Source: Amphiscolops sp. MND2022
Lineage: Eukaryota
DNA: 64,000 bases
NCBI GenBank assembly: GCA_964187785.1
Contig: OZ076409.1
Coordinates: 1,488,001-1,552,000 of the forward strand
Reading direction: 5' to 3'
The notes under the pieces were generated by a model. It was not told the DNA's origin. It searched no databases and saw only the letters and a program-made list of their open reading frames with translations. Shown piece after piece: positions 1 to 64,000 of this stretch; within the stretch, counting starts at the first letter, position 1; every line of letters begins with the position of its first letter. A program made the translations under genes and the position numbers.

Positions 1-1899
1 CAGCGAATATCTATATATCACGATCCAGCCACTGAATCAAACAATCGTCAAGTCCCGGACTTGTACAATTTCTGTCACTGACTCCCGGAGTTAACGACGA
101 CCAGTTACTCCAGCTAGTTCGAATCTCTTGCCCCCGTCCTGAGGCTCAACTGAATTCTAGCTCTCTAACTCGGTTGTCGAGAAGCGCGAGTGTTAATCCG
201 AAGAAGTATCTTGTCTCCGCGAGACTCAACTTGCTCCCAGCCTTCTAACTCGGTTCTGCCTATTCAATTGTGTTCTAATTCCGCCTCAATTATATTTGTT
301 CGTCGCACGTGTTCTGGGTGGTTTCATCTTCACTTTCTATCATACTTGACATTTTTGTTACACACAGGGCGTCGGCGTCTTAAATCTGCATGAGTTTACC
401 TTCATGTTTACTATTCCTTTTATGGCATGGTGAACGCGTCTAATTATACTTCGACTAAACATTCCTTGCCGCCAACGATAAATAATTCACGTTTTGTCTG
501 AAGTCCACATTTCAATAATAATTCAAGTCGCCCGAGATATTTTTAATATCGAAGAAATTATTCCATGACCTTCAACTACATGGTTTACATGTTCTCTACG
601 CGTAAGGAGTACTTTTCTATCATCCTACGTGAAATACATCGCGAATCGTTCTGCCTGACTGAAATGCATAAATTATCGCTTAAGACGCTGATTTACATGT
701 TTTATTGTACGTTTTATTATATATTCCGGGGTTGCATCTAAAATGACCTTGAGGCCCGTCCGTGACCTTGAAGTTATTTGTCCTTATCCAAAGTTACTAC
801 ATGCCAAGTTATATCATTCTAGGGTCAATGGTTACCGAGTTACATGATATGCGTATCATTTGTTTACTTAAGGCGGTTACCCCCGCATGGGTCAGAAATA
901 CGGTTTCCTTCACATTATAAATCGACTACATTCATCATTCCGGTTCGTTTGAGGTATTACAAGTCGAGGTCAAGGTCATTTATCGGTTGGGCCCGCTCGT
1001 CCGGTCCCGCGTGCCTTAAACAAACATTACTCCCAGCGTGGGGGACCGATTAATGTATCTTTCATATATATTACTTAGGGTTACTAGCTGATCATCTTGG
1101 GTAAGTTTCATGATCTTCCGGTCATCCGGTGGCTATTTACATAACAATCGGTGTTTATTTACTTAGGGTCCGTGCTCCTCCTATACGCGTCGTGGGGTTC
1201 CAAAAATATGCGCAAACGTCTTAAGATCACGTAGGCTATCAGTTCCAAATATAATACGACTTATTCCGTGCTTCGCCGAAGAGTTCGTAGGCGGGTCGAC
1301 CTGGGTCACTTCCGGTGCTAATAGCTCGGGACTGGGGGGAGGTACGAAGTCGGGTACTCTGAGTCGAAAATTGAGTTAACAGCTCTAGTTTATGCATGCC
1401 AAAATTTCAGCTTGATCGGACAAGTCCTTCCCAAAAAGGGGGGGTGGCCCTTTTTCCCTCAGATCTTTGTTTCCGTCCAAAGAAAAACTTAGCAAAATTC
1501 GCTCGAAGCGGCCGATTCTAACTTAGCTAATTCGAACAATTTCGTTGTTGACGTCGATTCTATATTACTCAAACAATCGAGTTCACTCTTTCTATTTTTC
1601 CGTTTGCCAAAATCATTAACGAAATGCGCTAAATTCGCCTTTTCAGCTGTTTTTACTGATTTACACATGGTGGAGTGTCTGAAATTTAGTTCGATCTATA
1701 ACCTGTGATTCGCGCAAAAATGATGGGATTTTTCTGAAACGCCAAAGAATCAAAAATTTCACAAAAACGCAGACTCGTAGTAGACTTCGTAGTAGTGACT
1801 TTTCTTTTTTTAAGACCAACGAAGTGACAGATTTTATAAGCTTTACAAGCTGACTTGAACTAACACTAAATGACACACTACTTCTACTGGCACTTGGGA

Positions 1900-2611
1900 T
1901 AGAGGGTAATTAGGCCTTTTTGAGGTCCCCTTCTACATTTTTTCGGCACTATGCGACTTATCGGAGACCAGAAAAAAATTGAGAAAAACCTTCGAAAAAA
2001 ATGGGATTTTTTCAATTTTTTCCTCAAGCGGGTACTGTAGAAGAGAATACTTGACACTTTGAAGTCCTTTTGCTATTTTTAAGCCTTAGATATGGCGCCG
2101 ACTTGGGCCGTTTCCGCTTGTTTTCGTTAGTTCGGTCCACTTTTTCTGTTCAGATTTCAGAAGCTTCAGACTTTCAGAAGGAGAACGTAGGGTTCGAGTC
2201 TCGCACTGAACCACAAGTTTTTCAATGTTTCCAAAAGTAGAGGGTAGACCAAAGGTTCCCCCTTTGAGTTTGTTTTGGCACTATGCGACTTTTTTTCCGA
2301 AAAGTTTTGAATTCTATCAGAGGAAACCCCTTTGATTTTTTTGAAGTTGTCGGTTTGTAAAAAACGTTTGATGAGCCTAAACGGTCTCTTTTTGGGTTTT
2401 TGGCATTATGCGACTTTTTTTCTCAAAGGCAAATTAGTTTTTTTCTGATGTTTCCACTGCAGAAGAAAAACTGTTTTCGAGTTTCGGGAAAAATTTTTCG
2501 GGAGTTTTCGGCACTGTGTGATAAATGAAAAATTTCACAATAGGCTGAGTTTTTCCCTGAATATTATTGAGCTTTAGATATGACGCCGACTTGGGCCGTT
2601 CCCGGCTTGTT
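1900..2611 (+). mobile_element. Helentron-type non-autonomous family A, two partial copies
   Basis: Two 3' ends of the form (G/A)CGCCGACTTGGGCCGTT...CTTGTT near 2121 and 2611. Confidence 0.7.
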
Positions 2612-3518
2612 TCTTCGAACAATAAACGACCACTAATGTAGCCGCTATAATACAGTTTTGATTACCATGTTTGACTAGAAACCATTCTCGTAAATCTTTT
2701 AAAAGTGTCGGAAAACGGCAGTAAATCACCTAAATCCAAAAAAAAACTGAACTGTTTTTCGCTAAGCCGCAGTCATCACGTCTCTGAAGAAGTACTGGCA
2801 AGGGAGGAAAGAAATTTCCGACTACTTTTGCCGCATCTTTTGTCGACATCAATTTTCGGTAACCATTTGCATCCGATCTAAACATGATCTAACTTCAAGA
2901 CCAGGAAAGGAAAGCATATGTTCTTTGTAACACATTTTGGGGTCAATCTTGGCTGTATGAAAAAGAAATGAGCTGAAAGCCTAATAATCCATCAACCCGC
3001 GAAAATAATTTTGAGTGCAACTAAAACCGGGAAGTCATTTAACCCTAAATGGAAGACGAAATATCCGGATCCATCCAAAAATCTGGTGCTTAAACTTTAA
3101 GCCGCAAAATCTCCTAAACTATTCGAGTCCGACAAACGATTTATAGCGCGTTTGAAAGAAGACAATCAGGGCTTTCTATTTGTTTTTGAACTGCTGGGCT
3201 GATTCCAGACTTTTTTGATACCGGTGGGATAAAGTTGCCACAAAGGAAAACTGGAAAACTTTTGATGTGGGCTTAATTTCAAAAATTTTTAGTTGTCATG
3301 TTTTCTTGATTTCATGACATCATGTCATAATTCCGTGAAACGCGTGTAATGCTATGTAATAATGTCTAAAATTCTTAATAAAGACTTTTCTTCGCCATAC
3401 GGTCAGCTGGTGCCTTCGGAAAATTTTAGAAACTAACTGGTACAATACTGTACCATCGTCCATTTATGCTTAAATTGAAACAGTTTTGGAAGACAACTTG
3501 AGAGCAATCATGCATTCT

Positions 3519-3964
3519 CGGTGCACAGACAAAAGGGCCACAGACAAAAAGGCATCCAGACAAAAGGACCAACAACACAGACAAAAGAGCCACAGACAAA
3601 AAGGCCAAAAAAGCCGACAGAAGGGCCAAAAACCAAAGTTATATTTTTATTATTTTTCAATGAAAAAATTGTTTTTTGTAATTTGTAAAAATGTAATAAA
3701 ACGGATATGGAACTTGATTTATTTGAAGACGTTAGCATATTTGTTGTATGGCTCGGTCGCTTCGCTCCCTTCGCCAAGTAGCAACATTGAGGCATGGCCA
3801 TATGGCACGTCGGTCCGCTTGCTTCGCTCCTGCAATTAGGGCACTAGGGGTATGCGAACATGGCTGACTACGTTATAATAATTGAGCTTTTATTTAAAAT
3901 TATTTTGGCCCTTTCGTCTGCTTTTTTGGCCCCTTTTGTCTGTAAGCCTTTTTGTCTGGACACA
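3519..3964. mobile_element. MITE with CAGACAAAA subterminal repeats, containing another dispersed repeat
   Basis: CAGACAAAAGGGCC repeats at left, inverted at right; internal 3705-3860 recurs inverted at about 13895-14043 and 21805-21930; similar architecture at 38326-38891. Confidence 0.55.
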
Positions 3965-6900
3965 TGCCTAAATGTCAGTGACAGCTGAAGCGTTGGTGCA
4001 GATCAAGTTAGGATTGAAAAGTTGATGCGAGTTTTTTTTAATTGGAGCCGTCCGAGCCTTTTGTCTAACACGGCTCTTTTCTGTTCCCCACCACCTACTT
4101 TTTTTGGAAAATTAATGAAAATTTTGTTTTGAAAAATTTGACTACAAATCAAAAATTTTCAACCTAGTTCATTTCAGTGTGACAATTTAGAATCGAGATA
4201 TAAAATTTGTTCACATTATTTTTCCTTATGAAGTCACTCATTTTCATTTAAGAATTGATAGCTTCCTGTTTTGAGTCACAAAAAACGTGAATACAATCAA
4301 AGTTATAGTTAAAATGTGTGAAAAATGTTTGGTTCAAACAAAAAGCTTTTCCAGTAGACGTTAACTTCCTGTTATGAAAGAAGGATTCACTTTTGATTAG
4401 GCTAGTCTAAAATTTTAGGGGCGATAGAAAAGAGACTCTAAAACTATGAGGAGCCAAGATTCGTGGTTCTAAAGTCGTTTTATACGTAATATCAGTCTGA
4501 TGTTCACTTTCGAAGTCTTTCATATTTCACTTTTTATTGACCTGTTCCTGAATGCAAAACCATTACTGTTAGTAACCATCCGTTAGCAGCAATTCGACCA
4601 ATCTCGGAACGGTCATAACGCACCATTTTTTAAATGTCCCCTTGCTAAAATCAGGGCGTGAAAAATTTTTGGCGGAAGAGTTTCATAAGTACCCAAATCT
4701 TCTTGAGCTAAATAAGTTGATGAACTTGAGTTGCACATCCAAATTATATAATTTGTCCAAGTTCAGTAAACTTATTACCAACTTCCTTCGCTGTAAAATG
4801 CAAAATTTGTACCTTGTAAGCCCGAGCAGGGCAACGAATCTGAATTCAAATATTCATTCATTCATTCATTCTACCATTTTTACTTCGGGTTCTAGTGAAG
4901 AATGGTACCTAACCGCACACGCGTTCACTCCTAACCTAAACAGTTACAAGCAAAAGAGTGCTGATGGTCTCGTTGAGATCTTTAATATCGCGAAGCTCGA
5001 AAGGTTTTTTTATCTCCTCAGAAATGTTGTCAAATTAAAGTATTACAAAGAAGAAGTCGTCGCATATTCAGATATGCGAATTAAACAGGCAGTTTTATCC
5101 GTCATGTACTTCAGCTTGTTCCAGTACCCATTTCTTTTTCCGCACCATGAGAATATTGCCGAAGGCCTAAAAGGCATTGCTTGAAAACATAGGTTTCCGT
5201 TGACCATGAACGTAAAACCGTGCTTACGTAACTTCGGTTATGTTACGATGTCGTCAGTATTCTCGATTCCCTAGTTGAAAAAAAATCACATCTTTTGCAA
5301 ATTTCCTACTAAAACTCTAGTAAGAAAATGCATTATTTGACACTAACTCTTATAAAATTCTTGCAAAGTTTGTGATTTTCAGCTAAGAATGGTACAAAAA
5401 ATGCATAAATATTACAAATCTTTCAGGAAAAGCGTCCTTAATGCTACCCAGGCCATTAAGGTAACCCCGTTAGAGATACAGACTTTTAATTCAGATGTTA
5501 TTCTAAAAAGACACAAAATGGGTTCAGAAAGTTTTGAACGAACTTTTGGTTGAAATAACACATCGCATTTCCTAAAGAATTCCTTACAAATAGATGCAAA
5601 TTTTGCAAAAAATGTTATCAGTCTCTTGTGAAAAATATTCAACATTGTATCAAACTTCTATTTTGTGAGAGGTTGTTCCATTGAGCAAACTGTTGAACTT
5701 TGAAATACAGCTTCTAACTAAAGTCAGTTTCGGGGGACAACAGTTTTTGAACCACAACCCAGAAGGAGATTACAGCATTAAAGTTCTGAAATGATTCAGA
5801 AATAAAAACTAAAATCGCCTATGGAAATCAAAAAGTCGTGTTTAGACTATAAAATTGTTTTCACTCATGCTAACTCCTTTCTGTACACAGAATTACTGTT
5901 TGAGTAAAGATCGAAAAATGCTTTCCTTTTAGCTTAAAATTCCACTATATTACTGGTTTTTTCCCATTTATACCCTCATTTAGTGTAGAAAGAAGTAAAA
6001 GTTTGGGAGGTCATTTCCGTATTACCTCTTCGTGTAGAGCTTGCAAAGTCAAGACCTATAAGAAGAAAAAGTGAGCGGTTTTTTTTAGAAAAGTCTTTGA
6101 AAAAAATTTCAATTTTGTTACATGGTCTTTTCATTCCCATGGTTTTTTCTTTGGCAGTAACACATGGCATCCTTTTTTCAAGAGGCCAAAAGATTTTGTT
6201 GACCTTTTGACTTTGTATGGACTATATATAGTCTCTCGAAAAGTCTGAATGTATTCACTCCAAAACAGTAAAGAGTTGAAAGTTGAGAAAGTTTTGTTCC
6301 TTTCATCCCGTTCATGTATATGTTAACCATATAAGGTCAACCTTGCAATTATTGCATAACCGCATTGCGTAACCTCCGTTGCAAGTATTAGCATTCTCAG
6401 AATTGCTTTGAAGGTAAATTGAACAGAGACTTTGGAGCTTTTTTAATTGCAAATTCATGATTTTTCCTTTTTTCATCAAAAATCAAAGATCTCTGGGAAA
6501 TTTTTGTTGTTTTTTGGGAATTCGGCGGTGCTTTGAAGCAAACGTGCCACGCAACAAAACAAGCTGTGAGTATAAGAAAGTATGTCGAAATACAAAGCAT
6601 GTAGAGTACAAAGAAGTCCCTAGGTTGCGACATTTGATTGATCATTTTTACAGTCCAATTACCAAAATTTTTTGATGGTAACTTTCTCAAAGCGTGCTGA
6701 AAGTATACAAGCGACTTACAAGTGAGAGTATAAACACAACACATGGTGTAAAAATGGTCGCAATTTTGCGCAATTTCACTTTTTGGGTGTCCCCTGATTA
6801 TATTAGACGCAATACACACACCTGAGCTACTGCAAACACACATCGTTCAATCCCAACAACCCCCCCCCCCAAAAAAAAAGAAAGTTGTGTTGAGAAAGCT

Positions 6901-8091
6901 GGTTCCAATTAATTCCACCCGTACACTTGAGCGAATGGTAAGAAGTTGTTAGGAATATGAAGGTCTTTTATACAAGTGTTTTTCTTATACAATCTTATAC
7001 AAATTTATACAAATTGTTTCCGCTCTCAATCCGACGAGATTAGATACCACACGTGAAGTATTCCCCCAATGAATGAGGCACAGTGAAATAAACTTATAGT
7101 ATTACAAATTAAATCATCTTGCTTTAATAAACCGATTTCACAGCCCGTTCTCGCAAAATAATGAGTTGCGTTGTTCAGCAGAATTTGACCTTGAGTTTCT
7201 GGTGACTGCAATTTCAGGGAAAAATAGAACAAAGAAATGAAAATGTTTCCTTTCCTAGGCTAATGGCGTGTCATTAATTCTGCTACAGTTGAGAGCTGCT
7301 AATTCATTGCTGGCATCAACTGCGGTTTATGTTGCATGCAAAAACATGCATGATAATCCATGATTCCAATATGCGAACAATAAAAAACCATCTACACTTG
7401 CAAGCGTTTTCTTCGGAGAAATAAGCTCTTCTTCAAAAATTTCATATTGGTTGTAAGAATTATTTTTGAAAAATTTTCATTTAAAAAATTGTACATTTTC
7501 CCGAAGATTTATTAGGTTGCACAGCTTTTTTTGAAGCAGAGCGAAAAACTTCCGAGATGCAGCAAAGTTTTACAATATTTTCCAAAATGCATTGAAGTTT
7601 TACAAGATTCTTTTTCTGCATGATCCCCGAATTTCCCAGGTTTTTCTGTGAACATGTAAAAAGTTCATGGAGGCTCAACTAGGGTGGCAAATCATGGTTT
7701 TCGAAACAGATTTAGATTCACTGAAAAAATATGAAGTTGATATCAATATTTGAAATCAAAAAATGAGGAGTTTCACCTATTTTTGATGATAAAAGGAGTA
7801 TCAATACGTCAGAGATAACCTGAAAAACTCGGTTAACGGTGACTGACGCTCCACTTTGTTTGGAATCAGGAGCAGGATTTCCTTCGGGAAGGCGATTCTT
7901 AGCGGGTATTAATTGCCCTGGTCTTTCTCATTTCCGTTCAATCTGAAGATTGATCTGCAGTATACAGTATTGACACTCATTTTGCAGATGCTACGTTCTT
8001 CTGTTGCGTGCTAATATGGGTCAAACTCATATTCCAGGAAATACTTTTTTCAGCGATAATCGCGTAAGAATAAAACACATGCATTGTAGCA

Positions 8092-8444
8092 CTAGGTGAA
8101 GCATAAACAATGGAACGCATTGTTTGAGGTCTCGAAGTTCCAAATATTTCTCAACAAATGTTTCAAAAAAACTCTGAACATTGCAATTCAGCTTGTCAGT
8201 GATTCACTTTGACAACTTTTACTCGAAGCAAATAAACTTTCACAAATCAGAAGTGTGAACGAAATGACTGGTAAAGACGTCTACACATTCTCTTGAGGTT
8301 CGGATCATTCTTTGTTGACGATTTGATTACGTAATGAGAGGATAATTGACAGAGAAAATGAAAGATTATCAGTGTCTTGTTTACAAATGTTACGATTTTG
8401 AAAAATGAATATTTTTGCGTTCCGGAATTGTTGGTTCACGTAGT
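8092..8444. mobile_element. MITE with CTAGGTGAA termini
   Basis: ACTAGGTGAA...TTCACGTAGT; inverted copy about 21277-21622; partial copies about 22610-22930 and 42345-42465. Confidence 0.6.
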
Positions 8445-9166
8445 ACAGACATTCAAAACTTTTTTCTACCGGTTGCAAAATGCATCCAATATTTGGATTC
8501 GAGGTTATAACTAACAGTACTGCGGTTGAGATCTTAGTACAAGTCAAGAATGGACAATTCCTAGAGTCTCGAGAGATCTTTCTGCTGTTTCTTACAAGTT
8601 GCCGAAAGTTTCTGCAGCTTCCATAGAATACGCTCTAGTTAAAAGCAAGCTTTTCGAATATTAATATTCTGATATTTTGCGAAGAAACAAGATTTGAATG
8701 AGACCGAGCCAACGGATCCTTAATGGACTTTTTCGAACTGACAACTTCTACATTTTTCGACTCTTTAAGTTCATTTTAGGCACTTTCCTTTGAAAACCTT
8801 AGAATTTTCAATTTAAAAAAACAAGGAAAGTAGCTAATTGTTTTTTTAAAAAAAAACACCTACAAATTTACAAAATCTGCACGACTGCACAAAACACTCG
8901 AAAATGCGAATTTTTTGTTTTCTTGGAAGCTTTCCAATTTCTTCCTCTCCCGTGCAAAATATGAGCGTAGTATGAAAAACAATTGTTAAGTAATGATCTA
9001 ATTAGGTAAGATTTAAGTTAATTTTGATCACGATTGTGTTTCTTGTTCTGCTTTCTTTTCATGACGGGGCATGTCAACAAGTCATGCTCCGTGCTGACGT
9101 CATTTTTGCTTGATCGAATTTTTCATCTTTTCGATTTTTTCATTTGGTTGACTGCGGTTGTTTCAG

Positions 9167-9403
9167 GCAAATTCATTGGCTTCATCTGCGCAGTAGCAGG
9201 AGTGCTCACAATAGCGCTGCCAGTACCTGTGATTGTGAGTAACTTTGCATCTTTCTACCAGCACGCCCAAGCGAGAAAAAAGTTGCCCAAGAAACGCCGA
9301 GAGATCAAACCGGCCACTGGGAAACTGCCACTGATGAGGAAAACAGGTTTCAGAAACTTGCAAGTCAACAGCCAATCACAATCAAGAAGAGGTTCCCCGC
9401 GAT
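9167..9403 (+). CDS. Shaw/Kv3-family K+ channel, S6 exon of upstream repeat (unit 1)
   Basis: tttcag| acceptor; translates (G)[44 protein letters not shown]..., the canonical S6 PVP gate plus the Shaw-type post-S6 KLPKKRR; donor T|gttagt, phase 1/1. Confidence 0.92.
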
Positions 9404-10694
9404 GTTAGTTTCTCGCTGCTTTTTATTTATTTAACGTCAAGATTTTACAAGATGCAGGGAAGTTTTACAAGATTTTTCCCTGCATCATTCCTGTTCCAGG
9501 TTTTTCAAAAAACTTCAATGTATGCATCCATGCAACATGTAAAAATTTTATAGAGGCTCAATTAGGGTAGCAAATCACGGATTTTGAAACATATTTGGAT
9601 TCATTGAAAAAATTTGAAACACCATGATTGTTCCCAAAAAGTCAAGCGCCAAAAAAGTATTTATTTCGCTCTCTGTACTATAACTCCTAGGATATTGGGT
9701 ACAAGTTATCCCAATTCAGAAAGATAATTTTTGGGAAAGTATTCTGCAGTAGTACAAAAATCCCCCCATAATAGAATAACATAGAGCATCACCAAAGAAG
9801 ACCAAAAAGTATTCAGCTTTTCGAATTTTTACCGTTGAGAACCATTACACAAACAATTAATACTTTTTCCCAACAAGGATTAGTATAGAAAGCCTGCCGA
9901 ATCAAAAAAAAAGAATTCAAACACTTTTCTCGAGTTTTTGTATTTCTTTACGAACTGAATTAAAAAATTTAGCATTCATTTGTTTTGCTAAAAGTGATGC
10001 TCATAAGTACTTTTCACCACTGGAAGAGAAATTTGGTGAATTGAAATACGTAGTTCCACATTTAAAAGTAAAAAAACGATAGGTTAAATCTTACCGAATT
10101 TTGTTTCCAATAATTACAAGATTTTATTTTCTATCTATTGGAACAAAAATTGTTATATTGGAACGCTCATGATTCGTTTTTGTTTTTGGCATATTTTCAC
10201 AAACTTACTCAAAGCCTCCATGGCTATCGAAACATCTAGCTTTCAGGCATGGATCTTCGTAGATGAATCATGGTTCATTAGAGTGCATAGGCAAGCTTAA
10301 TTTGCTCAAAGCGCAACTTTGTGCTTTCAATACCTCGGATTCCACGACCATACCTTTAACCGTGCAAAATTGGCAAATTACCTCATAAGCTGGATTCCAC
10401 GGAATTCCTCGTGGATTCCAGGAACAAATGCTTAGCTGTGCGCACTGTCGGCATGCCGCTGTGTCCCGGATTCCACAAAAACGTAAGTTTTGCAAAACGA
10501 ACCAATCAGATTGCAGAAGTCATAAATTTCCTGGATTCCACGACTCTATGCTTGACGCGATACGCGGCATCTCTTCTTGAATTAATTTCAAGTGGAAGAC
10601 TGAACAAACATAGTATTATGCACTACTTTTCGTATATTAACTCAAAATGATTCAGACTAACACACCAGTATTACACAAAAAATGTTTTCTTTCA

Positions 10695-11125
10695 GTTTAG
10701 TACCAGTTTTGAAGAAACGCTCAGATCATCACAATCTGCCATTTTTTCATGACTTGCTGCAGTTTTGGTACCAGTCATGAGTATCTCTATTCGTACATTG
10801 GGATTTTTCTTGTCACTCAAAACAATTTCCATTGATATAAAATTGATTTAAATCAAGTTCTTTTGCCTTTCCAATAAGAATAATCCAAAATGAATATTAT
10901 ATTACACAATTATTTGTAGCTTTCAAAGTTTAGTACCAGTTTTGAACAAACTGCCAGATCATCACAATCTGCCTTTATTTGATGACATGCTGCAATTTTG
11001 GTACCTATCGTGAGTATCTCTATTCGTACTTTGGGATTTTTCCTGTCAATCAAAACAATTTCCAATGATATAAAATTGGTTTAATTTAAATTCTTCTGCC
11101 TTTCAATATTGATCACTCAAAATCA
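10695..11125. repeat. Diverged tandem duplication, period about 233 bp, inside a GGATTCCAC-motif repeat
   Basis: GTTTAGTACCAGTTTTGAA...GATCATCACAATCTGCC at 10695 and 10928. Confidence 0.75.
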
Positions 11126-12479
11126 GCGAACCAATCAGAGAGCAGCGGCACAAGCGTCATTATAGCAGCAGCAGAAGAAGAAGAAGAAGAATTGAATTAT
11201 TTTGTTGCCCAAGGGCGTACAAACAACAGCTTAGAGGTTTATATCAGTACTAGAACACCGAGTAATTATCGAATGCAAAAATTTGGCAAGATTTTGAACA
11301 AATTCTTATCGGTTACATTCATCAGCTGGTCATACTTGATGACATTTGGCGTGGAATCCAGGACAACCACTGTCGTGGAGTCCAAGACACGCTCAACATC
11401 AAAAGGGAAATTTTGTCCTGGATTCCACGACTTTTCTCAATTTTCGTGTCCTGGATTCCACGAAAAGCAGCAAAATAGCTTGCCTGTGCACTGTAATGTT
11501 CTCATCATTATCGTGGAAGACTATCCATGTTTCGGATATAATGAAAGGTACCATGGATGAATAACAATGATTCGAATGTAATGCCACGAAAGACCTATGA
11601 TCATGGATGAAAAGACAATATTGAGCCATGATGGTCAACCTGGGTTGTTCCAGTAGAAATTTTTAATGAATTGATTGTTAATTTCCGACCCCACATTTTA
11701 TAAATCGGGGAGGAAAATCATGATTTGTGACGCGTTTTTTCCCCAAACTTTGCCAAATCTCCACAATTTCCACCTTTTGATTACTCGACTATTTTTATTA
11801 GCTTTTAATAAATAAAATAGTCAAGTAACTAAAATAGCATACAATGGGAATAATATCTAAAGTCAAAAAAGGGAATAAGATCTAAAATTTCAGGACGGGA
11901 ATAAGATCTAAAAGGAAAAAGATCTAGAATCACTAAATTTTAGATCTTATTCTTTAGATCCTATTTCCCTTCCCAAAATAGCTATGGCTCAGTTGGTGAA
12001 CGTTGGTGAAGACGCTTAGCGGGCGTTTTGTTTTACACGTGTCTTTGTTCGGTCCAAGTTTCGCTATCGTGATCAATCAACATTGTCTTTGACAATACAA
12101 ACAAAACACAATTAAAATTTTTCTTTTTGAAAGTTTGAACTTGTTATAATGTTGGTGAAACAGTGATACATGCAAAACATACAGCACCGAAAATGCCAAT
12201 CAGTGGTCGAAACTACACAATTTTTTACATACTGCAGGCCTGAATGCAAGGAAAAGTTTTATAAAATCAAAAATATTACTTTTTACGTTACCGACACGAT
12301 CACGCTTTTTTCACAATTCATTTTTGGAACTTCTTGTGTAATATAAACATTGCTTTTCAAATAGCACACTGAAGATGCCGCTAGTTTGAAGTTTATAACG
12401 TGACTGAAATTATCCTGCATTGAAATGGCGTTGAAAATTATAAGGTCTGAAGGTTATATAAAAATAGATCTGATGTCTA

Positions 12480-14489
12480 CCCTAGTTGAGACTGCAGGAA
12501 CTTTTTACATGCTGCAGGCCTGCATGCAGGGTAATTGTTTATAAAACCTAGAAAATTCAGGGTAATTCAGGTGGTAAATCTTGTAGAATTACACTGCATT
12601 TTCCACTACTGCATTTAAATTTGAAAATAGATACAACATCATCACCGACACGACCTTATTGTGTTTACAATTTGCTTTCTCAACTACTCATCTGATGTGA
12701 TCACCGCGTCTCAAATAGGACGCTAAACATGACGGTATATTGCAGTTTATTACGTGACTGAAGTAATTTTGCATTAAAATGGCTGTTAAACTGAGAGCAA
12801 TTTATTTGCTTTTAAAATTAGAACTGCTTCTTAATGAAACCTGCAAAACTTCAAGGCGTAAAATTGCCGCCAAAACTTTGATGAATCTTTCAAGCAGCTT
12901 GATAAAAGTCGAATACAACAGGTAAATATTTTCTCATTAAAGTTTCCGTAAGAGTTTTAGAAAATCATAATAAAAGTTGCTGGCAACATTAAAGTACATG
13001 CAAAAAGTTCAAGAAGTTTCAACAAGGGTAATGAAAGCTACAAAACTTCACGGTTTAAATTATCCGTCAATGTTTAGATGAATCTTTCAAGCAGCTTGAT
13101 AAAGGTCGAATATAACAGAGGAACATCTTTCTCATGAAAGATTCGCATGAAAGCTTCCGTAATAGTTTTAGAAATCATAGTGACACTTGCTGACAACATT
13201 CAAAAATGAAAAAAACGCAAGCGGTTTGAACAAAGTGTGTTTTTGTCACTCAAATTCCTGTTGTTTTCGTGTTTGCGAAGAAATTGCTGAGCTTAGCAAA
13301 GGTCTAAAAATAATAAGTCAACAAAATAAGTGGTCTGAACTACTAATTCTGTATATGATACTGGAATAGTTATAAAAAGAACATATGAGATTGCAAAATA
13401 ATTCTGTGGCAATAAACAACAATTCTGTAATTCATCTTATCCTATTTTAGTTTCTGTCCAAAATTCTTACAAGCGGTACCCTAGTCGAGATTGCTTGAAC
13501 TTTTTACATGCTGCATGGAAACATGCAGGCTAATTTTTTTTACAAAACATGGAAAATTCCAGGAGTCTGCATGGAAACATTTTGTAGGATTACAATGCAG
13601 CTTCCAGTATATCAATTAAAACTGAAAACATTCCCACTACTTCACCACCGCGATCATTTTGTTTTCACGCGTAAGTTTCTAAAGTAAGTATCTTATGTAA
13701 TCACCGTTAGTCAGGTAGCGCGCTGAATATGAAGTGCGTCTAACAAGCAGACCAGTCAAATAGCATAAAAGTAATATTCGTGCTGATGAGCAGACTCGAA
13801 TATTATTTTTCTTTGAAATTCCAGATTACGACAAAATAAGTGCGTCAGATTAGCAGTCAATAGAATTATTAGTATAACGTTGTCAGCTGTGTTCACATAC
13901 CCCTAGTGCCCTAAATGCAGGAGCGAAGCGAAGCGGAGCGACGTGCCATTTGGCCATGCCTCAATGTTGCTACTTGGTGAAGGGATTGAAGCGACCGAGC
14001 CATACAAAAAGTATGCTAACCTTTTCAAATAAATCAAGTTCCAAACATATTGGCTGTATCAGCACTCATTTCATTGATTTGCGATTCTTACTTCTGATTG
14101 GTCAAACAATTACCGCTTGATTAAATTTTCTGCTTTTTGAGTAGTCTGCTTATTAGACGGTCTGCTTGTTAGACTACTTCCGCTGAATATGACACTACTT
14201 TGAAACTTATAATGCGACTGAGGTTTATTTGCATTGAAAGCGCGGTAAAATTGATGACGGTTTTAGCTGCTTTCAAAATTAGATCGGCGTCTTAATGAAA
14301 CCTGCAAAACTTTGCGGCGCAAAATTGCCGCCAAATTTGGGATGCATTTTATAGGCAGCTTGATAAAATTAAATCGAATCAGTGAGTTTTTTTTGCATGG
14401 ACGTTTCTTTTAGAATTTTATAAAATCATGTAAAATTAGGTTGGTAACATACAAAAACATGTAAAAAGTTCAAGCAGTTCCAACCAGGG
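12480..14489. mobile_element. Two related TA-flanked MITEs (about 12480-13029 and 13480-14489)
   Basis: TIR CCCTAGT(T/C)GA...TCAAC(A/C)AGGG with TA flanks; similar bodies; related ends near 5269, 7685, 9568, 31009. Confidence 0.6.
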
Positions 14490-15051
14490 TATCAAGCACA
14501 TGGTTCAATAGTTGTAATGGTTCAAAATCATCGCTGAAGTCAGTGACCTAAGGAGCTGAAATTCGTTTTCATTCTTTGCATTTCGTTGATTCGGAACTCA
14601 GATTTTAAATTACATTTACATTGAAAGCAGATTTTTGTTGTCCTGGGCAATCTTATTCATCAACTGCAATCAAAAATATGACGAAAAATTATAAAACAAA
14701 TACACACAAAAATTGAAAATTTAATGCTTCACATCTTAACCAGATAGTTTCAAGCTATTCTTTGCTTAGTTCAAAACCTAATGAAGGTCAAAGTTTTGAC
14801 TGAAAAAAGAGTCTTCTAGCGCTTCATTTGCTTTAAAAAACTTGAATCTTTGCAGGGACTTTTTTCAAAGCGCAATAAATTCACTCGGAGTTATCTAAGC
14901 TGCAGGGAAGTTTTGCAGGAATTTTACCTGCAGGGTTTCTGATTGTCTATGCTTTATGTGAAATTATCCAAGACTCTTGCATGCTTCATATTAAAAGTTC
15001 CTTTAATTTGAACTAAGTAGGATTATGACTTATTCCTAGACTTTGTTTCAG

Positions 15052-15263
15052 TGAGTTTAGTAGTAACGGGAAACTGGCGACAAAAGGGCAGTTTAACGAG
15101 CAACGCTGATTTGGGAGCAGCCAAACTCGTTTCTGAAAAGACAAGCCAGGCCGTCCCCTCTGCTTCATTCCTGAAGAACAAAGCCCTCTTGCGCCGAGTG
15201 TTCCTGCCTTCCCAGAAAACCAACAACCTACCTCCTGATATCCACAGATCCACTGACAGTGCT
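15052..15263 (+). CDS. Probable post-S6 cytoplasmic/linker exon of the Kv locus
   Basis: tttgtttcag| acceptor in phase 1, compatible with the 9403 donor; open and GC-richer (SLVVTGNWRQKG...DIHRSTDSA); 3' end uncertain (gt at 15259 phase 1, gt at 15264 phase 0, or stop at 15282-15284). Confidence 0.55.
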
Positions 15264-15282
15264 GTACACTTAAAAAAAGTTT

Positions 15283-15763
15283 AACAAGCCGGGAACGGCA
15301 TAAGTCGGCGCTATGCCTAAGGCTCAAAAGCGCAAACTTTTTACAATATGCTCAAGTCGTTTCTTATGGAAACCACAAAAAAGTTTCGAAACATTTTCAA
15401 AAAACCCAAAAGGACCGAACTGGCGCGCTAAAAAGAGGACCCTTTTGGATTTTTCAACATCCATTTTCTTGCAAAACATCAAAAAATTAAAGGGGTACCC
15501 TTTGAGGAAAAATTTTTTTTCTAAAAAAAAGTCTCACAACGCCAAAAAAACTGAAAGGGGGACCCTTTAGTCTCGCCCGGTACTGTATGTTGTGGTGAAA
15601 AAAGGAAAAACCTTTTTGGTTCAGTTCGCTAGGCGAAATGGTTCAATTTGACACCATAAAATTTTGTAGAACTTTTGTAGAACTATTTTGGTCAGTTCGT
15701 GTGGATTGAAAAAAAAGAGTTACTATAATAGTCGCGTTTCACTTCATGAAGCGCCGACTAAAA
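15283..15763 (-). mobile_element. Helentron-type family A copy
   Basis: AACAAGCCGGGAACGGC..AAGTCGGCGC at left, GCGCCGACTAAAA at right. Confidence 0.75.
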
Positions 15764-15828
15764 AGCCACAACTGTAGTCTGAGTTTTCTATTCAAAGCAC
15801 TGACTGAAATTAAAATAAATTGTTCCAG

Positions 15829-15876
15829 TTTCAATTTTTAAGCAAATTTCGTTCTCGATATGAGCAGCTTTGCTCA
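15829..15876 (+). CDS. Candidate small exon encoding degenerate pre-S1 helix of unit 2
   Basis: ttgttccag| acceptor; only phase 0 stays open (FQFLSKFRSRYEQLCS); weak donor TCA|gttttg (alternative TG|gtattt at 15890). Confidence 0.35.
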
Positions 15877-15939
15877 GTTTTGTCAATTTGGTATTTGGAA
15901 AATGGGAACATAAACAAAAGTGTACATCTTTGTATTCAG

Positions 15940-17030
15940 GCGAGAAAGAAAACACTGAAACCGGTGGAAACGAAGTTTCCGAAGAAAAATCTGCGGCTGA
16001 TTTGTCATCAATTGTGGCTGCCCTTCGCAGAAAAGAGGCATCAAAATCAAAATTGGAATCAGTGTCAACAAAAGTTCAGGGTTCCAACCCAAAAATGAAA
16101 GAAACAGTCGAAAGCCATCCAGTTCTCGCAACAATTCCAAAAAAATGTGCCAGCAATCTGGTTCCGAACGGAGTTTGTTCTGTGGCTTCTTCAAAAGTGC
16201 CGGATCCGGAAACCTCGCTTTTGGAAACTCCGGATACTTCGGTCAAGATTACCGTCGAATGTCACGATGATGCTGCAGATGACGTAACGAATGATGAAAC
16301 CAATGACGTAATAAATGACGTAACTGATGACACAATCACGAGTGACGTCGATCCGTTTACCGAGAGTTCTTCTCGGAAAGTTTCAAAGTGTGTAAATCAT
16401 TGCAAGGAAGTGGAAAGTCCAATATTTGTGAATGTTTGCGATGATGAAATTTCGACGATTCTCAACCCGTGTCAATTGAATAATGGCGTTTTTGATGGGT
16501 TGGATAATATGCAGCTGGTAGCCAATCAAAACTCTTCTCACTTATTATCCAATCAGAATTCAGTTCAACTATCAGCCAATCACAATTTGACACAACTATC
16601 GACCAATCACAATTCGACTCAACTATCAGCCAATCACAATTCGATTCAGCAATCAGCCAATCACAATTCGACTCAACTATCAGCCAATCACAATTCGATT
16701 CAGCTATCAGCCAATCACCATTCGGCACAACTATCAGCCAAACACATTTCGACTCTACTATCAGCCAATCACAATTCGATTCAGCTAGCAACCAATCACA
16801 ATTCGACTCTAATATCAGCCAATCAGAGCCAGCTATGCAGTGACTCATCAAACTACGATATCTATTCAAACTCATCGGGATGTTCAGTGTTAGACGCGGG
16901 TTCTCTAATCGCGATTGACCATGAAACAAACGTTGATTGTAATGTTCACCGGAAAAAGCCCCTGGATAAAAATTGCGTCATGCAGCGACCGCAATTTCCT
17001 CAAATTTTCACTTCATCCAAAGATTTTTGA
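15940..17030 (+). CDS. Large acidic/low-complexity exon, probable (alternative) terminal exon of Kv unit 1
   Basis: Within 386-aa ORF; tttgtattcag| acceptor in phase 1 compatible with upstream donors; contains QLSANHNS repeats; stop at 17028-17030; AATAAA about 300 nt downstream. Confidence 0.55.
16520..16825 (+). repeat. 30-bp in-frame minisatellite (about 10 units)
   Basis: Unit like CAACTATCAGCCAATCACAATTCGACT/ATT encoding QLSANHNS(T/I). Confidence 0.9.
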
Positions 17031-17441
17031 CCATGAAGACTTGCCGCCGCTTTTTTCCATGGATACCTCAAAGATGTCAAAACTCGCCAGAAGAATGCCA
17101 AACCAATTTTATTATTCGTAATCACGTTATTTCTACTTACACAGATAGCTTTGTTACCTTGTTCCGTTCAAAGTATTCAATCGAACTCTAGTTTACCATT
17201 TATCATTATCATGTTAAGTAAAAGTATAAGAGTTTATGAAACTATTTATCCAAAGTATTATGCATAAAATGAGATGTATTAGGTGCTTTTCGATTACTTG
17301 CAGAATCTGGTTTTTAAAAGCTGAAATAAAGTTGGTAAGCTTTATAAGTTTAACTAAAGAACTATTCAAACTTCCAGAACTATTCAAACTTCCGAAAAAA
17401 AACTAAATAATTTTTCAGTTTCCTACTTAATTTTTTTTCAG

Positions 17442-17468
17442 AACAGCGGAGTCAATGGCTTGGGGAAA
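17442..17468 (+). CDS. Candidate 27-nt micro-exon directly before S1
   Basis: Strong acceptor ttttttttcag|; NSGVNGLGK; AAA|gtgttg donor in phase 0, matching the S1 exon and ending in the K that precedes S1 in Shaw channels. Confidence 0.5.
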
Positions 17469-17570
17469 GTGTTGTCATCATCATCATGACTAAGCTGTAT
17501 TAAAAATCCTCTATACTGCTGATGTGAAAAACAAAATTCTGTTTTTTTTTCAAAAAAATGGCGTTTTTAG

Positions 17571-17692
17571 ATCATCAACACCATCACAGTGACGTGTATC
17601 ATTCTGTCCATCTGCACGTTTTGTGCGGGTACCCATACCGCCTTCATCGAGCCAATACCAACCTCAAAATCACCCGCGACCACCACCAAAAA
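17571..17692 (+). CDS. Shaw/Kv3 channel unit 2, S1 exon
   Basis: tttttag|IINTITVTCIILSICTFCAGTHTAFIEP...|gtgagt; S1 motif S-I-x-x-F-C-x-x-T-H; phase 0/2; absent from the ORF track. Confidence 0.88.
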
Positions 17693-18395
17693 GTGAGTTA
17701 GTTGCCACTCATGGAGTCCCAAGTTCGAATCCGAGGTTCATCCTCAAAAGATCTTTTTAGTCGGCGCTTTTTTTGAGACAAGAGTCGACTATAGTCATGG
17801 CTTTTCGTCAGTGTTGTTTTTCGATACATCTGAAGTGACCAAAATAGTTCTACCAAAAGTTCTCCAAAATTTTCAGGTGTCGCCAAAATGTACCTGACCA
17901 AGGAACTGAACCAAAATAGTTTTTCCTTTTTTTCCGCGCAACATACAATACCGGGCGGTACTAAAGGGTCCCATCTTTGAGTTTTTTTCGGCATTGTTGG
18001 ACATTTTTTCAAAAAAATTTTCACCAAAGTGTCACCAATTCACCAATACCTTGACACTTTGAAGTCCTTTTGCTATTTTTGAGCCTTTTATATGGCACCG
18101 AAGTAGTATACGAATTCCCGATTGGGGCCAGTCAAGCCATCAAAATTAAGTATATTTTTTCAAACAAACTGTTAAAACAGGTATTTTTACAAATCCTGAT
18201 AAAAAATCATCAATTTAAGCATATTTTTACAAACAAACAGTTAAAACAGATATTTTTCCAAATATATCATCAAAAGTACCTTTTTTCACAACTCAATATT
18301 AACAGATAACAAAAACAAGCATATTTTCCCAAAATATCAATCAAAATTTAGCCTTTTTTCAAGGTAATTAATCAAGGTTTTTTCAAGGTTTTACT

Positions 18396-19727
18396 TGCAA
18401 TAAGACTAATCACGTTCCTGACCACTTAAAGGGAAAAAATCATTCTGAAGCTTTATTGCTCAAAAAGCCGCGCCAATCAATTCTAGTACCAAGTGGCTCA
18501 CATGTTGAGGACAATTTTAACCGAAAACTTGTTGAGGAATGGCTCGGAGCAGGATTACCGCTAAAAGTTTTATCACAGCCTAGTTTTCGCTCATTCTTTG
18601 AAACTGCCCTTAGCAGGAAAATCCCTTCAGTTTCCCAACTTTACACCAAATATGCTGACACAGTATATGCCGAAAAACAATCTACTTTCTTACATCTAGT
18701 AAAAAGCTTCAGGTCATATTACGTTATGTTTGATGAGGCAGATTATAATGGAGAAAAATACTATGCATTTTTGATAGGCAATCTTAATGCCGAGGGCGCT
18801 CACCAGCCCTATCTCATCGAGTTAAGTCGAGAGATGAAAACACCTGATGCTGTTGCCGTTCAGCAAAAGGTCATTCAGCTGTTATCAAAGGTAGGCCTAT
18901 TGACTTCTGAAGATGCTTTTAATAAATTTCGCCTGTTTCTTACCGATGGGGCTTCTTATTGCACAAGTGCAGGAAGGGAAATAAAAAAGACATTTCCGAA
19001 AATGGAGCACATTACTTGCTTCTCACATATGCTCGCTCGAGTTCTATGTGCCGTAAAAGATTCTTCTCCTTCCGTTACAAAAATGGTTAAATTCGTTACA
19101 AAATTTTTCCACAATTCCACTCGACGAGTTTCTGACTGGTCTATTGTTTGTAGCAAAAAATACCCCACACCAGTTGAAACACGCTGGGGGACATGGATTG
19201 ATGCCGTTATTTACATTTCCGAAAATTGGGAGCCATCTCGAAGTTTTTTGAATTCCAGGAATGTTCAAGAAGATAAAGACAAGGCGGAAAAAATTTTATC
19301 ATTGATGGACCAAGATGGCGTGAAAGCCCAAACAGGGTTTTTGTGTTCTCTCCAATTTATTCGCGAGAAAATCACCGAAAGTGAAGCTGCAGGATATACC
19401 GCAATAAAGGCCATGAACGCTGTTCAGTTTATCCAATCACGTCTTATTGATTTGAAAGAAACAGGAAATACAATTGCCGATGTTGCTCTGGCAAAATTGG
19501 ACGCAGTTTCGGAGAAAAATGAAGGTTTACGGAGAGTTGTCCGTTTTGCGAACGGGGAATCCATTTCTGAGCCCGCCGACATAGGAGTTTTCGCATTCGC
19601 ACCATGCACAACAGTGGATGTGGAGCGATTTTTCTCCGTGCTCAACGCTTTCGTGTCCGACAGACCGAATATACTTGAACAAACTCTCAAGAAAATGTTG
19701 TTTATTAAGTATAATTCAACATTATAG
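18396..19727 (+). CDS. hAT-superfamily DDE transposase (DUF659/CGGBP1-like), 5'-truncated
   Basis: 423-aa ORF from TTG at 18456 with FDE, LTDGASY, CFSH, ETRWGTW and APCTTVDVERFFS motifs; in-frame upstream CNKTNHVPDHLKGKNH looks like half a zinc finger; no ATG before it. Confidence 0.85.
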   Translation, partial: CNKTNHVPDHLKGKNHSEALLLKKPRQSILVPSGSHVEDNFNRKLVEEWLGAGLPLKVLSQPSFRSFFETALSRKIPSVSQLYTKYADTVYAEKQSTFLHLVKSFRSYYVMFDEADYNGEKYYAFLIGNLNAEGAHQPYLIELSREMKTPDAVAVQQKVIQLLSKVGLLTSEDAFNKFRLFLTDGASYCTSAGREIKKTFPKMEHITCFSHMLARVLCAVKDSSPSVTKMVKFVTKFFHNSTRRVSDWSIVCSKKYPTPVETRWGTWIDAVIYISENWEPSRSFLNSRNVQEDKDKAEKILSLMDQDGVKAQTGFLCSLQFIREKITESEAAGYTAIKAMNAVQFIQSRLIDLKETGNTIADVALAKLDAVSEKNEGLRRVVRFANGESISEPADIGVFAFAPCTTVDVERFFSVLNAFVSDRPNILEQTLKKMLFIKYNSTL

Positions 19728-19814
19728 ACGTTAATTGTTGTTTAATTAATGTTATTGAACAATAAATTTGTGTTTTCTTTGGCATTCTAGCAGTGCCGAA
19801 AAAAGTGCCGAAAA

Positions 19815-20234
19815 CTAGCTCAAAATGCCGATTTTCGGCGCCGAAAACGAAGACAAAATGCCGAAAATAATTCTTCCTAGATACAACACATACAAACAAT
19901 ACGCCGCACAATAACTGTCGTCGGTCTGAATTTGATGTTCTGAATAGATACCTTTTTTAATGTGATTAAGTATACTAGTTGGAGGTGGTCATCCATTTGA
20001 ATCAAAATAATACTCGTTAACAAACATAACCCAATGTGTTCCTTTGGTTGGATGTAAATTTACAATTCCAGAATCTGTTGTAAACTTATTATCTCTCATG
20101 TAAATTCCTACTGGGATTGTTAGTTTACCGGAGGCGCAAAGCGTATCAAGAACTTCTTTTATTTTAATATTGGAGGTTGCTTCATCTTTTAATCCATATT
20201 AATCAACAAATTCTTTGAATGATAAACAATTCAT
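19815..20234 (-). pseudogene. Adenain-type (Polinton/adintovirus-like) cysteine protease pseudogene
   Basis: MNCLSFKEFVD*YGLK...GIVNLHPTKGTHWVMFVNEYYFDSNG*PPP...EHQIQTDDSYCAAYCLYVLYL; catalytic H, D, Q, C motifs present; two in-frame stops. Confidence 0.85.
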
Positions 20235-21044
20235 TTATTAGTTATTTTTTATGACAAAAATTTCCACTGGAACAATTTGTTATTTAATTTTTCTTTTGTC
20301 AATTTTTTAGTTGTGAAAAAGGCTAATTTTTGATTAATTACCTTGAAAAAAGGCTAAATTTTGATTGATATTTTGGGAAAATATGCTTGTTTTTGTTATC
20401 TGTTAATTTTGAGTTGTGAAAAAAGGCACTTTTGATGATATATTTGGAAAAATATCTGTTTTAACTGTTTGTTTGTAAAAATATGCTTAAATTGATGATT
20501 TTTATATCAGGATTTGTAAAAATACCTGTTTTAACTGTTTGTTTGAAAAAATATACTTAATTTTGATGGTTTGACTGGCCCGAATCGGGAATTCGTATAC
20601 TATTCACCGACTAGGGCCGGCTTGTTTTATAGTGTTTTACCATGAAGTCGTTGACTTCGAATTTTTCCCTTCTCGATCTGCAGTTTAGTTGAAACCGCCG
20701 GATATTGAATCTGACTTGACTTATTTTAGTTATGTTTCTCAGATCCCAGTCATACGATTTTGATGCCATTGCATGGAAATGTTCATTTAAAGGTCGGGAG
20801 AAAAAGGTACGCGTGCATAAGTAGTCAAAAATTTTTCCGACTCCTAAAATCTGAAATTATCACCTTTTCTAATCGTAGTTGTTCCGATAACTTTCAAGTG
20901 ATTTGATTTCTTCACAAAGATTTTAATTTACTGCATTTTTGACCCGTTGACTTTGATAAGTTGAACCTTGATCACTTGACCCTTAATAACTTGACCCTTG
21001 ATGAGTTGACCTTTGATAAGTTGAGCTTTGACCTTGACCTTTAG

Positions 21045-21244
21045 TGGTTCTTCAACGATGCCGGTGGGCAGTTCACAGACGTACCCCCTGCAAGACTACT
21101 GGGACGCAACGGGGCAGCTGAAACTGAATGGCCGACCCAAACAGTACCTTTTCATAATCGAGTGCTTCTGCAATGCCTGGTTCACCTTCGAACTCATCAC
21201 TCGTTTCATCGTGTCACCCCAGAAAATGCACTTCATACATGAAG
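21045..21244 (+). CDS. Shaw/Kv3 channel unit 2, S1-S2 loop and S2 exon
   Basis: LFIIECFCNAWFTFELITRFIVSP matches Shaw S2; phase 2/1 consistent with neighbours. Confidence 0.92.
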
Positions 21245-24239
21245 GTTACTATGCGGACACTTTGCCACACCGTCGTACTAGGTGAACCAAAAGAAACGGA
21301 ACACACAAAATATTCACTCTTCAAAATCGTAATATTTGTAAACATGACACTGAAAACCTTTCACTTTCTATGTCAATCATCTTCTCATTACGTAATCAAT
21401 TCTTCATCGAAGAATGATCCGAACATTCATGAAAAACTGTAGACGTCTTCACCAGTCATTTCGTTCACACTTTCGATAAGTGAAAGTTCATTTGCTTCAA
21501 AGAAACAATGTCAAAGTGAATGACTGACGAGCTGAATTGCAATGTTCAGAGTTTTTTTGAAACATTTGTTGACAAATATTTGAAACTCTGATAGCTCAAA
21601 CATTTTCATGCTTTCACACAGTAAAATGAGCTGTGCAAAGTACTGTGCAATGTCTATTTATCTAACTAACTGTATCCCATCGGGACTGTTCAATTCGTCG
21701 AACACGTATTAATTTAGCGAGCATGGTATGAGGTAATGGAATGAATTGATTTCGGCCAATCAAATTCGAGCATTCAAAATTACGATAACGTCGTCAGCTA
21801 TTTTCACATACTCCTAGTGCCCTAAATGCAGGAGCGAAGCTGAGTGAAGCGACGTGCCATATGGCCATGTCTCAATATTGCTACTTGGCGAAGGGAGCGA
21901 AGCGACCGAGCCATACAACAAATATCCTAATCGCCACAAAATATAACCAAATGAAAATAATCGCTGAGTTGGAATTCTTTCGACGCATTGGATAGCTTTT
22001 CATTTTTCGACGATTTGAATGTTCGTTCGACGAATTGAAGTTGCACCGTATCCCCTGCAAACCGATTTCTGCCAAACGGCACATATTATTAATTGGGGTA
22101 CCGGTTTCAAGGACGGTGGAGTTAATTTCATTCATTCGAACATTTCATTTTCTGTCTAAACCACAAGAAAAAATCTGTTAAAAATTCTATACGACAAGAA
22201 AAAGTCTGTTAAAAAGTTGAACAAACTAGTAGTTGTAGTAGTGACATATGAAATCCAAATTCTCAGAGTTCCTAAAATTTCAAAGATTGTCTACAAACGT
22301 TTCACGACAACTTTGAATGGTGCTGTCAATCATTCACATTGTCAACTTCGTTCGGAGCAAAAGAATTTTCACACATCAAATTGGGAACGAAATGACTGGT
22401 AGCGATGTCTAGAGTTTTTCTCATGGTTCGAACTATCCTTAGTTGAATGTAAGTTCAAGTAACAAGGGCTTCTTTCTAAATGATTAAAACAAAATTTGAA
22501 TAAATTTCAGTGCTTTATGTACAATTAATGCGACTTCGAAGACGCAAATGTTTGTGCGTTCCGTTTTCTTGCTTAACCCAGTACACGTTTTTCTACTTTT
22601 CACCGCTAACTAGGTGAACCAATATAACGAAATTCACAAAAATTTCGTTTCAGGAACTGTAACATTTGTAAACAAGGCTCTCAAATTGTTTCATTTTTTC
22701 GCTCAATCATTTGAAATGGAGCTCTCATTACGTAACTAAGTCTTTGACTAAGGATGATCCGACTCGGAGGTTTTTACCCTTCTCACAGTTTTACCAGTCA
22801 CTTCGTTCCAACTTTTGATGAGTGATTGTCTCTAGCTTCGAACAAAGTTGCCATAATTAGTGATTGACAACAGCGTTCAGAAGTGTTTTGAAACGTTTGT
22901 TGACAAATATTTGAAACTTTGAGAATCGGAAAAAAAATGTATGGGATCGGTTTTTTGTTCACTTGGTAGATGATCCGCAAAGAACGGTACAAAATGGAAA
23001 TATCGCAATTTAACAACGTTACCAATTGTCAAGAAGATGTTTGGAGTTTCCATGTTTCATGTTATCGTTTGCCAATCATACAGAACAACATCAGACAAGC
23101 TTGACAAGCACTTTGAACTTAACTAGCGAAATCGCCATACGATGCCCACTTTTTTCGATCACAGGCGGTTTGAAAATACATTTCACCCTAGTCAAGTAAC
23201 AACTGATTGTAGACTCACACTACATCGAGACACATTTTGATGGCTTGTTCATTCGGAACTCTCTCCATATTCGCTCTCTCCATTTTAGTGAACTTTCGTG
23301 ATCAGAAATCACTTCCTTATCGAAAAACATGAAAAAACTGATGAAAATGCTTTTTCGATATTTTTCCTTCAAAAAAGTCTTATAGTGTTGAAAACTCGAA
23401 GGGGACGGTTTGCGATCTTCAACTTTTTTGCTTTCAGTAAAAACGGGAAAAGATGAAGAGAATCCTTCAGTCCCATAGAGTTTTGATGATACAGTAAAAC
23501 TATGAAAAACTCAAAAAGAATAAGTACTTTTGGCTTCTTTGGTCTCGCCTAAGAACTTGAACGTAGAGTCCGTAGAAAGTGGCTATTTCAGTTTAAACTC
23601 TGTGGTCGTGATAAAAAACTAATCACCGTAATATTCGGCCACAACTTCTAAGACCACGCGGCGACTGAAAAAATTTTTGTATCGGGTTCTGTTTTTCACA
23701 GGTTACACACGGTATTACTGCAAGAATCCAGAAAAATATTTCACTCCACTTTTCTCAATTCTTGAAAACACATCTATTATAATGCAGGTAAAGAACCCAC
23801 ATAAGACTACAACAGATTTAATGCGGTCAGTGTTTTTCCCCGATTGGCGTCGTAATGTAGTTTTTTGCAAGTCATCTTGTTGACATTTTGAAAACACCTT
23901 GTTGAAAACATTGTTTCAAATAAGATGGAAATTACTCAAACTTCAGATTCTTGAATTACTTCGTGTTTTGGACGGAGCACGGATTTTTTACCACATCTTC
24001 GAATAAAATGAATAAAATATATGTAAATCGATGAGTATTCAAATGAAATTGCTCATCGCTTATTTACCATCACATCAAATTACAGTGATTTTGTGACTTT
24101 CTACAAAATGCTCAAAAATACTTTTTTCGTTCACAAAAAGTTTGTTCCTTGATCTGGGTTACTGCTTAGAAACCCTTCTTGAACAAACCTTCAATCATCT
24201 ACAGTTTGATCTTTCATTGAGTTTTTTTGAGTTTGTGAA

Positions 24240-25445
24240 CTTTTCAAGCCTTCAACTTTTTGACCCTTCAATTTTTGACCCTTGAAATTTGATCCTTGAC
24301 TTTTGAAGCGTAACTTTTAACGCTTGAGTTCTTAACCTTGACTTTTGACCCTTTTCTTTTTTTGACCATCGACCCTTGACTTCGTTTGACCCTTGACTTT
24401 GTGTTTGACTCTCTACTTTTGATCCTTGACTTTTTCCACCGTTGATTTTCTCGACCCTTGACTTTGTTTGACCCTTGACTTTTGACTCTTGACTTTTGAC
24501 TCTTGACTTTTGACCCTTGACTTTTTCTACCGTTGACTTTTGACCCTTAACTTTTTTTGACCCTTGACTTTGGACCCTTGACTTTGTTTGACCCTCTACT
24601 TTTGACCCTTGACTTTTTCCACCGTTGACTTCTTCGACCCTTGACTTTGTTTGACCCTTGACTTTTGACTCTTGACTTTTGACCCTTGACTTTCTTTGAC
24701 CCTTGACCCTTGACTTTTGACCCTTTGACTTTGTTTGACCCTTGACTTTTGACTCTTGATTTTTGACCCTTGACTTTGTTGACCATTGACCCTTGACTTT
24801 TGACCCTTTGACTTTGTTTGACCCTATACGTTTGACCCTTGACTTTTTCCACCGTTGATTTCTTCGACCCTTGACTTTGTTTGACCCTTGACTTTTGACT
24901 CTTGACTTTCACCCTTGACTTTGTTTGACACTATACGTTTGACCCTTGACTTTTTCCACCGTTGATTTCTTCGACCCTTGACTTTGTTTGACCCTTGACT
25001 TTTGACTCTTGACTTTCACCCTTGACTTTGTTTGACCCTTGACCCTTGACTTTTGACCCTTTGACTTTGTTTGACCCTCTACGTTTGACCCTTGACTTTT
25101 TCCACCGTTGATTTCTTCGACCCTTGACTTTGTTTGACCCTTGACTTTTGACTCTTGACTTTCACCCTTGACTTTGTTTGACCCTATACGTTTGACCCTT
25201 GACTTTTTCCACCGTTGATTTCTTCGACCCTTGACTTTGTTTGACCCTTGACTTTTGACTCTTGACATTTGACCCTTGACTTTTGACCCTTTGACTTCGT
25301 TTGACCCTTGACTTTTGACTCTTAACTTTTGACCCTTGACTTTTTCCACCGTTGACTTTTGACCCTTGACTTTTTCCACCGTTGACTTTTGACCCGTGAC
25401 TTTTGACCCTTGACTTTTTCGACTGTTGACTTTTGACCCTTGATT
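24240..25445 (+). repeat. 1.2-kb TTGACCC/TTGACTT minisatellite
   Basis: Degenerate 7-mer units with higher-order repeats; abuts the S3-S4 acceptor. Confidence 0.95.
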
Positions 25446-25453
25446 ATTGACAG

Positions 25454-25635
25454 GTGTGAACATCATCGACTTCCTGGCCACAATCAACTTCTACATCGCA
25501 GTGTTCCAGCGGGTGTTCAAACTGGAGGGCATCCTGCGAGACATCTTGGACGTGCTTTCAATCGTGCGCATCCTGAGGATCTTCAAACTCACCAGACACC
25601 ATCCCGGCCTCAAAATCCTCCAACTCACACTCAAG
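25454..25635 (+). CDS. Shaw/Kv3 channel unit 2, S3-S4 exon
   Basis: VNIIDFLATINFY (S3) and LSIVRILRIFKLTRHHPGLKIL (Shaw-type S4); ends AAG|gcacca (GC donor). Confidence 0.93.
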
Positions 25636-26822
25636 GCACCAACCCCGCCCCATTTATTTCGAAATAAATAAACAAACTAGTATCTACGAAAAGTTGACTT
25701 TTTGCCCCTTTGACTCGTCATACTATGCCCCCCCCCGTATTCGTTTTCACTTGCAAATCCCCACTCAGCCAATCAGAAGCGTTGATACTTCATACATGTA
25801 TTTAAGAACGTTTCTCTTTGTTCTCCCTTTTTTGGCGGGGGGGGGGGGGTATGACATAAAGAGAGCGATCCCTTTTTTTGGATGTCATAAACGGCGGGGC
25901 TCTTTTCTGCCCCCACCACCACCATAATTTTTGAAAGTAAATTTTCTTGAAAATTTCAGACTAGCCTAATTAAAAGTATAATAAATACATCGAAAAAATT
26001 GTACAATAATAAAAATAGGGCAATTCGTCGCGCAGAAAAGTGAAACGATTAAAAAAATGTTGCAAGAAGCTTGTTAAGTACTATTATTTTCATGCCCACA
26101 TTTTTTACTGCCTTTGAATTCATATTTTCAATCTTGATTTTGATGTCTTGATTTTGATCAAAATGTCAATTTTGATTGCCTCGTCTACAGAAAAATACCA
26201 AAGCAAACTTCAGCAAAACTTTGTTTTAACATTAGTTTTTCCCGTTTTTTCAGAATTTTTTGATTATATAGGTGGAATATCTTCGTCCTATACATTATTT
26301 TCTCTCAATTAAGATAAGCATGGATCTTTTCATCCACAGCTGTAGTTGATCAAATGTCTACTATCCATCAAAGTTGCGATTTGAACATTTTTTTTCGTTT
26401 TATAGTTTTCTTTCTTTTCATCAAAAAATACTTTTTTTGTTTTTCCTAAAAATGCAAAATAACTGCACACTGGTCACATTCACACAAAAAACACAGTCAA
26501 ATTTATTATTTCAGTGAATATAAATTCACAATTTGCATCAACAATTTGACATATTTGGCATTTCAATTAAGATCTGAAAGAAAGAAAAACACGTGTCACA
26601 CAGTAATCACGAAGATTATTACCAATAACAGAAAACATAAGTTTGATATCTTGAAACTGTAGTGAAAAAAAAAACAATCAAAAACATTTTTTTCAATGCT
26701 CTTTAAAACATGTTTCTTATCCCTTGTTTAAAACAGTTGTTTAAAACAATGCCACCTCCCTATCCAACTAGCTACATCTAACTAAGCAAGACCAAAGTGG
26801 AGTGGGTTCGGTTCCCTGACAG

Positions 26823-27033
26823 GCCTCTGCAAGGGAGCTGTTTCTGCTGATCCTGTTCCTCATCTTCGGCGTGGTCATCTTCAGCGCCATGGTGTACTTC
26901 GCGGAGAAGATGGAGCTGAAGCGCCAGAAGGACACCCAAAACGACTTCCAGAGCATCATTGACGGATTCTGGTGGAGTGTCGTTACCATGACAACCGTGG
27001 GGTACGGAGACATGGTCCCCAGAAGTTACTCAG
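26823..27033 (+). CDS. Shaw/Kv3 channel unit 2, S5 and pore exon
   Basis: [28 protein letters not shown]...[22 protein letters not shown]; intact TVGYGD filter; phase 0/1. Confidence 0.96.
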
Positions 27034-27281
27034 GTCAGCTCTTGTTATTTTCCGCCCACATATAATGGGGGAGGAAAATCATAATCTGTTTAGCGTTTTC
27101 TTTAACAAATTCTGCCAAATCTCCACGATCTCCATCCACTACTTGATAATTTTACCTAGTTACTTAACTATTTTAGTTACTTGAACTGCACTTTATTACT
27201 CCACTTGCCAAACATCCACTTTTAAATATATCCACTTTTTACTGTAATTTACTCCACTTTATGATTTAGTAAATTCTAGTC

Positions 27282-27398
27282 ACTCTGGCGCAGTTGGTAG
27301 TGCGTCTGCCTGCCAGACACGAGGTCGTGGTTTCGAACCCGAGCTGATGCATTATATTTTTAGCGGAAAATATCCCGGTGCTTAGCGGGCGTCTTGTT
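27282..27398 (+). pseudogene. tRNA-derived (Gly-GCC-like) SINE head or tRNA pseudogene
   Basis: A box TGGCGCAGTTGG, CT-GCC-AG loop, B-box-like GTTTCGAACCC; poor acceptor stem; tail GCTTAGCGGGCGTCTTGTT also near 12014-12032. Confidence 0.55.
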
Positions 27399-27651
27399 GT
27401 CAAGGATGTGATTCGAACATATTTTTTAAATAGTTTTTTTTCGTTTTTTTTTCTTGAAAAAACATATGTTTATTTTGCTTTTTATTGCTTTTTTCGATCA
27501 ACGACAATCAGATGCGTCTCCTTATAAAAACATAATGCAAAGCATTTATTTATTTGAATGATCCATTATAAGTTACCGTATTTCTTCCAAAGGAGCCGCA
27601 TCTTGTAGCTGACTTTGAGTCATAATTTGAAACGCGCGTCAGAAGGATACA

Positions 27652-28167
27652 TTTTAGTCGGCGCTTTTCTTTAGAAAAAAGTCAACTATTGTCATGGCTT
27701 TCCGTCAGTTCTAAGTCGGCGCTTCATGAAGTGAAACCCGACTATCATAGTGACCTTTTTTTCAATCCACGCGAACTGACCAAAATAGTTCTACAAAAAA
27801 TTTACAAAATTTTATGGTGTCAAATTGAACCATTTGGCCTAGCGAACTGAACCAAAAAGGTTTTTCTTTTTTTCCGCATAACATACAATACCGGGCGAGA
27901 CTAAAGGGCCCCCTTTCAGTTTTTTCGGCACTGTAAGACTTTTTTTCGAAAATTTTTTAAAAGTCCCTTCATTTTTTGATATTTTGCAACAAAATGGATG
28001 TTAAAAAAATCCAAAAGGGTCCCCCGTTTTAACGCACCAGTTTAGTCCAACTTTTGGGTTTTTCGGGTACTGTCGAAGAGAATACTTGACATATGATGTT
28101 TTGAAGTCCTTGTGCTATTTCTGAGCCTTAGATGAGGCGCCGACTCATATGCCGTTCCCGGCTTGTT
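27652..28167 (+). mobile_element. Helentron-type family A copy
   Basis: TTTTAGTCGGCGC ... GCGCCGACT..GCCGTTCCCGGCTTGTT. Confidence 0.75.
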
Positions 28168-28609
28168 GCTCATCGTGGTATCCGCTCGATATAACTCGAA
28201 TCTGAAGTTATATGTGCATCAAAAATGTGAACACTGATTGGACCATAAGTCTTGTCAAATTTTAAAGTCAAACAAGGAACGAAGGCTCCGATTGATTTTA
28301 AACCGACAACAACCTTGGAAAACTTATTCAAATGTTTTCTCTTCATCTTGAAACCTAATTCTAATGTGCTTCATCAAGAAATCCATCGAATGGGAAAAAA
28401 TCAAGTAGTTAAAGTGGTCGGACTGTTAAAAGCTCGGAAAATCTGTAAAATGTCTTGTTTTTAACGTCTTAAGCAAAAACACAGTCTTAGGTTAACATAA
28501 GAAACTACACCAAGCAGTTAAGTTGATGGGGTTGAAAATAAGGAAAAGGTTCTGAACTCAAAAGTGAACGAGACCTTACATGGAAATTTTTGAATCCTGA
28601 AAACTAAAA

Positions 28610-28611
<2 letters not shown>

Positions 28612-28648
<37 letters not shown>
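28612..28648. repeat. (AT)n microsatellite
   Basis: Direct reading. Confidence 0.95.
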
Positions 28649-28652
<4 letters not shown>

Positions 28653-30000
28653 GTTCACTAATTATTGCCATTTTTTGTTTTGTACAAAGAGAAAGTGAAG
28701 TTATTTCACTTTTCTTGTTTCACTTCAAATACTTTTTTTACAAAAAAGTCATAAATTTCTATTATTCGTGAAAACTGAGACTTTTTTCATTGACTTTTGA
28801 GGAAATTTGATTCAATTTTTGGTTCGTTTTCATGAAAACAAAGAATCTACTTCGCTTTTTAAAAAAACGAAAGAATTGACAAAAAATTGTTCTCATGGAT
28901 GAAATTTTCCATTGAAAGCGCTTTTTCTTCAACCCTTATAAGCATAATGATTATCTATAAAAAAAGTAGGGCTTGTTAGCATATATGGTTTGAAATGGTT
29001 TTTAAAATAACTACTTTTCAGGGTTTCTAGATTTACAGTTTTTGAATGACTACATGAGAACCGTGACTATTGTAGATAAATCAGTAATTCTTGACACCAT
29101 ATCTTCAAATACCATGCATATATGAAGAAAAAACATTTGGTATTTGAAGGTATGGTGTCGAGAATTACTGATTCATCTACAATGGTCAGAGTTCTCATGT
29201 AATCATTCAAAAACTATAAATCTAAAAACTGTAGAAAATCTGAAATATTCATGCTATTCATTCACCATTCACAGTAGGACAGTCATTTCATATTATTTTT
29301 TTCTTTTTTTTCTGTCACATGTAAAAAGTACCCATGATAAATCGCGGTAAGATACCACTTTGATACCGCACATAATTCGCAACAGGCGACCTATACTTTG
29401 TCTTTAATCTCTCTCCCTTTTTCCTCTTATTTTCTTCCTTGTTTTTCTGCAATTTTCTTCTTTTTATCGATTTCCCAGCCGTCCTCTGATGTAATACTGA
29501 GGGGATAAAAATAAGGCTTTCATCTCGACAACCTACGAAGAATGATTTTTCTTTTTTCGTTATTCCCTATTTTTGTCAAATTCGAGCCGCCCTATGAAAG
29601 CAAAAACTACAGGCTACTGGCCTTGATATTACATGTTGGCTTTCTCTATCCTATGGAAAATATCAGTACACGCAAAATTGTGACATGTAATTATTCAGTA
29701 TTCTCTTGTTTTAAATCATTTTGCAACTTTTTCCCCAAATTCCATCATTTTTTCCAATTTTGTCCGCGATCGTTGACAGTCTTATATGTCAATCATGCCT
29801 TAAAATTACCTCGAATGTTGTTTTTTTTTCTAAATAATCTTGTACCTGCGTTTTGTGTGCCTCAAATGAAAGATTTCTAGTTTAATGTATCTATGGACAG
29901 CGATGCTATCCACATTTGCCTACCTGGATCCTATGCAATTTCAAACACGCCACAATCCGTCGGAAATTTTTACATACTGCAATTATGCATGCAGTGTAAT

Positions 30001-30465
30001 TTTTAGTCGGCGCTTTCCCTGAAAAGATTCGACTATAGTCATGGCTTTTCGTCAGTGTTTTTTTTCAATACACCTGAAGTGACCAAAATAGTTCTACCAA
30101 AAGTTCTACAAAATTTTAAGGTGTCGCCAAAATGTACCTGTTGGCCCAGGGAACTGAACCAAAAAGGTTTCCCGTGTAACATACAATACCGGACGAGAAC
30201 AAAGGGCCCTCATTTAGAGTTTTTTCGGCACTGTGCGACTTCTTTTTTTCAATTTTTTTCCCAACAAATGGGTCCCCCCTTCAATTTTTTTTTGGAGTTT
30301 TGCAACAGAATGAATGTTGAAAAATCCCAAAGGGTCCTCCCTTTCAGATTTTTTCGGCATTGCGAGACTTTTTTAAAAATTTCATAAAAGGTTCCAAATT
30401 CACCAATACTTTGACATTTTGAAGTCCTTTCGCTATTTTTGAGCCTTGGGCTGGTCCCGGCTTGG
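30001..30465 (+). mobile_element. Helentron-type family A copy
   Basis: Same 5' terminus and body; 3' end partly deleted. Confidence 0.7.
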
Positions 30466-31112
30466 TAATATAAAACAGCAAATTTAAGGACCCTGCATGA
30501 AAAAATTTTCTAAAACTTTTAAGCAGTTTCTAAAAAACTCAAAGCATATGCATGCACTTTGAAAAACCATGCAGTTTACAATTTTTTGACAAAAGGAAAC
30601 AAGAAAATAAAGGCTCCGAGCGGAAAACTTGGAAAACTTTTTTGAACGCTTTTTCTTCATCTTAAAACCGACTGAACTTTATCAAAAAATCCATTGAATG
30701 GGAAAAATGGTTGCTTCAATACAAAACGGGGCAAAAACGCACAAAAAAGACAGCTGAGACAGTTCAGAAGGCAAAATCGCAGTATTCATTGATAGGCTCT
30801 GTCAAGTACACAACTTCGAATCAACAAAAGCGCTGTTCATGACGTGTTTCGCCAAATTGTAGAGAAATCCTAATAAAAACGTGAAAAACTAGTGACGCAG
30901 TTTGAAAATTTTGAGCATAAAAACTTCACTAAGCAGCTCACAAAAACCTCATAAATTTGCCCTGCAACCTATGAAAAAATGTATAAGTTTCCAGCAATTT
31001 CAACTAGGGTAAGAAATGCGCATAATTCCATACATTTCTTAGCATGTAACGATTTTAACCGCGCAGGTTAACTTTCGCCTCGTCTAGTTTTGCAAGCATA
31101 GAAAACAATTTC

Positions 31113-31183
31113 AGCCTTGCGCAGGATTCAATCTCACGATCTTTGCTTGCGGATCACGCATCCTAACCACTAGGCCAAGCGAC
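31113..31183 (-). pseudogene. tRNA-like remnant
   Basis: Reverse strand TGGCCTAGTGGTTAGG...GAGATTGAATCC; degenerate A/B boxes. Confidence 0.4.
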
Positions 31184-31492
31184 AATCTTGCCAATTTGGC
31201 CGAATTTGGGCTAAGAATTGAAAGGTTAAGAAGATTTGTAGAAATTATTGCAACAACCGTGACACGAATTAGCAATCCTGTACCATGTATGTTTTACTAG
31301 GCTTTCACGGTAATCTCATCAGCCTTTGCCAAGCTCTTTTGCATGCTCATTACTTAATATCGTGTGATCCAATATTTTGACCTCAATAGTTTTTCACAAA
31401 AATACGAAAAGATTGTTATTTAATCAAAATTCCCTCGAAACATTCATTTTCTTATTCCGATTATAACGGTAGAGATTTCAAGTTGCTGAATC

Positions 31493-34400
31493 TGTTCTAT
31501 TCTCACTAACTAAGGGTTTGGTGAAAAAGAATGTGTTAAAAGAATATCTATAGTTCACTGACTGTCTTGTAGATACTAAATGCATATAATAAAGTATAAG
31601 CTCTTGATTTCACCGCTTGTGTTGATAGCCGGTTCTTTTCTTATTCTTTTTTCGGTCTGAAATACAAGGCCCGAAATAAATTTTCGGTTTAATATTTTTC
31701 CGGTATCCGTTTTTACGGTACTTTCGGTCCCGCGCACTGCTGTTTGTAATTTTTTTTGGAATTTCCATTCTAATGATATTTTATTAATTTTTTTTTCAAC
31801 ATAATAGAAAGGATATCTAACCGAAACTTTCTTCGGTGACTATGGACCTTCATTGGTGGTTGCTCTTCTGTTTTGGTCCTCGCCATTATTATGTGGTTGG
31901 TAATCTCTCCTTCCGCATCACGCCAACATAACATGGAGTCTTTGGTCAGTTCGGTGCTGAAATAGCCATTTCCGAGCAATAAGTCAAGTATGTTATTCGT
32001 CCTTAACGATAATCGATAATTCGGTTTTCGGGTTTCTCCCGTGATGTAGTTCTAACGGTGTTATTTTTAATCCCGTTTGTATTGTAAAACGCATTACCCG
32101 TAGCACTGGATTCACACTTTCGGGTAAATTGATTCCGTCCTTCGAATTCGCTTTTATCAATTTTTTTAGTGTTTGTATTGATCTTTCGGCTGCTCCGTTT
32201 CCGGTGTGTATTCGGGGTGTGCAGTATTCTATTTCAATATTTCGGCTTTTGCAAAATTTTCTATACACTTTAAAAATAAATGCTCCCCATTTGTGGGATT
32301 TTATCTTTTCTGGAATTCCGTACATGTTGAAAATGCTCGATAAGAACATTATCAACTCTTTTAGTTCCGAATTCTACAGATTTTTATAGTAGGCTATTGC
32401 TAAAACTGTCTACCGTGATCAGTATTTGTACTTCGCCGTCTAAACTTTTATTATGTAATTTTTCGCTGAAATCAATTTGTATTTCTTGGCCAGGTCCGGT
32501 TACATTTTCTAAGTTTCCGTAGTGTTTTTTCGGAAATTGGTATTTAAGACTTTTACCTAATGCTAGGCATGCTGTGCAGTCCTTCACTTTATTTTCGATG
32601 TCTTGTTTCATGTCCAGCCACCAGAATATCTTCGCTTCGAACGTAATTTTTGTGATGCGGGAGTGACCGAAATGCAAAATTTGAATGACGATTTGGTCGT
32701 CGACAAATATAAGGTCCCGTATGACAGAGAGTTTGTCAAAAACTGGTCGGTAGCCGTTTGGAATCGTTTCTCTGTCCTCACGGCGCATGCTGTTTCTTGT
32801 TTCTAACTCGAGTAATTTCTGGGTTGATTGCCGTTTTAGAGATCAGGGTTTTTAAGTCCATCATGAACTCGAACTCTGATTTCTTGATGAGGTCTTGGTT
32901 GCTTTCTTGTTTGTAGTAAGTTTCCCGACGTTGTGGTTGATTTGTATGTACTTGGCTTCTTTGCCGTCAGTGTTGTACTTCGTCAGATCGACAATTGCTA
33001 GATTGTCGCCCCGCATTATTACATTATCTTCTTCATTTTCGATCGTCTCTTGTTCGATCTCTCCTTCTTCTCTCACTTTTCCGGTTTTTCATTTTCATCT
33101 TCTTCTTCCTCTACTACTACTAATATCGGTTGATAGCCACCTCCGGATCAATTCCACATCAATTTCGGCAATTTTTTCTCTGCTTCATGTATTCGACCGT
33201 TCTTTGTGTTTGATGGTCATACCGGCGTGTCAATGTTCCGGGCCGGGATAGCGCGTTTCGTTGCTCCACCAGTCTTTTTGTCTCGGGGCTGTTTTTTCGT
33301 CTCCGGATAATATCCATTATTTCTCGGGGTAGCTTCCCAGTGGTAATAGTTTACTATATCTATTTTCTCGTGTTCGTTGTCTTTCGATGATTGGCCGCTT
33401 TCCAAAGTGTTAAAAAATATGGATGTCGTTATTTGGCTTTATTAGGTTTTCTTCACCTGTTTTTCGTTCTCGAATGTTCTATGTGAATGTGATTGGTGCT
33501 TTCTGTGCTGAATTTTGGTTCTGGAATAATCTTCTTTCTTTCGGTTATGGTTTTGCTGTGTTCTGATTGGTTAGCGAACAGTTGTTCGTATTTCGAGTTT
33601 AAGATAGCTTGTTCGACAATTATGTTGAGTACGTATTCTTGATCGTAACTTTCTTCCGGCTTTGCTCCCCCTAACGGATTTCTACTGAGAAGTTGGTGAA
33701 CATACAATTGCTGCCTGCGATATGCTGTATTGATATATCGAAGTGAGTTAGACGGTCCAACCATCTCGTTAATCTCGGGCAATACTGTTTGTTGCTTCGG
33801 ATTCTTTCTATCAGTGGTTCTATTGCTTGAATGGTCAGTATTGAGATGGACTTCTTTTTCGTTAAGGTAAAATCGGAATTTCTCTAATCCCCATACCACC
33901 GCCAATAATTTGAGTTCACTGAGTGTTTCTTTTCGGTTTAATTCAAATACCGGCTTCCGTACGCTATAGGTTTTGTATTTCCGTCATCTTGTTTTTGCCA
34001 TAAACCACGTTCCCGTTGCGCTAGCATCAGTCGTTACTCTGTTGTCTTAATGTTTTGCATAGTGTGCTAGACATGGGCCTTCGGTCAACATCTGTTCTGT
34101 CTATCCAAAGTCTTCTTCTTGTTCGGGTCCCCAGTTCCTCCCCAATAGTTTTTGGAGTCCAACCATTCTTTCCGAAAGTTTCGGTACGAATTTTGCCATG
34201 TATTGGATTGCTCCGAGTAAAGATTTCAGTTCCTTTGTAATTTTTGGTGGGTTCAGTTTAGTTTTAAGGTAACTTCTACTTTTCATTCGTTCGGTTTTAT
34301 TCCGTTTTCATCAATCTCGTAGCCCAACCACTTTGTTTGGTTCACGAAGATTTCGGATTTTCTTTTGCTTGCTCGGTATCCGGCTTTCTCCAATTTATTC

Positions 34401-36480
34401 AAGTTGTCAACTTCTTTTTTCTCGTGTTCTTATTTATTTCCCTCGGTTACTACAATTATGTCGTCTAATCAAGACGGTGTGCTGTATCCGAGTGTTCGGT
34501 CAATTTTTTCTTGATATATTGTGGGTATATCGGCAAGACCGTAACCCAATTTTTGAATCTGTAGAATGCGCGGAATATCCCTCCGGTTGTTGTGAATACG
34601 GATTGTCGGTTTGTTTCTCCGGATAGTTTCATTTGTCCGTATGCGTAGTCCAAGTCTTTCTTTGAGGTAAATAGTTGTACTGTTCGGTCGCGTGTAATTT
34701 CTACAGAAGTTTGATTTAAGGGCTCCTCCATGTTCGGCATATGCGGTCTCATTTTGGTGCAACTATCTATCCTTCAATTTCCGTGAATCTGATGTTATTA
34801 TTTGTCGATTTGTCGCTTTTCACGGTTTTTATCACCGGTAAAACGAAACAATCTTCATCTACATCGTTCTTCGTTTCTAGATGTCCGGATTTTATCAGTT
34901 TTCTAGTTCGCGCCCTACATCTTGTTAGTGCAGTGGTACCAGTCTAGTTTTTTGTTTGACTGGTTAAGGTACCAGCTTCAACTGGATGTTTATTTCGGTA
35001 TCTTTTTTTGTTTCGTTTTTCTCAAACAAGTTCGAAATTGTGTCGGATACTTTCTCGCGTTTTGATTTGCTGTTCTCGGCCAATTACCTTCTGCCTATGG
35101 TTGGTTCGAATGTTTTCATCCAGTCAATCCCGAGTAAAGATGTTATATCTGTTAATTTGGATATTAGGATTTCCAATTTTTGTTTGCTATTCTCGTACTC
35201 CATGTCTAGCGGAATGTTTCCCCGGAATTTTACTTCGTTCTTACTCACATCTTGGCATCTATTTGTGATCTTTTGTATTTCGGCTAGTTTCAATATCGTT
35301 TCTTCCGGTGGCATTAACGGTAGCCGGTATCGATTATCGATTATGAATTCTTTTTTGTCCAGTTCATTTTCACTGTTGCCGTATAGCGTTTGTTCTTTTC
35401 TTCGATTTTTATTCTTTTATGTGGTGTATACTTACTTCTGATTCACTTGATGTTTCGTTTCGGTCGTCGGTTTCTTCTTCAATTAGTCTATTCACTTTTC
35501 GGTTGGTTGTTAGTGTATTTCTATCTTCACACTTTTGCGTAGTGTCCTTTTTCCCGCATTTGTTACAATATGTTTCTAATGCTGGACACTTATGTAATGG
35601 TGTCCAGTTCGGTGCCCCCAAACTCTGCATGTTCTGTTTCATGCCGGTCTGGTGTTTGGTCTCGCACCGAATTTCTTTATTCTTTGTATCAGTTCTTCTT
35701 TCATAGTGTGTCGTTGCCAAAATTGCCAAAATTAACGCCTCGTGTATTGTATTTTTTTTGTATGTGTTTTGTTTGAATAGTTCAATCGTCTTTTTCACTT
35801 CTACTGTTTTCTCTTTCATCATTTTGTCCCGTAAGTTTTAATCGGTGATTGCTGTCATAAATTTGGATATCAGTAGTTCTTGGGCTGAGATTTCGCTAAA
35901 ATTGCAATTGTTTTTTCGATTTCGATCAGTCTTCTCCAAAAGTCTTCGGGTGTCTCTTCTTCCGTTTTTTTGCCCAAATTGAATCTCCCCGGTTGAGGTA
36001 AGTATTTCGTTTCGGTATACAGTACTCGGTGAGAAACCGGATTAGGTCTTTAATTTTGATGCTGTCCGGTTCTGTTTCATACTCGGCACGTGTTATTTGA
36101 TACAGCTCTTCGCGTTTAACTCCCCAGATGAAGTCTTTCTGGATTTGTTGTTCTTTTCCAGTCCATACGGAATCGGTGATGTCTTCTCCTTTTGATAGTG
36201 GTGCAATGTCTGTTATGTTCCCGTTTAGTAAACTGCCGGACTAGTTCTAACTGCCGGAATCGGAAACTCTCTCGGTGTGAATATCGCGTTTCCGTCCGAA
36301 GCCTTTGCTTCTAGGTTCGGTACTGTGTTTTTTTCTGTCATGTTTATTGTTTAAGGTTTCAATTTGTTCGAAATTTGGCTGACTGCGCCATGCTCTATTC
36401 TCACTAACTAAGGGTTTGGTAAAAAAAAGAATGTGTTAGGAGAATATCTAGAGTTCACTGACGAAATGTATATAATAAAA
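31493..36480 (-). mobile_element. Degenerate Ty3/Gypsy LTR retrotransposon
   Basis: Minus-strand fragments in order gag (CPA..C.KCGK), protease, RT (DLDYAYGQ, LDDII), RNase H (AVVWGLEKFRFYL), integrase (H..H/C..C, YGIPEKI); many frameshifts; direct repeats starting 31493 and 36391; PBS at 36378-36390. Confidence 0.92.
36378..36390 (-). other. Primer binding site of the Gypsy element (probably tRNA-Ser)
   Basis: TGGCGCAGTCAGC directly follows the LTR-terminal CA; complementary to a tRNA 3' end GCUGACUGCG-CCA. Confidence 0.7.
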
Positions 36481-36498
36481 TATTTAGTTAAAAATGTA

Positions 36499-36963
36499 CA
36501 GTACTGTGATTAAAAAATCGCCCCCCTATGACGTTCTCAACCAATCAAAATCGTTTATTTGGTCTCACTTTCAATTCTGATTGGCGCATCAAGTGAAATT
36601 CACGTAAATTTAGGAAAATTTACCTTTTGAGCCTGATAATTCGGAAACGGTTGATCTATTTTGAAATCAAAATACATCAATATATTCAAAAGATTTGTGG
36701 GAGTTAATTGAGCATAAAACTTGCCGAAAAAACTGTTGATAAAACGGTCGAAAATTATAAAAACGGAAAAATACAAAAATTGCTCAAAGTCAGCCATATG
36801 TAACTTTCTTAATTTTTGTCCCAGAAAAATTAAAAAAACACTAATATAAACTAGATTAAATTCTAACAAATTTTTATCTCTGATGTTTTTCAAGATTCTT
36901 AACCGATTTCGAGAAAATCGAGCCTAAAATCGCCCGGGGGACGTTTTCTTAATCACAGTACTG
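36499..36963. mobile_element. Tc1/mariner-type MITE
   Basis: TIR CAGTACTGTGATTAA at both ends, flanked by TA. Confidence 0.8.
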
Positions 36964-37277
36964 TATTTGAGTTTTGTTCATCAACAACAATCAGGTGCAC
37001 TAGACAGTTTCTGACAGTTTATGAACCGAAACTCGGTAGAGGTCAGGAACCGGAATGAACCGAATTAGACAAAATAAACCTCAAAAAGTTTGTCTACGAA
37101 ACTTTGGATTATCGAAGACTTTTTGATTATTCGTGTGAAAGTGGAAAACTAGCTTAAACTTTTTGAATACCATTAACGCGAAGCCACACTCAATTAGAAA
37201 AACTTGAACGCTTTCAATTTTTAACGAATTATTTTCAGAAGCAAATTAGGCGCGTGATACTTCATGAAGTATGAAGG

Positions 37278-37361
37278 TCCAATGAAAAGGTCCATATTTT
37301 ATTGATAAGCATTTAGTTGCAACTAAATGCTTATCAATAAAATATGGACCTTTTCATTGGA
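37278..37361. repeat. Perfect 84-bp palindrome
   Basis: 42-bp arms, no spacer, centred on TAGTTG|CAACTA. Confidence 0.92.
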
Positions 37362-38935
37362 AAAAATCCCATCTTGAAATGATTCTTGGTAAACAAAAAA
37401 ATCAATATTAGTCTCCGTTTCACAAAAATCTCAAGCGAGAAAAACTGAAGAAGAAAAATAAACAAATTCATGGTACATCAAAACTTTTATGCTGCCGTCT
37501 TTTCAAAATGAATTCAATTAATTCAATAGAATTCGAGTAAACAAACAAAGTTTTTTTTTCATTCTCTCAATTTTATTTTTTCTTGATCTTCATTGACTCC
37601 GCCGATGTATTTTTTTACTCTTTTTTGTGGCATGTGTTTAGCCTGCGGTTTATAGAACGTGGACGTTTGATCTGGCAATAGAAATTCATTTCTATAATAG
37701 GTCAATTGTCCAATGCAAAAATGCACTTTTTGTGCAACAGATATTTTTCAACTATTTTTTTTTGGTTCGTATCATCCCATTTCCAACTGACCGATTAAGA
37801 CATGCACAATGCATGCCTTACGTCATTCATGATCATTGATAAAAGAAAAAATGTTTTCACAGATAACAGAAGCATTTTTTAAAAAAAGACACAATGAAAT
37901 AATTTTGCTCTGGAAATTACTTGTTGAACAAAAAGATGATTTCGGTATTTGTGAGTTTATTTGCAAAAAAAGTGGAAAACAGCAAACAAAGCAAACATGA
38001 TGTAAAACAAGCGAATTTGCGAATTCTGTGGAAACTTTGCAAACTTATTGACTATCAAATTGTTATTTGAGTTTTGGTGGAGCATTGGTGATTAAAAAAG
38101 TTAAAAAAGATTAAAACTTAAGTTACTTTATCTCTAATGCTTCAGCTGAACTCAAAATACTATTTGATTTGATGTTTTTTGGCTGCTTTGCCGAGTACAT
38201 ACTTTGCATCTGATTTATTATTCAAATTTTTATCCAAGTTTCCTTGACACCTATGGTGGGATTAGTCATTAGGAGCTTTTTCCTCCTTCAACTAGTGGGG
38301 GGTTAGTTGTGTAAAAAAAGCGTGTACAGACAAAAGCGCCCCAGTCACAAGCGCCCCAATATAAAACGTTTCGCTAATTTTTGAGCTGATTTCACCGCCT
38401 CTAATTAACCCTAATTGACCCGGGCGTTTTTGCAAATTTTCAAAAAATTTGATTAAAAAATTCAAATCATCAATATCTCCACAACTACGCGTACCAGAGA
38501 AATGATCTATAGCGAGTTTGAAAGGTCTTGTAGTAACAACTGAATATTATTGGGATTTGTTGCGTAAGAACTTGTTGTGCAAGTGTACGGGTTTGGTTTT
38601 TGCTATGGGTCAAGATTTTTTGAGAAAACTGGATTTCGCCAAAAATGGAAATTTAGAAAAAATAACAATTTTCTGTGCAAAAAAACTCATTTTTCCCAAT
38701 TTTGGAGGCATGACAAGATCACTTTCACTAATGCTTGTGCCATTCAAACCAATCTCGGTACCAAGGAATTGTTGAGGAAAAAACTATGCTAGAATATGGG
38801 CTACTGGCAAAACGGATCGGAAAATGAAAAAAAGGTATTTTGGGCGCTTTTGACTGTGTATTTTGGACGCTTTTGTAGGGGCGCATTTGTCATCTGGTGA
38901 CGTAAAAGGGTCACCTTTGTTGTCTGTTGTGACAG

Positions 38936-39148
38936 GTATGTTGGTGGGTATGTTGTGTGCCCTGGCAGGAGTGCTAACTACGTCACTGCCCATACCCGTC
39001 ATAGTATCCAACTTCACTCAGTACTATCAGCACCTGGAGGCGAGGAAGAAACTGCCCAAAAAGAGGAGACGCTTCGTCAACATCCTCCCCAACGCTAAGC
39101 CCGAGCCCAGACCCCAGCGACAAAACCGCGAAAACAGGGCCCGAAAAG
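38936..39148 (+). CDS. Shaw/Kv3 channel unit 2, S6 exon
   Basis: (G)[45 protein letters not shown]; phase 1/1; same intron position as the 9167 exon. Confidence 0.94.
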
Positions 39149-39194
39149 GTTCGTAATAAACCCCCCCCATCCTTCTCCCTTTTTTATCACTTTT

Positions 39195-39680
39195 TGATAT
39201 CTCTCAACGGTTACATGGCATTTCGTCCTATGCAATTTCAACCTTCCGCAGTTTCAACCTTTCCAACTATAGTCAAAATTAGTTTAGGTCGAAACTGCAG
39301 AAGGTTGAAATTGCATAGGACGAAATGTCATGTAACCGTTGAGAGATATCATTTTCATACATTTCTAAATTCAAAAGTGGTAAATTTTATTACAGTTTTG
39401 ATACGTCTTGATACGCCTCTTCGTGAATAATTACCACTAGTTAAGGCTGTTTGATTCATTACTAACTATTGTACTGAAATAATAACTCAACCGAACTAGG
39501 AATTATTCGGAAACCGACAATATAATTATAATTATTCCTAGTTCGGTTGAGTTATTGTTTCAGTACAATAGTTAGTAATGAATCAAACAGCCTTAACTAG
39601 TGGTAAATATTCACGAGGAAGCCAAGATGTATCAAAACTGTCGTAAAATTTAGTACTTTTTAATTTAGAAATGTATGAAA
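39195..39680. repeat. Two adjacent long inverted repeats derived from one MITE family
   Basis: 39195-39351 (TGATATCTCTCAACGGTTACATG...CATGTAACCGTTGAGAGATATCA) and about 39353-39680; related element about 52256-52713. Confidence 0.8.
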
Positions 39681-41778
39681 AAGGAAATAATTATATAACT
39701 CATTAGGATCCATTAGCAAAAATTAGTAAAGGTCGACATTGCAGAAAATTGAAAATGCAGCCTTTATAACCAGGGATTGGAAAAAAAATGACCGATGATC
39801 AATAAATTGCTATTTTCCCATGAAAATGTATTTATTGGGTAATTTTAAGACATCAATTAATTGATTGGAAAGTAGGCAATGAAAAGCAATTAATTTCTCG
39901 AGCATATTTGTATAGCCAAAATGCATCACTGGAATAGCTAAATGAGTTGAATGCATACTTGGTGAATACCAACGTAATTCCAGACGCTAATTTCTTACAA
40001 TTGTTGTCCGAAAATTACGAAGCCCATCTATTTTGGAAAGAAAATAAGCGATTTCGGGATGAAAAACTTGTTCAGAATATCTTTTCTGATTGTGATATGT
40101 TATGAATGAAGTTTTAAAAAGTGTTTTTCATTGGAATTGATTGCCAATTAATTGGTCAATTGGAGTTTTTCAAAAATTGCAATAAATTAAATTGCCTGCC
40201 CATACCTCCCAACAAGTCATCATCTATTTTAACTCCTCTTTCCCTTCTTGAGTCAAATAAAGTCACAATAACACATTGCGAACGTACCACTTCTTTCGAA
40301 CACTCGTTTAAACTTTGTATTCTACCTGAGGTTTGAACCTAAACGTTTGAAAACCATCTCATCTTGATGCAATTCGAACGCAGTACGCAAAAAATTAATG
40401 AATTGTACAAAAAAGTTCAAGTTCGAAAGCAAAGTGGTTGAACCATCATCATTATTGAAACATTTTCGATGATTAAATGGTTGGAAAACTGGTCTGAACA
40501 TTCAAACACCATAAGCAGAGTTTTGACACCGCTAATGAATGATTTAGCGAATAAGCGGGCACACAAGAATTTTTCAGTGCTTTTTTAGTAATTATTCAAA
40601 TTAGCGGCAACTATAAGAATGTTCAAAATCACAGTTCAAATAACTTGAGTCTTGCAAAACTAAATTGGGTTATCATTCAATTTTGAAAAGACAAACATTT
40701 AAAAGTTTCGAAAAAAATTTCCAGCGAAAGAGAGATTTTTAGATGAGCGGTTCAGCGATCAGCGGTAGAATAGCGATATCAAAACCATTCAACAAATTAT
40801 CGTTTGCTTTAAATTCTCTTTCCTTCAAAATAAGGAGACTGCCTACTGAAAGCTAGTTCATGTTGTAAAAAAAACCAGATGGGAGGCTCATGTTGCACTG
40901 AAGGAATGTCAGAGAAAATTAGGGTGTCGTAAACGCTGCCAGAATACGAAGAATCCTAATACCAATGCTGTTAAATGGGTAGCACAGATCATCATTAAAA
41001 TGAAGAATGCACAAATCATTTTTTTCATTTCCTGAAAATTTAATGTGTGGCTGCAATGCTAATATTAGTGTGTGAATTTTTCGACCACATAAAGAAATTG
41101 CATTATCTTGCAAGACCTCAGGGTCGTACGGTGACAACTGGTACTGAGCGACCACTCATATTGGATTGAAAAAGTGATAACTCATATCAACCAATAACTC
41201 ATATCGTTTGAAATTTATATAAGAAAATTGAATCCTACAAAAGAACAAGTTGAAAGTATTCATCTCGAATAATTTATCAGATGTTCAGAGAAAGTTAGTC
41301 AAGTGATACGAGAAAATTACCTCAAGTTATTGGGAATTGTAACGTAATAAAAAGATCCAAAGGGTTACATAGTAATAATCTTAAGTAGAGCCCGTTAAAA
41401 AATAATTTTCGGAATTTCTAATTTCAGTTATTTATTGAAGTGCTTTTGAAAATAATTTAGGTACATATAACCTATTGACAAACCTGATATGAGTTTTCGC
41501 TTTTTCCTAATTGATGAGTTAGCACTTGACATGAGTTGTTGTCTTTTTGATTTGATATGAGTTGTCGCTATCCCCTCAGCTACCCCATTTAGGGGTAATT
41601 CAGGGTACATCCATTTATGTCTTTGCCTATAAAATGTCTGATCTGACAGAATCTGACAGGTTCGTCTGAAATGCAAGATACTTGCAAGATTCTTGCAGAT
41701 AGTGTCTGATATTTACCACTCCTGCAAGATTCTTGCAAGAAATGTATGGGAGTTCGACTGGGGTATGAAATGTTGCAG

Positions 41779-42004
41779 CTGCTTTGCAATCAGACTCAAC
41801 AAGGTCGCCTGTGCTTCCGAAACGGACAGTGTCTCCGAACCAGCAGATCCTACCCAGACGAGAGGGCCCCAGCATCTCCTATTCCAGATCCAGTCACAGC
41901 CGAGAGGCCAGTGAATCCAAAGACGACCATCTCAGCCCCCCCACGAAACCCACTCTAGAGAGACTGGAAAGCGACACGGACGCTTTCCTCAAAAACCCCT
42001 ACCA
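41779..42004 (+). CDS. Kv unit 2 C-terminal exon
   Basis: GC-rich open frame (QSDSTRSPVLPKR...FLKNPY); acceptor tgttgcag| (or 41794), phase 1; donor CA|gtgaat, phase 2. Confidence 0.7.
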
Positions 42005-42904
42005 GTGAATTGTCCATTACTACCAAACACTTCTTTTTTTCCACTACACTTGCGGTTTTCTTAATGCGGACCTATTGTATAAATTCTATAAATTCTAGAA
42101 AAACTTCTATAAATTCTATAAATTTCATTTCCGTGCGTTTTTTTCACATTTCCAAATGAATATTTTAAAATTAAACATGGAACCAGTTAAGGGTATAGTT
42201 CTTACCGTTAACTTGACAGATAATTTTTTTTTTCAGTTTCCTGTATATTTCCATTTAAGGTTCAGAAACTGTATCGTTCATAATTCATGTATTCAAAACT
42301 GTCCACGTTCAAAAAAACACCAGTGAAGTTTGCATCTAGTGTTTTACTGGGTGAACCAAAAACAAAACGGAACGCATAGAAATTTTCGGCCCTCAAAATT
42401 CCAAATATTTGTCAACAAATGTTTCAAAACAACTCTGAACATTGCACTTCATCTTGTCAGTCATCGTTTGCTGACCTTATAGAATTGTAGCATTTGGGTC
42501 GCACTGAACTGAAAGACTGTCAAATTTTACTAGTTGAAAAGGAAACTCCTTCGTTTCGGCGCGACCCAAATGCTGCATTTCTACAAGGCTATTTTAGTTG
42601 TTAATCAAGTCGGCAAAATTTTCTAATTTTTTCCTAATTCATTCCCAAAATACCTGTATTATGCGCTCGATTATGCGCTTTTATGCACATTCTTAAAGAA
42701 GGTCGATTATGCGGTCATTATGTTATTTTAGAGGAGCGCACAATACTACGACCCCTGGTCTCAACAACTTAAAGGGTGGCTGAACCCCTAATTGTTTGTA
42801 TTTTGTAATGCAAGATTTCAAAAGTTCATTAAAAAATTGATGACTATGAGCTACTGAAATGAGTATGTATATAAATGTCTTGTAACAGGCTGCAACTAAA
42901 GGTA

Positions 42905-44159
42905 TTTTTAGTCAGCGTTTTCGAAGAAAAATACCCAGACTCTTACAGTGAGTAGTTTTTTAAGACTCGTAAGGTCCACTTTTTTGTTCAATTGTTCAAC
43001 AACTTGAACTACGGAGGTTCAAAACACTCGAAAACTCAGAACCTCGCCATAACGAAAAGAAACGAAATCGACATCCAGAACCTCGAAAACATACTAAGGA
43101 TCTCTCCCTGGCTATCTTGGTGTTTTTCACTTAGATTTTTTCGCCTCTATGAGACTTTTTTTTGAAAATTTTTGGATTGCACCGAAGGGTCCTTCATTTG
43201 TTTCGATATTTTGCAACAGAATGGATTTTAAAAAATCCCAAAGGGTCCCCCTTTTACAGTTTCCAGCACTGTGACACTGTTCAAAATCTCATGTTTTGTT
43301 TTTTTTCGAAAATTTCCAATGTCTCCAAATGGTTCCCCTTCAATTTTTTCATACTTGGCAACAAACTGGAGTTTGAAAAAGCTTAAAGGGTCCCCTCTTT
43401 TACAGCTTTGGAAACTTTACGCTTTTTGAGCTTTAGATATAGCGCCGACTTTGACCGACTTTGTTCTAAAAAAATTCCAAAAGTTCCTTGCGCTTTTGTG
43501 ACATCCATTTAGTACAAAAATTATTTAAAGTGAGGTATCGGTTTTTCGGGCAGACAAAGGACGAAAGAAGTTATTATAAAGGTCCTTCAGCCTTTAAATG
43601 GAGCCGAATAAACGTTTGATGAAAGTATTATGAGAAACAAGCCGGGAACGGCCCAAGTCGGCGCCATATCTAAGGCTCAAAAAGATTCGAAAACCACTTT
43701 TTCTACAATTGGAGACAACAAAAGCTCTCGAAAAACTGAAAATTGAGAAAAAAAAATTCCGAATTTTTTCTCGATTTTTTTTAAGTTTCCGGTAAGTCGC
43801 ATAGTGCAGAAAAATGTAAAAGGGGGGACGCTTTGGGATTTTTTGAACATCCATTCTGTTGCAAAATATCAAAAATTGATGGGAGGAACATTTAAAAAAT
43901 TCGAAAAAATATCAGTCTCACAGTGCCGAAAAAAGGAGGAAAGTCTCCTAGTGTCGAAAAAAAAGGCCCTTCTGCTTTGGAATGGCTTTTTATCTCATGT
44001 TAGAGGCTTTGAGTGCGTTGAAAATGAAGTACTAAGTACATATGGTAAAAGTTGGTAAATGTGCATTAATGCACAAAAAGTGGACCGATCGCGTTGAACT
44101 GACGAAAAAAACTAGCCACTGTAAGAGTCGGGATTTTCTTCGAAAACGCCGACTAAAAA
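42905..44159. mobile_element. Two family A copies in opposite orientation (42905-43465, 43636-44159)
   Basis: Family termini on opposite strands. Confidence 0.7.
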
Positions 44160-44345
44160 CACATTAAAAACTGAAGTAAATTTGCAGTCTGTCATCTAAC
44201 GAAAAACCAGCCAGTCTAAAAGTTTCAAAAAGTACGAACAAATAACGAATCAAGTGATAGAACCCTTTTTCTTCATCTGTGAACGAAGGTTTGAAATGTC
44301 GCAATGAGGAATAGCAAAAAGGACAATTCACTCTGTCTTGTTCAG

Positions 44346-44636
44346 TTACAAATTTGCGTTGCCTGGACACCCGGAAAGTCAAACCCGGCTAGCTGAGGAC
44401 TTGAAGCGTCGGTTCCACAGCACACTTTTCCTAGAACGAGACAGTAGTTCTCAGACCAAAGAGATGCTGAGTGTGTTGAACAACCAGAACACCCATCTGA
44501 GCAGATCCATGGAAATAGACCGGATATCCGGCAAACACCGCAACCCTTCTGATATCAAATCCGTTATCCGAAAACTACAAGACAACAGTCGCGAGAGTTT
44601 GAACAAAGTCCAGAAGTACTTGAACAAACGTCGCAG
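44346..44636 (+). CDS. Kv unit 2 C-terminal exon
   Basis: cttgttcag| phase 2; YKFALPGHPESQTRL...YLNKRR; AG|gttcgt phase 2. Confidence 0.72.
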
Positions 44637-45645
44637 GTTCGTTTCTTGGTTAACCAACGAAAGTTTTTTCACTTACTGGTTGAAACCACTCGCTTTAAGT
44701 GCGTTTCAAAACATCGAAATTTGGAAGTATGCGCATAGAAAACTTGCTTCCACGTCAAAAGAGGATGAAAAATCTTTAATTTGAACTTCTAATAGTTTGA
44801 CAAATTTGCGATGATTCGGTCAGTTTCTGAGACAAATATTGCGACCATGAAAACTCCTCCAGCAGTAGCTGTGAACCTACCTTACCAACTTTGCTTTTTC
44901 CACTTTAATGATAAAGTATCTCGAAAAAAAAAACAAAATTTTTGCGAAAACTGGAAATCCGACGAATTTAAGATGTCGCATAGTGGGCATTAATCGCTTT
45001 TGTCCAAGATCTTGGAAAACTATGACTATTCACAAACTCCTTGAAAAAAGTTTTGGAAGAGTTGTTTTAGTCGTTGCCAGAGATTCCAGACGATCAAACT
45101 TCTGGCAATCGTTCTAGCAAGTTCTTTCCCGCACTGCAGGGTTTCTATGGAGAATACCTCACCTAAACTCGAGTTTTGTTCGATAGACGTGATTTTGGCA
45201 CAACTTGTTTGTAGCTGCTTGAGATTATAACCTAATCTGCATGTATTAATTTTCATTTCATCTGACTGCGTTCAATTGTTACATAATAGTTACGAACTTG
45301 AAGCCTCTTTTTCGTAATGTTTGGCCAATTTTAACCGCGAATTCAATCTTATCCTGTTATATACCTATTGGTGGTATAGATTATAGCCGAACAGGATTAA
45401 AGACGAATAGTTTAGAGCAGAAAATGGTTGAATTATCAATTGCAATTGGCCAAACCACTTGGGAAAGAAGCTTCAATGGCGTAACTAATATGTAATATTT
45501 GAACGCAGTCGGGAGAAATGAAAGCTAATACACGTAGATTCGGTTATAAGCGCAAGCGGCTATAATCCTGTGCGGTCAAAATGACGGCTACCAAAACTAT
45601 TCGTCTTTAATCCTGTTCGGCTGTAATCCCTACCACTTTTTCCAG

Positions 45646-45832
45646 ATCCAAACAATATTCCAGACAACCAACGAGCAGACGGTCTTCTACCAGTTCGTTC
45701 CTAAACCCTTTTTCCACCTTAAACGCCCCCAACTTGATGAACGGGGACAAGGGCTCAGAATCCAGCGGAAGTTCCCACACGCTGGAAAGTCTGGCTGCCC
45801 AGCCGGTCATTTCAGCCGAACCACAACTACAG
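45646..45832 (+). CDS. Kv unit 2 C-terminal exon
   Basis: tttttccag| phase 2; SKQYSRQPTSRRSSTSSF...EPQLQ; consensus donor CAG|gtaagt phase 0. Confidence 0.75.
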
Positions 45833-45847
45833 GTAAGTGCTGGCATG

Positions 45848-46651
45848 AACAAGCAGGGAACGGCCCAAGTCGGTTCAAAAAAGTAAAGTTTTTTTAAATA
45901 TGCAAAAGGACACTATTTTAAAAATTTCATCAGTTCTACAGTGCCAAAAAATACCCGAAGGGATACAGATAAGACTCGAAAACCACTTTTCCCCAGCTGG
46001 AAACACCAAAAAACGCATCTTGCTCAACCGAAAACCTCAAAAACACAAAACCATTGAGAAAAAAAATTCTTTCAAAAAATGTCTCCGGTAAGTCGCATAG
46101 TGCCGAAAACCCTAGAGAGTCTTTTATGCTCGCAAAACTTTTGGTTCCTTATAAAAATTCGGAGACTTCGTTGAAAACAAATTAGAAAAAAAGTCGCATA
46201 GTACCGAAAAAAGCCTGTCTTAAAACAATTCGGATAGTATTGAAAAAATTGTTGGTGGATATTTATCAAGAAAACCTAATATCAGACGAAAAATGAAATT
46301 TTCAACAGTCTCATAGTGCCGAAAAATGTAAAAATGTGAAAAGAGAGACCCTTTGAGATTTTTTAATATCCATTCTTTACAAAATATCAAAAAAAGAACG
46401 GTGAGACATTTGAAATTTTCGAAAAAAAAGTCTCACGAAACCAAAAAAGTGGGGGAAGTGTCATAGAGCCAAAAAATTGGAAAGGGGGCCGTTCTGCTTT
46501 GCAATGGTTTTGTATTTCATGTTAGAGGCTTTGGATGTGTTCAAAATGAAGTACTAAGTACTCATGGTAAAATTGCATAATGCACAAAAACTGACGAAGA
46601 CGAAACAAGCCACTGCACGAGTTGTGCATTTTGTTCGAAAACGCCGGCAAA
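45848..46651 (-). mobile_element. Helentron-type family A copy
   Basis: AACAAGCAGGGAACGGCCCAAGTCGG start; CGAAAACGCCGGCAAAA end. Confidence 0.65.
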
Positions 46652-47513
46652 AGTAGGCGACCGGACTTTACCTCTACACAAACATTATCTAGATCTTAAA
46701 CGGTTATATGTTGGTGTTGTATGAAGAAAGCTAAAATATAAAATGACTATATAATAAGAAAAACATTCAAAACCTACATTGGCCACAATGTAGGCCGTTT
46801 ATTGACTAACAGTTTTCCATACATGGTAAATTAGCATAACCTAGTCGGTTAATGCTCAGGTTGATAATGAATTTGTTGGTCCTTAACGATGAATTAATTT
46901 CTAGCCAAAAAGAAAAGAATATCATCACAACTATTAGATTATTAGTTTTTGGTATCTGAAAACAAAAGGTGTGACAAGTGACAAAAAAAGTTGGCTTCTC
47001 CTTTTTCAAATGTGATTCAACCAGTATTCAACCAGAAAAAACATACTATTTTCTGAAACATACTATATTTTTCGGAATATCTTTAATCTAGAAAATTGTT
47101 TGGTTAATTTGGTCAGTGAAGCATTAACCTCGACAGTACACTGAGAAGTAGTAAAATTGTCAGAAATTAGGCAAATTTTTTCAAAGCTTCATTTCTTCAC
47201 GAATAATAGCCGCAGTTCAAATGCCGGTCAAACTGATAACTGAATCTTCATTGAAAAACTTCTATATGCGTCTTCAATCGTGGCCTGTTGTGTTTTTAGA
47301 GTGAGACAGCAACTTAGCAACCAGTTGCTCAGTTATTGAGAAAAGGCAATTTCACTGAAATGTAAAATTTTGCAAATTTTAACTTTTTTCCAGTTATTTT
47401 GCCGGTGGCTCGGAAAAAAAGCTATATTTACACAAATAACAACTCACCCCAGATACTCAAATAGATGGTTGAGAAGAAAGACAAAATTTCGTTATCCTTA
47501 ATTTTTCTTGCGT

Positions 47514-50451
47514 AATTGCGGCACGAGCGGAGCGAGATGCCCATATGGTGACGTTTTTGAGGCTTCGAGCGAGCGAAGCGAAGCGACGAAGTCTCTATTG
47601 TTCCGCGTTTACTAGCGTTTTGGTTTTTTTTCGCGTGACATACCCTCTGCATTTGTATTAATTGAAGGCTATTTTCTCAGAGCCTATTTTTCCGCGACCA
47701 TGCAAACTTTCTCAAAAGAAACGCAACTTGATGCTCTTTCTAACCGTGTAAAAACTTTCCGAAAATTTTCCACCGGCGCGATTTTATTAGCTTCGAAAGC
47801 GCGAAATTTTCGAAAAATTTTAGGGTTTTTGTCGATTTTGCTAATTTTCTTTTCGCAAACCACAGCGAATTGGCCCGATGTAGGTACTAACCGACGTAAA
47901 ACGATGTTTTCTTTAATTTGGTGAAAGTTTTTTTATCCTAGAATTATTGGGCTTTGCGAAAATGACCATTAAAAATAGGAAAAATTTTCGGTTTTTTTGC
48001 GTAAAAAATTTCTCAACCTATTTTCAAGTAGCAATCAGTTCTAATCCAAGCAGTGGTGTTTCTACTCGATAACAGGTCTGCTTAGCTGCCCAAAGTTAGA
48101 AATTGGAAAGTCACAACGTTTACGTCGGACAGATAGAGACAAAAAAGTTTTCAATTTTTTTGAATTTTTGATAAATTGCTCTCTTTATTCAATTTTGTAA
48201 AAGTTTTGACCTATTTTCTCGGAGCCTAATACTTCGAGACCATCCAAAAACTCAACAAATTGTTGGAACTGAATTTGTTGGTGAAGATTTAAATGTTGTT
48301 GGATTTTCGGGCAGTTCATTGTATATTATACAAATTGTGCTTTACTACGAATCTCGAAATAAATGAATATTTGATCCTTCAATTTTTAAATATACATTTT
48401 CCAAACTAATCTTAGAAAGGAGTGAAATAGACGAAGTTACCGGATCGGTCTTGTAAAAATGCATAGATGGCGGTCTGATTACCCCTAGTAACCCTCCTAC
48501 TGTCTTATTTGCACGGCTGTTGTTAAAAATGCTGACTTCATCCTTGGAAGGTTTTTATTTATTTATACTGCTAGTAGAAAATATAAAAATGCTCGAAGAC
48601 CTATCGGCAATGTACATTGAATCATATACTCCATAATTGCTCATTGATTTGCTTTGTCTCCTGCCTGTAAAATTTTCGGTGAATAGTTTTTTTGTGCATT
48701 TTTGATGTCGGAAACCAAAGTTTTTTTCAGACCTCTCGATGTATGGGTTTTCGAGAGTGAGATCATATTGGACCACTGGAGTACATACTCACCGTTAGTT
48801 ATTGATGATGTGGTTGTTTGAAGCGTAAAACCGCGAAATTTCCGTTCTTAACGTATTCTATCCAGTGAATATCTGCACAGAAGGTATTATGCATTACCGC
48901 AATATTCCTGAGAGATTTGATGTCATATGCAACGATATGCAACATATCTTTTCGTGATTTTGCCCCATTCGCAAATTTTAACAGGTTATTCATCCTCTGG
49001 AATACGTTTCCAACGGTGCCCACTGATGCTGGAAGGTTGTTTGATGCACATTTCAGCTAATTTTTAGAACTGAAAGTATACTTGCTAGTGATGGCACATA
49101 TCAACCGTCCTATTGATAACTAGGGCAGCCCTTCCTTTTATATAGTGGTAAAGGCCGAAAAAGTTAAGCTTCATAGGATTAATACCCGCAATTCTTTTCA
49201 ATTTCATTGTATTTTGAGCATTCTCGTGCCGTATATAACCTTAGCTATTCGTCATAGCTAATAACTTGGTAATATGGTTCAAATGCACATGATGATAGTC
49301 AATTATGGCTGCGGGACCTGTCGCTCGAAGCCGTGCGCAAATTCCTTTGCGCCTATGTTTTTTTTTCGCAGATTTCGTGACATGTGCCAATTTTTCAAAC
49401 TTGTGAGGCAAATTTCTCAAAACCCAGAACAGATACGGACACCATGTTTCCGCTAAAAGTTGCGCAGGATCCTAGGCTAACTTTTCGCCGAAAAAAAAAT
49501 TCGAAAAAATTCGGCTTCATGTGTTTTTTTCAAAAGAAGTTTTGAAAAAACGCTGTTTTTGACTATTTTTCATCTTTGATCCCATATAGCTCAGAAATGA
49601 GACCGAATACAGGGTCCCTGGTTTCGTAAATTGTACAAGCGTTTCATAGGCTACGTTTTGGCTGAAAAATGACGTCACTATTTTTTTACATACTTGGTGT
49701 TTTTGGGCAGAGAAGAAAACAAAAAATTTTTTGAAAAATTTTTTCTCATTCGTAGCTCATATTTCTCAAAACTGATAAAAGATACAGAAACCGTTCTCTT
49801 TCGAGAAGAACAGCATAGATATAGGCTACTTTTTGGACCAACAAAGTTACCGTCATCAAGTATGACGCCTCCGTTTTTCTGCCAAAAAATCTTCAATTTT
49901 TTTCAAAAAAATTTCTTGGTTCTTTATCACTTGAGCTCGTATATTTCATGACCGAGACCAAAAATGGCGTTCATGGTTTCGTTACTTTTACGACGTTTAT
50001 GTAGGCTACGTTTTAGGCTAAAAGTGATGTCGAAATTTTTTTCGGTCTGGATTATTTTAGCAAATAAAGTAATGAAAAAATTTTTCTGAATTCTTTCCAT
50101 TTTTTCCAATTTGTTGCTGATTTTTCTCAGTACTGAAAATAGATAAGAAAACCATTCTCCCTCACAAAGTGAGACAAGTATGTAGGCAAGTATGTACTTT
50201 TTGTACTATCAAAGTTTCCGTCATGAAGTATGACGCCTTCGGGTTTCTGCCAAAAACACATTTTTTATTTTTCTCAAAAAAAATTTTCCTTCATCTTTTT
50301 ACTTCTTTCATCAAAATATCCTCATCTGAGACTGTATAAGTTCATGAGGTTGTGGGCGCTGGAACACAACGAATTTGTAACACCTTCTGCAGACCATTGA
50401 ACGTTTCTGTTCGTGCCCAAGCGCGACATGCCGTCGCGCCTATGTTTTTTT
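47514..50451 (+). mobile_element. Outer Helentron-type element
   Basis: 5' TTGCGGCACGA pairs imperfectly with TCGTGCCCAA (50411-50420), then hairpin GCGCGAC-ATGCC-GTCGCGC and CTATGTTTT. Confidence 0.65.
47554..49366 (+). mobile_element. Inner nested Helentron-type element
   Basis: GGCTTCGAGCGA (47561-47572) is the exact inverse of TCGCTCGAAGCC (49321-49332), then hairpin GCGCAAA-TTCC-TTTGCGC and CTATGTTTT. Confidence 0.7.
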
Positions 50452-50558
50452 ATTGATTGTGGAAAAAATCGCTGTCCTCATTGAGGACGAAATCACTATC
50501 GAGGTTAATAGAAGATTCAGTTGATAATATTTGTGTAATAATTGTGGTGTGTTTCCAG

Positions 50559-50677
50559 GTGTCTCCCTTCCCGGCGAACCTTCCCTCGAAGAAGCTGCCG
50601 GACAGACACAAACTGCAGCCCAGACCGCAGCTGCCCACCTTCGTCAACGTCAGTCCCAACACCCTCCCCATACCCAG
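50559..50677 (+). CDS. Kv unit 2 C-terminal proline-rich exon
   Basis: gtttccag| phase 0; VSPFPANLPSKKLP...TLPIP; AG|gctagt GC donor gives the phase 2 needed by the next exon. Confidence 0.68.
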
Positions 50678-51903
50678 GCTAGTATACCCACACATATTAC
50701 CACAACCCTTCAGAGCCTTCACTGCTGGTCAGAAAACTAAAGGGCTCTTTACTCTTCACCCTTAACTAACCGAATTCTGCATAATTTAAGGCATTTGCAC
50801 GTATCCCAGTGCTTCCATTGCGTTATAACCGTTAGTGTGCATAAAACGCGTTTTAGCGCATCTAACACCCACCCCCCCGCGCGCTACCAAAAATTTTTTT
50901 GAAGTAAATTTCCTTGAACATTTCATACTAGCCTAATTGGAAGCAAACCCTGCTTTCATAACAGAAGTCACCGTCTATTGGAAGTTTTTGTTTGAACAAA
51001 ACATTTTTCACTTATTTGACTGTGATTATATTCGAATTAGTTTTTTTTGTGACTCAAAGCAGGAAGCTGAGCTATTTCCAAAACATCACTCTTTAGTTTT
51101 TTTTTGAATTTTCGTCCCACTTACACTTTGATTTCAAAATTTCAAATTATAACAGAAAAATTCTCCCGAACATTTCAAATCTGACAATATATTTTTTTCA
51201 TTAAATCTCTAAAAAATTCGTTAGTTTTTGAGATATTCGATTTTGAGATTTGCCTTATGTTGCTTTTTCTAGAATCACTACTGCCCAAGTTGAGTAGTAG
51301 CTACTTTTCAATACTGATTATTTGTTCAAGATTTCCCACGTTATATGTTAAGTAACTCAAAGACATTAGATTCCGTCATTGTTCTGAAGGCAATACGAAG
51401 AGACTGTTTCCATTTGGCATCCCAATTAAAGCTCAAAAATTAGTTACAACTGAATTATAGTAACTTGGAAGCGAAACGTCCTGAAAAAAGCACAAACGGA
51501 AAGCAAAATGAGACCATTTCGCCAAATATGGGACTTAAAAATCGGCAAAAGGCTCAGACTTATGGCATTGCGAGAATGAAAAGTATGAAAAATTTCATGC
51601 AACTTTTTGACAAGTGACAAAAAGGTACGCCCAAATACTAAAAACTAAATCTATGTTCCCTTCAGCAGTTCTGATAGGCAAGCGAACAGTGATACAGAAA
51701 AAAAAAGAAAAAACTGAAAATTTTACTTTTTCTTCCGAAAAACGGAAAGAATTTTTTGTTCAATGAAAAAGTAAATTTACTTAGTAAAATTTATACTCTC
51801 CCCAATAAACTTATTAGCTTAAATTTATCTTGAATTTATAAAAATTCATCTGAAATTTATTTTGATTTATGAAATACCTATTAAACTCTGGTGCCTATTT
51901 CAG

Positions 51904-52187
51904 TCAAACGTACATTTCTACCCTGGAAAGTTCTTTGCCATCCACGCCTGTTGCACTGTGCAATGGCTCTCAGTCCAGCAATAAGTTCCAGTTCAAGCCC
52001 TTCCCGCCTCTGCCCCCCGCGCCCGGGCAGCTGAATGGGCCCTTAGCCCCCCGCAAGTTGCCCCATGGGGGCATCAACTCGTCGGCCGGGTCCCTGGGTA
52101 CTGGCAAGAGACAGAGACCCAGTCTTCCAAAGGCATCTGCGTCCAGCGACAGTAAACATCTGTTCAGCGATTTACTGGAAATTAAAG
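51904..52187 (+). CDS. Kv unit 2 C-terminal proline-rich exon
   Basis: ctatttcag| phase 2; QTYISTLESSLP...PFPPLPPAPG...DLLEIK; AAG|gtctgt phase 1. Confidence 0.72.
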
Positions 52188-52729
52188 GTCTGTCTTCCAT
52201 ATATGGTTATATGTCAATATGCCAATTCAGTTGTAAATGGTGTCAGGACAATTAATCCTATGCAATTTCAACCTATACAAATTCAACCGTTGTCATTTCA
52301 ACCGCTCACAATTTCAACCTATTGCATTTTCAACCGTCCGCAATTTCGACCTAAACTAATTTTGGCTACTAATTACTCCTAATCGGTCAAGTTATTTCAG
52401 TACAAAAGCTAGTAATGAATCAAACAGCTTTATCAAATTATTGGTAATATCAAATTATTGGTAAATATTCATGAAGAAGCGAAAACGTATCAACACTGGC
52501 GTAAAAATTAGCACATTTGAATTTAGAAATGTATGGAAGTTAAAACCACCAAAATAATCATTTAACTAATTAGGATCCCATAGTCAAAATTAGTTTAGGT
52601 CGACATTGCGGACGGTTGAAAATGCAATAGGTTGAAATTGTGAGCGGTTGAAATGGCAACGGTTGAATTTGCATAGGTTGAAATTGCATAGGATGAAATG
52701 TCATGTAACCGTTGTAAATACAATGAATG

Positions 52730-53366
52730 AACAAGACGGGAACGTCTAAAGTCGGCGCTATATCTAAGGCTCAAAAAGACCCGTTTTTAAAATATGCATA
52801 GGGCAATTTCATCGAAAACTCCTGTTTTCGAACCTCCGCCTCCTCCTTAATAAAACTCAATATAATTCGGATATAACGCCAAACGTTCGGGTTTAGCGCT
52901 TCACTTCGGAAATCAAGTCAAACATTCGTATAGTATTGAAAAAAATTATTGGATATATATTGAATAACTAATATCAGACAAAAATGGGAATTTTTAAACA
53001 GTCTCATAGTGCCGAAAAATGAGAAAGTGGACCCTTTCGAATTTTTTAACATTCCTTTTGTTGCAAAAATCAAAAAAACTCGAAGGGGACCCTTTGGACA
53101 CATTAAAAATTTTTAAAGTCTCACAATGCTAAAAAAATTGAAAGGGGGAACCCTTTAGTCCGTCCGGTTTTGTAGGTTACGTTGAAAAATTAAAAAATGA
53201 AAGGGGACCCTTTGCACCAATATTCCGCTGGCCGGACTTGGCCTTAGTAGTTTTAGTAGTTTCTGTAAAAAGTGAACATTTTAGTGTGAGGTCTGTGGTC
53301 TGAAGAAAAAAAAGTCACTGTAAGAGTCAGGCATTTTTTTGCTTCACAAAAAACACCGACTAAAAA
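52730..53366 (-). mobile_element. Helentron-type family A copy
   Basis: Family termini and body. Confidence 0.7.
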
Positions 53367-53447
53367 CTGTCTCAACTTATCAACAAAAAAACGGTAAGAC
53401 TGTTTTTGTAATCAACTTCAAAGAATGTCTTTTGCAGACAGGAACAG

Positions 53448-54260
53448 AAACCAGAGCCGCATGTGCGGTAAAGGAGTCGGCTTAGGTTTTTTTCTGAAGT
53501 CGAAAAATGGCCCTTTTTTGACCATTTTTAGGCTAATTTTGACTATGTTTCTCACATCCCAGCCATACGATTTTGATGCCATTGCACATATAGGACTCTA
53601 ATATGGTGTAGAATATCTGTAGAAAATTTCGTTCGAATCGTATGGACAGTTTTTGAGAAAATTGAAAAAAGTCGAAAAATGGCTGTTTTTTGGCCATTTT
53701 TGGGCTAATTTTGGCTATGTTTCTCACATCCCAGCCATACTATTTTGATGCCATTGCACATATAGGACTCTAATATGGTGTAGAATATCTGTAGAAAATT
53801 TCGTTCGAATCGTATGGACAGTTTTTGAGAAAATCGAAAAAAGTCGAAAAATGGCTGTTTTTTGGCCATTTTTGGGCTAATCTTGGCTATGTTTCTCACA
53901 TCCCAGCCATACGATTTTGATGCCATTGCACATATAGGACTCTAATATGGTGTAGAATAACTGTAGAAAATTTCGTTCGAATCGTATGGACAGTTTTTGA
54001 GAAAATCGAAAAAAGTCGAAAAATGGCTGTTTTTTGGCCATTTTTGGGCTAATTTTGGCTATGTTTCTCACATCCCAGCCATACGATTTTGATGGCTTTG
54101 CACACGCAGGGGCCCCTTTGGGTGTAGAATGACTGTGCAAAATTTCGTGAAAATCGTATGGACAGTTTTTGAGAAATTTGAAATTTTCATGAAAAGGTCG
54201 GGAGAAAAAAAAAACAACACGATTGCATAAGTAGTCGAAAATTTTTTCCGACTCCTAAAA
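53448..54260 (-). mobile_element. Helentron-type family B element with internal 172-bp tandem repeats
   Basis: Hairpin CCGCATGTGCGG then AGGAGTCGG at left, CCGACTCCTAAAA at right; three-plus 172-bp units (53533, 53705, 53877, 54049); related copies about 55150-55580, 20745-20850, 59860-59950. Confidence 0.75.
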
Positions 54261-54578
54261 AATTACACGTCTAGACAAGGATCACGTTTCTTAGGATCAA
54301 ACAGAATTAAATCAATAAAACACAGGCATTCCACTTGTAAATAATTTAGGATTTAAAAAATGAATTATTTGGAAAGCAACGAACATTCGTTATGAGATGA
54401 AGAAAAAACGAACGCAATTTTTGACATGTGATTTCGCCATTTGTTTCGCCAAAAAAATCAGTTGTTTAGAAAATGGTATCGAAAAAAAACAATCACTGCC
54501 TGAAAATGTGCTGATTATTATTTCTATGTTTCTTGTTTTTTTTTTTACTTTCTATTCATCGTCTGTTGTTTGTTTCAG

Positions 54579-54595
54579 ATTTCCCCTCCTGTTGA
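54579..54595 (+). CDS. Candidate terminal coding exon (DFPSC-stop)
   Basis: Long polypyrimidine tract ending tgtttcag|, phase 1, then TGA; short, so weakly supported. Confidence 0.4.
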
Positions 54596-55964
54596 TCGAA
54601 GGGGGGGGGGGAGAAAGAATTTATTTTTACCCCGACCAACTTTTGCCACTTCACCTTCTTTTCTTCTGCAGCAGCATTATTGGAAATTTTTACACGACAG
54701 CGACCGAGTGATTGTTGAGGACTTAGAGTTAATTATTTAATTGCCTAATTAATTAATTGATTCATTACTACGATTAAGTTGCATTATATTTGACATTGTT
54801 TTCTTTTGATATGATTGTCGGTGCCTTAATTGAATAATTAATTAATCAGAAAAAACAATCTGCGCTTTCTGTTTATTATTCCAATCTTTCAATCAATTCA
54901 ATTTTCAATCTCTCAATTTTTTGGTTTACGAGTTCTCATAAATTCACGTTTGCAACCTTTTTCAAAAAGGAAACTGAAAACAAAATTCCAGAAAAATTGT
55001 CAAGGAATAATGGCATACATGAAGGACATTTTCATTGCTGTTATATGGATTTTTGCAAAAAAAAACGATTTTTTTTCACTCAAATGAATTCAATCAAAAT
55101 GCATGAACGCACAGTGCATTTTGCGCAACTTTCGACGTAATAGTTCTCAAAACCAGAGCCGCATATGCGGTAGAGGAGTCGGCTCAGGTCTTTTTCCTTC
55201 TGAATCGCTCGAATCCCAGTCATACGAATTTATTGAAATTACACATAAAGTACCATTAATATGGTTTAGAATGACTGTAGAAAATTTCGTTCGAATCGTA
55301 TGGACAGTTTTTGAGAAAATCGAAAAAAGTCGAAAAATGGCCGTTTTTTAGCCATTTTTGGGATAATTTTCGCTATGTTTCTCACATTCCACTCATACGA
55401 TTTTCATTCCTTTGCGCATGCAGGGGCTACTTTGGGTGTAGAATGACTGTGCAAAATTTTATGAAAATAGTATGGACAGTTTTTGAGAAATTTGAAATTT
55501 TCATGAAAGGTTGGGACAAAAAAACAATAAAAAAACGACACGATTGCATAAGTAGTCGAAAATTTTTCCGACACCTGAAAAACTTCCAATCTGCCTCATT
55601 CCCACTTTTCCTATCTTTTGAATTGAAAAAATACAGAAAAATGGGTGAAAACTGTAAAGAAAAGTGATTTTGTTGGGTTTTTGCTCTTTCTGCTGTTTAT
55701 TCATCGCTGAAATCATTGCAAAATTGCGTTCAGCGGACTGATTTTCAAACAAATCTAAATTCAGGAGTTTCTTTGAAATTTGGAGTAACTTTTGAAAACT
55801 TTTCCGGTAAAGCCTAAGAATTTTCATTGAGCATAATCAAATAACCGTATAATTTGCCGTTTTCATATGAAACGAAAAGTCTTAGTTCTATCACGGGAAT
55901 TCTTCCTTCTCCAACACTTTTTGCTAATAACTACTAGAATAGCTGAAAAGTACTTACAACTTGT

Positions 55965-56443
55965 TTTTAGTCGGCGTTTTCGAAAAAAAGCACGACTCTT
56001 ACAGTGGCTAGTTTTTTTTCGTCAGTTCAACGCGATCGGTCCACTTTTTTTGTTAATTTGTTCAACTTCTTGGCCGACTAATTTTCTGGGGTCTGAGAAG
56101 CAGGAGAGCGTGGGTTCGAGTCTCGCCCTAAACCACATAAAGTAGAGGGGAGACCAAAGGGTCCCCCCTTTGCGTTTTTTTTCGGCACCATGCGACATTT
56201 TTCCGAAAATTTTTGAATTCTATCAAAGGGTACCCCCTTGAATTTTTGGAAGTTTTCGGTTTGTAAAAAACGTTTAATAAGCCTAAAGGGTCTCTTTTTG
56301 TGTTTTTCGGCAATATGTGACTTTTTTTACCAAATACTTTTTTTCGAAAAAAAACTAATTTTTTCCATGTTTTTCCAATTGTTGTTCCTTGAATATTTTT
56401 GAGCCTTAGATATGAAGCCGACTTGGGCCGTTCCCGGCTTGTT
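55965..56443 (+). mobile_element. Helentron-type family A copy
   Basis: TTTTTAGTCGGCG ... GCCGACTTGGGCCGTTCCCGGCTTGTT. Confidence 0.75.
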
Positions 56444-57291
56444 CTTTTCTATTCGGGCGTTTTTGATGAAATTCTTCCTGAAACAGTTTGAGGGCAATAC
56501 TTTTGGGGAAAAGAATTACTAAAATTGTCGAAAAGCGCGATAATTGGTCGCACTGGAATTATCCTAACCGTAATTATCATCCAGAAAACGCTCGAGTTCA
56601 ACCCAAACATTTTCCAAGAAGAATCTTTCGCAATTCGACGTTGAAGAAAAAATGTCAGAAACTAGGCGATAACACTCTTCCTGGGACGAAAAGTCTCGAT
56701 CCCATTTGCTTGTTTCATTTGGTTTTGCCTTGAATTTTTCCCAAAACAGGTCTTCACCATTTTTTAGGATTTTAACCCGATTTTAGGATTAGTCGGGGTA
56801 TTCATACATTCAGTTTATCGTTTTTCAGAATTGAGAGCACACTATAAAAATCAACAAACAGCTCAACTTGATTGATGATTTTTGAATGATTTTATACACT
56901 ACTTTCAAATTTTACAAAACCCTGGGGATATAATGCTTTTCAAAATTACACCCTAGCTTCTTGATCTATCCGAGTCGCCACCTGCAGTTTGATTTGGTTG
57001 CAATTGCGAGCGGTGTTGAATTCGAACATCTTGTTTCCCCTATGTGGAGAAATATCAGTCTGGTGAAAGGTAGGGACAGGATTCGTTTGACACTATCTCC
57101 AGTGCACCTTCAAAATTACCTAGAATTTCAATGAAACGTACTGCATTAGTCACCTCCGTTTACTTAATTAATTAATTCCGGTTACTTAATTAATTCATAT
57201 CCGGATAATTTGGATCTTCGTTCAATTCGTATGAATCTGAGACCCCACTTCGCGACAACCAAAGTGATACCATCCACTTAAATTCGTTTTT

Positions 57292-57401
57292 CTCATTATT
57301 TGTACTATTTTATTCGATCCCTAGCGATACGAATTAGGCGGATGCACTCATTATTTGTACTATTTTATTCGATCCCTAGCGATACGAATTAGGCGGATGC
57401 A
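57292..57401. repeat. Exact 55-bp tandem duplication
   Basis: CTCATTATTTGTAC...GGCGGATGCA twice. Confidence 0.9.
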
Positions 57402-58724
57402 ACTATATAACTTTCCTCACAGAAAAAGCGGTTTTTTGGAAAATTAAATTCATCTCACTGTAAGTAAACATTTAGCTTGCCTTTACAGTCCCAGCCAGTT
57501 AGTCTGTTTTTATTAATTATTATAATGGCCTAATAAAAATATCCATATAAAAGTTGTGGTGCTATTATTGTGTATTGAACAGTCTTTAAGGATTGTGAGA
57601 TTAACTAGCACCCAATTTCCTTCCTTTCAAACTGTCGAATTCTCGAGCAATTTCGTCTCTGATCGCTTCCACTACTTCCCGCGTGCTATTCAGACCTCCG
57701 ATATCTCTGGTTTTGACCTAAGCAGTACAGACAAAATGGTAAGTGGTGCCTTGTGCACATGCCGACTACTTATTTAAAATCATTAAAATCAATTAAAATC
57801 CAGGGTTCTTTGAATGTGTATGACAAAAAACTTGCTTAAAAACAATGAAAAACTATAATTCTTTCATCATATCTTGCTCAGATAAGAGTCCCAGTCATAA
57901 TTCAAAGTTGAGAAGATAAATCCTTTCTAAAGATATTTATCCGGCCGGATTCTGTCGATAGTCCAGTCGGATCTGGGACCGAGCACTTTGGCTGAGATCT
58001 GGTCAAATATCGGACCGAACTTGATTGATGTTGAACAAAAACCATTCCTAGTTTAAACTTGAAAAAAATCCTTCAAATTTCGAAATGGTTACAATGAAAA
58101 AACAGTATACATTTTCACGATTTTCATATTTGCTGATTTCGGAAATTGGAAAAGTTCTGTCATAAATTCTTATTGATAGTCTCAACGATGGATTTTTCGA
58201 CTACATTGGGTCTTTCTTAGGTGTTTTGGTAGCAAAAAATTGTAACTTTTTCTCCAAAAAAGCGTACTGCATAGCTAGTTCTTTCGTTGTTGAACTTTTT
58301 GAACTTTCTAACACACTAAATCTCTCGAAAAAGACACAAAAATCGCATGAAAAACGTCAAAATTCGAAATAAAAAATTGAACTATGCAACTTTTGTTGAA
58401 CACACACCAAGTCAAAACATATTTCACAAAAACATTTGCAAGAACGAATAATAACAACATTTAGCATAGTAATTTATTATCAGCACTTTATGAAGGTCAG
58501 TACTTAAGGAGGCGATTCCAAGAAAAACTACGATGATTGGAAAGGTTAATCAGCACTTATAAAAGCTTAATAATGGAACAACTATTTATAAATCCTTTCT
58601 TGACCTTTTGTCTGAACTCCCACTTTTATATCCTTCACAAATATCACCGAGGTGGTTAAACCGCTAACAAGGGTAGTTTGGGGATTCTTCTTATCAGCCA
58701 GAAATTTGAGATGACACGAGGGTA

Positions 58725-59064
58725 AACAAGTCGGGACCGGCCCAAGTCGGCGTCATAGCTAAGGCTCAAAAATAGCAAAAGGACTTCAAAGTGTCAAAGT
58801 ATTCTCTTCTACAGCACCCGAAATTTTTTTGGAAAGTCTCAATGCCGAACAAAATTGAAAGGGGGGACACTTTGGTCTTTCCGGTATTGTATGTTACACG
58901 GGAAACCTTTTTGGTTCAGTTCCCTGTGCGAACAGGGGCAATTTGAAATTTTATAGAGCTTTTGGTAGAACTATTTTGGTCACTTCAGGTGTATCGAAAA
59001 AAACACTGACGAAAAGCCATGACTATAGTCGGCTCTCTTCAAGAAAAGAAGCGCCGACTAAAAA
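58725..59064 (-). mobile_element. Helentron-type family A copy
   Basis: Family termini. Confidence 0.75.
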
Positions 59065-60478
59065 TAGGAGAAAAAGAAAGATTGATGAATGTCATTTGTT
59101 GGCTATTTGTTATAGGCACAGAACGGGAAACGATCATCAAACCACTGGATGACAGTCTGCAAAATGCAGGAAGTAACAGAAATTTCTCCGTGAAACTGAT
59201 AACTGGAAGGGGTGATGCATTCAGGGTTACCGAAAATATTATTTTGAACATATTTGAGTCAAAAATACAATTATTTTATTTCTATTCTCAAAAATAAATA
59301 ATTGCAAAACATTTGTTTCAAAAATAAATTATTGCAATAATTGCAATAATTTCACAATATATTTTACTATTATATGATTATATATAACAATTATATAACT
59401 TTTGAAACAGTTTCTGCCGACCAGAGTTCCCTGTCATAATGGAGAAATTGAATGGCCTCCACATGCAGTGGTGACAATGCATGTCGCAAATGAGTTTGTG
59501 TCAACCGATGCGACGCAATTCTATTGGCTGACGACGCAATTCGTTATTGCAGAATTATTTTGCGGTTAAATAAATAATTAGTATTTCAAGATTCAAAAAT
59601 AAATAATTTTTATTCCATCATCTCAAAAATGAATTATTTTTATTTATTTATTGCAATTATTTCTGTTGAAATAATTTTTTCGGAACCCTGGATGCATTGC
59701 CGCCAAAATGCACAAATACATGTACCGCCGACTCACCATCAATTCCGATATGGCTTCAAATGTTTGAATTTTAGTAAACTCTGGGTATACGACAAAGAGT
59801 ATTCCAGCGAAGCTTTTGTAAATTGTAATTGATGAACACGTTAAGATTGAAAAAAAGACAGTTTTTGAGAAATTTGAAATTTTCATTGAAACGTCGGGAG
59901 AAAAAAAAGGTACGAGTGCATAAATGGTCAATTTTTTTTTCGATTCCAAAAAATTTCTATAGATATGGATTCTAGATACGAAACTTCAATTGTTCGCACT
60001 TAGAAAAACTTTACACTCGCCAAAAAGCAAATGTCAGTCGTTTTATGATATTTCCACCAATCTTGAAGACAACAGGTCAATGGTTCAATTCTAGCAGCCG
60101 AGGTAGATTTTTTTACAGGATGGCGTTGCGCGAACGTTGCAGACAGAAGGTTCGAACCTGGCCAACGCCAATATTTTTCAATTCAAAAAACTACAACACT
60201 AAGGCGAAGCGCATTATTTCTCAGGACATGCATCATTTGAAAAATAAGTAGCAAGAGCGACATTTAGATTTCCGTCAGAATAACAGCGATAATTTTTGTT
60301 TTGAAATCTAATCGAATTACAAAAAGTTACAAGTAATAAACTTGTCGCTGGACTTTTTCGTCCTGTTCACAAAAAACAGCTGGTAGCGAGATGATGCATG
60401 GTATATTTCATAAAATGACGATATACATCAATTTACAGCAAGTGATATAAATTTTGTATTTCTTCGATGTCAAAACGA

Positions 60479-60932
60479 AACAAGCCGGGAACGGCCCAAG
60501 TCGGCGCCATATCTAAGGCTCAAAAATAGCAAAAGGACTTCAAAATGTCAAAGTATTCTCTCTACAGCACCCGAAAAGTTTTTTTAAAAAAACTCTCACA
60601 ATGCGCTCAACAAGCTTCTCAAATATGCAAAGTCTCTTTGAAGGGGGGACTCTTTGGTGAGAAAAAAAATTTTCGAAAAAAAAGTCGCACAATGCCGAAA
60701 AAAATTTAAAGGGGGGACGGACCCTTTAGTCTCGCCCGGTAATGTATGTTACGCGGAAAAAAGGAAAACCTTTTTGGTTTAGTTCCCTTGGCCAACAGGT
60801 GAAATTCGAAATGTTGTAGAACTTTTGGTAGAACTATTTTGGTCAGTTCATGTCTATTTTGGTCTTAAAAAAACACTGACGAAAAGTCATGATTATAGTC
60901 GACTCTTTTCTTAAGAAAAGCGCCGACTAAAA
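60479..60932 (-). mobile_element. Helentron-type family A copy
   Basis: AACAAGCCGGGAACGGCCCAAGTCGGCGCC ... AAGCGCCGACTAAAA. Confidence 0.78.
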
Positions 60933-62579
60933 ATAGTTGTACTTCTGACAAACGTCAAAAGAATTTTGCCAGTGACTTTTTTTGTGAAATTAGGAAGTAG
61001 ACACTTCATAGGCTTCGAACTTTCTTCGATAACAATTTCAAGTGACTTTAGCGTTTTGGTACCATAGTGTGAAAGTATACTTTTCTGATTTATAATTTGA
61101 ACCTTATATATTTTGAGACTTAACATCTAGAAATTGAACTGACTATAAACTCTCATAAACAGCTGAAGTTTATCTTTTCACAACAGGAAGTGTCGAAAAA
61201 CTTAGTTTTGACCATATCAAAAGATTTTTGTTTCCAACTTGTTAAACGGGTCGCCAATTTATGCAGACCTGCTGGGCTTGCTTCTAGATTCCAAATTAGT
61301 GAAATAATCGCAGATCTTTTTTCTCGTGAAAACTTACCTTCGAGTCAGCAAGAACTTTGAAGACTGCTTTGTTGAACAAATTGGCGTGTTCCGTTAAACT
61401 GCAAACACAGAAACCAAAATTGACGCGTGAAACATTTTTCAGACAACTCACTAAACTCGGTTCGAATTTGTATGACAAACTTACTCGGGGCTTTTGTACA
61501 AATTTCAAAACTTCAAGGCTAAACAATTTGGCATTACCCTTGCAGTAGTGTTCTAGCCAAAATTTTCCAAAAAATCATTCTAAGCCTGTCAAAAATCGAA
61601 AAACTCGAATTAAGACTTACTAAAATTTTCATTTTTCAACTTCTCAATATGAGTCGTAGAAACTAAAAATGAACATTTTTAAAAACTAGATTAAGTTCTA
61701 GGAATTAGCTGACAATTTTTTGTATCTCCAAAACAGTTGATGAAATATTTGCTTTTGAATTTGAGTCATTTTGAGTAATGGAGTTGCGATATTTCAGAAC
61801 GGCATCGAAAAAAGCTTCTGACCGGACGTGTCGTTATGTCTGATCGTGAATTTGAACTTACCAAAGATGTTTCAGCATTTCGGCCGAACTTCTCAAATGA
61901 GCAATTGGATTGGCAATTCCTGTACCAGCCAGACTTTTACCACTGTTTCTCGTTGCCTAAAATTCAAAAATCAATTTCGTCCAACGGAAAAAATAATAAA
62001 CTGATCTGCTTTCCATCAGGCATCCAAAAAAGTTCTTTGCGCAACATATATTTTAGGAAACTAACTTGGGGTCTCAGTAATATTACTGCTGCAACTGCGA
62101 AAAACTTCAAAAAAGGAATATTCACTATGTTCACAATGTTTCTGGGATGGAAATTCGGAAAAGCTCCTCAAATTAATTCTTTTTCGAGTTTTGCAAAGAA
62201 AAATTCAATTTGAAGCATCCAAGCCTTTTACTCGAGCTTTGCTACTTTTATAAAGCAGATACTGGAATTCCTAATGCACCGAAAATTAAAAATTGATCTC
62301 AAACAGCAGAAACTTTGTTCGTGATTTCTGATTGGTTGAAAATGCGCATTGGATAAAGCCGAAATAACGTAGTCAGCAAAAATTCACATATCACTAGTAC
62401 CCTAAATTCGGGAGCCAAACGACGTGCCGCTACTAGTCCAGCGCCTGGTTTTGACGAAGGCCAACGTGAAGCAGCGTGAGCCAACCGGGAGGAAGGCCGA
62501 GCCATACGACCAGTATTTTTTTATATTGGCTCATATAGTACTAAAATGTAGTAATTTGAATTCGACTTTTGTGACCTAT

Positions 62580-63293
62580 TTTATTGAATGGCGTTTCAGC
62601 ACCCGGCGCAGGCGACTAGTTGAATGCTGTGCCATCTTCTACTAATGGCCTCCGGCTAGAAAGCAGACAGTTTCAGATAGCCGCTGGTCTTCGTTTGGGA
62701 GCTTCAGTTTCTATCAAACACACTTGTGCGTGCGGTCCCCAGGTGGAGGCTTCAGGCAACCATGCCCTTGTCTGCGCAAAACCCAAAGGGAGGCATATGC
62801 GACACAGACTTGCAAATGACATTGTGAAACACACTTTGCAACAGCAGAGCTGCCGTCCACACTTGAACACTCCGGTCTCTGTATTTCGAACGCAAAACGA
62901 CCTGACGGTTTAACATTACTCCCCTACAGTAGGGGCAAGGCTTTAGTTTGGGATTTCACCTGTGTTCACCGACTTGCAGCCTCTTATACAGGGTTGAGTA
63001 ATCATGTTGGAGCAACAGTAGCAGAACAAGCGGAGTCTAAAAAGTTGAGAACTTATCAAGAATTGGAGCAAAACTATACTGTACAGCCTATTGCAATTTA
63101 ATCACTTGGCGGTATCGGCTCAGATTCATTCAAATTCCTGAAAGACCTCGGAAGACGGATGAGTTTAGTCTCCGGGAACACTGTAGAACCAGCCTTCCTC
63201 CGTCAAAGACTTGCTATTGCAGTCCAACGTGGTAACGCTGCCTGCATTTTAGAAAATCTACAGTCGCTATGCTCGGACAACAAAGACTGTTAA
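62580..63293 (+). mobile_element. 3' fragment of a CRE-like non-LTR retrotransposon (zinc knuckle plus restriction-like endonuclease), pseudogenised
   Basis: GAGD*LNAVP, CACG..GNHALVC, RH..RH, PDGLTLLPYSRGKALVWDFTC, AESKK, LRQRLAIAVQRGNAACIL; stops and a frameshift. Confidence 0.85.
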
Positions 63294-63404
63294 CCCAGTA
63301 TTGTTTTGACATATTACCATTTCCCCCTTTTTATGTTTCCATCTGTTTACTTGCTTGAATGTTCTATTACTTGAATACTTCTATTAATTTTATAACACTG
63401 TTGT

Positions 63405-63867
63405 TTTTTAGTCGGCGCTTTTCTAGAGAAAAGAGTCGACTATAGTCATGGCTTTTCGTCAGTGTTTTTTTAAGAACACCTGAACTGACCAAAATAGTTC
63501 TACCAAAAGTTCTACAAAATTTCAAATTTCACCTGTTGGCCCAGGGAACAGAACCAAAAAGGTTTCCTGCGTAACATACAATACCGGACGAGACCGAAGG
63601 GTCCCCCATTTAGATTTTTTTCGGCATTGTGGACTTTTCCCAAAAAAATTTCCCAAAGGGTTCCCCTTCATTTCTTGGAGATTTACGGCAGAATCGATGT
63701 TGAAAAATCCCAAAGGACCCCCCTTTCGTTTTTTTTTCGGCAGAGAGCCTTTTTCAATTTTTCTTTCATCAAAGGGTCCCCAATTCACCAACACTTTGAC
63801 TCTTTGAAGTCCTTTTGTTATTTTTGAGCCTTAGATTTGGCGCCGACTTGGGCCTTTCCCGGCTAGT
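63405..63867 (+). mobile_element. Helentron-type family A copy
   Basis: Family termini. Confidence 0.75.
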
Positions 63868-64000
63868 TTAATTAATGACTAATTGTCACTATACATGTGG
63901 GATCAACCCAAGATTTATCGCTATGTAGGGGCTTAAGCTGATACGGATTGTTTTTAAGGTCACAAGCGGACCCCAAGCTCATTCCAATAATACCTCATGT

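Follow-up and report, generated by a model that had tools for sequence, protein, structure and literature searches.

A Shaw-type potassium channel locus in the acoel Amphiscolops sp. MND2022 with, probably, one T1 exon set for two S1–S6 cassettes

Can a single exon decide whether a potassium channel gene produces a conventional subunit with one transmembrane repeat or an extended subunit with two? This question is raised by a stretch of 64,000 nucleotides from Amphiscolops sp. MND2022 (GenBank assembly GCA_964187785.1, contig OZ076409.1, positions 1,488,001 to 1,552,000 of the forward strand; hereafter the window), in which a 1.1-kb exon (15940–17030) is followed by the exons of a second channel unit. 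A preliminary description had proposed that this exon switches between single-repeat and extended isoforms. The current analysis covers 264 kb of the 1.07-Gb genome, comprising the 64-kb window, 90 kb upstream and 110 kb downstream of it. Negative positions lie upstream of the window, and a contig position equals the window position plus 1,488,000. We found the flagged exon to be real and ordinary, whereas its role as a tandem switch is unlikely.

Structure of the locus

The composition of the locus is presented in Table 1. It probably represents a Shaw (Kv3) gene of this acoel worm, in which one set of T1 exons is followed in series by two complete cassettes (units 1 and 2), each consisting of S1–S6 plus a tail. 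The T1 exon set ends in phase 0 with the residues ...SSKWAK, and its best match in the PDB is the Shaw T1 domain 3kvt (E = 5e-31), presumably from Aplysia, with Kv3.1 as the next one. This match, together with the presence of H-X5-C-X20-CC in the spliced model, which we take to be the motif of Shaw-type T1 domains, places the domain in the Shaw type. The channel bodies agree with this assignment at the level of the tree, which places both units among the Shaw sequences (96/91), with Kv1 and Kv4 as outgroups, in a data set with no Kv2 row and with a long-branch warning for the paralogue C4; single exons in the PDB search do not separate Kv1 from Kv3. A sensitive search with the T1 of the locus itself retrieved only its own three exons in the 264 kb (next match, E = 2.3), and no second copy of T1 or of the linker was found there. 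Over a stretch that starts 90 kb before the window and extends 78 kb past its end, the assembly contains no N gaps; the only N run is located at 141,725.

Both bodies look constrained. The S4 arginines, the TVGYG filter and the PxP gate are intact in both units (PVP in unit 1, PIP in unit 2). The comparison of unit 2 with L073, its orthologue in a relative, resulted in a dN of 0.066 and a dS of 1.21 (dN/dS ~0.05), and that of unit 1 with the paralogue C5 in a dN of 0.10 with saturated dS over 52 codons. The predicted tail of unit 2 shows a weak similarity to that of the acoel protein P0003 (25% over 187 columns, pairwise E 2e-4).

Table 1. Features of the Shaw locus, given as window positions unless marked as contig positions.
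Feature	Position	Strand	Remarks
T1 exons (shared)	contig 1431123-1431360, 1438570-1438777, 1439897-1440005 = -56877..-56640, -49430..-49223, -48103..-47995	+	48-57 kb upstream of window
Unit 1 S1-to-pore exons	contig 1472220-1472370, 1473500-1473750, 1481422-1481689, 1483629-1483772	+	S1 (starts -15780), S2-S3, S4-S5, pore; upstream of window
Unit 1 S6 exon (PVPVIVSNF gate)	9167..9346	+	phase 1 end
Unit 1 last coding exon, predicted	15940..17030	+	363-residue low-complexity cytoplasmic tail; TGA stop 17028-17030
Tandem repeat, in-frame minisatellite	16520..16825	+	27-nt unit, 11.3 copies; within tail exon
AATAAA, possible poly(A) signal for isoform A	17325..17330	+	295 nt past stop
T8CAG acceptor-like motif	17431..17441	+	before 17442; good donor absent downstream; probably unused
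Unit 2 S1 exon	17571..17692	+	phase-0 acceptor, shared in position with relative L073; upstream ATG in frame absent
Unit 2 S1-S2 loop + S2 exon	21045..21244	+	
Unit 2 S3-S4 exon	25454..25635	+	GC donor at end
Unit 2 S5-pore exon (TVGYGD)	26823..27033	+	
Unit 2 S6 exon (PIPVIVSNF gate)	38936..39148	+	
Unit 2 tail exon 1, predicted	41779..42004	+	phase chain, open frame
Unit 2 tail exon 2, predicted	44346..44636	+	contains KRRFHST, also present in tails of paralogues
Unit 2 tail exon 3, predicted	45646..45832	+	
Unit 2 tail exon 4, predicted	50559..50727	+	RPQLPTFVN, cf. RPTLPGFVN in P0003; ends at either 50727 or 50743
Unit 2 last coding exon, predicted, own stop	51904..52255	+	acceptor uncertain; AATAAA at 52849

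The introns of the locus harbor several repetitive elements. Retrotransposon-like reading frames are present in the intron between T1 and S1 (contig ~1443000-1457800) and, on the minus strand, in the intron between the pore and S6 exons of unit 2 (~31800-36200). The first intron of unit 2 contains a DNA transposon-like element (18104-20602) with long terminal inverted arms that are 96-99% complementary and with a 451-codon frame (18372-19727), whose DUF659 match is weak and below the cut-off; we take the element to be hAT-like. A 1.2-kb tandem array of the TTGACCC type (24258-25451) abuts the S3-S4 acceptor of unit 2, and a shorter, similar array (20947-21043) is located just 5' of the S2 acceptor.

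The terminal exon of the first cassette and the predicted isoforms

The 1.1-kb exon had been described as ending in a stop codon with a downstream AATAAA, and both features are borne out by the analysis. The exon starts behind the acceptor TTGTATTCAG at 15940 and comprises 1,091 nt through the TGA, with 363 open codons. Its entry phase 1 matches the S6 donor of unit 1 (CAG/GTTTCA, after 9346). The open frame exceeds chance expectation, as 1,000 shuffled versions of the exon included no frame open over at least 191 codons (longest, 111). The codon-usage score of the exon is +5.8 in frame versus -88.5 and -132 in the other two frames, which supports the frame in relative terms and is not strongly positive. 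The exon is a single copy in the genome. A comparison with 6,237 candidates, each 635-2,000 aa long, detected no homologue, and there was no Pfam family within it and no counterpart in the tail regions of the paralogues at E<0.01. An accumulation of 11 CCAATC words at 16500-16840 (32 per kb vs 0.47) corresponds to one in-frame minisatellite of this exon. With 244 and 248 occurrences on the two strands of the 264 kb, i.e. about one per kb and strand, the AATAAA at 17325 is a plausible but not a diagnostic poly(A) signal. One long open frame also follows S6 in the paralogues C3 and C5 (408 and 306 codons), just as in unit 1. The first cassette likely ends with 15940-17030 as its regular last exon, which resembles the usual long tail exon of an acoel Shaw gene.

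Additional small tail exons of unit 1 are possible between 9346 and 15940. Two mildly coding-like frames without homologues lie between S6 and the tail exon (11090-11560 and 15052-15260); the latter has a phase-1 acceptor at 15052 but lacks a suitable GT donor, and it is followed by a repeat-like element at ~15283. No Rfam family was found at 15000-18500, and 17040-17700 is single-copy in the genome and hence neither a retrocopy nor a repeat.

The S1 exons of both units start in phase 0 and lack a start codon, being preceded either by a stop or by no ATG in their frame; the splice phase is identical (0) at these two alternative acceptors. Joined to the T1 exons, unit 1 results in an open spliced model of 879 aa, and unit 2 in a model that stays open through four phase-chained tail exons and comprises 836-907 aa depending on the last junction, both with GT/GC-AG sites. 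The phase-0 intron between T1 and S1 is also common to the paralogues C3, C5 and C8, where it spans 68.7, 52.2 and 44.1 kb, respectively. Given this range of 44-69 kb, the 65.6-kb intron from T1 to 17571 is ordinary here. In RefSeq models of a unit-2-type paralogue from Symsagittifera roscoffensis and Convolutriloba macropyga the sequence ...SSKWAK/LINMITV is joined directly, with nothing inserted, one pore and a total length of 893-907 aa, similar to that of T1 plus unit 2; such models document the type of junction, not its use in the present gene.

Matching phases, open frames, the lack of a second T1 and a paralogue with the same junction support one option of the preliminary description, namely that unit 2 is an alternative S1–S6 cassette on a shared upstream T1. 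We regard it as fairly probable that the T1 exons are spliced to either cassette, with 15940-17030 as the likely terminal exon of the first one, and that the products are two channels of normal size and not one of double length. One promoter would drive transcription of the whole locus. The phase-0 donor after ...SSKWAK would join the S1 acceptor of unit 1, 32 kb away, and the transcript would end near the AATAAA at 17325, resulting in isoform A of 879 aa. Alternatively, the same donor would join 17571, 65.6 kb away, and unit 1 would be removed together with its poly(A) site as one intron, resulting in isoform B of ~840-910 aa. Both isoforms are predicted to be single 6-TM subunits with an identical T1, which would enable them to co-assemble. 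The choice between the cassettes is predicted to be made at the T1–S1 junction, which lies 48 kb upstream of the window, and not at the exon 15940-17030.

The acceptor at 17571 scores poorly (0.0 bits) on a rough matrix of 31 sites from the Shaw genes of this genome, of which one training site is off by a base and for which three of 19 paralogue candidates had been dropped. No Dscam-like docking/selector pairing was apparent: when the 500 nt that follow the shared donor are paired with each of the two acceptor regions, the energies (-25.6 and -23.0 kcal/mol) lie within the background of 40 random windows (-30.2 to -22.2). The protein searches across species, two of which used a word index and scored no more than 206 and 128 candidates, returned no protein composed of T1 and unit 1 and no direct orthologue of unit 2 with a T1.

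Competing explanations

An unlikely alternative is that T1 and unit 2 form a constitutive gene, in which unit 1 with its last exon 15940-17030 would be nested, either as a T1-less gene that starts from a first exon of its own or as a cassette that is rarely used. The unit-1 orthologue of C. macropyga is indeed annotated as a separate T1-less gene (XP_075258124.1, 344 aa) with a 22-residue leader, but this leader has no match in the 264 kb, and we infer that the ends of XP_075258124.1 are poorly supported model ends. The T1 is nearer to the unit-2 lineage by identity, and unit 1 diverges faster from the same species than C3 does (83% vs 96%). However, S1 of unit 1 begins exactly at the ancestral phase-0 intron position, and no coding-like first exon was found outside the transposon-like frames between the T1 donor and this S1, in a search that would miss a short exon. 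Moreover, T1 mediates assembly in Kv channels according to the accessible text of a Kv survey (PMC9989356), which speaks against a T1-less product.

The same two proteins could also arise if isoform B were generated by genic trans-splicing as in mod(mdg4), i.e. from a T1 pre-mRNA and a separate unit-2 RNA that would originate from an internal promoter or be left after cleavage near 17345. We consider this variant quite improbable. The spacing of ~100 nt between AATAAA and acceptor resembles that of nematode operons, where the distance is also ~100 nt, and the 11 CCAATC words are found 0.7-1 kb upstream of 17571; the latter form, however, one in-frame minisatellite. In mod(mdg4), common exons are joined to 3' exons from independent promoters, as stated in the available part of PMC13490949. 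Leader trans-splicing affects 30.2% of the genes of S. roscoffensis (excerpt of PMC9911081), and a 22-nt piece of its leader has 2,528 matches in the present genome versus one for the control. On the other hand, all parts of the locus are collinear on one strand, so that cis-splicing suffices, and the length of the intron from T1 to 17571 is ordinary for the family.

The matches in the genome (e.g. L069-L072 and L108-L109) suggest that leader trans-splicing probably exists in this animal. Four of them were read; none is followed by a GT donor, they look like leader-tagged insertions, and no SL RNA gene was located. One match is attached to a repeat of at least 40 copies, and the dispersed matches are possibly retroposed leader-capped RNAs.

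The preliminary description had emphasized a strong acceptor at 17442, about 110 nt after the AATAAA. The distance (112 nt past the hexamer) and the rarity of the T8CAG motif stand, with two copies on the plus and three on the minus strand of the 264 kb (T6CAG, 10 and 17), i.e. without enrichment on the gene strand. Its strength does not: the site reaches only 6.0 bits, a score that is attained ~2.4 times per kb, and none of the seven GT sites between 17442 and 17560 exceeds 0.8 bits, compared with 0.8-11.3 bits for real donors (33 sites, leave-one-out). Without a usable donor, 17442 is probably not a functional exon start. The orthologue L073 of unit 2 has three T-rich AG sites of its own within 106 nt 5' of S1. 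Two uses of the site were considered and discarded. A 27-nt microexon (17442-17468) between T1 and S1 would be in frame, but its donor has 0.8 bits and it would add nine residues, of which the paralogue models have none at this place; a short alternative last exon of unit 1 (20 residues, ATTAAA at 17499) exists on paper and is unsupported. The argument that the interval leaves almost no room for a promoter does not matter, because unit 2 lacks a start codon and needs an upstream exon anyway.

A tandem channel with 12 TM segments, generated by skipping or truncating 15940-17030, is very unlikely. The real S6 donor of unit 1 frameshifts into 17571, both directly and via 17442-17468, and no real splice sites link S6 in frame to the S1 that follows. 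The proposal of the preliminary description thus divides: the exon does appear to end a conventional 6-TM isoform, being in frame with S6 in the open 879-aa model, but its skipping in favor of an extended channel fails on the reading frame. The frame is restored only by cryptic donors, for example those at 9364 (4.4 bits) or 16518 (4.8 bits), and by 17471 or 17474 in combination with 17442. Donors of at least 4 bits occur 5.4 times per kb, and the donors at 17471 and 17474 (-4.2 and -4.6 bits) score below all 33 real ones. Each unit keeps its own tail and stop, and none of the acoel Shaw proteins examined has two pores. A nematode GenBank model with two fused Shaw TM units (KAJ1350688.1, P0078) would speak for such a form, but it is an automated, partial prediction.

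There is hardly any probability that unit 2 is a T1-less cistron with a spliced leader added at 17442 or 17571, as had been suggested too. The likely presence of leader trans-splicing and the T8CAG motif ~100 nt past the candidate cleavage site would fit. Nevertheless, there is no ATG in 17275-17571 that is in frame with S1 of unit 2 or reaches it through any listed donor, the ATGs at 17211 and 17274 are in the right frame but run into an early stop, and the first in-frame Met of unit 2 follows only after S1. The relative L073 has the same phase-0 acceptor, no ATG in the 106 nt upstream and an S1 that is conserved from its first residue. Equally remote is a mis-assembly that juxtaposed two genes and lost one T1, for which the repeat-rich region could be put forward, but which is contradicted by the gap-free locus, by the absence of an orphan Kv T1 among the genome-wide matches (lower bounds) and by the listing of both units on a contig of equal length (385,095 nt) in another assembly.

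Origin of the two cassettes and known parallels

Units 1 and 2 are 61% identical over 206 columns. In the trees, whose blocks were anchored on P0003 and from which fragment rows were left out (three in one tree, six in the other), unit 1 clusters with the C5 body and with P0071 from C. macropyga (100/98), and unit 2 with C3, C8, P0003 and P0005 (100/99), the latter two being orthologues of C3. The topology test rejects a clade that would unite both units with their orthologues (AU p 1.5e-69). The two units thus belong to separate old Shaw paralogue lineages, and the locus is therefore not a tandem duplication of one cassette. Orthologues of both units are present in relatives. The nearest named relatives of the channel exons are C. 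macropyga and S. roscoffensis (91% over 70 residues), and unit 1 is 83% identical to P0071 over 206 columns. P0070 and P0072, fragments of both units, are each listed on a contig of the above-mentioned length in another assembly, which suggests a conserved linkage.

Four closely related Shaw T1 sets (C1 = this locus, C3, C5 and C8) face five bodies in the genome, numbers that are lower bounds, and every Kv T1 among the genome-wide hits, likewise lower bounds, has a nearby body. No hidden second TM module was found in the introns of C3, C5 and C8 or in the 40 kb past S6 of C5. The T1 of the locus is 81% identical to that of C3 and 73% to that of C5, but the tree does not assign it to a lineage (AU p 0.17); its affinity to the unit-2 lineage is only a lean. 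We infer that, most likely, a C5-type body (unit 1) came into the T1–S1 intron of a C3-type gene (unit 2) via the shared phase-0 intron; alternatively, one T1 may have been lost from an ancestral cluster of two genes.

The arrangement can be compared with several known systems. One example is a gene of nematodes that codes for a glutamate-gated chloride channel, avr-14 (gbr-2), whose products AVR-14A and AVR-14B share the N-terminal domain and differ in the channel-forming and intracellular 3' halves, as described in the accessible text of PMC3144221. The Shaw locus likewise has one shared 5' domain and, 3' of it, a pair of complete alternative modules that both end in a stop of their own, so that one N-terminal domain would be linked to either of two halves. 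However, avr-14 encodes a Cys-loop receptor with products that are 81-82% similar overall and shown by cDNAs, whereas the cassettes analyzed here are 61% identical members of separate paralogue lineages, with isoforms predicted from DNA. With Shaw/Kv3 channels (3KVT of presumed Aplysia origin, human Kv3.1, acoel XP_063712738-50 and XP_075251156-9) the locus has in common the T1 type, the phase-0 intron before S1, the 6-TM body and the long tail exon. In contrast to C3, C5 and C8 with one TM module per T1, it has two.

Common 5' exons with alternative 3' modules are also present in Drosophila mod(mdg4) and lola, where the common exons encode a BTB domain. Drosophila Shaker swaps N-termini and the part from the pore to the C-terminus on a common core; at the present locus, splicing would instead exchange the complete voltage sensor together with the pore and the tail. 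T1 itself is BTB-related, and Shaker illustrates how splicing diversifies one Kv gene, a mode that is described for only a few bilaterian Kv genes in the available part of the Kv survey (PMC9989356). Unlike mod(mdg4), which is trans-spliced from independent promoters (excerpt of PMC13490949), nothing here requires trans-splicing. We found no report of a whole S1–S6 swap in Shaw in the literature searched, as far as the accessible texts extend (including PMC5196487 and bioRxiv 10.1101/2025.09.21.677649), but one may have been described before, for example in annotations of nematode genes; nothing useful on the gene structure of acoel Kv3 or of nematode shw-1/shw-3 was found in the same literature. 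The nematode model KAJ1350688.1 from Parelaphostrongylus tenuis resembles our locus in having two Shaw S1–S6 units after one T1-linker end and no T1 between them. Its units, in contrast, are sisters (100/98) and annotated as one fused protein, hinting at an independent tandem duplication and an independent origin of the layout with one T1 and two bodies. Nematode Shaw genes may thus have reached this design on their own.

A more far-reaching reading is tentative and, on present grounds, rather doubtful: the voltage sensor, pore and tail of an old paralogue would have been captured in the intron of another Shaw gene whose T1 they borrow, the splice ratio would set the heterotetramers, and the distal cassette would possibly be trans-spliced as in mod(mdg4). 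If so, one promoter and one T1 would give rise to two subunits with 61% identity and to heterotetramers of obligate compatibility. T1 sets which Kv subunits assemble together, according to the accessible text of PMC9989356. Already in the main reading, two old, divergent voltage-sensor and pore modules would operate under one promoter and an identical T1, with a splice choice that tunes the channel while compatibility is guaranteed, and they would offer a natural pair for asking which share of gating lies in the body and which in T1. Such a design would also explain two annotation artefacts, namely T1-less "Shaw-like" genes and fused tandem models.

Minor observations concern the channel bodies. 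Unit 1, P0071, P0072, C8 and P0008, and hence both paralogue lineages, carry W instead of G in their pore helix (SIIDWFWW). GC donors are present in unit 2, C3, C8 and C4, and those of unit 2 and C3 occupy the same position. The introns in the Shaw bodies of this species (21244/21245 and 25635/25636; paralogues C3, C8 and C4) are absent from the relative L073, which has a single continuous frame from S2 to the pore, suggesting a lineage-specific gain or loss.

What the first reader, a model, noticed from the sequence alone, without database searches (positions are those of the whole stretch)
18102..20604. Mini Polinton/Maverick carrying a captured hAT transposase
The ends have Polinton hallmarks (AGTAGT terminus, ~274-bp near-identical TIRs, 6-bp TSD) rather than short hAT TIRs with an 8-bp TSD. 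The interior has a Polinton-type protease remnant facing a long open hAT transposase truncated at the left TIR; TGCCGAAAA repeats at about 19794-19868 look like hAT subterminal sites. No polymerase, integrase or capsid genes remain. If the chimera moved as a unit, it is a non-autonomous virus-like element ferrying another transposase.
Basis: partly seen in the sequence, partly recalled or inferred. Interest (0 to 1): 0.75.

Follow-up and report, generated by a model that had tools for sequence, protein, structure and literature searches.

The report
Collapsed Polinton holding a broken hAT
A large virus-like transposon was hit by a smaller cut-and-paste transposon and then lost almost all of its middle, leaving a 2.5-kb relic that looks like a one-off genomic scar rather than a new kind of mobile shuttle.

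Summary
The anatomy is real. The TIRs are 274/275 bp and 97.5% identical. The 6-bp TSD is a true insertion scar: 7 of 8 paralogous host-repeat alignments cross the empty site. Inside lie an adenain-fold protease remnant and a Hermes-fold hAT ORF.

The hAT was probably not captured. Its right end, with six clustered GCCGA motifs, sits about 20 codons before the end of the protease gene, as if it inserted there itself. One deletion from inside the left TIR to transposase codon 38, sealed by a 14-nt filler (12 nt match the TIR), explains the rest. The transposase has lost its start and half its BED finger.

No genome or reads were available. The protein collection holds this ORF on one contig. 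None of 33 other family entries carries its six private residues, and 15 keep the native N-terminus. So there is no sign that the chimera amplified, though a single jump is not excluded. No full-length Polinton with these TIRs was found.

Transposon cargo in polB-less polintons is already described in a preprint. Verdict: nested insertion plus deletion, low interest.

The parts
17754..18101 (.). Left part of a dispersed host repeat into which the element inserted (start approximate; the repeat continues at 20611 to about 20630)
   Evidence: Self-BLAST; empty-site alignment to 7 paralogues
18096..18101 (+). Left copy of the 6-bp TSD (CACCGA)
18102..18375 (+). Left TIR of a Polinton-type element, starting AGTAGT; AT-rich with internal sub-repeats; its inner end is the deletion breakpoint
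   Evidence: (AGT)2 end motif as in PMC8097293 (passages)
18376..18389 (+). 14-nt junction filler; 12 nt match TIR 18354-18365 (templated-insertion-like)
   Evidence: a match this long in the preceding 60 nt occurs at 49 of 5000 random window positions
18390..19727 (+). 5'-truncated hAT transposase, codon 38 to stop. DDE, CxxH and RW motifs are present; the start codon and the first half of the BED finger are lost
   Evidence: full-length 482-aa sister P0211, 11 of 445 residues differ; Hermes, E 1e-9
19728..19879 (+). hAT 3' UTR (AATAAA near 19761), subterminal GCCGA cluster 19795-19864 and inferred right end (TAG-type on the minus strand, plus or minus 1 nt)
   Evidence: the end position is inferred from where protease homology stops
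19880..20234 (-). Adenain-type (CE-clan) cysteine protease remnant, 118 codons, stops at codons 12 and 82, cut by the hAT about 20 codons before its end
20235..20329 (-). 95-bp AT-rich spacer (20% GC) with a further TIR-type sub-repeat; possibly the unpaired inner part of a longer original TIR
   Evidence: (family D4)
20330..20604 (-). Right TIR (275 bp); its terminus differs from (AGT)2 at one base
20605..20610 (+). Right copy of the 6-bp TSD (CACCGA)

Best explanation
A single nested-insertion relic. (1) A Polinton/Maverick-type element integrated into a host dispersed repeat and made the 6-bp TSD (shown: TSD and empty site; inferred: its integrase did it and it was then full length). (2) An ordinary hAT of a young, low-copy family jumped into the 3' part of its protease gene, which lies about 370 bp from the right terminus (shown: protease homology stops where the hAT 3' end begins; inferred: hAT transposition). 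(3) One deletion removed everything from inside the left TIR through the Polinton core, the end of pro and the hAT left end up to transposase codon 38. It was closed with a short locally templated filler, as in theta-type end joining or a replication template switch (shown: junction and filler; inferred: mechanism). The product encodes nothing able to move it or the hAT: no polymerase or integrase, a one-ended hAT, and a transposase without start or intact BED finger. It is decaying in place.
For: One insertion and one deletion account for all 2,503 bp. P0207, seen on 1 contig, equals the window ORF from residue 29 on, so the collection holds this locus or an identical copy once. None of the other 33 family entries carries any of the six window-private residues (each position covered by 3 to 15 entries), and 15 of 33 keep the native sequence across the junction. 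The nearest sisters (P0211; P0194/P0216/P0212, which share one contig length) have native N-termini. 0 of 158 protease homologues held carry the hAT-end read-through tail. The TIR arms have diverged and one terminus is mutated. The hAT is not older than the TIR pair: 0.58% (95% CI 0.21-1.26) against 1.09% per arm (0.40-2.38). Templated inserts at transposon-induced breaks are described in PMC4490562 (passages).
Against: No DNA-level copy count was possible. The protein test misses sisters that split before the six private changes arose, or that have no called gene. The hAT-versus-TIR age difference is not significant (P = 0.20). The protease looks more decayed (3.45%, CI 1.27-7.51; P = 0.046 against the TIR clock; two stops where 0.22 are expected, P = 0.02). 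This could mean an already defective element made the last jump, but intact homologues also depart at a median of 3 conserved columns (range 0-8, 33 sequences), which inflates that estimate. No full-length Polinton with these TIRs was seen.
Confidence: 0.72

Rival explanations
1. A non-autonomous, defective-genome-like mini-Polinton. The hAT insertion and the deletion happened in a donor copy or during replication, and the 2.5-kb form was then copied and integrated here in trans by a helper Polinton.
For: Both termini and a clean TSD are kept. The protease seems more decayed than the TIR pair. A filler copied from the TIR also fits a polymerase template switch. A preprint reports polB-less polintons that amplified with LINE or LTR cargo (10.1101/2025.02.07.637071, section 13). 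The protease family is very large, so helpers probably exist.
Against: No second copy shows among 33 hAT family entries or 158 protease homologues. Both ends and the TSD are equally expected after an in situ deletion. The point estimate makes the hAT younger than the TIR pair, though not significantly.
Confidence: 0.18
2. The outer element is not a Polinton proper but a related integrating element (PLV- or Tlr1-like) with a similar protease and ends; the nesting story is otherwise the same.
For: The closest relatives with DNA context are only 28-36% identical. 7 of 8 lie near an A32-type ATPase and a capsid-like ORF, and 4 of 8 near a large SF1-helicase ORF, a PLV-type layout. The defining pPolB and integrase cannot be tested here.
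Against: An (AGT)2 terminus, a 6-bp TSD and TIRs of several hundred bp match the Maverick definition (PMC8097293). The best viral-fold hit is an adintovirus adenain (E 1.7e-3). PMC5499653 says most PLVs lack the retroviral-type integrase and Tlr1 lacks the protease (passages).
Confidence: 0.08
3. The TIRs belong to a hAT family that makes 6-bp TSDs (hAT6-like) and that picked up a Polinton protease fragment.
For: hAT6 families with 6-bp TSDs exist (PMC12730594, passages). The reverse case, a MULE that captured a Maverick cargo gene, is published (10.1101/2022.07.12.499685, passages).
Against: The transposase is cut at the left TIR, while 15 family entries keep the native N-terminus. The hAT's 3' UTR, motif cluster and end lie inside, 450 bp before the right TIR. 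TGCCGA is absent from both TIRs. The protease starts 95 bp from the right TIR and reads inward.
Confidence: 0.02

Closest known systems
Polintons/Mavericks (vertebrate Mavericks, PMC8097293, passages read)
   Same: (AGT)2 terminus, 6-bp TSD, TIR within the reported 46-1,447 bp range, adenain-type pro gene. That paper reports 96% of loci as degraded.
   Different: 2.5 kb instead of 12.7-24.6 kb. No pPolB, integrase, ATPase or capsid genes. pro is broken and lies next to the TIR.
polB-less polintons with LINE or Gypsy cargo in insects (Pannagram preprint 10.1101/2025.02.07.637071, section 13 read)
   Same: A transposon inserted in a TIR-flanked polinton that lacks its polymerase.
   Different: Those keep other polinton genes and show amplification. 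Here the cargo is a hAT, it is truncated, almost all of the polinton is gone, and no amplification is seen.
Polinton remnants and TIRs at C. elegans eri-6/7 (10.1101/2024.01.15.575659, passages read)
   Same: Short Polinton relics with TIRs, mixed with other transposons at one locus.
   Different: No effect on a host gene is shown here.
hAT transposases (Hermes fold; DUF659-bearing group, possibly hAT-19/CGGBP-like, PMC8097297, first of three parts read)
   Same: Hermes fold (E 1e-9), DDE/CxxH/RW motifs, BED-type finger in full-length sisters, CGG-containing subterminal motifs.
   Different: This copy is one-ended and 5'-truncated. The subclass was not tested, so hAT-19 is a lead only.
MULE-in-Maverick origin of msft-1/tlpr-1 (10.1101/2022.07.12.499685, passages read)
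   Same: A cut-and-paste transposon jumped into a Maverick next to a protease gene.
   Different: There the MULE kept both ends and carried off the cargo gene. Here the hAT lost one end and the Polinton ends survive.

Membership tests
Polinton/Maverick | Long terminal inverted repeats | tested here: met
   At least 274 bp, 6 substitutions and 1 indel
Polinton/Maverick | (AGT)2 or (AG)3 terminal motif | tested here: met
   Exact at the left end, one mismatch at the right end; motif from PMC8097293
Polinton/Maverick | 6-bp TSD | tested here: met
   CACCGA, not extendable to 8 bp; empty site supported by 7 of 8 paralogous alignments
Polinton/Maverick | Adenain-type maturation protease | tested here: met
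   Model pLDDT 89.9. Top Foldseek hits are adenovirus protease (E 0.017, prob 0.99) and adintovirus adenain (E 1.7e-3). The top 29 VIA-align rows are CE-clan-type by title, best Z 7.5, rmsd 2.8 over 96 residues. Atlas scores 0.94-0.98 to Preplasmiviricota and Peptidase_C5 clusters. Pfam gave no Peptidase_C5 hit for any of 34 members.
Polinton/Maverick | pPolB and retroviral-type integrase genes (define an autonomous Polinton) | tested here: not met
   All 2,503 bp are accounted for by other parts. It is therefore a derivative or relic, not a complete member.
Polinton/Maverick | A full-length parent with the same TIRs | not testable with these tools
   No genome held, no runs listed. The TIR pattern gave 0 matches in viral contigs and 5 matches in metagenomes, none extending into the TIR.
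Non-autonomous mobile family | Several copies with shared internal structure and different TSDs | tested here: inconclusive
   One copy in the window. Protein-level proxy: one matching record and no sister among 33 entries. A DNA-level test was impossible.
hAT superfamily | Hermes-type DDE transposase with insertion domain, CxxH and RW motifs | tested here: met
   The ten best Foldseek rows are Hermes, E 1e-9 to 4e-8; invariant D121, D192, C216, H219, R271, W275 and near-invariant E418. Sequence-only evidence is weak: DUF659 E 0.003, Hermes E 0.14, none with the profile.
hAT superfamily | N-terminal BED zinc finger | tested here: not met
   The first two cysteines are lost in this copy and present in sisters
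hAT superfamily | Short TIRs at both ends and an 8-bp TSD | tested here: inconclusive
   Only the right end survives. The 8 bp beside it occur once in the element, as expected if the other copy was deleted. No DNA of sister copies was available.
hAT-19 / CGGBP-type hAT | Match to the CGGBP1 domain model | not tested
   The model is not in the libraries held; the resemblance rests on CGG-containing subterminal motifs and PMC8097297

The most novel reading that the evidence does not exclude
The 2.5-kb unit is a defective-genome-like minimal Polinton replicon, formed by a template switch and mobilised in trans. This would show that about 270 bp of each end suffice for replication and integration, and that a 2.5-kb Polinton derivative can carry foreign transposon DNA. 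It would sit in a host whose Polinton-type protease family appears to number hundreds of copies.
Probability: 0.15. Interest if true: 0.55.

Novelty: new member of a known kind. Interest (0 to 1): 0.2.

Why it matters
As most likely read, it matters little: nested insertions and degraded Polintons are common. It does mark a probably undescribed Polinton family (TIR plus small protease) and a young hAT family with at least one full-length 482-aa ORF. If the unit proved multi-copy, it would define the minimal cis ends for Polinton mobilisation in trans. The insect preprint leaves that question open, although transposon cargo in polintons is no longer a first.

Tried and rejected
No genome is held for this window. 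TIR pattern scans: 0 matches in viral contigs; 5 matches of an 18-mer in metagenome contigs, all judged chance because none extends into the TIR. The single-sequence protease scan of viral contigs found no relative; the alignment found 8 distant ones. Pfam and PDB sequence searches did not name the protease; TMEM18 and defensin hits were rejected as noise. The hAT profile did not recover Hermes by sequence; the fold did. The exact look-up of the ATG-started 333-aa product failed; the TTG-started form was found later. Five look-ups of earlier findings returned nothing. TGCCGAAAA as a hAT-specific motif was rejected, since it is common in the host repeat; only its clustering is informative. No other Polinton protease or hAT remnant lies in the window (tblastn). 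Literature searches showed no report of a hAT inside a mini-Polinton, judged from listings and the passages read. Subscription papers and Repbase Reports are not covered, and preprint supplements were not seen. An earlier count said 30 other hAT entries; the count is 33.

Full report
Observation. The element runs from 18102 to 20604. Its arms (18102-18375 and 20330-20604) differ by 6 substitutions and 1 indel in 275 columns. The left end reads AGTAGT and the right end departs from it at one base. CACCGA flanks both ends and cannot be extended to 8 bp. The duplication is a true insertion scar: the element splits a dispersed host repeat, and of 8 paralogous alignments that come within 15 nt of the modelled empty junction, 7 cross it (29 hits in all). 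Passages of PMC8097293 give (AGT)2 ends, 6-bp TSDs and TIRs of 46-1,447 bp as Maverick features, and report 96% of loci as degraded.

The protease. The minus strand at 19880-20234 holds 118 codons with stops at codons 12 and 82, starting 95 bp inside the right TIR. Read with X at the stops, it found 835 relatives among 836 candidates, the best 120 at 66-90% identity. These typically run about 20 residues past the point where the window copy ends (median 22 by my offset). Pfam and PDB sequence searches did not name the family. The model has pLDDT 89.9. Its best fold matches are adenovirus protease (E 0.017, probability 0.99), CE-clan proteases (best Z 7.5, rmsd 2.8 over 96 residues) and an adintovirus adenain (E 1.7e-3). 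No fold hit passed E 0.001. The Atlas placed a close intact homologue with Preplasmiviricota and Peptidase_C5 clusters at 0.94-0.98. Eight viral contigs hold relatives at 28-36% identity; 7 of 8 also hold an A32-type ATPase and a capsid-like ORF. It is therefore a virion-maturation protease of the Polinton/PLV type.

The hAT. The open frame folds like Hermes (ten best rows, E 1e-9 to 4e-8) and keeps the DDE, CxxH and RW motifs. Sequence-only hits are weak. Sisters at 94-97% identity show that the window copy starts at codon 38 (18390) and lacks the start codon and two BED-finger cysteines. The first in-frame ATG lies at 18726, just before the first catalytic aspartate. After the stop come 152 bp with six GCCGA/TCGGC motifs in 70 bp, against at most 2 in any other 90-nt stretch. 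Then, at about 19879, a TAG-type end meets the protease (position inferred). CGG-containing subterminal motifs are reported for hAT-19-type elements in PMC8097297 (first of three parts read), but I did not test that subclass. TGCCGAAAA itself occurs 20 times in the window, many of them in the host repeat.

The left junction. Between the TIR and codon 38 lie 14 nt that do not encode the native residues. Twelve of them match TIR 18354-18365; such a match arises at 49 of 5000 random positions. Templated inserts of this kind are reported for theta-mediated repair of transposon-induced breaks (PMC4490562, passages). A polymerase template switch would look similar. Because TIR-type sub-repeats continue inward on the right arm, 274 bp is a lower bound set by the deletion.

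Mechanism. One hAT insertion into pro plus one deletion from the left TIR to codon 38 explain every base. The result has no polymerase or integrase, a one-ended hAT and a transposase without its N-terminus. The hAT is an inserted and then truncated passenger, not a captured working gene.

Did it move as a unit? No genome is held and no run was listed. The TIR was not found in viral contigs, and the 5 metagenome matches are chance. A protein-level proxy was possible. P0207 equals the window ORF from residue 29 onward and is on 1 contig, so the collection holds this locus or an identical copy. I compared the 33 other entries of the family; three hits at 49-58% identity (P0186, P0188, P0195) and the ten more distant hits were left out. 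Fifteen of 33 keep the native sequence across the junction. None carries any of the six residues private to the window copy (3 to 15 entries cover each). The three residues it does share link it to P0211 and to P0194/P0216/P0212, which have native N-termini on their contigs. None of 158 protease homologues held has the read-through tail of the right junction. This argues against amplification, but it misses sisters without a called gene and sisters that split before the private changes arose.

Rough clocks: hAT 0.58% (CI 0.21-1.26), TIR 1.09% per arm (0.40-2.38), protease 3.45% (1.27-7.51). The hAT being no older than the TIR pair fits insertion in place but is not significant (P = 0.20). Against my reading, the protease looks older than the TIR pair (P = 0.046; two stops where 0.22 are expected), as it would if an already defective element made the last jump. 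Intact homologues also depart at a median of 3 conserved columns, so that figure is inflated.

Comparison with what is known. Section 13 of the Pannagram preprint (10.1101/2025.02.07.637071) describes TIR-flanked, polB-less polintons with LINE or Gypsy cargo that amplified. Passages of 10.1101/2022.07.12.499685 describe Maverick cargo and a MULE that jumped into a Maverick. Passages of 10.1101/2024.01.15.575659 describe Polinton remnants in C. elegans. Passages of PMC3014272 note an apparent absence of non-autonomous Polintons in the anole. PMC11296320 mentions a family named Polinton-N1A_NV (one passage). hAT6 families with 6-bp TSDs exist (PMC12730594, passages) but do not fit this geometry. 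Searches showed no hAT-in-mini-Polinton report in the held library; subscription papers and preprint supplements were not seen.

Verdict. Best reading: a nested insertion plus deletion, decaying in place (0.72). A mini-Polinton that jumped at least once as a unit: 0.18. A non-Polinton relative as the outer element: 0.08. hAT6: 0.02. It works like nothing at present; it is a Polinton-derived relic, not a complete member of the family. Interest 0.2, rising to about 0.55 if genome-wide junction counts show several copies with different TSDs.

Noticed in passing
protein collection, relatives of window 19880-20234: The small protease (mostly 130-149 aa) has 835 hits among 836 candidates. The best 120 are 66-90% identical, nearly all from ENA and mostly on long contigs, with clusters of 158, 107 and 91 members. 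This suggests a very large Polinton-type expansion, perhaps in this host; the same-assembly link and gene context were not shown.
   Followed up: partly
protein collection, P0182/P0183 clusters and P0211: The hAT family is young (mostly 94-100% identical to P0211), on about 25 other contigs by my count of distinct contig lengths. It includes one full-length 482-aa ORF and a recurrent internally deleted form ending at residue 240, i.e. a probable non-autonomous hAT subfamily.
   Followed up: partly
window 17754-18101 and copies near 2050, 15500, 27800, 30100, 43700, 56300, 58900, 60700, 63600: An abundant dispersed repeat with a short GC-rich inverted terminal motif and TGCCGAAAA sites. From memory it resembles Helentron-associated non-autonomous elements; not tested.
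   Followed up: no
window 9028-9405, 21025-21282, 26820-27062 (+): Exons of voltage-gated potassium-channel-like genes: Pfam Ion_trans for the last two; the first by an S6-like motif seen by eye, without a Pfam hit. The order suggests two tandem genes. The element lies about 420 bp before the 21025 frame; intronic versus intergenic was not settled.
   Followed up: partly
window about 31990-35840 (-): Decayed LTR-retrotransposon pol fragments (Integrase_H2C2 and RT_RNaseH).
   Followed up: no
window 24238-25451, 16520-16825, 53497-54183: Tandem arrays: about 14-bp unit x80, 27-bp unit x11 inside a 388-codon open frame, and 172-bp unit x4.
   Followed up: no
L006, L008-L013: Polinton-like-virus contigs in which an A32-type ATPase, a capsid-like ORF and a distant protease relative lie together; 4 of them also hold a large SF1-helicase ORF.
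   Followed up: partly
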